Positions 1 through 36,023 of a stretch of 36,023 bases of DNA are shown one piece after another. Numbering within the stretch: the stretch's first letter is position 1; every line of letters starts with the position of its first letter. The stretch is taken from NCBI GenBank assembly GCA_021734725.1, contig JAIPIM010000001.1, forward strand, positions 1-36,023, in the 5' to 3' direction. The notes under the pieces are model-generated. The model worked only from the letters and a program-made list of their open reading frames with translations. It did no database searches and was not told the DNA's origin. The position numbers were made by a program, and so were the translations under genes. The DNA is from Minisyncoccota bacterium (GTDB taxonomy: Bacteria; Verrucomicrobiota; Lentisphaeria; Oligosphaerales; MVZH01).

Positions 1-2
1 AG

Positions 3-1586
3 TTCGGAGGGCTTGTGCATGGCGGGCACCACAGTTTTGTTGCTTATCCCGGATCCACTATGTATATGCCATGGCTCGATTTTTCCGGACCAGAGGGGGG
101 GCTTGCGATGATCAACTACATGGGGCGGCCGTATACGGGCGGTGTCGCCGGGGTCAATCAGATGGGCTACGACAAAGGATCGCTGGAGTGCTATGGGTGG
201 GCGCATTATCCGCTTATAGGGAAGGCGGGGACGTGGACATCTCCGCCGGTCGGCGTCGGCATTCGTGAGGGGAGTTGGCACACTACCGCCGACCGTTACT
301 ACGACTGGTTCAGGTCCACCATCGGGATTGAGATTGAGCAGCCGGCTTCATTGCGGACAGGTATTGGGTTTCAAAATATCTATACCCGCGAATTCGGTGC
401 GGCCAGGATAAACGACTTTGAATCGATTCCCGAGCATGCCCGCGCCGGTGTGGACAACGTCGTACGTGACCTGTCGGTTTGGGATCATGCCTCCATGGGG
501 AACTATGTGCTGTATGAACCTGACGTGGATCTTCTGGACTACACTCCCGGGGATTGCGAGAAACTACGGCGGGCAATCGCGGAGGCCAGGGAACAAGGCG
601 CTGTTGTCTCGGCGCTGGTCAATTTTCGTCACATCAATGTGCGCCCCGAACTCTACGCGCGGTACAAGTCCGAAGCCGTTCTTTCCCTGGACGGTTCCGA
701 GCAGCGGGAGAACTGGTGTGGCACTCGCTCCTCCGCGGCGTTCTGGAGTCGGCACCTGGGGTTGAACTGCATCCTTCTCAGTCCCCGTTCGCCAGCCACC
801 CGGAAGCGGGTCGAGATGTTGCTCGAAAAATACCTGGAGCTGGGGTACACAGCGCTTTTCTACGATCAGCCGTTCCTTTATCAGCTCGACTACAACCACA
901 TGGGGGCTGAAAGCCGGCCCGATGACGCATCCTCCGCCTGGTACGATATCATTCAGGATGCACGCTCCAGATTACGCGAGGAAAACGCGGATGCGTATAC
1001 CATCGGCGAACAATGCGACATTTTCAGTGCCTCGCGTGCTATCGATCTGCACATGGAATGGAACTTCACCAACAACGGCATTGAGGATCTTGCGCGTGTC
1101 CACTATGCCTGTCCGCACGCTCTCCTCAGTTACGTGATTGACTACACGACGACGGGTGAAGCGCACGCAAGCCACGCGTTTGCCGCGGGATTATACTTGT
1201 GCCTGGCCATCGACGGTAATGAGTCCAACATCGGCGCGCGTCCTGCCTTGGCCGAACACGTCAGGCGATTGGCGGCGTTGCGCAAGAAATGTGCGGACCG
1301 GACAGTGTTCGGCCGCTTCCGCCATACCGAGGGCCTTATGTGCGACAACGATCCTGGGATTGTCGCGTACGCGTACGATTCGGACCATGGGCCAGCCGTT
1401 GTTCTGGCGGCGGGCGACGAAGGCGGCACTGCCCGCGTGCGTTTGGATGCTTCTTGTTTTCGATCTTCCGCGAGCGAAGGCGGGGGGTGCTTGTTTCTTT
1501 TGAACGGTGACGAAAAGGATGTCGGCCGGACGGATCGGCTTGACTGCGCGCTTTCCGCGGACCAGGTTGTTGTTTGGTATCTGTAA
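3..1586 (+). CDS. hypothetical protein, 5'-truncated at window edge (possibly a carbohydrate-active accessory enzyme)
   Basis: The frame is open from nt 3 with no upstream stop and ends at TAA 1584-1586. The first ATG is at 15 (523 aa in the ORF track). The sequence is rich in W, Y and D, and I recognise no catalytic signature. Coding is supported by length and by position at the head of a same-strand glycoside hydrolase gene. Confidence 0.6.
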   Translation, partial: FGGLVHGGHHSFVAYPGSTMYMPWLDFSGPEGGLAMINYMGRPYTGGVAGVNQMGYDKGSLECYGWAHYPLIGKAGTWTSPPVGVGIREGSWHTTADRYYDWFRSTIGIEIEQPASLRTGIGFQNIYTREFGAARINDFESIPEHARAGVDNVVRDLSVWDHASMGNYVLYEPDVDLLDYTPGDCEKLRRAIAEAREQGAVVSALVNFRHINVRPELYARYKSEAVLSLDGSEQRENWCGTRSSAAFWSRHLGLNCILLSPRSPATRKRVEMLLEKYLELGYTALFYDQPFLYQLDYNHMGAESRPDDASSAWYDIIQDARSRLREENADAYTIGEQCDIFSASRAIDLHMEWNFTNNGIEDLARVHYACPHALLSYVIDYTTTGEAHASHAFAAGLYLCLAIDGNESNIGARPALAEHVRRLAALRKKCADRTVFGRFRHTEGLMCDNDPGIVAYAYDSDHGPAVVLAAGDEGGTARVRLDASCFRSSASEGGGCLFLLNGDEKDVGRTDRLDCALSADQVVVWYL

Positions 1587-1632
1587 GGGCGTTCCTGTCC
1601 TTGCCTTGGGTATTTGATACGCGTCTGTAGGC

Positions 1633-1734
1633 GGTCGCCGGGTGGAACCGCCTCCCACGTTGTGGGGGTCGCCGGGTGGAACCGCCTCCCACGTTGCGGG
1701 GGTCGCCGGGTGGAGCCGCCTCCCACGTTGCGGT
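1633..1734. repeat. 3 x 34-bp head-to-tail tandem repeat (GGTCGCCGGGTGGAACCGCCTCCCACGTTGYGGG)
   Basis: Units start at 1633, 1667 and 1701 with 1-3 substitutions between copies. Unit 1 contains the small hairpin CCCAC-GTT-GTGGG. The repeat is intergenic, between the stop at 1586 and the start at 1894. Confidence 0.9.
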
Positions 1735-1893
1735 GCTCCGGACCGTACAGGCGCACGGATGAGTCAGGAGCCCCGTTTTACTTGTGCGGTGGCAACGCCC
1801 CGTAATATTATGTTTTTAAAAACCATCATCCCCTGGGGACTGGTATAAGCTCCAAGTTCTAAGTATGGGATGGCGTTGAAAAAGGGAGTGGAA

Positions 1894-4800
1894 ATGAAGG
1901 CTTTGTATGAACGGGACGTGCGACTTGAGACATGTCTCAATGGCGAGTGGGATTTCAAGAGCGAGGCTGACGATCGGTGGACAAAGGTACGCGTTCCGAG
2001 CGCTTATGCCGGTGTTTTGCAGAGTTGGGGGGCGAAGCAGTGGGACTGTTTCGATTATCCGGAGGACTGGGAAGGAAAGGCCGCGGTGTACAGGCGAACG
2101 TTTACGGTCCCGCCGGAGATGAAGGGGATGGATATTCGGTTTGCCTGCAATGCATGCGCGCATCATTCCACGATTGTGCTCAACGGCAAGCAAGTTGGGG
2201 AATGGCACGATGGATATACGCCGTTTGAGTTTTCCTTGAATGCCGCGGTGGTCGATGGCGAGAACACGCTTGAGGTGCGGGTCAGCGAGCAACCCAACGA
2301 TTTATTCGACGATTACGGCACGCATCGTCGCGGCATTTGGCAGGACACGTTTTTGAGGGCGCGCCCCCGGGTAGCCGTCGGGAACGATCTGTTTATCAAA
2401 ACCTCCGTTGCCGACGGCGAGATCGTGTGTGAGACACCGGTGGAGAATCGCCGTGACGAGACCGCATGTTTCAGGCTTGCCTGTGTTGTGACCGAGTGCG
2501 ACGGCAGGGAAGTCCAGCGATTCGAGGGGGACCGCGAGTATCGCCTGGAGGCTGGGAAAAGCGAGACTTATTCGGTCGGCGATTGCTGGACCGATCCGCA
2601 CCTTTGGTTTCCGCACGATCCCCATCTCTACACCATGCATGTTCTGTTGATTGACGAGGATGGTGAGGTGGTGGATAACAAACGTGTACGGTTTGGATTC
2701 CGCGAGATTTCGTGGGAGGGGCCCCACTTATTCATCAATGGGCGCGAGCTGTTTCTGCGTGGGCACGGTGGACATTACTTCGGTGACATTCAGGGATCCC
2801 GTGCTTACATGGAGACGTGGTTGCGGAAGATGCGGGCGCGCGGTATCAACTTTATGCGGCTCCACGACAGTCCGAAGCACCGCGAACTTTACGAAGTCGC
2901 GGACGAAGTGGGAATACTGCTCGAGTCCGAAGGCGTTTTTCATTTTCGCGTGCCCGAGAAAACCGAGATTTGGCAGGGGCATTTGGAGCGGCTGGTCAAG
3001 GCCCAGCGGAATCATCCCTCCATCATTGTGTGGAGTGTATCCAACGAACTTCGCTGGCGCGGTGGCGGGGAGAAACCGGAGATGATCGAGTGGGTGAAGC
3101 GATTTGACCGGACGCGTCCTGTCTTCGCTTCCGATTTCAGCTTGGAATCACGCCACGGCGATATTTGCGGGCATCATTACGACCCGGTTTCAGGTTTCGA
3201 GGATTGGGAAAAGTTCGGCCCGGACAAACCCATGATCTGGGACGAAATAGGCAGTGTCTGGCAGCACGACCGTCCGCTGGATAACGGGACGTCGGGGTAC
3301 GAGGCGCAGGCCCAGGATTATGCCACGGGTTTGTGGCACGACGGCCACGATCAGATTCTGAAAGACATTCGACTGCATCATGAAGGCAAGGTTTTTCAGG
3401 GAGAACTGCATCGTGTGGCCGGCTTTGTCCCCTGGGATTTGAGCTACGTCTTTTTCCGATGGCAGCCCACCAACAACAACCAGTTGCTTGAGTTGTCGCA
3501 TGACGATCTCGGCGGACCGGGGATCAAGCACAACCATGTGAGGCCCTGCGCGTCCCCCATCAATCCGTGGGATCCCACGCTGCCGGAATTCGAAGCGAAT
3601 CCCGGGTATTACCTGTTCGAGAAATATATGCGGCCGGTACGCTGTTTCGATGACCGTGATGAGCGCACGTTTTTCGCGGACTCAGAAGTGACGTTCACCG
3701 CGCGCATTTTCTACGATGACACGCGGCTTGCGGACGAACTGGCCTGCCGCGTGGAAACACTCGACGGTGAGCTGCTGACCGAAACTACGCAGAGTGTTCG
3801 TTTGGCTCCGGGATGTATCCAGAATGATGTGCCGTGTCAATTTCGGTTTCCGGAGGTTGATTGTGTGACTTCGGTCCGGCTGGTGCGTGAGTTTCGTTAT
3901 CAAGGCGCCAGCGGGTATCGCGAGGTACGCGCCGGGAAAATCTTTCCGCGTGTCAGTTTGCCCGGGATCAGGTGCGGGGTAGTGGGGGACCTTGACGCGG
4001 ATGCACTTGTGTCGGCCGGGATTCCCGTAAACCGAGTGGAGGGAGATATCGATGGTGTCGATATTCTGCTGGTGGACGAGACTGCGTTTGGGGAAAATCG
4101 CGTTCAATCCTATATCGAAGGTGGCGGTAAGGTGCTGTGCATTGCAGAGGCCGATATGTCCGCAGCGCCCAAGAGCCGCATCATCGATCGGTTCACCAGC
4201 AGCGAAGGCGTTTTGGAAACAGATCGTGGATTGGAGTCCGCGGACGGCTGCACGTGGTACGGCTGGGCACCGTCCGGAGACGTGCGTATCCTGCAATGCG
4301 AGCAATGGGGGCTTCAGCAGGACATTGGTCGCCTGTCATTCAGTGAGATCGCGGAACCGGGGGCCTATGCGTACGCATGCTTTGAAAGCCCCTTACTCCA
4401 GCTTGACGAAGGGGCTCTTTGCCTGAAATACGAAAGCGATGTGCGGAATTTGGAAGACTTGGCGCGTGTTGGCACGCGCCTGTTTGACAGGACTATTGGA
4501 ATTCTGCTCCGCGATGCTGACGACCGCTGGTTCCTGTGTTCCGAGGATAGCGGCTTCACGCTTGGCAAGAATGGAACGCCCAGGTATTCTCTGGCGGATT
4601 TGGAATGGCGGGAAGTTACGAACGTTCAAAACGGCAAGATTCAGGGGCGGATTGAGACGGGGACCGGCAGTCAACCGGACTTTTCCTGTGTACGCGGTGC
4701 CGGGATCTATCATTTCAGTGTACCGGAGAAGCCGTTGGACTTCTGGTTCTCCAAGGTAGAATGGACCGGTCGGGCCGCCCCCGGTGCATTGATTCCGTTC

Positions 4801-6531
4801 AACGGGCCCCGTCATCGGTTGCTTGCCGATATTGACCAGCAGGATTTGAGTTTCTGGCGCGGAGGCTCAACGACGAAGACACTGCATGCCCGGGAACAAT
4901 GTAATGTCCGTGTCGTATTAGCCGGCAACAAGGACGGCCACGGCAGTGCGTTGTACGAACAGATGAGTGGTGATGGAATAGCGGTTGTCACGTCGCTGAA
5001 ATTGACGGAACTCGACACCGAGCCCGCGGCGCATGGCATGATCAAGAATAGTCTCTCGTATCTACGCGATTACGAGGCAACGAAGCCTGCTCGGACGGTC
5101 GTGTTCACGGAGCCCGAGTTGCGTGCGCGTCTGGACGAATTGGGGCTGGTACGTCAGGACGCTCTGACCGGTGCGACAACCATCATTATCGACGGCGCTA
5201 ATGCCCGGTCCGCACGTGAGGCCGGTGTCAGCGATCTCGTTCGTGCCGGCGCCAGTCTCTTGGTTTGCAATACCGACGCTGACAGCATGGCGGACATCCG
5301 GGAGTTGACCGGACGAGACATGAGTCTCACGGAGCCGTTTCTGGGGGAGCGCCGTCACTGCGTCAAAGCCGCCGTGAGCTGGACCAAGGCCGATACACCG
5401 CCGGTCATGTGTGAATATTACGAGGGCATCATGACTCATCAGCCGTTTGAGCCCAACTACGATCCTCTTCTTGCGGGGTTGGTCAATCGCGACCTGGACT
5501 GGGATGGCGCGGAGATGTTCCGCGAGGGAATCGAGATACGCGGAATGGACCCGGTGCGCGCGTGCGCTGACTACAGCATACTGGTCAGCAACTGGCGGAT
5601 TGACTGGCGGAAGCCGAGTTGGGGGGGCGAGTACATCCATGCGGCCAAGGATCAAAAGCGCGCCCATTGGTTTGTGAACCGTGATCCGGTGGTGCTGAAG
5701 ATCCGGCATGGTGCCGGCCAGATCGTCTTCTGTCAGCTCGATCTGCTGAACGACAGTGAGCAAGCGCGACGTCTCACCACGCAATTGCTGACCAATATGG
5801 GGTGCGCGATCGGTCGGGATACACGCTTCGCGGCCGCCGCAAAGACTTTCGACCTGAATATTCGGGCCAACCAGATCGAGCGCTTTGAAGAGCACTATCG
5901 GTTTGTCTCTCCGGTGAGTCGCCAATACTACGGCACGCCGGAAGGGATGCGTGAAGCGGCGAAGACTGTGCGCAAACCTGAAGAGAAAACGCCCACGCTG
6001 CTCATCGGCGACGAGCTTACGGTTCGGTATTATCCGTATGCCGTCAATAAGATGTGGGAGGCACACGATGTTCAGGGAATCACCGGCTCGGCGGGTTCTA
6101 CTCGCGAGGGGGTGGGGAACGTGAAACAGCAAGCATCTTCCCGCTTCAACATTATTCAATTCAGCTTTGGATTGGAAGACCTGAAGCTGGGTTCGGACGG
6201 TAAGCCTGAGGTTGGGCTCGATGAGTTCACGGCGAATCTGCAAGAGATTGTGTCGCATCTCAAGACAACCGGCGCGAAGCTGTACTGGACAACCATTATT
6301 CCGATTCCGAAAGGGGACCCTGAGTATCGTGCCGGGGATGAGGTCGCCTACAATGCGGCCGCGCAGGAAATCATGGATGCGAACGGTGTGTACACAAACG
6401 ATCTCTATCGGTTTGTCATGCAGAAGATGCCGGATTTTGTTGAGCGCGACAAACTGGACTTTATGCCCGAGTTGCTGGGTCTAATCGGCAACCAGGTTGC
6501 GGAGGCGCTGATGTTCTTTGGCGCCCAGTAA
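1894..6531 (+). CDS. multidomain GH2-family glycoside hydrolase with an unassigned central region and a C-terminal SGNH/GDSL-like domain
   Basis: This is a 4.6-kb ORF. An AGGGAG Shine-Dalgarno sequence precedes ATG 1894, and there is an in-frame ATG at 1870. GH2 hallmarks are present: the sugar-binding motif IVLNGKQVGEWHDGYTPFEF, INFMRLH, the acid/base motif WSVSNEL and a candidate nucleophile in MIWDEIG. About 750 aa in the middle are unassigned. The last ~180 aa look SGNH-like. There is no signal peptide. Confidence 0.85.
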   Translation: MKALYERDVRLETCLNGEWDFKSEADDRWTKVRVPSAYAGVLQSWGAKQWDCFDYPEDWEGKAAVYRRTFTVPPEMKGMDIRFACNACAHHSTIVLNGKQVGEWHDGYTPFEFSLNAAVVDGENTLEVRVSEQPNDLFDDYGTHRRGIWQDTFLRARPRVAVGNDLFIKTSVADGEIVCETPVENRRDETACFRLACVVTECDGREVQRFEGDREYRLEAGKSETYSVGDCWTDPHLWFPHDPHLYTMHVLLIDEDGEVVDNKRVRFGFREISWEGPHLFINGRELFLRGHGGHYFGDIQGSRAYMETWLRKMRARGINFMRLHDSPKHRELYEVADEVGILLESEGVFHFRVPEKTEIWQGHLERLVKAQRNHPSIIVWSVSNELRWRGGGEKPEMIEWVKRFDRTRPVFASDFSLESRHGDICGHHYDPVSGFEDWEKFGPDKPMIWDEIGSVWQHDRPLDNGTSGYEAQAQDYATGLWHDGHDQILKDIRLHHEGKVFQGELHRVAGFVPWDLSYVFFRWQPTNNNQLLELSHDDLGGPGIKHNHVRPCASPINPWDPTLPEFEANPGYYLFEKYMRPVRCFDDRDERTFFADSEVTFTARIFYDDTRLADELACRVETLDGELLTETTQSVRLAPGCIQNDVPCQFRFPEVDCVTSVRLVREFRYQGASGYREVRAGKIFPRVSLPGIRCGVVGDLDADALVSAGIPVNRVEGDIDGVDILLVDETAFGENRVQSYIEGGGKVLCIAEADMSAAPKSRIIDRFTSSEGVLETDRGLESADGCTWYGWAPSGDVRILQCEQWGLQQDIGRLSFSEIAEPGAYAYACFESPLLQLDEGALCLKYESDVRNLEDLARVGTRLFDRTIGILLRDADDRWFLCSEDSGFTLGKNGTPRYSLADLEWREVTNVQNGKIQGRIETGTGSQPDFSCVRGAGIYHFSVPEKPLDFWFSKVEWTGRAAPGALIPFNGPRHRLLADIDQQDLSFWRGGSTTKTLHAREQCNVRVVLAGNKDGHGSALYEQMSGDGIAVVTSLKLTELDTEPAAHGMIKNSLSYLRDYEATKPARTVVFTEPELRARLDELGLVRQDALTGATTIIIDGANARSAREAGVSDLVRAGASLLVCNTDADSMADIRELTGRDMSLTEPFLGERRHCVKAAVSWTKADTPPVMCEYYEGIMTHQPFEPNYDPLLAGLVNRDLDWDGAEMFREGIEIRGMDPVRACADYSILVSNWRIDWRKPSWGGEYIHAAKDQKRAHWFVNRDPVVLKIRHGAGQIVFCQLDLLNDSEQARRLTTQLLTNMGCAIGRDTRFAAAAKTFDLNIRANQIERFEEHYRFVSPVSRQYYGTPEGMREAAKTVRKPEEKTPTLLIGDELTVRYYPYAVNKMWEAHDVQGITGSAGSTREGVGNVKQQASSRFNIIQFSFGLEDLKLGSDGKPEVGLDEFTANLQEIVSHLKTTGAKLYWTTIIPIPKGDPEYRAGDEVAYNAAAQEIMDANGVYTNDLYRFVMQKMPDFVERDKLDFMPELLGLIGNQVAEALMFFGAQ

Positions 6532-6587
6532 AGGATGGGTGACACCATGGGGCAGTGGAAAACAGGCTGTTCACTGAAATCTGTAAG

Positions 6588-6618
6588 ATGTTGAATGTTG
6601 GAATCTTGGAATGTTGGG
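6588..6618. repeat. 4 tandem copies of a 7-8 bp unit (ATGTTGA ATGTTGGA ATCTTGGA ATGTTGGG)
   Basis: Read directly from the sequence. It is intergenic, 57 nt after the stop at 6531 and 125 nt before the sulfatase start at 6743. Confidence 0.8.
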
Positions 6619-6742
6619 CTGCAAGGGCTTACGACCAGACAATCGATGCAGAAAAGTGAGAAGAGCCAGAAAAAAGTTGTAACCGCGGCCATCAGCTACC
6701 CCATGGGACAACCAATCGAACCCAATCAAAGGACATTGCACT

Positions 6743-8302
6743 ATGCCACGCAAGAAGAATGTGTTGCTGGTTATTTCGGATCAGCATAATGCAAGTTTAC
6801 TGGGGTGTGAGGCGCATCCGCAGGTGCGGACCCCGAACCTTGACCGGTTTGCCGCCGAAGGCGTTCGGTTTACAAATGCTTACACGCAGAACACCATCTG
6901 TACACCCAGTCGAGTGAGCATACTGAGCGGCCAGTATTGTCATAATCACGGTATCTACGGGCTTTCGGGGCCAGCCCCCCTGGGGTTGAACAACCTTTTC
7001 CGTCACTTCCGTCAAAACGGCTATCGGACTGCCGGTCTCGGCAAACTGCACCTTCCGAATTCTCCGAAGAACTGGGTCGCTGACGATCTCGACCGTTTTG
7101 GCGATACGTACGAGATGCCGGACGGTACCATCGGCGATTCGGACTTTTTCCGGTATCTCGAAAAGCTGGGGTTGCGCGAGAAGGAAGACAGCTGGCATAA
7201 CCCGTGGAACTATGGTGAATCAACCATTACTCTTGATGCGCGGCCCAGCGAGTTACCGTATGAACACACGCAGGAAGTTTGGTGTGCACGCGAGGCCATG
7301 AAGTTCATTGACGCCGCCCCCGACGATCCTTTCTTTATAAAAGTTTCCTTCCAGAAACCGCACCACCCTTTGCTGCCAAACGAGAAGTTCTGGAACCTGT
7401 ATCCCGACGATCTCGGGCTGCCCCCGACGTGTCATCTCGAGCCGGCGCATCGTCCAGCGACCTTCCGGAAACAGTGGCGGAATTACCATGAGACAAAATG
7501 GGATTACACGGATTTGGGTGACCGGTGGGAAGACGGTGCACGCCGTCAATGGCGCGGGACCCTTGCGTGCATAAGCCAGATCGACGATGTGTTTGGCCAG
7601 TTGCTGGATTTCCTGGAGCAGCGGGGCTTAGCCGATGACACGGTAGTCGTGTATGGCGCGGATCACGGGGCGTACCACGGGATCCACGGAATTGCCGAGA
7701 AAGCGCCGGGAATCAATTCCCAGGCTGTTTGTCGGGTCCCCATGATCTGGCGCGTCCCGGGGGTCACACGAACCGGTATGACCAACACTCAGCTGATAGA
7801 GAACACCGATATTGCGCCCACGTTGGTGTCGCTCTGCGGTTTGCCGCCTATGGATTCCGTTGACGGGCTGGACGCTTCTGAGCTTCTGTCGTCGGATCGT
7901 GTGCCGCTACATGAGGTGGCCGTTACGGAAAACCCGTTCAATAAGGCCCTGCGGTGGGGGAAGTGGCGGTTTGTACACCAGCAAAGCGATGTTTCTCCGG
8001 AAGACGACGATGTGGGGGAGCTTTACGATATGGAGAACGATCCACTGGAGACCCGCAACCTGTATGGCGATCCCGCGTATCGGGACGTTGTCACTGCGTG
8101 CCGGCGGCTGTTGCTTGAGTGGCTGATCCGTACGACGCGCGTAACAACTACGCATCCGGCCGTCAAAATAAGGGATGACAGTCAGCAGGATTACCGTTGT
8201 GGCGGGACGATACGGTCGACGTATCCCGTGGCCGGTGACGGCAGGGCGCCTAACGACATTCAGCCACGCTTCCGCGAGGATCTCGCGGAAAATTATATTT
8301 GA
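6743..8302 (+). CDS. Cys-type sulfatase (S1 family), no signal peptide
   Basis: Sulfatase motifs are present: VLLVISDQHN, the formylglycine signature C53-T-P-S-R-VSILSG (nt 6899-6913), GKLH and YGADHG. An AAGGA Shine-Dalgarno sequence lies about 11 nt upstream. The protein begins directly at the conserved first beta-strand. Confidence 0.92.
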   Translation: MPRKKNVLLVISDQHNASLLGCEAHPQVRTPNLDRFAAEGVRFTNAYTQNTICTPSRVSILSGQYCHNHGIYGLSGPAPLGLNNLFRHFRQNGYRTAGLGKLHLPNSPKNWVADDLDRFGDTYEMPDGTIGDSDFFRYLEKLGLREKEDSWHNPWNYGESTITLDARPSELPYEHTQEVWCAREAMKFIDAAPDDPFFIKVSFQKPHHPLLPNEKFWNLYPDDLGLPPTCHLEPAHRPATFRKQWRNYHETKWDYTDLGDRWEDGARRQWRGTLACISQIDDVFGQLLDFLEQRGLADDTVVVYGADHGAYHGIHGIAEKAPGINSQAVCRVPMIWRVPGVTRTGMTNTQLIENTDIAPTLVSLCGLPPMDSVDGLDASELLSSDRVPLHEVAVTENPFNKALRWGKWRFVHQQSDVSPEDDDVGELYDMENDPLETRNLYGDPAYRDVVTACRRLLLEWLIRTTRVTTTHPAVKIRDDSQQDYRCGGTIRSTYPVAGDGRAPNDIQPRFREDLAENYI

Positions 8303-9899
8303 CCTCGTGCGGGCGGTGGTGCCAACGGCGGCGCCACCAGCGTAGGTCGTGCAAGGCGTCGAGGGAACGATAGGGTTCAGTCAGACGGGCGAACTCTTGC
8401 GTGTAGATGAATGCCTGGCGCTGATCGATCGGAAACGGTTGATCGAACGTGTCCAGGTAGCGGCGCAACCGTTGGCGCATTTCTTCGAGCACCTCGGCGT
8501 AAGCCGGATCGTCCGCCAGGTTGTAACGCTCGCCGGGATCGGCGGCGAGGTCGTAGAGCTGGTCTGGGTCGAAGAAGTCTGGATGGCGCTCGACGCTCAG
8601 GCATTTGGCCACATCGTTGAAGCTGCCGTTCGGATTGCAGGCGCGCTCGCAGTCGCCGGCGTGCATTGTGTCTATCAGCCCTTGCGGCAGGCGATAGGCC
8701 ATGTACTTCCAGCGGGCGGTGCGCACGGCGCGGGCATAGCCGTGTTCGAAGTACAGGTCATCGCGGTCGGGTACTTCGCAGGTTTCGCCGGTGAGCAGTG
8801 GCAGGATATTGCGTCCGTCGAGAGCCATACCGTCCGGGATGGGTGTGCCGGCGGCCGCGGCCAAGGTGGGCACCCAGTCGATATTTTGTGTGAGCGCTGT
8901 AACGTGGCGGGCCGGCGGTACCGACTGCCGCCATTGCAGCACGCAGGGTATGCGCGTGCCGCCCTGGTAGACCGTGGCCTTGTCCTCGCAGGCCCCGTGA
9001 TCGCTCGAATAGATGACAATCGTGTTCTCCAAGACGTGCAATTTTCGCAGCCGCTCGAGCAGCGCGCCGATGGCGTCGTCCATCCACAGCGCCCCGGAGG
9101 TAACGAAATTGAAGGGCAGGCCGGCCTCGACGATGCGGGTGTAGATGCTGGGTCGGTCGGGCATGCAGCCCAAGTGGTCCTCCCGATAGCCGGCGGGCGT
9201 CAGCCGCGGATCGGCCAGCAACGACTCGATGTGGCCGTTGCCGTGGATGGTGGTGACGGCATAGTTGAGGAAAAAAGGGGTCCCTTCTCGGGCTGTGGCA
9301 TCGACGAAATCCAGCGCCGCCTTGGTCATCCACTCGAGGTTGTGGACCTCGAGTTCTTCGATCTGGCGGTCGCCTGGCTGGGGATTGCCCCAGGAGATGC
9401 CGCCAGCATAATCGAAACCGTTACGGCGCACCTGTTCGCAAAGGGCCTCCTGGTGTTCCTCGAGTTTGGCGGCGATTGCCGGGTCGCGTGGATCGTCGTC
9501 CTTGGCAAACCATCTGGTGCCCAGTTCTTCCTCCTTCGGTCCCGTGTGCCATTTGCCCACGTAGCCGGTGCGGTAGCCGGCACCCTGCAAGACGTGGCCG
9601 ATGGTCTTGTCCCGTCCCGGCATGATGTCCGTGTTAAAGGCGACGCTGTAGGGCGTCTGGCCGTCGCATTGCCGACGGAATGACTCGGCCGGGCAGCGGC
9701 CGCAGTAGTGGCCGGTGAGTGCCGCATAACGGCTGGCCATGCAGACCGTGGACGGGCAATGGAAGTTATCGAAGACCACGCCGTTGCCAGCGATGCTGTC
9801 GATGTTCGGCGTGAGCACGTTGCCGCCGCTGTAGCCGAGCATCTCTTCAGAGGTATCGTCGGAGACGATGCGCAGGATATTCGGGCGGTTCGATGTCAT
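8250..9899 (-). CDS. Cys-type sulfatase (S1 family) with a C-x-A-x-R signature, no signal peptide
   Basis: Sulfatase motifs are present: ILRIVSDD, C53-M-A-S-R-YAALTG (nt 9729-9743), VGKWH and IYSSDHG. The 3' end overlaps the convergent sulfatase by 53 nt. Confidence 0.9.
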   Translation of the reverse strand: MTSNRPNILRIVSDDTSEEMLGYSGGNVLTPNIDSIAGNGVVFDNFHCPSTVCMASRYAALTGHYCGRCPAESFRRQCDGQTPYSVAFNTDIMPGRDKTIGHVLQGAGYRTGYVGKWHTGPKEEELGTRWFAKDDDPRDPAIAAKLEEHQEALCEQVRRNGFDYAGGISWGNPQPGDRQIEELEVHNLEWMTKAALDFVDATAREGTPFFLNYAVTTIHGNGHIESLLADPRLTPAGYREDHLGCMPDRPSIYTRIVEAGLPFNFVTSGALWMDDAIGALLERLRKLHVLENTIVIYSSDHGACEDKATVYQGGTRIPCVLQWRQSVPPARHVTALTQNIDWVPTLAAAAGTPIPDGMALDGRNILPLLTGETCEVPDRDDLYFEHGYARAVRTARWKYMAYRLPQGLIDTMHAGDCERACNPNGSFNDVAKCLSVERHPDFFDPDQLYDLAADPGERYNLADDPAYAEVLEEMRQRLRRYLDTFDQPFPIDQRQAFIYTQEFARLTEPYRSLDALHDLRWWRRRWHHRPHEVKYNFPRDPRGSVAECR

Positions 9900-10024
9900 T
9901 TGGGTCTCATGCGTTTTGTTGGTCGTGATGCTCCGGCGCTTCAGCAGGAGCCGCGGTTGATGTTGTCTGGGGCGGGACGCGCCATGTGGCGAAAACTCAA
10001 GTCAGTACGTTCATTGAGCAACGG

Positions 10025-11794
10025 TCACAATGTCCCCAACTTTTCATAGCCTTCACGAACCGCGTCGAATGCCTGCTTCGGTTCCAAGGTTTCCGTCAAG
10101 AGGCCTTTGCGGTTGTAGCCGGCTTGGAAGCGCCCGAGTTTGATCGGGGTCGCAAAATCGTTCAGCACAAACGGCGTTATCCCTTGCAGCATGCCTTTTT
10201 CAGCAAACGCTGCAAACAAGGCCTGCACTTTTGTGTGATACTCAGCCTGGCGCGCCTCCCCGTAATCAAAGCCTTCTTCGCCTTTTACGGCGTCAATGCC
10301 GACCTCTGACAAGATCACGGGCTTGCCGAACCCCGAGAAAAGTTCAATTTTCGTTTCATGTTCCTGGAAATCATCCTCCTGTTCCGGGTCCGCGCCGTCA
10401 TTGATGCCGGAGTAACTGTTAAATGAAATAACATCCACTTTTTCCACGAGCTGCGGCGGATAGATCTGCGTCATATTCAACGTTCCCGACCCGCTGGCGT
10501 AGGTGACCAGCCGGGAAGGGTCTTCGCGATGCAGCAAGTCGGCGGCCGTGAGAAAATAATCCAGGTTCGATTGCCCTGATTCGACATCATTGTAGAGGCA
10601 TTCATTACCGATGCACCACATCGCCACGGAGGGGTTGTTGCGAAACGCCCGTACCATAGCGTCCAGCATGTGCAGCGCCCGTCGGCTCTCGCTTGGCCGT
10701 TGCATCGTCGGTATCCAGTATGCCGGCACTTCCGCCCATACCAGGATGCCTGCGCGGTCGCAGGCCCGTACAAACTCGCGGCTCGGCGGACAATGGCCGG
10801 CGCGCGCGAAGTTGCAGTTGAGTTTCTGCAGGAGTTTTAATGTTTTCCGCGCCGTTGCTTCAGACATCGAGAAGATGCCGCGATCCGGGTCTTCGGTCCA
10901 GGTACAGACGCCGCGCAGCACGATAGGCGTGCCGTTGAGCATGACAGCACGTCCATCAGTACGCAGTTCCCTCAAGCCGACGGTGTCGCACCAGTTGTCC
11001 TTATCCGCGCTGACCTCCAGGCGATAAAGATGCGGATCATCCGTCTGCCAGAGCCGCACTTTCCGGCGGGGCAGCGAGATGCAGGTTCCGGACCATGAGC
11101 CGGCGACGGCTTCCCATTGTGTAGTGAAGACCTGCGTGCCGCTATCCGGATCAACGAGCGTACAGTTTACCCTGAAGCTGCGGTCGCGTCCGGGCGCATG
11201 GATAAGGGTCCCCATTTTCACCTCGACATTATCGCCGTCCAGACGTGTTGTGAGGTACGCTTCCCGAACGTGGACGGCGGGTACGCGAACCAGTTTCACC
11301 GGGCGGTGTATGCCGCCGTCATGCCACCAGTCATGGCGAATACCGGGAACGCCGTCCTTCTGTCGGGTATTGTCAACATAGACCAGAAGCCGATTGGTCT
11401 GTTGCAGAGCGGGGGTTGCATCGATGGTAAAGGGAATGAAGCCGCCGTCGTGTTCGCCGATGTACTGACCGTTAAGAAAAACCCGGCAACGGTCCGCGAC
11501 CCCTTCAAAGTGCAGATAGCAATGTTCCCCTTCATCGACTGGCGCTGTCTCAAAGTGATGAAGGTAAACGGCTTGGCCTTCGTAGTAGGCCAACTTTTCA
11601 TGGATTCGATTAAATGCTCCCGGGACTCGCGTCGGCCAGAACGCATCCTCATCGTAGGAGGGGAAAAACTGTCCGGACTGGCGTTCCGAATTCCACCAAC
11701 GCTGCTGCACCGCGCGCCCCATGGGATCGGGCATTAGTCCCCAATCTCCGTCGAGGTCCTGTACGTTTCGATTTCCAATGTTCATCGGATGCAT
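10025..11794 (-). CDS. GH2-family glycoside hydrolase (beta-glucuronidase/beta-galactosidase type)
   Basis: The protein is 589 aa. It carries FEGVADRCRVFLNGQYIGEHDGGFIPFTID, the acid/base motif WCIGNE and a candidate nucleophile in VILSEVG. An AAGGA Shine-Dalgarno sequence precedes the ATG. There is no signal peptide. Confidence 0.9.
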   Translation of the reverse strand: MHPMNIGNRNVQDLDGDWGLMPDPMGRAVQQRWWNSERQSGQFFPSYDEDAFWPTRVPGAFNRIHEKLAYYEGQAVYLHHFETAPVDEGEHCYLHFEGVADRCRVFLNGQYIGEHDGGFIPFTIDATPALQQTNRLLVYVDNTRQKDGVPGIRHDWWHDGGIHRPVKLVRVPAVHVREAYLTTRLDGDNVEVKMGTLIHAPGRDRSFRVNCTLVDPDSGTQVFTTQWEAVAGSWSGTCISLPRRKVRLWQTDDPHLYRLEVSADKDNWCDTVGLRELRTDGRAVMLNGTPIVLRGVCTWTEDPDRGIFSMSEATARKTLKLLQKLNCNFARAGHCPPSREFVRACDRAGILVWAEVPAYWIPTMQRPSESRRALHMLDAMVRAFRNNPSVAMWCIGNECLYNDVESGQSNLDYFLTAADLLHREDPSRLVTYASGSGTLNMTQIYPPQLVEKVDVISFNSYSGINDGADPEQEDDFQEHETKIELFSGFGKPVILSEVGIDAVKGEEGFDYGEARQAEYHTKVQALFAAFAEKGMLQGITPFVLNDFATPIKLGRFQAGYNRKGLLTETLEPKQAFDAVREGYEKLGTL

Positions 11795-11822
11795 CTATTT
11801 GTCCTTAATTGTTAATCAAACT

Positions 11823-11857
11823 TGAGTTCTGAGTTGTGAACACTGAACATTTTGACA
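11823..11857 (-). promoter_or_regulatory. heptad-phased GTTC/GAAC element in the GH2 leader (TGAGTTC TGAGTTG TGAACAC TGAACAT TTTGACA)
   Basis: The 7-bp phasing was read directly. The element lies 28 nt upstream of start codon 11794. It shares the exact 13-mer TGAGTTCTGAGTT with 22912-22924. Confidence 0.5.
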
Positions 11858-11938
11858 TTCCTGGTACCACCTTCCACACCGTTACCCAGGTCTCGCTCTT
11901 TTAAGCACGGAGGTATCGCAAGCCAAACGACACTTTAT

Positions 11939-12041
11939 AAAAAAAACCGGTTAAGTGTATCCGGTTAAGTGTATAGGGGCGCAAAGCGTCACACGTATGC
12001 GTACACTTAAACGCCACCCTTGCTCGGACTACACTTAACCG
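11939..12041 (-). terminator. nested inverted-repeat structure followed by a T8 run (candidate intrinsic terminator or switch)
   Basis: On the minus strand the order is CGGTTAAGTGTA (12041-12030), TTAAGTGTA (12010-12002), TACACTTAACCGG (11973-11961), TACACTTAACCGG (11959-11947) and then TTTTTTTT (11946-11939). The two 3' arms are an exact 14-bp tandem duplication (11947-11960 and 11961-11974). Confidence 0.55.
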
Positions 12042-12320
12042 ACCCACTTTTTCGTCAACTGTCGTTGTCTTTTTCAAACAAAACAGGCCGTTCCACTTTC
12101 GCATGGCAATGAGTTCTGGTTACCCTTGTTTGTCCCCTTTAGGGCTGTCTCCAGAATGGCCATGACCGACCGGGGGTTGCACCGCCCGGCTGACTTATGC
12201 GTCCCCGTTGGGGACAGTACACTGGACGCGCCTGATCATCCAGACGGCCTCGCCTTTCAAACCTTCTGAGCTGCGTATGGTTCTTTCCAAGGCACCTTTG
12301 CGCGTTGCGTTGATGCACTC

Positions 12321-15300
12321 TTACTTGTGTAAATGAATTTTCTTTGTGGTCTGCATACCGGACATGACGTCTCGTATCGTCACGGTCCACTTGCCGACTG
12401 GATCATTCAGGGCGAATGGAATCTGGAATACTGCACGACCGGCGGGTGCAACCTTTGTCTTGCAATACAACGGCCTGCGCGCGCCGGACGGGGAGGTTAC
12501 GTCGATGTACAGGACATGTTCTCCTGGCTGCTCTCCACTGGTCCGGATGGTCGTGGGCACTGACAGGACGTTTCCGGCCGTTGTTCGCCGGGGGATATCC
12601 GCTTGAACACCGGTTACCTTGTACGGCAGCAGACACAGCAGGCGGCCTTCGAAAGGCGGTAAATCGATGGTTGCGGACTCTCCGAACCCGAGGTATCGCC
12701 GTGATCTCACATCATAGGCGTGGCGCTTGCCGGACCAAGTAAACATCGCATCATTTGTTTGATCCACACCTTCTGCGGAATCCCACAGTCGGGGATTGTT
12801 GCCTCCAACAAAGTTGCCGCGAATGGACCCCAGCAATCGCGCTTTGCCGCGGGTGAAACGGTACAGTGGACGGTAGTGCAAATTGTCGCCGGTGCGCGGA
12901 TCGACAATCCGTTCAGCGGGGTCATCAATGCCAGCCCACTTGAGAAGCGCATGGGCAAACGCCTGATGATGGTCGAGCGTATCGTTATTGAGCCCCTTGT
13001 ACACGAAATTCAGCAGCAAGGCGTGCCCTTTCCCGTATGAATTCACAAAACACCCGTTCACAACCGACCCCTGATTGTCGACCGGGGAAATCTCGGCATG
13101 TGCGACAGCCGTTGTTGGCTTTATCCCAAGCACTGTGATGGGTCCGGTTAATCTAACTGGTTTCTCCGTAAGGACAATATCCGCCCGCGGCGGCGACTGG
13201 AAGACAATCGACGAGGCTTCCGAGCTCGCGTGTAAGCGCGCGTTTGCGCAATCGACGCCGAACACGTCGGCCAGGGCGGTGTTGTGGCGTGGCTTGCCCA
13301 TCTGATGACGGGTGGCCGGAAGAATGTCCGCGAGTACCGTACCGCCGTTACGTACGTACGTACGAATCGCGGCGACCGCCGCATCGCTCATATTTATCTG
13401 TTGCGGCAGAAAAAGGAGCTTGCAGTCATCTTGCAATGCCCCGTCTTCGATGCTTTGCTCTGAAATCCCCCCGACAGGGACAAACAGATTGCTCATTATT
13501 CTGCTGAAGGTGCCGGCGGACTGCGGTCGGCCGCCGTACAGACGCACCGCTTTCCAGGCATCATCGCGCTTGTGGTACAGCCACCCCATGTGCTGATTCT
13601 GTGAGGTTGAGAGTGTTCGTATCTGTGTGATAGAGCTACGCTCAGCGCCGCTGAGCAGTGCCCCGCAACCGCGAATGACGTCGGACAGCCCCTCCTGAAC
13701 CCATACTGCATGGCGTCGCCAGGCGAGTTCGCTGCCGATGATGGCATTGCCGAAATAATACCACAGCGCGTCGGCGCCGGTCAGAATATGCTTCCACGGA
13801 CCGTAGTCCTTCCACACCTGGGGCGGGTCGTACTTCTGGCCGCCGGGCTGCCCGACGTAGGCCGCGCCTGGGCTGCCGCCGCCATAGAGCATCATGAATC
13901 GCATGTGGCCACGCATTTTGCTCAAATCCCCGCCGCGATAGGTTGGTCCACCGGCCGATGTCCGCCAGTGGGGTGCGCCGCAACCCGCGCGATAGTCGTC
14001 ACCCAGCACTTCCTCATGTTGTTTGGACACCCAGCCGTAGTAGCGGACGGCATAGGTCCAGTTCATGTACTCCCGGAATTCCAGCCAGCCCGAGGGATTG
14101 CCCAGGGCTTCGATCTCGTCTTCCTCGATGACACGAACGTCATTGAAGCTGGCAAAATCGGTTCCCCACATGTCGTTGAGCGCGGCGATGTCGCCATATT
14201 TCTTTCGCATTGCTTCGCGAAAGAGTTCCACTGACCACTTGTCCTGCGAGAGCTGCGCCCCGTATACCTCACGGTTTTTGCTGCCCGTCCAGGCAAACCA
14301 GGACTCGTCATCCAGGACCCGACTGACACTGCCATAAGCCCTGATGTCAGTGATGTCCGTGTCGATCTGCTCGCTCAGTTTCGCCCGTTTTTCGGGATCG
14401 TTCGGCGTCCATCTGTGAACTTTTGAGAAGCCTTTCTGCGAAAATTGCCACGATTTGCCGGCAACGCCGAACAAGCCTTCGTCGGCCGCGTTCTGCAGTC
14501 TTCCCCGTGAATGATTGTTGAAGTAGATGCCGTTGAATCCGGCGGCTCTGTAGAGCAGCCCGGTGTATGGGCGGAGATGTACGGACGCCTTCGTGCGTCC
14601 ATAACTGAAGACCCCGAATTGTCCGTCCATTGCATCGATTCCGATCCGCGGGAGGTAAACCTGAACGGCCTTGCGCGCCAGCACGTCACCGGTGTCGGGG
14701 TCCCGTAAGGTGAAAAACACGCGATTCATGGGTAGTTGCGAAAGGAGGGTGTCCACGTGGACGGTGACTGTTCCCGTCACACGTTGCGTTCTGTCGAAAA
14801 ACACGCGATTGTTTGCATCGACCCCCATACTTTGCAAGTTGCCGCTGGTGTCACCAATGTCAACCTGGAACGACAGTGCATCTCCCGGTTCCTGATGGTT
14901 GTCGAGTTGGTTGACTGAGAGGTTGGTACCACCCGTGACATCAATGGCCGCTGTCCCCCAGTTGTACGTTTTGCCGTCTGATTTGACCCACATGTCAAGT
15001 CGGTAGAGTCCGTTGGCGTGCAATACCGGAAGTGACGGTGTCACTGTGGCGGAGGTTCCACTGAGATCAAGGGGCTGGCTATCTTCGTAAAGACGCTCTC
15101 CGGTAGCATCCGTCAACCGGTACTGCAGCGTTGCAGGGGGGGGACGTTCCTGGTTGGCGGTCACGGTGATCTTCATCTGCGGGGAAGTGCCGGATGGGGT
15201 CGGTGTGACCTCTGCCGCCTGCAGTCCGATCCGTGGCGCTTTGTTGGCGGCCCAGGCGATCGCCCGCAACCACGCGGCATAGATGGCCTCGTGGGAGTCG

Positions 15301-16268
15301 CCGATCCGCGGCGTGTCTCCCTCCTGGAATCGGGGGACGAGCCCCGTTGAGCCCATTCCCTGTGTTGCGTAGTGAAAGGCAGCGACGCGCCCTTTGCCGT
15401 AGCGGCCGGTGGCGACCACCGCGTGGTTTTTGGCGGTTGCCAGGACCTCGGCATCTTTGTCCGCCCGGCTCTTGGTCAACTGACACTTCGGCCAGGGCGC
15501 AAAGGTGATACCGTCGCTTACCGGCGACGAGACAGCTGTGCGCTCAGGGGTCTCGACGATGGCGCTCATCCCGCCGTCTCCATAGCCTATCGGCGTAAGC
15601 TCTTCAAACGCCGCCCGATTGGCGACATTTCCCTTATAGAAAAAGTACGTGCCGAGTTGACCGACTGCGCCTGTTCCCGCCCGAATTTTCGCCTCCAGCC
15701 GTTCGAAGACTGGCGCGACTGTCGGAAGTGGGGTATCCTTGCGCCACCATGGTATAAAACCGCGCAACACGATCACGTCGTACTCTTTTGAGAGAATCTC
15801 GTCGTACCGTTCGCTGAGTAGCGAGTTCATCGCCTCCGCATTGGGGAACGATCCCAGTATCGACGGAATCATCAGGGGCGTGATCTCGAAATTCGAGCGC
15901 TGCCGGATCTCCATCATGTCTCGCAGTCCTTCTCTGGGCTCGACGACCCAAAGGATGCGGACGGGGGGTTGCTCGTACGCGTTGGCCCATTCGGTATGCG
16001 GCGTCTCCAAGGCGTTTAAGGCGCCCTGAAGCAACGCGGGAGTTGCGCCATGTTCCACGATCTTCTTGGACGGCCGGTCGCCGAACCCATAGACTTCCCT
16101 GAGTATACTGGGGGTCTCCGTCTCGTCAGTGCCGTTGACTGGCGGCGACGTGAGTTCCAGCGGAACAAATCGGTAGGACTTGCCGGATGGCTCGCGGCAA
16201 CCGCTGTTCAGGAAGATTGCACCGCAGAGTACAGAAGTCAGTAGAATAGTAACAGATAAACGATGCAT
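12321..16268 (-). CDS. large exported (probable lipo)protein with a GH42-like core; paralog A
   Basis: The protein is 1,315 aa. Its N-terminal signal peptide ends in FLNSGC, which resembles a lipobox. The central region resembles the GH42 TIM barrel (LFREAMRKKYGDIAALNDMWGTDFASFNDV; VLDDESWFAWTG). A segment resembling the GH42 trimerisation/GATase1 domain follows (YVRNGGTVLADILPATRHQMGKP). An AAGGAC Shine-Dalgarno sequence is present. Confidence 0.9.
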   Translation of the reverse strand: MHRLSVTILLTSVLCGAIFLNSGCREPSGKSYRFVPLELTSPPVNGTDETETPSILREVYGFGDRPSKKIVEHGATPALLQGALNALETPHTEWANAYEQPPVRILWVVEPREGLRDMMEIRQRSNFEITPLMIPSILGSFPNAEAMNSLLSERYDEILSKEYDVIVLRGFIPWWRKDTPLPTVAPVFERLEAKIRAGTGAVGQLGTYFFYKGNVANRAAFEELTPIGYGDGGMSAIVETPERTAVSSPVSDGITFAPWPKCQLTKSRADKDAEVLATAKNHAVVATGRYGKGRVAAFHYATQGMGSTGLVPRFQEGDTPRIGDSHEAIYAAWLRAIAWAANKAPRIGLQAAEVTPTPSGTSPQMKITVTANQERPPPATLQYRLTDATGERLYEDSQPLDLSGTSATVTPSLPVLHANGLYRLDMWVKSDGKTYNWGTAAIDVTGGTNLSVNQLDNHQEPGDALSFQVDIGDTSGNLQSMGVDANNRVFFDRTQRVTGTVTVHVDTLLSQLPMNRVFFTLRDPDTGDVLARKAVQVYLPRIGIDAMDGQFGVFSYGRTKASVHLRPYTGLLYRAAGFNGIYFNNHSRGRLQNAADEGLFGVAGKSWQFSQKGFSKVHRWTPNDPEKRAKLSEQIDTDITDIRAYGSVSRVLDDESWFAWTGSKNREVYGAQLSQDKWSVELFREAMRKKYGDIAALNDMWGTDFASFNDVRVIEEDEIEALGNPSGWLEFREYMNWTYAVRYYGWVSKQHEEVLGDDYRAGCGAPHWRTSAGGPTYRGGDLSKMRGHMRFMMLYGGGSPGAAYVGQPGGQKYDPPQVWKDYGPWKHILTGADALWYYFGNAIIGSELAWRRHAVWVQEGLSDVIRGCGALLSGAERSSITQIRTLSTSQNQHMGWLYHKRDDAWKAVRLYGGRPQSAGTFSRIMSNLFVPVGGISEQSIEDGALQDDCKLLFLPQQINMSDAAVAAIRTYVRNGGTVLADILPATRHQMGKPRHNTALADVFGVDCANARLHASSEASSIVFQSPPRADIVLTEKPVRLTGPITVLGIKPTTAVAHAEISPVDNQGSVVNGCFVNSYGKGHALLLNFVYKGLNNDTLDHHQAFAHALLKWAGIDDPAERIVDPRTGDNLHYRPLYRFTRGKARLLGSIRGNFVGGNNPRLWDSAEGVDQTNDAMFTWSGKRHAYDVRSRRYLGFGESATIDLPPFEGRLLCLLPYKVTGVQADIPRRTTAGNVLSVPTTIRTSGEQPGEHVLYIDVTSPSGARRPLYCKTKVAPAGRAVFQIPFALNDPVGKWTVTIRDVMSGMQTTKKIHLHK

Positions 16269-16299
16269 TGTTGATATGTTTCGTCCTTATTTATGTTTC

Positions 16300-19200
16300 T
16301 TATTGCAATACAATGTGTTGTGCGGTAGCCACGCCCGTCATGACATCGTTTACTCTCACCGTCCACTGACCGGGTTGATCGTTGACCGCAAAGGGGATTG
16401 TTAGTGTGGCTTTTCCTCCGGGTGCAATGCGTGTTTTGCAGTAGAGCGGTCTGCGCGCCCCTGTCGGTGATGTTATGTCAAAATAGACGATATGTTCGCC
16501 GGGGGCTTCGCCGTTGGTCTGAATGGTTGCTTCCAATGTCACCGTCGTGCCTGCCTTTGCCTGCTTTGGCGCGGCAAGCACGATTTTTTCAACCTTGTAA
16601 GGCAGCAGACACAGCAGGCGCCCCTGGAACGACGGCAGATCGATGGTCGCCGATTCGCCGTACCCGAGATATTTGCCTTCCCGCACATTGTAAGCATGCT
16701 GTTTTCCGGTCCAGACAAACATGGCGTCGTCGCTCAGCGAGCTGATACGGCTGCGATCCATGAGAATCGGGGTGCCGCCGCTTTTGGTGACATAACCCCG
16801 TAAACTGGCCAGGAGCGTTGCTTTACCGCGTTCATATTTGTGGAGAGGCCGCAAGGGCAGGGGAGCCCAGGTGACCGGGTGAACAATACGCGCGCTCGCC
16901 TCGAAACCCGCCCACTTGGCCAGGGCGTCACCAAACAGGCGATGCCAATCCAACGTTGTTTCATTCAATTCCCGATAGACAAAGTTGAGCAGCATGGCTT
17001 TTCCCTTGCCGTACTCGTTGATGAAGCAGCCGCTGGTCGGGTTGCCTTCTTTCGAGAGGACCTGTGCGTGCGCCACCGCGGTTGTCGGTTTCAGTCCGAG
17101 AAACGTGGTTTGCCCCGGCAGCCAAATATGATTGTTGCTGAACCGGTGAGCCGCATCTTCGGGGGATTTGATACCCACGGAATACCAGGATTCTGACTCA
17201 CGATGGATTGTTGCGTTCGAGAAGTCGACGCCGAAGACCTCGGCCAACGCACTGTTGGCGCGCGGCTTGCCCATCTGGTGGCGTGTTGCCGGCATGATGT
17301 CCGCTACCACAGTGCCGCCGTTTCGGACATATTCTTTGATCGCTTCCCCGGTTGCGTCGGCCATGTTCAACTGTTGCGGAAGAAACAGCAGTTTACAGTC
17401 TTTCAATTCGCCGTTTTGGATGCTTTCTTCAGACGTGCTCGCGGTGGCAATGAACATGTTGTCCATCAGTGCCCCGAAGGTTCGTTGCGACGTTGGTGAG
17501 CCGCCACTCAACCGCAATCCGTTCCAGCCGTCGCTGCGCTTGGCGAACAGCCATCCCATGTGCTGGTTTTCTGAAGTTGACAGGACGCGTATACCATCGT
17601 GGGTCCTTTCGGCGCCGCTGAGCAGTGGTCCACAGCCACGAATGATATCGCCGATGCCATCCTGAATCCATTCTGCGTGGCGCCGCCAGGCCAGTTCGCT
17701 GCCGATGATGGCGTTTCCGAAGTAGTACCAAAGTGCGTCGGCACCGGTCAGAATATGCGTCCAGGCACCGAAATCTTTCCACACCATAGGCGGATCGTAT
17801 TTTTGGCCCCCTGGCTGTCCGGCGAATGCACCGCCCGGACTGCCGCCTCCATAGAGCATCATGAAGCGCATATGCCCCTGCATATTCGACATATCCCCAC
17901 CACGATAGGTAGGCCCCCCTTCACTCGTTCGCCAGTACGGCGCTCCGCAACCGGCGCGGAAATCATCGCCAAGGGTCATTTCATGCTGCTCGGAGACCCA
18001 GCCGTAGTAGCGGACGGCATAGGTCCAGTTCATGTACTCGCGGAATTCCAGCCAGCCGGACGGATTGTCCTTGCCTTTGATCTCATCTTCTTCGATGACC
18101 CGGACCTCGTCAAAGCTAGTGAATTCAGTTCCCCACATATCGTTCAGGGCCGCGATATCACCGTACTTTTTCTGCATCTCTTCCCGGAAGAGTTTTATCG
18201 AACCCGGGTCCTGCGAGAGTTGAGCGCCTTTCAACTCGCCGTCATGGATCCCGGTATAGGCGAACCAGGATTCATCGTCGAGAACACGGCTTATGGCTCC
18301 AAGTGCCTTGAAATCGGCAGTATCCCTTGCAATCAACGTTTTGAGTTTGGCGCGGTTCTCGGGGTTGTTGGGCGTCCACTTGTGGACTTTGGAAAACCCT
18401 TTCTGTGGGAACTGCCAGGACTTGCCGCCGATACTGAGCAACCCTTCGTCCGCGGCATCCTGCATTCGTTCACGGCTGTGGTTGTTGAAATAGATAGAAT
18501 TGAATCCGGCGGCCCGATATAGCAGTCCGGTGTAGGGCAGCAGGTACTCCGGTTGGTGCGTCCGCCCGTAGGAGGCAATGCAGAAGCGGTCGTCAAGCGA
18601 GTCAAGTCCGATGCGTGGCAAGTACACTTTTACTGCCTGACGGGCAATGACGGTTTTCTCACCCCGGGCGCGGAGAGTGAAGAAGATGCGGTTTGCCGGC
18701 AGTGCTGACAGCGCTGTGTCAACCGACACGGTGTTGCCATCGGTGACCGGAACCGTTTGGTCAACGAACACGCGGTCGAGACCGTCGACCCCTAAGACCC
18801 ACAGGTCACCGTTGACGCCGTTTGTCGCCACTTGGAATTCCAGCGTATCGCCTGGACGAACGTCATTGGAGAGGCGCTTGATCTGAAGGTTCGGGCCGCC
18901 CTGAACATCAATGGCCGCCGTTCCCCAGTTGTATGTTTTGCCGTCCTTTACGAGCCACACGTCCATGCGGTAGCGGCCGTTGGCGTGCAGCGCCGGCAGC
19001 TCCGGGGTAACAGTAAGGGGGGCCTCTTTGAGCGTCACTGGCATTGTGCTTTCGAAAAGGCGATCTCCGAAGGCATCCGTGAGTCGGTAGCGTACTGTCA
19101 GGTCTTGCGGCGCCTCTGGCGATCGGCTTAGTTGTACCTTGACACGTGGTACGGTTCCCGCGTCGCACGGAGTGAGGTCTGCCATCTGAAGGCGCACCTG

Positions 19201-20235
19201 AGGTGATTGGTTGGCCGCCCAGGCAATGGCGCGAAGCCATACGGCATAGACCGCTTCATGGGAGTCGCCAAACGTCGGGTACTTCTCGGTATCATAATCC
19301 GGCACGAGCCCCATGGCACCCATGCGGTCGATGGCAAAGTGAAGGCCTGCGACCCGGCCCTTGCCGTAGGATCCAGTGGCCACGACAGGGTGCCCTCCGG
19401 CACTCGCCAGGACGTCGGCGTCGGCGTCAGATGTGCTTTCCGTGATCCCGCACACCGGCCAGGCGGCGAAACTTATTCCATCGCTGACGGGGTGTGAAAC
19501 GTCAGTGCGCGTCGGTACTTCAGTGATTTTGCCCATACCGCCATCACCGTAATAGACGGGGGACAGCGCGGAGTAGGCCTTGTTGTCCTCCGGAATGGAA
19601 TAGTTGCCGCCGTCCGGGCCGCGATACCAGCGCGTGTTGCCCAGCAGGCAGATCAGGCCACTGCCGTTTTCTACTTTTTCCTCGATCCGTTTGAAAACAG
19701 GGGCAATCGTCGGATGCAGTTTATCCGTACGAAAGACCCGCGGGATATAGTGCCGCAGAACGATAACGTCGTACTCGCGTGAAAGAATCGTATCGTACTG
19801 TTTGGCAAAATAGGAGGCCATTGCGTCATCGTCCGGATGAACGTACAAGCTGGCCGGCAGCATCAGGTATGTGACCTCAACATTCGAGCGCTGTTCGATT
19901 TCCACCGCGCCACGCAGTTCGTATTTTGGTACGGCCAGCCACAGTACCCGGATCGGATCGCCTGAATAGGACGCCGCCCAGTCGATGTGCTTGGTTTCAA
20001 TTGCGTCCACGGTGTCTGACAGCGCGATAGTGTCGGCGTGTTCAACCAGCTTATTGGCGCTGCGATTGCCGAATTTGTAGTAGCCTTTCAAGGCCGCCGG
20101 CGTTTCCGTGCGATCGGTGCCGTTGACGGGAATGTCGGGCAATTCCAGTGGCTTGAAGTCCCATCCCTTTGCCACGGTGCATAGCGATAGTACAGTCAGG
20201 ATAGCGGTTAACGTTCGTGTGCGAAATCTGTTCAT
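16300..20235 (-). CDS. large exported protein with a GH42-like core; paralog B
   Basis: It is colinear over its full length with paralog A. The ORF is open to ATG 20253, but ATG 20235 (MNRFRTRTLTAILTVLSLC...) is preceded by an AAGGA Shine-Dalgarno sequence and yields a normal signal peptide. It lies 31 bp upstream of paralog A. Confidence 0.9.
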   Translation of the reverse strand: MNRFRTRTLTAILTVLSLCTVAKGWDFKPLELPDIPVNGTDRTETPAALKGYYKFGNRSANKLVEHADTIALSDTVDAIETKHIDWAASYSGDPIRVLWLAVPKYELRGAVEIEQRSNVEVTYLMLPASLYVHPDDDAMASYFAKQYDTILSREYDVIVLRHYIPRVFRTDKLHPTIAPVFKRIEEKVENGSGLICLLGNTRWYRGPDGGNYSIPEDNKAYSALSPVYYGDGGMGKITEVPTRTDVSHPVSDGISFAAWPVCGITESTSDADADVLASAGGHPVVATGSYGKGRVAGLHFAIDRMGAMGLVPDYDTEKYPTFGDSHEAVYAVWLRAIAWAANQSPQVRLQMADLTPCDAGTVPRVKVQLSRSPEAPQDLTVRYRLTDAFGDRLFESTMPVTLKEAPLTVTPELPALHANGRYRMDVWLVKDGKTYNWGTAAIDVQGGPNLQIKRLSNDVRPGDTLEFQVATNGVNGDLWVLGVDGLDRVFVDQTVPVTDGNTVSVDTALSALPANRIFFTLRARGEKTVIARQAVKVYLPRIGLDSLDDRFCIASYGRTHQPEYLLPYTGLLYRAAGFNSIYFNNHSRERMQDAADEGLLSIGGKSWQFPQKGFSKVHKWTPNNPENRAKLKTLIARDTADFKALGAISRVLDDESWFAYTGIHDGELKGAQLSQDPGSIKLFREEMQKKYGDIAALNDMWGTEFTSFDEVRVIEEDEIKGKDNPSGWLEFREYMNWTYAVRYYGWVSEQHEMTLGDDFRAGCGAPYWRTSEGGPTYRGGDMSNMQGHMRFMMLYGGGSPGGAFAGQPGGQKYDPPMVWKDFGAWTHILTGADALWYYFGNAIIGSELAWRRHAEWIQDGIGDIIRGCGPLLSGAERTHDGIRVLSTSENQHMGWLFAKRSDGWNGLRLSGGSPTSQRTFGALMDNMFIATASTSEESIQNGELKDCKLLFLPQQLNMADATGEAIKEYVRNGGTVVADIMPATRHQMGKPRANSALAEVFGVDFSNATIHRESESWYSVGIKSPEDAAHRFSNNHIWLPGQTTFLGLKPTTAVAHAQVLSKEGNPTSGCFINEYGKGKAMLLNFVYRELNETTLDWHRLFGDALAKWAGFEASARIVHPVTWAPLPLRPLHKYERGKATLLASLRGYVTKSGGTPILMDRSRISSLSDDAMFVWTGKQHAYNVREGKYLGYGESATIDLPSFQGRLLCLLPYKVEKIVLAAPKQAKAGTTVTLEATIQTNGEAPGEHIVYFDITSPTGARRPLYCKTRIAPGGKATLTIPFAVNDQPGQWTVRVNDVMTGVATAQHIVLQ

Positions 20236-20397
20236 TTGCTTTTTCCTTATCATCTGTTTTCTCTTTACGGACTGGTTTTTCGGATTAAGATTGCGGGCGA
20301 CGAGAACGGGGGAAAAAGGTCGCCGTCTCCACTGTATTGTACGTATTCAGCGCCCGCATTCCGTCGACAATACGCTGGCGATGCGGGTTAGTACAAA

Positions 20398-20446
20398 CGG
20401 TCGTCCTCGGCCGTTTCCGACGCCGCTTGCCGGCCGAGGACGACCG
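20398..20446 (-). terminator. 16-bp perfect-stem GC-rich hairpin downstream of the GH95-like gene
   Basis: CGGTCGTCCTCGGCCG (20398-20413) pairs with CGGCCGAGGACGACCG (20431-20446) around a 17-nt loop. The hairpin is 42 nt after the stop at 20488. On the minus strand only a weak TTTGT tract follows it. Confidence 0.45.
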
Positions 20447-20487
20447 GCGGTACTACGCGGCGGTCCTCGGGCGCTAAACGAATTCGG

Positions 20488-22896
20488 CTATTTTTGTACT
20501 GCGCTCTGGATGGTAACACGATCTCCCGGTGTGACATCGATCGTCAAGATGGCTTCTGACATGGTGCGCGGTGGATCGTCATTGACACAATAGGTCGTCG
20601 TATCCCAGGGGATTGCGACCCGGCAGGTTGTTTCGCACAAACTTTCCAGCTCGATCCATTGAACGACGCCGTGCTCCATGCATGCCGAAACACGATACCC
20701 GCCTTTGGCGCGGAAACCTTCGAATGTTCCCGTAAAATCACTGTCGACGGCGGGAAACACCCGGAGGATGCCGTCGTGACTCTGGAGCAGGCACTCCATC
20801 AGCGGCCCGGGGTAGCCGAAGATCCAGTCCATCTGCATGAACTTGCGCGAGGGTCCCCTGCCAAAGAACCCTGTGAACTCCGCGGTTGAATCGCCGCGCA
20901 CGTGCTTGGATGCGGTGCCGGCCAGATCTGTGAATGCATTATCGAGCCCGAGATTGGCTTGTACGAAGCCGATGTATTCGCCTGCAAAACCACCCCTTGC
21001 TCCGTGCCCTGTACGCTCTTTCAAACGGTTCAGGCTGGCCATGGCTGTCTTGCGGTGTGTTTCAGACCCCGTCCATGCCGTGACGTTCGCGGCAGGATAG
21101 ACCGGGCTGAGAGTCAACGGCAAGTGGGCCGTATGGAAGTCGAAATCGCGTTCTTCCAGATCTTTAAACCGTGTCGCCCATTCGCCTTTGATAGAATAGG
21201 GGCGCTCAATGGTCGGGTAATCCGGCAGTTTCTCCAGGATGTCCCGCCATTTTGCCAACGGGGTGTTGTCCGCTTCGAGCACTTCTCCGGCGGCCAGGGC
21301 GCATTTGAGAAAGCCTTTGATCAAGGCCAGATCACAGGTGGAATTTGTGCCGAGAGACTCGGGGCATTTACCCACTTGTTCGGGAGAATAGCTGGGAAAG
21401 ACTCTGAGCCCTCCCTTGCCGTCGGGCAGCAGATAATCCTCGTAGAATCTGGCCGCATTCACAAACATGGGCCAGGCGTGGTTTTTCAGCCAGTCATTGT
21501 CCAGTGTATACTCGTAATGCCACCAGAAATGCAGCATTAACCAGGCGGTGCCCCCGGGCCACATGCTGCAGGTGTAATGGCCGACGAGTTCGTGGCCGTC
21601 CGGTCCGGCACCCATGGGCAACTTCATACCGTCGCTCTTGTAGTATTCCTTTGTGTCCGACCGTGCCTGCTCCGCCATATGTTCATAGAGATCAAAGAAC
21701 GGGGTAGCCTGTTCCAGGTGATCCGCGGCATGGCAACTCCAATAGGTTGCCTGGACGTTGATATCATCATGATAATCGCTGTTCCACGGGGGGCCGTCCT
21801 GATTGCTCCAGACCCCTTGGAGGCCAGCCGCCTGACGGCCTTGCCGCGAAGAACTTCCCAGTGCGTAAAGGCCCAAAAACCAGAGGCGCTCGGCGGCAGG
21901 ATAGTTGATTTCCAGGTAGGCTCGGGACCAGTATTCACGCCACCACTCGCGGTGGTCGCGGCGCAATTGGTCGAAACCGGCATTTCGTGCGTCTTTCAAA
22001 TTCTGTCTGGCTTCCGCCAGCAGCTCGTTTTCATTGCCGTAGCCGCGGACCGTGGTCAGGTAGATTTCGAACGTCTGCGGGCCGCGTGCATCCAAGGCGT
22101 CCAGTTCTCGCTTGGTCCCCTCAAAGTTGGCGACCAGGTTTTCAAAATCGCTGTCGCTCATTCCGCCGTCGCGCAGGCTTGCCATCGACATGGTGTCTGT
22201 GGCCGACGTTTCGACGCGCAGGCCGTCGAACGCCATGGCGGTCAGGCTGATCAGGCCGTCCGGGAACCGCATGATCAGCCAGATCGTATCCGCATCGGCC
22301 CCGGCCGCGGGGGAGGGCAGAAAAACGTTTTCGTTACGACAAAGCGTGACACGGTGTCCATGCGGCTTGCCGTCGTCGCAGCGCAGCTGCATGGCGACAA
22401 CTGGTCGAGTGGCGCATACGATCGTGGTTTCGTGGATACCGCCGGGGCGTTTCCAGTACTTGTCAAACGGGGTGTAATCCACATTTACTTCGGCGGATGC
22501 CATACTCAGGCGTTCTTTGTAGGCCCATGTCTGTGAGCCGCCGGCAATCTCAATGCATGCGGTGGCACAGGGTTGAATAGTGGGGAATACAGGGCCGCTG
22601 TTCGCGGTATTTTCGTCGCCCAGCTCATTAAGTCCATGTTTGTCTCCGTCAGTCACCATCCGCCGAACGTCTTCCAGGCTTTGTGGGGGGAGATTACTTG
22701 TGCCGTTGGGCGTCCGATAGTCCCATACATCACTTTTATTGACAGTCAATGTCCGGTGGGTAGGGGGTCCCCACGCCATAACGCCGATGTCGCCGTTGCC
22801 GAGTATCATGCCCTCAACCCATTCGGAGGACGGTGATGTGCGGACAAAATCATGACGTGCGATTCGTTTCAAACGCTGGTCTGTCGGTGTCTTCAT
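20488..22896 (-). CDS. GH95-like glycoside hydrolase (alpha-L-fucosidase/galactosidase-type six-hairpin enzyme)
   Basis: The protein is 802 aa. The N-terminal segment EWVEGMILGNGDIGVMAWG matches the GH95/GH65N_2-type motif. The central segment GVWSNQDGPPWNSDYHDDINVQATYW matches the GH95 catalytic-region pattern. There is no signal peptide. Confidence 0.7.
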   Translation of the reverse strand: MKTPTDQRLKRIARHDFVRTSPSSEWVEGMILGNGDIGVMAWGPPTHRTLTVNKSDVWDYRTPNGTSNLPPQSLEDVRRMVTDGDKHGLNELGDENTANSGPVFPTIQPCATACIEIAGGSQTWAYKERLSMASAEVNVDYTPFDKYWKRPGGIHETTIVCATRPVVAMQLRCDDGKPHGHRVTLCRNENVFLPSPAAGADADTIWLIMRFPDGLISLTAMAFDGLRVETSATDTMSMASLRDGGMSDSDFENLVANFEGTKRELDALDARGPQTFEIYLTTVRGYGNENELLAEARQNLKDARNAGFDQLRRDHREWWREYWSRAYLEINYPAAERLWFLGLYALGSSSRQGRQAAGLQGVWSNQDGPPWNSDYHDDINVQATYWSCHAADHLEQATPFFDLYEHMAEQARSDTKEYYKSDGMKLPMGAGPDGHELVGHYTCSMWPGGTAWLMLHFWWHYEYTLDNDWLKNHAWPMFVNAARFYEDYLLPDGKGGLRVFPSYSPEQVGKCPESLGTNSTCDLALIKGFLKCALAAGEVLEADNTPLAKWRDILEKLPDYPTIERPYSIKGEWATRFKDLEERDFDFHTAHLPLTLSPVYPAANVTAWTGSETHRKTAMASLNRLKERTGHGARGGFAGEYIGFVQANLGLDNAFTDLAGTASKHVRGDSTAEFTGFFGRGPSRKFMQMDWIFGYPGPLMECLLQSHDGILRVFPAVDSDFTGTFEGFRAKGGYRVSACMEHGVVQWIELESLCETTCRVAIPWDTTTYCVNDDPPRTMSEAILTIDVTPGDRVTIQSAVQK

Positions 22897-22900
22897 AAGT

Positions 22901-22977
22901 GTTCCGGGTTCTGAGTTCTGAGTTCTTGGTTCGTCGTTTGTGAACTAAGAACGAAGAACGACGAACAACGAACGATT
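22901..22977 (-). promoter_or_regulatory. 77-bp dyad array of 11 phased heptads: (GTTC-N3)x5 + GTTTGTG + (AAC-N3-G)x5
   Basis: GTTC occurs at 22901, 22908, 22915, 22922 and 22929. GAAC occurs at 22942, 22949, 22956, 22963 and 22970. The symmetry centre is at 22937. The array ends 4 nt from the GH95-like start codon and begins 26 nt after the regulator's stop codon. Confidence 0.6.
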
Positions 22978-23002
22978 CGCGCGAAGGCTATTTCGCAAGA
23001 GT

Positions 23003-24094
23003 CTATTTACGACTGGAGTTTCGTATAACTAACTGTGGTTTTACGACCACGCGTTCGTACGTGGTTTCTTCACTGAGGAGAAGGCGCAGGGCTTGAGTTC
23101 CCAATTCAGTTTCCTGGATATCGACGCTGGACATACCGCCGGGATGCGATTCAGCCCAGGGGGTATTAAAAAAGCCCACGCAGGGCGTGTTTGAACCCGC
23201 GCCGATCCCGGCCTTTTCAAGTGACTGTAACGTTTTCGTCAGGCGAAAATCGGAGTCGGCGACCATGGCCGTGGGGGCTTCGGACGACAGCAGGAGATCT
23301 TTGATTCCGGAAATATCGCCATAATGCCCCATGCGTTGACTGCACACGTACTCGCGCCGGTCACCGTCTTCATGGATTGCGTCAAGGTAGCCGTTGTACT
23401 GTTGTATATATCCTTTATGGCGGCGTTCGGGCGGCGCCCAGTTCTGATCATTGTGTCGGTGCGTGACAAAAAGGATACGATCATGCCCCTGCTCGATCAG
23501 GTGACGGGTGGCGATATATGTGCCGTACCAGTAATCGGAAATCACACTGGCGGCAAGGATCGGCAGGTCCGACTCCATGCGCTGGACAAACACAAGGCGG
23601 GCGATCTCGTCCTGATATCGGTAGAATGTATCGTAGGGCGTGGTTGCGCCCCCGATCACCACAATACCGTCAGGCTTCTTGTCCAGCAAGCCGCGCAAAT
23701 AGAGTTCGGGAGACGTTGCGAATCCGCCGACAGACGGATCCAGTGGGACGGGAAGGCCCCCGGCATCCTGAATGCCTCGGAATAAAGCGCCGGAAAGACT
23801 TTGATACAAATGCCCCTCGAGCTGGCCGCATACGGCGTATGTGCGGTGGGCGCTCGATTGATGCGCCGACCTGAGAAACGTGCCTTTCCCGGGGATGCGG
23901 ACGATCAGCCGTTCCTCCACCAAGTTCCGCAATGCCTTATTGATTGTTTTGGGGTTGACACTGTATTCTTTGGCCAAATCTAATGAGGACGGCAGCATGT
24001 CTGTATAGGAACCGTTGCGAATCCGGCCTTTGATGTCCCGCGCAATGGTTGACGCTTTGGCTGGCGCAGGCGGTGCGATGGAGGAATTAACCAT
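23003..24094 (-). CDS. hybrid transcriptional regulator: GntR-type winged-HTH N-terminus fused to a LacI/PBP1-type sugar-binding domain
   Basis: The HTH segment is LPSSLDLAKEYSVNPKTINKALRNLVEERLIVRIPGKGTFL. The remaining ~280 aa show periplasmic-binding-protein-like motifs (DGIVVIGG, RILFVTH, PTAMVADSD). Confidence 0.85.
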   Translation of the reverse strand: MVNSSIAPPAPAKASTIARDIKGRIRNGSYTDMLPSSLDLAKEYSVNPKTINKALRNLVEERLIVRIPGKGTFLRSAHQSSAHRTYAVCGQLEGHLYQSLSGALFRGIQDAGGLPVPLDPSVGGFATSPELYLRGLLDKKPDGIVVIGGATTPYDTFYRYQDEIARLVFVQRMESDLPILAASVISDYWYGTYIATRHLIEQGHDRILFVTHRHNDQNWAPPERRHKGYIQQYNGYLDAIHEDGDRREYVCSQRMGHYGDISGIKDLLLSSEAPTAMVADSDFRLTKTLQSLEKAGIGAGSNTPCVGFFNTPWAESHPGGMSSVDIQETELGTQALRLLLSEETTYERVVVKPQLVIRNSSRK

Positions 24095-24338
24095 GGTTTG
24101 ATCTTTGTTGTTGCAGTCGCTTTTTGTGTTTACGTTTTTTAAAATAATCCTTGAATTAAGGAATGTACAGGGAGCGCGCTGTTATTTTTATAAAGCCATG
24201 GCTGGTTATAAGATAGGAAAGCTGTGTCAAGAATTGTGAGGATAGTGACACTACAGTGAAAATAAACAGAATGTGTAAAAAGGGATTGGTTATCTGGTGT
24301 GGGATGCATTAAAGTAGAGAAAAAGACCAGGTGAGAAC

Positions 24339-24367
24339 TTGACGATAACCATGGTTCGCGGTAAGGT
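24339..24367 (+). promoter_or_regulatory. candidate sigma70-type promoter TTGACG-N17-TAAGGT with an AACCATGGTT palindrome in the spacer
   Basis: The hexamers lie at 24339-24344 and 24362-24367, about 55 nt upstream of ATG 24420, in an AT-rich divergent intergenic region. The promoter consensus for this lineage is assumed, not known. Confidence 0.25.
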
Positions 24368-24419
24368 TATTAGGTGGGTGCCATGAAAATCTAAATAGTG
24401 TTTCGACGCGTAAGGAATA

Positions 24420-25226
24420 ATGGCAGTGAGTCAGCGACCAAACAACCGAACGGATTGTGTGTTCACCTTAATCGAATTATTGGTTGTGATTGCCATTATC
24501 GGAGTGCTGGCGTCCTTACTGCTGCCAGCTCTCACAACAGCGAAGGACAAAGCGAAGGAAATCACCTGTGGCAGCCAGCAAAAGCAGCTCTTAACCGACG
24601 TCCTTCTTTATGCCACGGATTACGACGGTGTCTTGCCGCAATCGTATAGTCAGACGCACTGGTGGACATACGTCAGCCAGATGGCCATAAGCGGCCACTT
24701 GAAATACGGCGGTGAGCTTCACTGTCCATCCAACGCGGTCACAATTCTGCAAGGAATGGGTGATAAGGGTGTCTTCCACACCAATTATGCATACAACAGC
24801 GGGCGTCTCGGTCATTGGTATTCCAGAGAATATTACCCCGACGGTGAGGACCTTTTCAAGCGTGTCTCGCAAGTTCGAACACCAAGCCAGTGTCCCGCGC
24901 TTTACGATGCACCGTATCGCTGGACCGGGGGTGGTGCGCTGGCCGGACATCACGTGGGTTGCGCCGGTCTCACATACCCTTTTTACGACGGCATGTTTAC
25001 CAGTCCCGACTTGTATTTTGAGACGCGTTTTGCCTATCTGCCGAGGTATTCCACATGGGACATTCACAGCCAGCGGTTGTCCATGAGCTTTCTGGACGGC
25101 CATTGGCGGGCCATTCCGCGCAAGCAAGTGGCTGATAAGGACAGCATTTGGGGGACCGGTATTTCCGCGTCTTGGAATGGTCACGACCATGCCAACGATA
25201 TTTTCGAAAGCCAGATCGACGAATGA
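24420..25226 (+). CDS. prepilin-type N-terminal domain protein of the H-X9-DG (DUF1559-like) class
   Basis: The N-terminus FTLIELLVVIAIIGVLASLLLPAL has Glu at +5. The C-terminal segment HSQRLSMSFLDGH fits the H-X9-DG pattern. A TAAGGA Shine-Dalgarno sequence precedes the ATG. Confidence 0.88.
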   Translation: MAVSQRPNNRTDCVFTLIELLVVIAIIGVLASLLLPALTTAKDKAKEITCGSQQKQLLTDVLLYATDYDGVLPQSYSQTHWWTYVSQMAISGHLKYGGELHCPSNAVTILQGMGDKGVFHTNYAYNSGRLGHWYSREYYPDGEDLFKRVSQVRTPSQCPALYDAPYRWTGGGALAGHHVGCAGLTYPFYDGMFTSPDLYFETRFAYLPRYSTWDIHSQRLSMSFLDGHWRAIPRKQVADKDSIWGTGISASWNGHDHANDIFESQIDE

Positions 25227-25426
25227 ATCAATATGCGCCGTGTCTGGGGGTCTCGCATTCAAATTTTAGACTGGTTTGCGAGCAATGCTGGACAGTTGGA
25301 CAAAGGGTATCGTATTTTTGAAAATCCGTTTTTTGTCGGACCGGATTCCGTATAGGAACTGAAATGTTGTGATTGAGAAAGGGGCTCTTTCTTGGTACAA
25401 CGGGTAAGCAGAAAGGAGAGGCAGAG

Positions 25427-26185
25427 ATGAAACGATTAGTGGGAATGACAACGATGGTGGGGCTCGCGAGTGCGTTCTTGAGTACACAGGCAATGGGGTA
25501 CATGGCGGTCGCGGACTACGGGGATGATTATGTCACCGGCACCGCGGGGAACCCGACGCCGGCGGCCGGTTGGTCGTATTTCTGGAACGATGCCTGGAAT
25601 GAACCGCTTGATCCTACACAATGGGATACGGCCGGTTATTACACGGATTTGTTCTGGAATACCAGCGGCTACTACGATGCAGGTAATCCCGGCATGTCCA
25701 ACGACGACGCATACTATCTTCGCTTGCACCAGAACGGCGGTTCGCCAGGTGAACCTATTGCCAAGGGCTGGCAGAATCGGGCTGTTGTGGCAGGGTATAC
25801 ACTCAGTCAGGATTATACGGACGTACGTATTATCGACAGCCTGTTCGAACATACCGGGTTGACGCACGCCAGCTACGGGAATGCGCTCGAATTCCGGGTG
25901 TATCTGAACGAGAACCTGTTGTTCCGCCAGGATGATCTCCGGGGTGATCCCTACTTTGATACGATGACGTTCGATATGTATATCGGGGATCTTACGGCTG
26001 GCGATTCATTTTACATGGTTGCTATTCCCGACGTTCTGGATGGCGACTATAACGGGCAAGTCTACGGAGATTGGAATACCTTCAACTGGGACTGGACCAT
26101 TGCCATGCCGGAGCCTACGTCGGCCCTGCTGCTGGCCTTCGGTGGATTGGCTCTGTTGCGTCGCCGCCGGGGTGCATCCGCATAG
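25427..26185 (+). CDS. PEP-CTERM sorting-domain secreted protein, rich in aromatic residues
   Basis: A GGAGAGG Shine-Dalgarno sequence precedes ATG 25427, and the ORF is open from 25373. The signal peptide is MKRLVGMTTMVGLASAFLSTQAMG. The C-terminus PEPTSALLLAFGGLALLRRRRG has the PEP motif, a transmembrane helix and an Arg cluster. Confidence 0.85.
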   Translation: MKRLVGMTTMVGLASAFLSTQAMGYMAVADYGDDYVTGTAGNPTPAAGWSYFWNDAWNEPLDPTQWDTAGYYTDLFWNTSGYYDAGNPGMSNDDAYYLRLHQNGGSPGEPIAKGWQNRAVVAGYTLSQDYTDVRIIDSLFEHTGLTHASYGNALEFRVYLNENLLFRQDDLRGDPYFDTMTFDMYIGDLTAGDSFYMVAIPDVLDGDYNGQVYGDWNTFNWDWTIAMPEPTSALLLAFGGLALLRRRRGASA

Positions 26186-26421
26186 ATCCCACGTGCGGTC
26201 AAGACACCACAGTCGAGTTAGGCGAAAGTATAGTATCAGTGTGTAGAAACGTTGGATTTGGGCATATCCCAGATGAACGGTCTCGCGTGACAGTGTACGC
26301 CGTCACAAAGTGGTACAGGCTTCCAGCCTGTGCATAATGAAAGCAAAGACAATACAGGCAGGGCTTACTGTGCCACTCGTGTTGCTCCCGCCCAAAAATC
26401 ATCCAAAGAAAGACCATATTC

Positions 26422-29400
26422 ATGGCCGATCCCCATAGATTCACGCTGGAAGAATTGCTACGACAGGACTGGGAGAAAGAACTGCTGCGCTTCCCCTGTG
26501 AGGACAGCGAAGGACCACTTCATGCGGCGGTCGAGGGCAATGCATTCCCGGCGCAATGCTGGGTCGACCCGGCGGGCAAGAATCATGCTTGCTTCATCGC
26601 CGATCTGCCGGCCCTGGGAAAACGCACGTTCACGGTTGCCCCGGGGCCTGCTGCGCAGGACACGGATCTGACCATCGAGGAAGAGACGCACTGTGTTCGA
26701 CTGCGGACGTCTCGCTTTGGCGTGGATGTCCCCCTGGGGACTTTTTCAGGCGATCACGTTCCAGCACCGATCCGGGGCATGACATGGTCCGACGGAACTT
26801 CTTTTGGCGGCGGCCGCTGGTTTGGCGAGGCACCGGTGAAACTGGAATCCGAGTTGACGGCGACTGGCCCGGTCCTGGCGGAAATCAACATGTCCTGGAC
26901 TTGGTCTGACGGCGCCACTGGAACTCTTCGTCTGGAACTTGCCGCGGGCGACTGTCAGGCGTTGTGGGAGTCCTGGAGTTCGGCGGATCGCAACGACCGC
27001 GGCTGGGATCTGAGCATCCGCGGGCTTGGCCCGCTTATTCTTCACGGCATTGGGGGTGAAAAATGGAAGAATACCTGGGGCATCGAGCGCGGCAAAAGTG
27101 GCGATGTGACCCTCGATGACAAATGGACCGGCATGCTGACCTGTCTCAGCCCGTGGCGTGACTGGTGGGACGATCAGGCGCAAATCAGCTGGACATTCAA
27201 AACAGCGGAACGCGGTTTTGTGTTGCAGGCGCGGCCTCGGGATGTGGGCGACTGGGTCGAGCCCGATCCGCCGGGAACGTTTGCATCATGGGATAAACGC
27301 ATCCACAAATTTCTGCCGATGCATCGGGGCGACGACGGCGATATCTTCCTGCATGTCGACCAGGCCGCCGGGTGGCGCAAGTGGACATTCGGCGCAGCCG
27401 GCAAGCCCGTGGGGCGACACCTGAACGAGATCCATAATGACATGGTTCTGGACTGGCCGGATGACCGACAACACCCGTTTCTGTTTCTGTCGGCGGACGA
27501 TATCGCGGCCAAAAAGCGGCCGCTCGACGACCCGGAGGTCCAGGAATTGCTAACCCACGCAGATGAAGACCTGGATACGCCGTACAAATATGGCGTGGGA
27601 CCGGGCAACGACCATCTGCAGAACGCCGGAGACGATAAAGCCATCTCCGCGTGGTTGCTGACAAACTCGGACGAGGTGGCCGAACGCGTGCACATTGTCG
27701 AACGGCTCCGCGGACGCCTCGACTGGCTGGGCGATTTCGATCTCATGCGGTATGTCACCAAAATTGCGCTGTTTTATGATTTAGTCATAGACTCCGGATT
27801 AGTGACACCTGAGGAACGCCGTGTGTTTAAGGCACAGATGGCGTATCTAGGCTACAAACTGGCAAATCCGGGAACGTGGTCCATGGAACGCGGCTACCGC
27901 AGTGGCCCTCCCAATATGAGCATTTCCTATGTGCTCAACCTTGGAACGGTGGCCTGTGCGATCTGTAATCACCCGGCTGCCAAAGAATGGGCGGCGTATG
28001 CCACGGCTCGCTATCGGCAGTGGATGGTGGAAAAGGCCGGCCCGCATGGCGAGTGGCCGGAAAGCATGCATTACATCCACGTCAGCACGAATGATTTCAT
28101 GACCTACGCGATTGCCTCGCGCAACGCCGGTTTTGCGGACCTTCTCGCGGAGGGGCTCCTGAAACGTGTCATGCTCTATGCGGCCAAGTTGCATGCGCCC
28201 CCTGACCCGCGCGGCAATGAGATTGACGGTCCCATTACGGATCATAGCTGTCGCCGTGCCAATGTCCGCGGGGTGACCCCACTGGGTCGGGCGGGCAGTA
28301 CCGGCACCAGTTTCGGTCACTACGGCGTTTTGGCCAAAGCGACCGCGGAATCGGACCCTGCCTTTTCGCGAATCATGCAATGGCTCTACCGGGAATCGGG
28401 ATGGTGTGAATGCTATGGGAACGAAAGTCTGGACGCTATCCGGCTGGTCTACCCCGACCGGTCACTTCCGGCCGAAAGTCCTGACTGGCACAGCGAACTC
28501 TTGTCGACAGGGCTTTTCATACGCGATCGTGTGGGTCAACCGGACGAAGATCACCTGGTTTTTGAGGGGGGAGCGTTATTTACGACACCCGGCGAAAAAG
28601 GCGGTATGATGCTCTGGTTCTGGAAAGGGGTCCCCATCGTCAGTCGCTTCTCCGGAGGGTATGACGAGCGCGCCGAAGCATTGATCAGCGGCGTCTCCCG
28701 GGCCATCCCCCGAACACCGGAAGATCCAACATCGTGGTGTGATACGGGCGAGCAACGCGCCCTTGAATTTGCCCGTCTGGATTCGGCGGAGTACGCTCTT
28801 CTCGAAGGAGAACGCGGCCCCGCGTACGGTCAGCTGCACGCATACCCTCCCGGGTTCCCCGAGTGGCCCGACTATGAAAACCCGGCAAAGCCGGACGACA
28901 TTATGCATTGGCGTCGTCAGATCCTTTATGTCAAAGATGAGGACGAGGGATCTTTTCTGCTGTTGCGGGACAGCGTAGCCGGGAACAATGCCACCTGGAA
29001 ACTCTGGACCCTCAGTACGGACGTCGCCGCAACCGATGACCGCGCCATGTTCTCCGCCACCGGACAATTCGGGGTGGATCTTGACTGCTTCATTGCTGCT
29101 CCCGCGGATACGCCGCGTCACACCCTGCGGTACGAACGTAAGTACAGCTATGTGAAGAAACTTCTTCAGGGGTTTGTGGACGCCCAGGATCTCTTACAAG
29201 TCGAAGTCCCGGACGGGCAATCCTGCTTTGCCGCCCTTGTGCCGCGCTATCACGACGATGCCCCTCCCGCCATTGAAACCTTTGCCGATGGACGCGTCAT
29301 TCGGCTCAAGAGGGAAACTGCCACGTTCTACGCTGTCCTGGCGGATCAGGATGCGGATGTCCAAGACGAAACGGTCCGTTGCACAGGACCAACGGGATTG

Positions 29401-29706
29401 GTACGGCAGACAGACGATGCGACAACACTGTCCATTTTGAGCGGCGGCCACCTCCGGTTCGCTGATTACGGGGTCCGGAGCACGGAAGCCACGGATGTGG
29501 AAATCACCGCGGACCGAGTGACTGTTCGTGTACCGTACCGAAAAGCATCCACCCGCGTCATTGATCTGTGCCTGCCGGGCGATTGGGAACTGCGTTCGTC
29601 GTCAACCAGTTTTCTCGACCCCAAGCTGATAGCGAATGATGGCTTTTACCGATTACAGATAATTCCCGAAGTCTATCAAGCAGTGACCATTCATCGCCGC
29701 GGGTGA
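26422..29706 (+). CDS. large heparinase II/III-like (alpha/alpha-toroid polysaccharide-lyase-like) protein
   Basis: The protein is 1,094 aa. The segments FLSADDIAAKKRPLDDPEVQELL, GPPNMSISYVLNLGTVA and HGEWPESMHYIHVSTNDF resemble toroid motifs of the heparinase II/III and alginate-lyase superfamily. No signal peptide is evident. The functional call is weak. Confidence 0.5.
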   Translation: MADPHRFTLEELLRQDWEKELLRFPCEDSEGPLHAAVEGNAFPAQCWVDPAGKNHACFIADLPALGKRTFTVAPGPAAQDTDLTIEEETHCVRLRTSRFGVDVPLGTFSGDHVPAPIRGMTWSDGTSFGGGRWFGEAPVKLESELTATGPVLAEINMSWTWSDGATGTLRLELAAGDCQALWESWSSADRNDRGWDLSIRGLGPLILHGIGGEKWKNTWGIERGKSGDVTLDDKWTGMLTCLSPWRDWWDDQAQISWTFKTAERGFVLQARPRDVGDWVEPDPPGTFASWDKRIHKFLPMHRGDDGDIFLHVDQAAGWRKWTFGAAGKPVGRHLNEIHNDMVLDWPDDRQHPFLFLSADDIAAKKRPLDDPEVQELLTHADEDLDTPYKYGVGPGNDHLQNAGDDKAISAWLLTNSDEVAERVHIVERLRGRLDWLGDFDLMRYVTKIALFYDLVIDSGLVTPEERRVFKAQMAYLGYKLANPGTWSMERGYRSGPPNMSISYVLNLGTVACAICNHPAAKEWAAYATARYRQWMVEKAGPHGEWPESMHYIHVSTNDFMTYAIASRNAGFADLLAEGLLKRVMLYAAKLHAPPDPRGNEIDGPITDHSCRRANVRGVTPLGRAGSTGTSFGHYGVLAKATAESDPAFSRIMQWLYRESGWCECYGNESLDAIRLVYPDRSLPAESPDWHSELLSTGLFIRDRVGQPDEDHLVFEGGALFTTPGEKGGMMLWFWKGVPIVSRFSGGYDERAEALISGVSRAIPRTPEDPTSWCDTGEQRALEFARLDSAEYALLEGERGPAYGQLHAYPPGFPEWPDYENPAKPDDIMHWRRQILYVKDEDEGSFLLLRDSVAGNNATWKLWTLSTDVAATDDRAMFSATGQFGVDLDCFIAAPADTPRHTLRYERKYSYVKKLLQGFVDAQDLLQVEVPDGQSCFAALVPRYHDDAPPAIETFADGRVIRLKRETATFYAVLADQDADVQDETVRCTGPTGLVRQTDDATTLSILSGGHLRFADYGVRSTEATDVEITADRVTVRVPYRKASTRVIDLCLPGDWELRSSSTSFLDPKLIANDGFYRLQIIPEVYQAVTIHRRG

Positions 29707-29912
29707 GATACGGCCTGCCATTGCGGGTGGGGTGACGTATACTATGTTGGGTTACCGCGGATCGTCTAATGCCCGGAAGCGGTGTTCAGAATCTTGCCTC
29801 ACGGAAAATTCAATATGTCTTGGTACCGCTTCCACTTTCCGCCTCAAGGCCTTGTTTGAGTACAAGCGATCAAGATCTCTTGGGGGTTTTGGTATCCCAA
29901 TTGCGGGGTTGC

Positions 29913-31166
29913 TCAAAAAGCGTCTTCAGCCTCTTTCTGGGCTTTTACGCCGTAGACGATGATCGCTTTGCCCGCGCGGATTGCCGGACAGGTTTGTTCG
30001 CAGTGACCGCAGCCGCGGCAGATATCCGGAAGCACCACGGGACGAGGGATCCCTTCCGGACTCGGTTCGTTTTCGATTGCCAGGTAAGGACAGTGTTCCT
30101 GGCAGACCATGCAGTATTCGTTGTCCGCCCACGCCAGGCACGCTTCGCGTCTCACTTTAGCCACACCGATCTGACGATGGCGTTTTTCGTCGACTGTTAG
30201 CGGTTGAAGTGCCCCCGCCGGGCACACCTGGGTGCATTCATTGCAGAATTCCTCACAATGCGCTTTGTCCTGCTCCAGCTCCGGGTGAAAGAACTGCGAG
30301 ATCCGGCGACCGACGGGATTCCCTACTCGAATGACGCCGCTGGGACAGGCGTTAACACAAGCGTAGCATCGTGTGCAACGTGCCGCGAATGTGTCGATAT
30401 CTTTGGCGCCGGGGGGGAGGACGGGATGGTCCTCTTCAGCGCCTTTCGCTCGTGGAAACTTACGGGCGATGAAGGCCAGCGGGATACCGATGAAAAGGCC
30501 GAGTACAACCTCGCGTCGCAGTTCGGGAGATTGCCAGCGACGTTTGAGAGAGCGCCGATAAACCAGATCGAAGCAATATCCCAGGGGGCAAAAATGCGTG
30601 CACCAAAGCAATGGCTGGACCGCGCTTAGGAGCAGAAACAGGGGTAGGATGATTCCGGGGATAATGCTTGCGGCGGTATATGTACCTGTGATCAAGATGG
30701 TTGCTCGATTGAAGTTTGCCAGAGGATCGAGAAAAATGAACAGCGGCATGCCGATAGCCGCTCCTCCCAGGATGGACCAGAACACGATACCGCTGAGGCG
30801 TTTTGGAACCAGCGTTTTTTTCATGCTGAAGGTTGCTGGAATGGCGTACGCCGTGCCGGCCGGGCATACCCAGCGACAGAACAAACGACCTTTCCAGACC
30901 GCCAGAAGTAGAACGGCCAAGGGTGGCAATCCCCAGTAAAGACCTGCATACCAACTCGTTTCCGTGAGCGTGCTCGATGCTAAGACCAGTGGGCTCAGTC
31001 CGGGGAAAATGCGCGCAATGCTCGTCGGCAAGTTTTCCAGCTTTGGAAATAATTCAACCGCGATTCCCGGGAGGGGCCCCCCGATGGCAAAAAATACCGC
31101 AAGAACGAGAAACAGTAGCCGGACCGTCCAGCGGATGGTGCGTTTAAGCGTGACTCGTTTTTTCAT
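29913..31166 (-). CDS. membrane polyferredoxin of the NapH/MauN/CcoG type (4 x [4Fe-4S] motifs)
   Basis: The N-terminal ~230 aa are polytopic and carry two CxxxCP motifs (FCRWVCPAG, WCTHFCPLG). The C-terminus carries CTRCYACVNACP, CEEFCNECTQVCP, CMVCQEHCP and CRGCGHCEQTCP. Confidence 0.85.
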   Translation of the reverse strand: MKKRVTLKRTIRWTVRLLFLVLAVFFAIGGPLPGIAVELFPKLENLPTSIARIFPGLSPLVLASSTLTETSWYAGLYWGLPPLAVLLLAVWKGRLFCRWVCPAGTAYAIPATFSMKKTLVPKRLSGIVFWSILGGAAIGMPLFIFLDPLANFNRATILITGTYTAASIIPGIILPLFLLLSAVQPLLWCTHFCPLGYCFDLVYRRSLKRRWQSPELRREVVLGLFIGIPLAFIARKFPRAKGAEEDHPVLPPGAKDIDTFAARCTRCYACVNACPSGVIRVGNPVGRRISQFFHPELEQDKAHCEEFCNECTQVCPAGALQPLTVDEKRHRQIGVAKVRREACLAWADNEYCMVCQEHCPYLAIENEPSPEGIPRPVVLPDICRGCGHCEQTCPAIRAGKAIIVYGVKAQKEAEDAF

Positions 31167-31212
31167 GATTTTCTTTAGCTACAGGGGTTTATGAATTCCA
31201 GGGACTTCATCC

Positions 31213-31260
31213 CTTCGCTATGCATGCAGCTCCCCGTCGGGGAGCCCACCCGAAGCGAAG
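31213..31260 (-). other. compound stem-loop between the DUF362 and polyferredoxin genes
   Basis: The outer stem pairs CTTCGCT (31213-31219) with AGCGAAG (31254-31260). It encloses the palindrome TGCATGCA and a perfect hairpin GCTCCCC-GTC-GGGGAGC (31229-31245). Confidence 0.5.
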
Positions 31261-31287
31261 CCCCAAGCCCCAAGAATCCAAAACACC
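31260..31287. repeat. heptamer tandem repeat GCCCCAA GCCCCAA GAATCCA AAACACC
   Basis: Read directly. It is intergenic, 34-61 nt downstream of the DUF362 stop at 31321. Confidence 0.75.
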
Positions 31288-31320
31288 TGTTTGAATGGCA
31301 CCCGATGTTCTGTCGGGTTG

Positions 31321-32241
31321 CTAAGCCTCAACCTTATGAACCGTAATGCGATCAGGACTGACCACGCCAATACCCATGTCATCGGCGAATTTCAAGAATG
31401 GTATTTCATACGGGCTGTCGTGAAACAGTAGAGTTGCTACGGAGTCTGCCGCCACTTGGTCCTTGGACAGAATTAGCAAGTTTGGATGTTTCATGTCTCG
31501 AGTTGGTCCCTGGGGACCGCGCGTGAGCATGATACGGGTTGCGTCGATGATGGTCCAGTTCGGTTTCATGAATGACCCGAAGTCGGCAATGCACTGGTGC
31601 AGGTTATTCCGATGCCAGTAGCCGCGATCCCACACGGCGCCCATCCAGTTTTTCAGAGCCATCGTAAGCTTAGCTCCGCCATGATGTTTGGCAATCGGCA
31701 TATTGACAACAGCATCGGCTTCCAGAAAGTCTCTGGCAACTTCCGCTTTACGAAGATTTTTTCCGTTGGGTATATTAACATCAGCGAAGCGTTTCTTCTC
31801 GGACTTGAGATCGATCATTGTGCTTCCCGCGGCTTCCACGACTTCCTGTATACCGCTGCGAGTGAACGAGTGTTCTGCTCGTACGCAGGGGTTCTCCGGC
31901 ACCACCGTCTTTGTGATGCCGCGTGCCTGACAGCCCTCGAGAAACGTTTTTATCAACGTTGGATGCGTCGTCGCTCCGCGTTCCGGCTTGCGTGCCCATG
32001 CGGCATTGACTTTAAGGGCGAGGGTTTTGACGTTGGTGCCGAGTCCGCCGTTTTGATCGACGACCTTGAGTGCTTGCGTCATGAGTTTAGCTTTATCGTC
32101 ACCATGGATCATCCAGACTTCCGCTTCAGGTTCCGCGGCAAAAAGCGTGGGCCGTGTCGCCAGAATGGCGGTGCCTGCAATACCTGTTCGGATGAAGTCG
32201 CGACGTGAGATACCGGCTGTCGAGAAGGTCGTTGCTGACAT
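31321..32241 (-). CDS. TAT-exported DUF362-family protein
   Basis: A twin-arginine signal is present (ISRRDFIRTGIAGTAILATRPTLFA). DUF362-like segments are LALKVNAAWARKPERGATTHP, PIAKHHGGAKLTMALKNWMG, IIDATRIMLTRGPQGP and ILSKDQVAADSVA. Confidence 0.8.
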   Translation of the reverse strand: MSATTFSTAGISRRDFIRTGIAGTAILATRPTLFAAEPEAEVWMIHGDDKAKLMTQALKVVDQNGGLGTNVKTLALKVNAAWARKPERGATTHPTLIKTFLEGCQARGITKTVVPENPCVRAEHSFTRSGIQEVVEAAGSTMIDLKSEKKRFADVNIPNGKNLRKAEVARDFLEADAVVNMPIAKHHGGAKLTMALKNWMGAVWDRGYWHRNNLHQCIADFGSFMKPNWTIIDATRIMLTRGPQGPTRDMKHPNLLILSKDQVAADSVATLLFHDSPYEIPFLKFADDMGIGVVSPDRITVHKVEA

Positions 32242-32390
32242 TGTAAGAGCCTTTCTTTCTGTCTGTATTCTACGGGCGACCTAGGGTCTACTGATGGGTG
32301 CGGATTAGTTTTGATGCCGATGATCGGAGGTGCCAGGTGTCGGGTTTCAGAAAACACAAGTAAAAATCCTTCACATGGTTGCGAGTTTAA

Positions 32391-32418
32391 CCCCGAACCC
32401 CGAAACCTGAAACCAGAC
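32391..32418. repeat. heptamer tandem repeat CCCCGAA CCCCGAA ACCTGAA ACCAGAC (GAAC/GAAA cores phased at 7 bp)
   Basis: Read directly. It lies 27-54 nt downstream of the polymerase stop at 32445 and about 150 nt upstream of the DUF362 start. Confidence 0.75.
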
Positions 32419-32444
32419 CAGCTAATCATGCACTTCTCAGTAAC

Positions 32445-34682
32445 TCACAGACCGGGCAGGAGGTCATTTTGTTCCGTTCTGTCAGGGATGAAAGCCGCAA
32501 ATTTTGTATGAAGCTTTTTCAACTTATCCAGGTAATAAGGAATATTTTCGTCGCGAATATTTGGATCGGCATCGGTCAGAAGCTTGGCCGCCTCGGCGAC
32601 CGTGACGTTCTTTTTATCACCCGTGATATAGAAGGCGAGTTGGTCTCCCTGGTTGTAGTCTCGGTCCGCGGCGAGCGCGAGCTCGTATGCCGCGCTTCGA
32701 CGCGTTTTTCCGGCGGCCAATTTTTCCGCATAGACACGAGGTGGGGTCGATAATACCTCCCGTTTGGCAAGCTGTTCAAGTGGCAGTTTGTGGTTTGCTA
32801 TGGTTTTTTCGTACGTTTGATAGAGCGTCTCGGCCTCTGCTTCACGACCGGTGAGCAAGAGGGTAATCAGGTCATGCATATAGCGCCGCTGAAAGGATTC
32901 CAGCCCGCGTGATTTAAGAGCGGCGCCGGTTACCGCGAGTTGTCCTTCGTGTGTGAGCAGGGCATAGTTTTTACTTTTATAGCTGAACATGGCCTGGTAG
33001 GTAGCGTCCAAATCCACTTCGATGCCATGAGGCAGGATGGACTGTATGTCCTTTTCCATGGCAATGGTGTCGTTGCTTGCTGACGGTGGTACGAAGTAGA
33101 TTCCGTCCGTATCCAGTTCGATGACCGCGGCATTCCGGCGTTTCAGAAAGTTCACCATGTCCTGAAGTATTCGTCGTCCTTCAGCGGTAATGGATTCGGC
33201 CAGGTCAAAATCATTGAACGTGGCCTGTGAAAAGCCGAGGTATCCATAAAAGGAATTGATCAATATTTTGAACGAGCTCTGTAAATGTTTGTAATGGTCG
33301 GCGGTACCGCGGTCGGTGCACTGCCGCATGGCGTCTTTCGTTTCAAGGCGGAATTGTCGGAGTTCAGAAAGCAGGGACAGGAAAACGCCCTGGGAGTCGC
33401 TTCGTGGCGTGATTTTTCTGCTGACCATGATAGAGGGGTAGAGCGAGCGCACATCAACATGCCAGACATTGTTGAATATGCCGGACTGTTGAGACTCGGT
33501 CAGGCCACCCCGGAACGGACGCGGCGGCTGGGGTCTCGGAAGCGATGCGTTGCGACGCATGTACTCGCCCACCAGCATGGCGTCAATGCGTGCCGCGCTG
33601 CCGCGGGTTACGCAGTTCTGGTAAGAGAACGGCACTAACTGGGCCTGATAGAAGTAGCTTGGCGACAAGATCTCGCTAATGGCCGACGTTTCGCGGACAT
33701 CATCCATGGCGTATTTTTGCAGGAGGGCGGGATTTTCCCGGTACACCTCTGTGATGGTTTCGCCTGCTACGTATGTTCGGTTGGGGGCGGCCACGCCGAA
33801 ATGGACGGCGACATCTTTCAAGCCATAACTCTCCAGTTCGCGGTATACCACATCGTACAGTTGCGCCAGTTGCAGTGTGTCTATCACATGTCGCCCGAAG
33901 ATGTCGAAGCGTCTATAGGAACTTGTCCGTTCGCCGGATGTGAAACGGGAGGATCGCGCGTTTGCGATTCTCCCTTCACGGCCGATTGCGAGTCGGATCT
34001 TGTGACGTCGGCATCGTGTTTCAATGAATGAGAGGTCAAAATCGAATATGTTGTGGCCTTCAATCACATCCGGATCGCGTTCGGCTATTGCATCGATCAT
34101 ACGATGCAAGATCTCCTCTTCACTGAGTTCCGGACCGGAGAGGCAGAGTTCCCAACCGGTTGTATCGCGCATAGCGATCATGGCGATGCGGTCGTCCTTG
34201 CGCTCGGCATTGGGAAAATCGAACCCCGGGGTGGTAAGTGTCTCGATATCGAGTTGCAGCCGCCGGAGGTCGCCGAATACCATGCCACGGAAGAGCCGGG
34301 CCGGCAGCAGGGACAGCAATTGCTGGCTGAAGTCGTTGAATGCGCGGTAGGGCCCCTTAGGATCGCTCGGGTTATATCCGGTTGTCTTGCGCAGGATCTT
34401 GATTGCTTCGCTATATGCTTTTCCTCCAGAGAAATGCAATCTGTGTTTAAGAACATTGTCATCGTGCAGGGGGACGTGTTCCATGACGTCAGGCACGGTT
34501 TCCGCCAGTTCCTCATCCGCCACCAGGAGCCAGGGATGGAAGGGGACCGTGACGCTCTCCACAGCACCCTCGTCTGTACGTCGGAACAGGGTACCCTTTC
34601 CATGAGGGGTACCCTCGGCCGCCACGAGCCGCTGAACGGTGGATGGAATCAGTTTTTCAAGGGTAGCAAGTGTCTGTGTCAT
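32445..34682 (-). CDS. polB: family-B DNA polymerase with 3'-5' exonuclease (Pol II-like)
   Basis: The exonuclease motifs are ExoI LDIET, ExoII GHNIFDFDLSF and ExoIII YAMDDV. The polymerase motifs are A DVRSLYPSIM, B KILINSFYGYLG and C ELDTDGIYF. The ORF is open to ATG 34829, but its first 49 codons are basic and atypical, so I prefer the start at MTQTLATLEKL (34682). Confidence 0.85.
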   Translation of the reverse strand: MTQTLATLEKLIPSTVQRLVAAEGTPHGKGTLFRRTDEGAVESVTVPFHPWLLVADEELAETVPDVMEHVPLHDDNVLKHRLHFSGGKAYSEAIKILRKTTGYNPSDPKGPYRAFNDFSQQLLSLLPARLFRGMVFGDLRRLQLDIETLTTPGFDFPNAERKDDRIAMIAMRDTTGWELCLSGPELSEEEILHRMIDAIAERDPDVIEGHNIFDFDLSFIETRCRRHKIRLAIGREGRIANARSSRFTSGERTSSYRRFDIFGRHVIDTLQLAQLYDVVYRELESYGLKDVAVHFGVAAPNRTYVAGETITEVYRENPALLQKYAMDDVRETSAISEILSPSYFYQAQLVPFSYQNCVTRGSAARIDAMLVGEYMRRNASLPRPQPPRPFRGGLTESQQSGIFNNVWHVDVRSLYPSIMVSRKITPRSDSQGVFLSLLSELRQFRLETKDAMRQCTDRGTADHYKHLQSSFKILINSFYGYLGFSQATFNDFDLAESITAEGRRILQDMVNFLKRRNAAVIELDTDGIYFVPPSASNDTIAMEKDIQSILPHGIEVDLDATYQAMFSYKSKNYALLTHEGQLAVTGAALKSRGLESFQRRYMHDLITLLLTGREAEAETLYQTYEKTIANHKLPLEQLAKREVLSTPPRVYAEKLAAGKTRRSAAYELALAADRDYNQGDQLAFYITGDKKNVTVAEAAKLLTDADPNIRDENIPYYLDKLKKLHTKFAAFIPDRTEQNDLLPGL

Positions 34683-34876
34683 GGAAGGTACTATAATTGT
34701 GAAAAGAGTTGCTGTCCCATGTACGGAACCATCCGTTGGTACACGCATCAAACTAACATGTCGACGGAGTATGCGTAGACGCTTCATAAAACGATGCTGA
34801 TAAACTCCTTTGGTATGGTGACGATACATATGATTGTCGATGCATTAAGAATGCGCAATCTGTCCTTGTGGCGCGC

Positions 34877-34905
34877 TTGACCCTGGGGCGTCTGTGGGGT
34901 ACACT
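34877..34905 (+). promoter_or_regulatory. candidate sigma70-type promoter TTGACC-N17-TACACT
   Basis: The hexamers lie at 34877-34882 and 34900-34905, about 50 nt upstream of ATG 34955. Confidence 0.3.
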
Positions 34906-34954
34906 GCGTGGTTGTTCATGGTGACGGGGTTTTGTCCGCTGGCGGATATTCTGT

Positions 34955-36023
34955 ATGAATTTTCTCAATGTCAATACCGCATCTGCAACTTTGTTTGCCG
35001 TGGTTGCTTTGGTGGTTTGGATAACCATTGGTTACGGCAGACGTCGGAGGGCGCGTGTTCTTGACAGGATGTGCGGTCCAACAATGGCGGAACGTCTTAC
35101 GTCAACGGTACACGCCGGTAAGCGACGGTGGCGTCTTGGCATCTTCCTGATGGCCGTGGGATTGCTGTTTGTCGCTGCCGCTCGACCGTGGTGGGGAAAA
35201 CGTCTGGTACCCGCTCCGCAACGATCACGGGACATCATTATAGCGCTTGACTGTTCGCGAAGTATGCTGGCAACGGATGTGGCTCCGTCACGCTTGGTCC
35301 ATGCAAAATGGGTTATTCGTCGACTTATAGAACGATTCCCGGGCGACAGATTTGGGCTTGTCGCATTTTCCGGAGATGCATTTCTGGAGTGTCCGTTGAC
35401 TCAGGATCGAAGTACTTTGTTTCAGTTTCTGGACGATATCGATAGCGACACGATCGGTCTCGGTGGAACCAACTTGGAACGTGCCCTTACTGTTGCACAG
35501 GAAGCCTTTGGCGGCGCTGAGGGAGGGAATCAGGCTGTCATTCTGGTTACTGACGGTGATGAACTCCAGGGGAATGCGGAACGCAGTATCAAAACCTACA
35601 GGGAGCAGGAAACCGCCATTCATTTTATTGGTATTGGGGATCCCGCCCAGGGGGCTGTGGTCAAAACAGAAAATAACGAGTTCCTGCGTGACAAGAAAGG
35701 AGACCTGGTGACCAGTCGCTTGGATGAGCTCCGCCTGCGGACTCTTGCCAGCCGTGCGGACGGAGCGTACGTGCGCTCAACGGCGGTGCATCCGCGTCTC
35801 GAGCCCATTACGGAAACCCTCGACAAACTGGTCCCTGAGCGCAAAGATGCGATGGCCAATATGCGACCAGTGGAACGATTTCAGCTCCCTTTGGCGTTGG
35901 CGGTAATATGCCTCATCCTTCGTTTCTTTATCGGGCAGCGAAAGACGGTATCCAGTGGTGCCTTGATTGCGTTGGTGGCGGCCGTGTGTGTCTTTGGTGG
36001 AGGCGCGACGGCGGGCGACTCGG
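34955..36023 (+). CDS. BatA/BatB-like von Willebrand factor A (VWA) domain membrane protein, 3'-truncated at window edge
   Basis: This gene is absent from the ORF track because it has no stop codon inside the window. I translated the frame by hand from ATG 34955 and it stays open to nt 36023. The translation is MNFLNVNTASATLFAVVALVVWITIGYGRRRRAR..., followed by a second transmembrane helix. The MIDAS motif DCSRSM (DxSxS), LVAFSG, GGTNL and ILVTDGDE follow. A C-terminal hydrophobic segment is also present. Confidence 0.8.
   Translation, partial: MNFLNVNTASATLFAVVALVVWITIGYGRRRRARVLDRMCGPTMAERLTSTVHAGKRRWRLGIFLMAVGLLFVAAARPWWGKRLVPAPQRSRDIIIALDCSRSMLATDVAPSRLVHAKWVIRRLIERFPGDRFGLVAFSGDAFLECPLTQDRSTLFQFLDDIDSDTIGLGGTNLERALTVAQEAFGGAEGGNQAVILVTDGDELQGNAERSIKTYREQETAIHFIGIGDPAQGAVVKTENNEFLRDKKGDLVTSRLDELRLRTLASRADGAYVRSTAVHPRLEPITETLDKLVPERKDAMANMRPVERFQLPLALAVICLILRFFIGQRKTVSSGALIALVAAVCVFGGGATAGDS

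Follow-up and report, generated by a model that had tools for sequence, protein, structure and literature searches.

The array between the regulator and GH95 genes

The window (i.e. the whole stretch of 36,023 nucleotides that was analysed) carries on its minus strand a gene for a regulator followed by a gene for a GH95-family glycoside hydrolase, and the 106-nt gap between them contains a phased array of heptanucleotides. The features of this region are as follows.

20488..22896, minus strand: GH95-family glycoside hydrolase, 802 aa (Pfam PF22124, PF14498, PF21307)
22897..22900, minus strand: 4 nt from the base of the array to the GH95 ATG (ACUU on the minus strand), without a Shine-Dalgarno-like sequence
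22901..22932, no strand assigned: GH95-proximal arm with five GTTC cores, one every 7 bp (units GTTCCGG, GTTCTGA, GTTCTGA, GTTCTTG, GTTC)
22933..22941, no strand assigned: centre or loop, GTC GTTTGT, with one degenerate unit (GTTT at 22936); symmetry centre 22937
22942..22973, no strand assigned: regulator-proximal arm with five GAAC cores, one every 7 bp
22974..23002, minus strand: spacer from the regulator stop to the array, with a separate small hairpin (GCGAA...UUCGC stem; fold predictions)
23003..24094, minus strand: regulator, 363 aa, with a GntR-type HTH and a LacI-type sugar-binding domain (PF00392, PF13377, PF00532)

The regulator is read from 24094 to 23003, its sugar-binding domain matches Peripla_BP_3, and its stop codon (TAG) lies at 23005-23003; the GH95 ATG lies at 22896-22894. 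The exact GH95 protein is also encoded on Logan contig L234, while no homologues of the regulator were found in the protein collection at E ≤ 1e-30. Along the gene strand the order is regulator, array and GH95 ATG. An earlier sequence-only reading had placed the array 26 nt past the regulator stop and 4 nt before the ATG, in agreement with the 25-29 nt and 4 nt that we found, and had noted the lack of a Shine-Dalgarno sequence; indeed, no GGAGG-like sequence lies between the array and the ATG. The dyad is intergenic and occupies 73 of the 106 nt of the gap. The small hairpin in the spacer is predicted to begin about 4 nt past the regulator stop. No sigma-70-like promoter was detectable in the gap, and Rfam covariance models gave chance-level matches only in the window (E 2-7) and tRNAs only at eight array-bearing loci.

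The array itself was described by the same reading as five GTTC heptads, one degenerate heptad and five GAAC heptads, symmetric about 22937, and these coordinates were confirmed: GTTC starts at 22901, 22908, 22915, 22922 and 22929, and GAAC at 22942, 22949, 22956, 22963 and 22970, in 7-bp steps throughout, with the degenerate unit GTTT beginning at 22936 between the two sets. On the minus strand the GH95-proximal arm is the 3' arm and reads N3-GAAC, the centre is predicted to fold as a 9-nt loop, and the regulator-proximal arm reads GTTCGTT, GTTCGTC, GTTCTTC, GTTCTTA, GTTC, a spacer type unlike that of the other arm. An estimate of about 25 Watson-Crick pairs out of 36 was about right, as in the symmetric register 20 of 20 core positions are paired and 3 of 12 spacer positions form Watson-Crick pairs, with one further G.T. 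Three phased GTTC units, with up to one mismatch allowed, were matched seven times in the window by overlapping hits, all within the array, against 0.23 expected from shuffles, and Tandem Repeats Finder reported period-7 arrays at 22908-22926 and 22942-22975. Within the 36 kb of the window there is one clear dyad copy and one degenerate candidate at 32331-32416. Two independent short-read contigs (Logan, sample SRR12088349) confirm the sequence on either side of the array; both break within the regulator-proximal arm, and the sequence of 22955-22978 is therefore that of the window assembly alone.

Heptad dyads across bacteria and phages

Among contigs from one genome per species we found at least 120 stretches, in many phyla, that consist of GTTC-N3 units, a short loop and N3-GAAC units, where our own estimate of the chance expectation was about 0.07 stretches. 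The carriers include Acidobacteriota, Planctomycetota, Verrucomicrobiota, Chloroflexota, Nitrospirota and Bacteroidota together with their phages, with Acidobacteriota, the PVC group, Chloroflexota and Nitrospirota at the centre of the distribution. In viral contigs convergent GTTC dyads numbered 98 stretches, many of them from related phages and hence non-independent. The corresponding controls gave 2 stretches for the everted orientation, 4 for period six and 1 for period eight, and 5, 3 and 28 for the cores GTCT, GCTT and GTTT respectively. The suggestion that strict 7-bp phasing matters is thus borne out, with period-6 and period-8 versions being 25 to 100 times rarer. Hairpin thermodynamics cannot account for the orientation bias of about 50-fold, nor for GTTC being preferred 20- to 30-fold to cores of identical base composition; period 7, the GTTY core and the convergent orientation are three specificities that a hairpin model leaves without explanation.

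The consensus heptanucleotide of the class is GTTY-N-N-R, with a purine at unit position 7 in 79% of units, and the arms converge (-> <-) about a short loop, which across the family commonly starts with GTT and ends with AAC. Arms mostly have 3-5 units, with 4+4 the commonest arrangement and unequal arm lengths in many copies. Genomes carry several copies, and spacer types are common within a lineage and differ between lineages; no conservation of the loop was seen between copies of one genome. The contrast between conserved cores and free spacers, first remarked on in the window, also holds outside it: where dyads were recovered via a single arm, core conservation in the opposite arm is 94-97%, and its spacers are complementary at only 64-74%. 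Of 494 period-7 dyads, 375 have a 5' arm rich in G+T, for which avoidance of Rho loading is one possible cause; a systematic Y.Y mismatch at position 7 of the unit is retained by one phage group, in over 30 copies. The polarity of the loop relative to gene direction in that phage group is mixed (32 vs 16).

The window array belongs to this class in having 5 + 5 units, i.e. at least three phased GTTC/GTTT heptads and a reverse-complement arm, and in having convergent arms about a short (9-nt) centre, and its unit GTTCTGA is the unit of dyads in the spc operon of Gemmataceae. It departs from the class in its arms, which share neither a spacer type nor a near-continuous stem. Its spacer pairing puts it in the bottom 6% of 126 copies, and its stability per nucleotide ranks 110 of 127, the antisense strand being the more stable. 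The window copy pairs poorly and is therefore among the weakest members of the family. Even so, the whole 106-nt gap folds on the sense strand at -31.4 kcal/mol (z -3.3, better than 200 of 200 shuffles); for the array with wider flanks the z values were -1.9 (sense) and -2.6 (antisense).

Neighbouring genes and unit turnover at orthologous gaps

Family copies lie close to genes, with a median distance of 7 nt to the adjacent stop codon and 22 nt to the adjacent start, and fill a median 0.53-0.60 of their intergenic gap. The window copy reverses this placement, lying about 29 nt from a stop and 4 nt from a start. All three gene orientations are present, in proportions that resemble those of ordinary intergenic gaps, a likeness judged with no computed background. 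The 130 flanking genes carry 180 different Pfam families, none of them common to more than three members, and show no neighbour-gene enrichment; they are housekeeping genes that have nothing to do with one another. Copies were found, for example, at pilC|pilB, at rplE|rpsN (ribosomal-protein genes) and between phage head genes.

These neighbourhoods bear directly on the implication of the sequence-only reading that the array is an operator or attenuator of the adjacent regulator and GH95 gene, i.e. that the GntR/LacI-type regulator binds the GTTC cores and blocks GH95 until a sugar is present. The array does sit between a regulator and a plausible target and abuts the ATG, its cores are conserved and its spacers free, and GntR-type HTH proteins commonly recognise GT...AC palindromes. 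However, the same architecture adjoins unrelated genes elsewhere, including genes inside pilus, ribosomal-protein and phage head operons, and no regulator family (GntR/LacI included) is among the 25 most frequent neighbour families listed. In addition, the gap contains no sigma-70-like promoter to control, and the operators of GntR/LacI-type proteins known to us are all far smaller than a 70-bp, ten-site array. The implied role is therefore unsupported, and we consider a dedicated operator or attenuator very improbable. The GTTC array is most probably no private switch of the neighbouring sugar regulator.

A hairpin downstream of a stop codon could also serve to end the regulator transcript as an intrinsic (Rho-independent) terminator, and a conserved TGTTTT(C/T)GG tract does come after the heptad hairpins downstream of pilB in Pyrinomonadaceae. 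At the window array, however, there is no G+C-rich hairpin with a U-tract (the sequence downstream is ACUUAUGAAG) and no terminator call. Across the family only 18 of 251 flanks have a T-run of at least four after the arm, and in genomes neither orientation is preferred; copies also occur within the essential spc operon, where transcription has to continue, which argues against termination. Termination is accordingly a very unlikely function for the array. In the viral set the T-run bias was opposite, which may stem from poor gene calls and related contigs.

The most informative comparisons came from orthologous gaps. In nine Pyrinomonadaceae, whose PilB proteins are 88-98% identical, the pilC|pilB and pilB|secretin gaps contain a 25-30-bp heptad hairpin directly past the stop codon, and this is kept in most of the nine. 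The units vary (GTTCAAG, GTTTCGA, GTTTTGA, GTCAGTG and GGCAGAA), with both arms changing together, and in one relative the equivalent place is taken by a plain, GC-rich hairpin. Similarly, a Gemmataceae spc ribosomal-protein operon has GTTCTGA-type dyads in its rplE|rpsN and rplN|rplX gaps, while a 93%-identical relative has plain hairpins of a different genome-specific repeat in the spc gaps instead; gene calls at the related loci were crude longest-ORF calls. At a given gap, then, the heptad dyad is interchangeable with other hairpin-forming repeats. As units turn over with the arms staying complementary, or a plain hairpin substitutes, these results favour pairing over a sequence-specific local repressor.

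Two further explanations concern how such arrays arise. A transposon-derived inverted-repeat element, of the miniature inverted-repeat transposable element type, would fit the inverted arms with their fixed orientation relative to the interior, the many copies per genome, and a gain in phages that is limited to one lineage. Target-site duplications were absent, however, flanking direct repeats being no commoner than in re-paired flanks; the interiors are not near-identical, since loops vary within a single genome; the number of units is not constant from copy to copy; and no transposase is among the 25 most frequent neighbour families listed. We give this origin almost no credence.

The other possibility is that the arrays are functionless by-products of mutation, i.e. 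of heptanucleotide slippage and quasi-palindrome template switching in dispensable intergenic DNA. Heptanucleotides are the commonest class of long simple-sequence repeat in bacteria. Among 147 direct GTTC-heptad arrays in an unbiased metagenome sample, counted away from contig ends, 115 were solitary, often pure repeats and noisy in their context; 25 clear dyads and 10 weak dyads were also counted. This predominance of solitary arrays is in keeping with neutrality, as are the fast turnover of units between close relatives, the unequal arm lengths of many copies and the absence of target-site duplications. Relatives of the array-rich phage (portal protein at most 74% identical) have no arrays, which also counts in favour. 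The empty-site comparison around the phage portal gene was not clean: a spacer of about 200 nt is present there even in the nearest relative devoid of arrays. Heptanucleotide repeats have, moreover, been published in other bacteria (PMC4679880). Against this, the heptad hairpin persists at two gaps in most of the nine relatives despite replacement of its sequence, arm size is narrowly spread about four units, copies fit tightly against stop codons, and the core and orientation preferences are common across phyla. We therefore judge a wholly neutral origin to be unlikely.

Pairing, recognition and comparison with known repeats

Several results tell against the stem-loop explanation that we favour below, among them the weak pairing and reversed placement of the window copy and the three specificities named above. 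No positional covariation between arms was found across the family, and in-register spacer complementarity was no better than that of unit-slid arms; the order of heptads in the two arms is likewise not mirrored (z -1.0). In 41 tandem-gene contexts sense and antisense strands folded equally well (20 vs 20), and selection at the RNA level has thus left no G.U signature.

A rival explanation is a phased binding array, in which a conserved nucleic-acid-binding factor recognises GTTY units one by one, each spanning 7 bp or 7 nt, and insulates transcription units or controls the hairpin. Candidates for such a factor would be a ribbon-helix-helix protein polymerising on duplex DNA in the manner of omega or ParG, or an OB-fold/cold-shock-domain protein with a 7-nt site acting on the G/U-rich 5' arm of nascent RNA. 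In support of a factor, the core is conserved above the spacers even where the arm in question played no part in finding the dyad, the window copy pairs all its cores and few of its spacers, and the preferences for period, core and orientation go beyond pairing energy. The lack of both arm covariation and strand asymmetry, the Y.Y mismatch of the phage group and the G+T-rich 5' arm point the same way. However, orthologous gaps switch to non-GTTC units (GTCAGTG, GGCAGAA) or to a plain hairpin, spacer types differ between lineages, and a single factor would be needed across the six named phyla and their phages, with no candidate gene linked to the arrays. We regard this explanation as rather doubtful. 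Its boldest form, in which GTTY dyads are recognition arrays for a broadly conserved factor with a 7-nt/7-bp footprint that reads the G/T-rich arm one way, as part of a pan-bacterial, phage-exploited system of transcript boundaries or gene coupling, and in which the window copy is kept for binding and not for folding, seems to us distinctly doubtful.

Several known systems resemble the dyads in part. The omega repressor of pSM19035, a ribbon-helix-helix protein, binds contiguous 7-bp heptad operators (WATCACW), and the TP228 ParG/parH boxes consist of a 4-bp box and a 4-bp spacer; such arrays contain direct and inverted units, bind one dimer per unit, and tolerate convergent and not divergent arrangements. 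The window array also consists of contiguous 7-bp units in direct and inverted orientation, but its unit is GTTC-N3 and not WATCACW, it has no sigma-70-like promoter, and its neighbours are the GntR/LacI-type regulator and GH95. Omega operators number 1-3 arrays per plasmid, overlap promoters and lie beside their own gene, whereas the heptad dyads have many copies in arbitrary gaps and no linked ribbon-helix-helix gene. In phage T7, RNase III hairpins between genes are long imperfect stem-loops with internal loops, and array-rich phage contigs likewise have stem-loops in most operon gaps; the T7 hairpins, however, are not built of tandem units and have no GTTY core. Other motifs considered as possible parallels to GTTC heptads are SinR sites (GTTCTYT), IS91 targets (GTTC/CTTG), the tRNA T-loop (GTTCRAN), the ECF sigma -35 element (GGAAC), the integron attC core (GTTRRRY) and IHF sites.

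The claim that no operator or attenuator of such architecture had been described was too strong. The section of Aklujkar et al. (2009; PMC2700814) on 'class 3 putative global regulator sites' of Geobacter metallireducens describes intergenic pairs of five tandem heptanucleotides (MTYCTGA) on opposite strands, which are interpreted there, without a test, as IHF/HU sites. MTYCTGA is identical to the window unit GTTCTGA at 6 of 7 positions, and within that section's account function is unassigned in Geobacter as it is here; the differences are that those sites are given for one genome, as eight pairs, and that the first base is A/C and not G. The TAACTGA heptamer repeats of Beggiatoaceae, Cyanobacteria and Bacteroidetes (MacGregor 2015, PMC4679880) are also 7-nt tandem intergenic repeats, often a few nt from a start, patchy across phyla and with a proposed origin in slippage; long heptanucleotide simple-sequence repeats (Mrazek 2007, as cited in PMC4679880) are of a similar kind. 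The TAACTGA arrays, however, are direct, with inverted partners in one of 170, whereas the convergent pair is the defining feature of the dyads. A literature search for the repeat strings returned unrelated primers only, and neither the window array nor a phage copy had a BLAST match among plasmid and phage records, possibly as a result of low-complexity masking.

The closest likeness is to the REP/BIME repeats of Proteobacteria, including the GTAG/CGTC-tagged REPs (PMC3733652), which are also short imperfect intergenic palindromes present in many copies per genome, near stop codons and often within operons. Both form genome-specific sequence families with a conserved tetranucleotide and exchange with other hairpins at the level of the locus, and the window array, with arms of 32 nt, lies within the 20-40 bp of such imperfect intergenic palindromes. 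The dyads differ in that their arms are tandem 7-nt arrays with GTTY in every unit, as opposed to a tetranucleotide once at one end, and in that no GTAG/CGTC tag adjoins the arms and no link to a RAYT transposase was seen. The class shows REP/BIME-type behaviour, in that genomes hold multiple copies with a lineage-shared spacer type, placed in any intergenic gap and hard against stops.

On balance, then, we favour the explanation that the window array is one rather degenerate copy of a widespread but little-described, REP-like intergenic palindrome that forms an intercistronic stem-loop. The arms were probably built, and are probably resized, by heptanucleotide slippage, with rough complementarity between them probably maintained through template switching from arm to arm, through selection for pairing, or through a combination of the two. 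Most likely the regulator and GH95 genes are co-transcribed, in which case the element would fold in the transcript. The predicted structure in vivo would be a ladder-like stem-loop of 4-bp GUUC/GAAC rungs separated by 3x3 internal loops, with a tighter 11-bp top and its base 4 nt before the GH95 AUG, acting as a generic intercistronic hairpin. The regulator message may be buffered at its 3' end by such a hairpin, which may also lower or uncouple initiation of GH95 translation; occlusion of the GH95 start by a structure that ends 4 nt upstream would be plausible. Its action at this locus would not be that of a ligand-responsive operator, and the practical message for the GH95 locus is that the array should not be read as the operator of the GH95 regulator.

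To our knowledge, intergenic palindromic repeats are well studied in Proteobacteria and little studied in the phyla that dominate soil and sediment; for Acidobacteriota, Planctomycetota, Verrucomicrobiota and Chloroflexota our search of the literature on such repeats found a single-genome note only. The heptad dyad class appears to be very common in these four phyla and their phages, and has a simple searchable signature. The dyads matter for assembly because short-read contigs break at them. If a factor does read the dyads, it would represent a nucleic-acid-binding system that is both new and global, functionally comparable to REP elements and with a modular code of tandem units; the window copy, with its ten cores kept and its spacers unpaired, would then be retained as a binding site. 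Should the elements influence translation or the ends of mRNAs in operons as basic as those for ribosomal proteins and pili, they would be relevant to expression models and to annotation.

The array between the regulator and GH95 genes

The array occupies the gap between two genes read in the same direction.

Features at the array
24094..23003, minus strand: regulator gene, GntR-HTH/LacI-type, 363 aa
22901-22977: array, 77 bp
22896..20488, minus strand: GH95 glycoside hydrolase gene, 802 aa

The sequence-only reading had described five GTTC units, a degenerate heptad and five GAAC units at 7-bp spacing, and every start was confirmed: GTTC at 22901, 22908, 22915, 22922 and 22929, the degenerate GTTT at 22936, and GAAC at 22942, 22949, 22956, 22963 and 22970. 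Tandem Repeats Finder returned period-7 arrays on both halves, and three phased GTTC units (at most one mismatch) were matched 7 times in the 36-kb window compared with 0.23 expected from shuffles, all 7 matches overlapping one another inside the array. In the mirror register 20/20 core positions were paired as against Watson-Crick pairing at only 3/12 spacer positions (plus one G.T), which bears out the claim that the cores pair and most spacers do not. The array also lies where it was said to lie in the minus-strand sense, shortly after the regulator stop (25-29 nt from the TAG) and 4 nt before the GH95 ATG, which has no Shine-Dalgarno-like sequence ahead of it.

Two short-read contigs of SRR12088349 matched the sequence on both sides, which shows that the array did not arise through an error in a single assembly. 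Both contigs (L001 and L234, from Logan) break within the regulator-proximal arm, ending on either side of 22955-22978, a segment supported by the window assembly alone; heptad dyads, i.e. pairs of facing arms, may therefore systematically cause contig breaks in metagenomes. The 106-nt gap was predicted to fold on the sense strand at -31.4 kcal/mol (z -3.3, more stable than 200/200 shuffles); with wider flanks the signal was modest (z -1.9 sense, z -2.6 antisense), and a small separate hairpin is predicted to occupy the space after the regulator stop codon. Neither a sigma-70-like promoter nor a terminator-like site was detected in this gap. The gene content of the window (sulfatases, GH2 enzymes, prepilin-like proteins and GH95) fits a polysaccharide degrader, perhaps of the Planctomycetota-Verrucomicrobiota group.

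Other repeats were seen in the window. Just past the GH95 stop, at 20389-20487, lies a long hairpin of the plain kind, its 25-nt arms 88% complementary around a 17-nt loop, and another inverted repeat, of 30 nt, overlaps it; non-heptad hairpins too occupy intergenic gaps of this genome. A second, degenerate heptad array at 32331-32416, ∼29 nt past the stop of a minus-strand family-B DNA polymerase gene, has the plus-strand sequence CCCGAAC CCCGAAA CCTGAAA CCAGACC; a possible but weak partner lies at 32331-32350, and the array folds no better than shuffles (z -0.7). Between plus-strand ORFs 15-1586 and 1870-6531, the 34-bp unit GGTCGCCGGGTGGAACCGCCTCCCACGTTGCGGG is repeated three times in tandem (1633-1733, 97% matches), and at 31240-31275, between a 4Fe-4S protein gene and a DUF362 gene, a small hairpin, CTCCCCGTCGGGGAG, is followed by a short run of direct heptads (AGCCCCA AGCCCCA).

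The heptad dyad family

We searched one genome per bacterial species, and viral contigs, for GTTC-N3-GTTC-N3-GTTC followed after 3-33 nt by GAAC-N3-GAAC-N3-GAAC. The species genomes contained at least 120 such stretches compared with ∼0.07 expected by our own chance estimate. Among the 80 records listed were ∼35 from Acidobacteriota, 9 from Planctomycetota, 7 from 'Deltaproteobacteria', 5 from Verrucomicrobiota and 4 each from Chloroflexota and Bacteroidota, other carriers being Nitrospirota, Methylomirabilota, a Shewanella isolate, Brevifollis and a candidate-phylum genome. The viral contigs contained 98 matching stretches, and in a 30-kb phage that has portal and head genes nearly all intergenic gaps of the structural operon contained a copy. 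Arms of four units are typical, 4+4 being the most frequent combination, and the loop measures 5-33 nt, often starting GTT and ending AAC; several copies per genome are common, even within 8 kb. Spacer type is lineage-specific, e.g. GTTCTCA or GTTCCCA in Acidobacteriaceae, GTTCAAG or GTTCAAA in Pyrinomonadaceae and GTTCTTG in a Thermoanaerobaculia genome, and unit position 7 is a purine in 610/775 units (79%).

The specificity of the pattern was assessed in one viral collection, where many matches come from related phages and hence are not independent.

Control counts in one viral collection
GTTC arm then GAAC arm, period 7: 98 stretches
Everted (GAAC arm first): 2 stretches, one merely the junction of two neighbouring copies
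Period 6: 4 stretches
Period 8: 1 stretch
Core GTCT: 5 stretches
Core GCTT: 3 stretches
Core GTTT: 28 stretches

Period seven and convergent orientation are thus strongly preferred in dyads, and the counts define the unit as GTTY-N-N-R. An unbiased metagenome sample of arrays of at least four direct GTTC heptads (147 away from contig ends) gave 115 solitary arrays, often pure repeats, 25 clear dyads, 10 weak dyads and 9 everted within 75 nt, classes that total 159, 12 above 147, probably through inclusion of 12 end-adjacent arrays. As solitary arrays predominate, dyads form only one part of a wider phenomenon of heptanucleotide repeats. In the arm unused for ascertainment the metagenome dyads kept the core at 94-97% and complemented the partner's spacers at only 64-74%, and the conserved cores and free spacers first noticed in the window therefore hold family-wide.

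In cores, period, orientation and intergenic position the window array conforms to the family, and the Planctomycetota-type unit GTTCTGA appears in one of its arms. It is an unusual member in that its arms differ in spacer type (GTTCTGA versus GTTCKTY on the other strand), its 3/12 spacer pairing falls in the bottom 6% of 126 copies, its stability per nucleotide ranks 110 of 127 copies with the antisense strand more stable than the sense, and its distances to the stop (29 nt) and to the start (4 nt) reverse the family norm.

That norm, measured on crude longest-ORF gene calls, is a median distance to the adjacent stop codon of 7 nt in genomes and 9 nt in viral contigs, and of 22-23 nt to the adjacent start, dyads filling more than half of their gap. 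Surrounding gene pairs were co-directional, convergent and divergent in the ratio 41:11:12, which, judged by appearance and not against a computed background, looks like the ordinary intergenic mix. Pfam matches of the 130 flanking genes tested were spread over 180 families, none common to more than three members; FtsW, penicillin-binding proteins, CTP synthase, LpxC, MutS, UvrD and the glycine cleavage system were among them. Neither GntR nor LacI was among the 25 most frequent neighbour families, which makes a dedicated operator of the locus very improbable; the interpretation offered by the sequence-only reading is only partly supported, in its conserved cores and free spacers but not in its implied link to the adjacent regulator. 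A transposable element is more improbable still: no transposase was among the same 25 families, and flanking direct repeats were not in excess, i.e. there are no target-site duplications.

Several results speak against a simple selected RNA hairpin. Spacer complementarity across the family was 0.60 in register versus 0.57-0.61 with arms slid by whole units, and the best-register score did not fall when unit order was permuted within arms (z -1.0). Sense and antisense transcripts were compared in 41 tandem-gene contexts, the sense being the more stable in 20 and the less stable in 20, and one array-rich phage group retained, in more than 30 copies, a mismatch of two pyrimidines at position 7 of the unit. 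Pairing energy cannot account for the preferences in orientation and core. When period-7 dyads were counted regardless of core at all fetched loci (a GTTC-biased sample), the 5' arm was G+T-rich in 375 and A+C-rich in 94, a polarity present on both strands. The register, permutation, strand, mismatch and preference data together indicate that some further constraint acts on the units, which could be mutational (sequence preferences of slippage or template switching), avoidance of perfect long palindromes, or a unit-reading factor. We consider it unlikely that a hypothetical conserved factor reads the array in phase, and a little less likely again that the array is a functionless product of slippage.

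Several individual loci were observed. At L043:2822-3575 four GTTC dyads lie among four tRNA genes, two forming an exact 93-bp tandem duplication and one ending 12 nt from a tRNA gene. In an IMG/VR phage group (L156, L126, L128, L130, L141 and L188; e.g. L126:100-330) GTTC dyads sit inside an outer heptad family (GAGCANN left, NNTGCTC right) whose TGCTCTN units recall the boxA antitermination motif GCTCTT, and in some copies there is also a side hairpin, CCCCTTCGGGG, together with a conserved loop rich in pyrimidines, AAAACC-YCTCTTTCCCC-AAC.

Orthologous intergenic gaps

Orthologous gaps are the most informative result of the analysis. In nine Pyrinomonadaceae relatives (PilB 88-98% identical) the pilC-pilB and pilB-secretin gaps usually contain a 25-30-bp heptad hairpin beginning 0-6 nt past the stop codon, and the unit varies from genome to genome with both arms changing together (GTTCAAG/CTTGAAC, GTTTCGA/TCGAAAC and GTTTTGA/TCAAAAC in the pilC-pilB gap; GTCAGTG/CACTGAC, GGCAGAA/TTCTGCC and GGCAGGA/TCCTGCC in the pilB-secretin gap). 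The pilC-pilB array is missing in two relatives, one relative has only a direct ATTCTGA array there, one has an ordinary GC-rich hairpin at the pilB-secretin position, and in most a conserved TGTTTT(C/T)GG tract follows the post-pilB hairpin.

In the Gemmataceae (ribosomal protein L5 93-100% identical) the dyad in the rplE-rpsN gap of the spc operon reads GTTCGGA GTTCTGA GTTCTGA ... TCAGAAC x5, and its unit GTTCTGA is shared with the GH95-proximal arm of the window array. In a 94% relative this dyad occurs in variant form, a 93% relative has instead a plain hairpin of another genome-specific repeat, CCAGCCCGMAGCGCCAGCRAGGGC, and in the rplN-rplX gap the dyad is likewise swapped for a plain hairpin. 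Relatives of the array-rich phage (portal proteins at most 74% identical) had no heptad dyads.

These comparisons show that a hairpin, rather than a sequence, is retained at a gap, that heptad dyads are interchangeable with other palindromic repeats, and that they are gained and lost over short evolutionary times. Being tolerated inside essential, highly expressed operons, dyads cannot be efficient terminators; with no general U-tract after the dyad arm and no terminator-like site in the window gap, we regard an intrinsic terminator as very improbable.

At L355-L359 the first heptad past the pilB stop overlaps or imitates the gene's last codons (CAG TAG TCAGTGG TCAGTG; CAG TAA GCAGAAG GCAGAA), as if the arrays had been seeded from sequence around that stop codon. 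L445, from a Gemmataceae genome without heptad dyads, has plain hairpins of the CCAGCCCGMAGCGCCAGCRAGGGC repeat in three consecutive gaps of a ribosomal-protein operon (560-660, 1010-1100 and 2040-2100), and its relative L442 has remnants of L445's repeat, AGCCCACAGCGCAAGCAAGGG.

Relatives and possible function

Among published elements the nearest are REP/BIME elements, eight pairs of five MTYCTGA heptads called 'class 3' in Geobacter metallireducens (PMC2700814), TAACTGA direct heptamer repeats (PMC4679880) and heptanucleotide simple-sequence repeats in general; for a binding reading the arrays bound by the ribbon-helix-helix proteins omega and ParG come closest. The array matches no Rfam family, and the searchable literature contained neither the sequence strings nor the architecture beyond the Geobacter note. 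Given these near relatives the class is not a categorically new system, and we rate heptad dyads as a variant within intergenic palindromic repeats, itself a known kind.

The array is a member of a REP-like class that has no association with any gene function. We lean slightly towards a generic intercistronic stem-loop. The regulator and GH95 would be co-transcribed, and the array, immediately next to the GH95 AUG, would fold as a ladder whose rungs are 4 bp of GUUC/GAAC and whose 11-bp top is tighter; the stem-loop may shield the upstream message and lower or uncouple initiation at a start lacking a Shine-Dalgarno sequence. In E. coli, REP hairpins stabilise upstream mRNA, and Liang, Rudd and Deutscher reportedly found in 2015 that a REP within ∼15 nt of the stop codon leads to ribosome stalling and less translation of the upstream gene. 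With a family median of 7 nt from the stop, a ribosome-stalling mechanism of the REP type therefore deserves attention.
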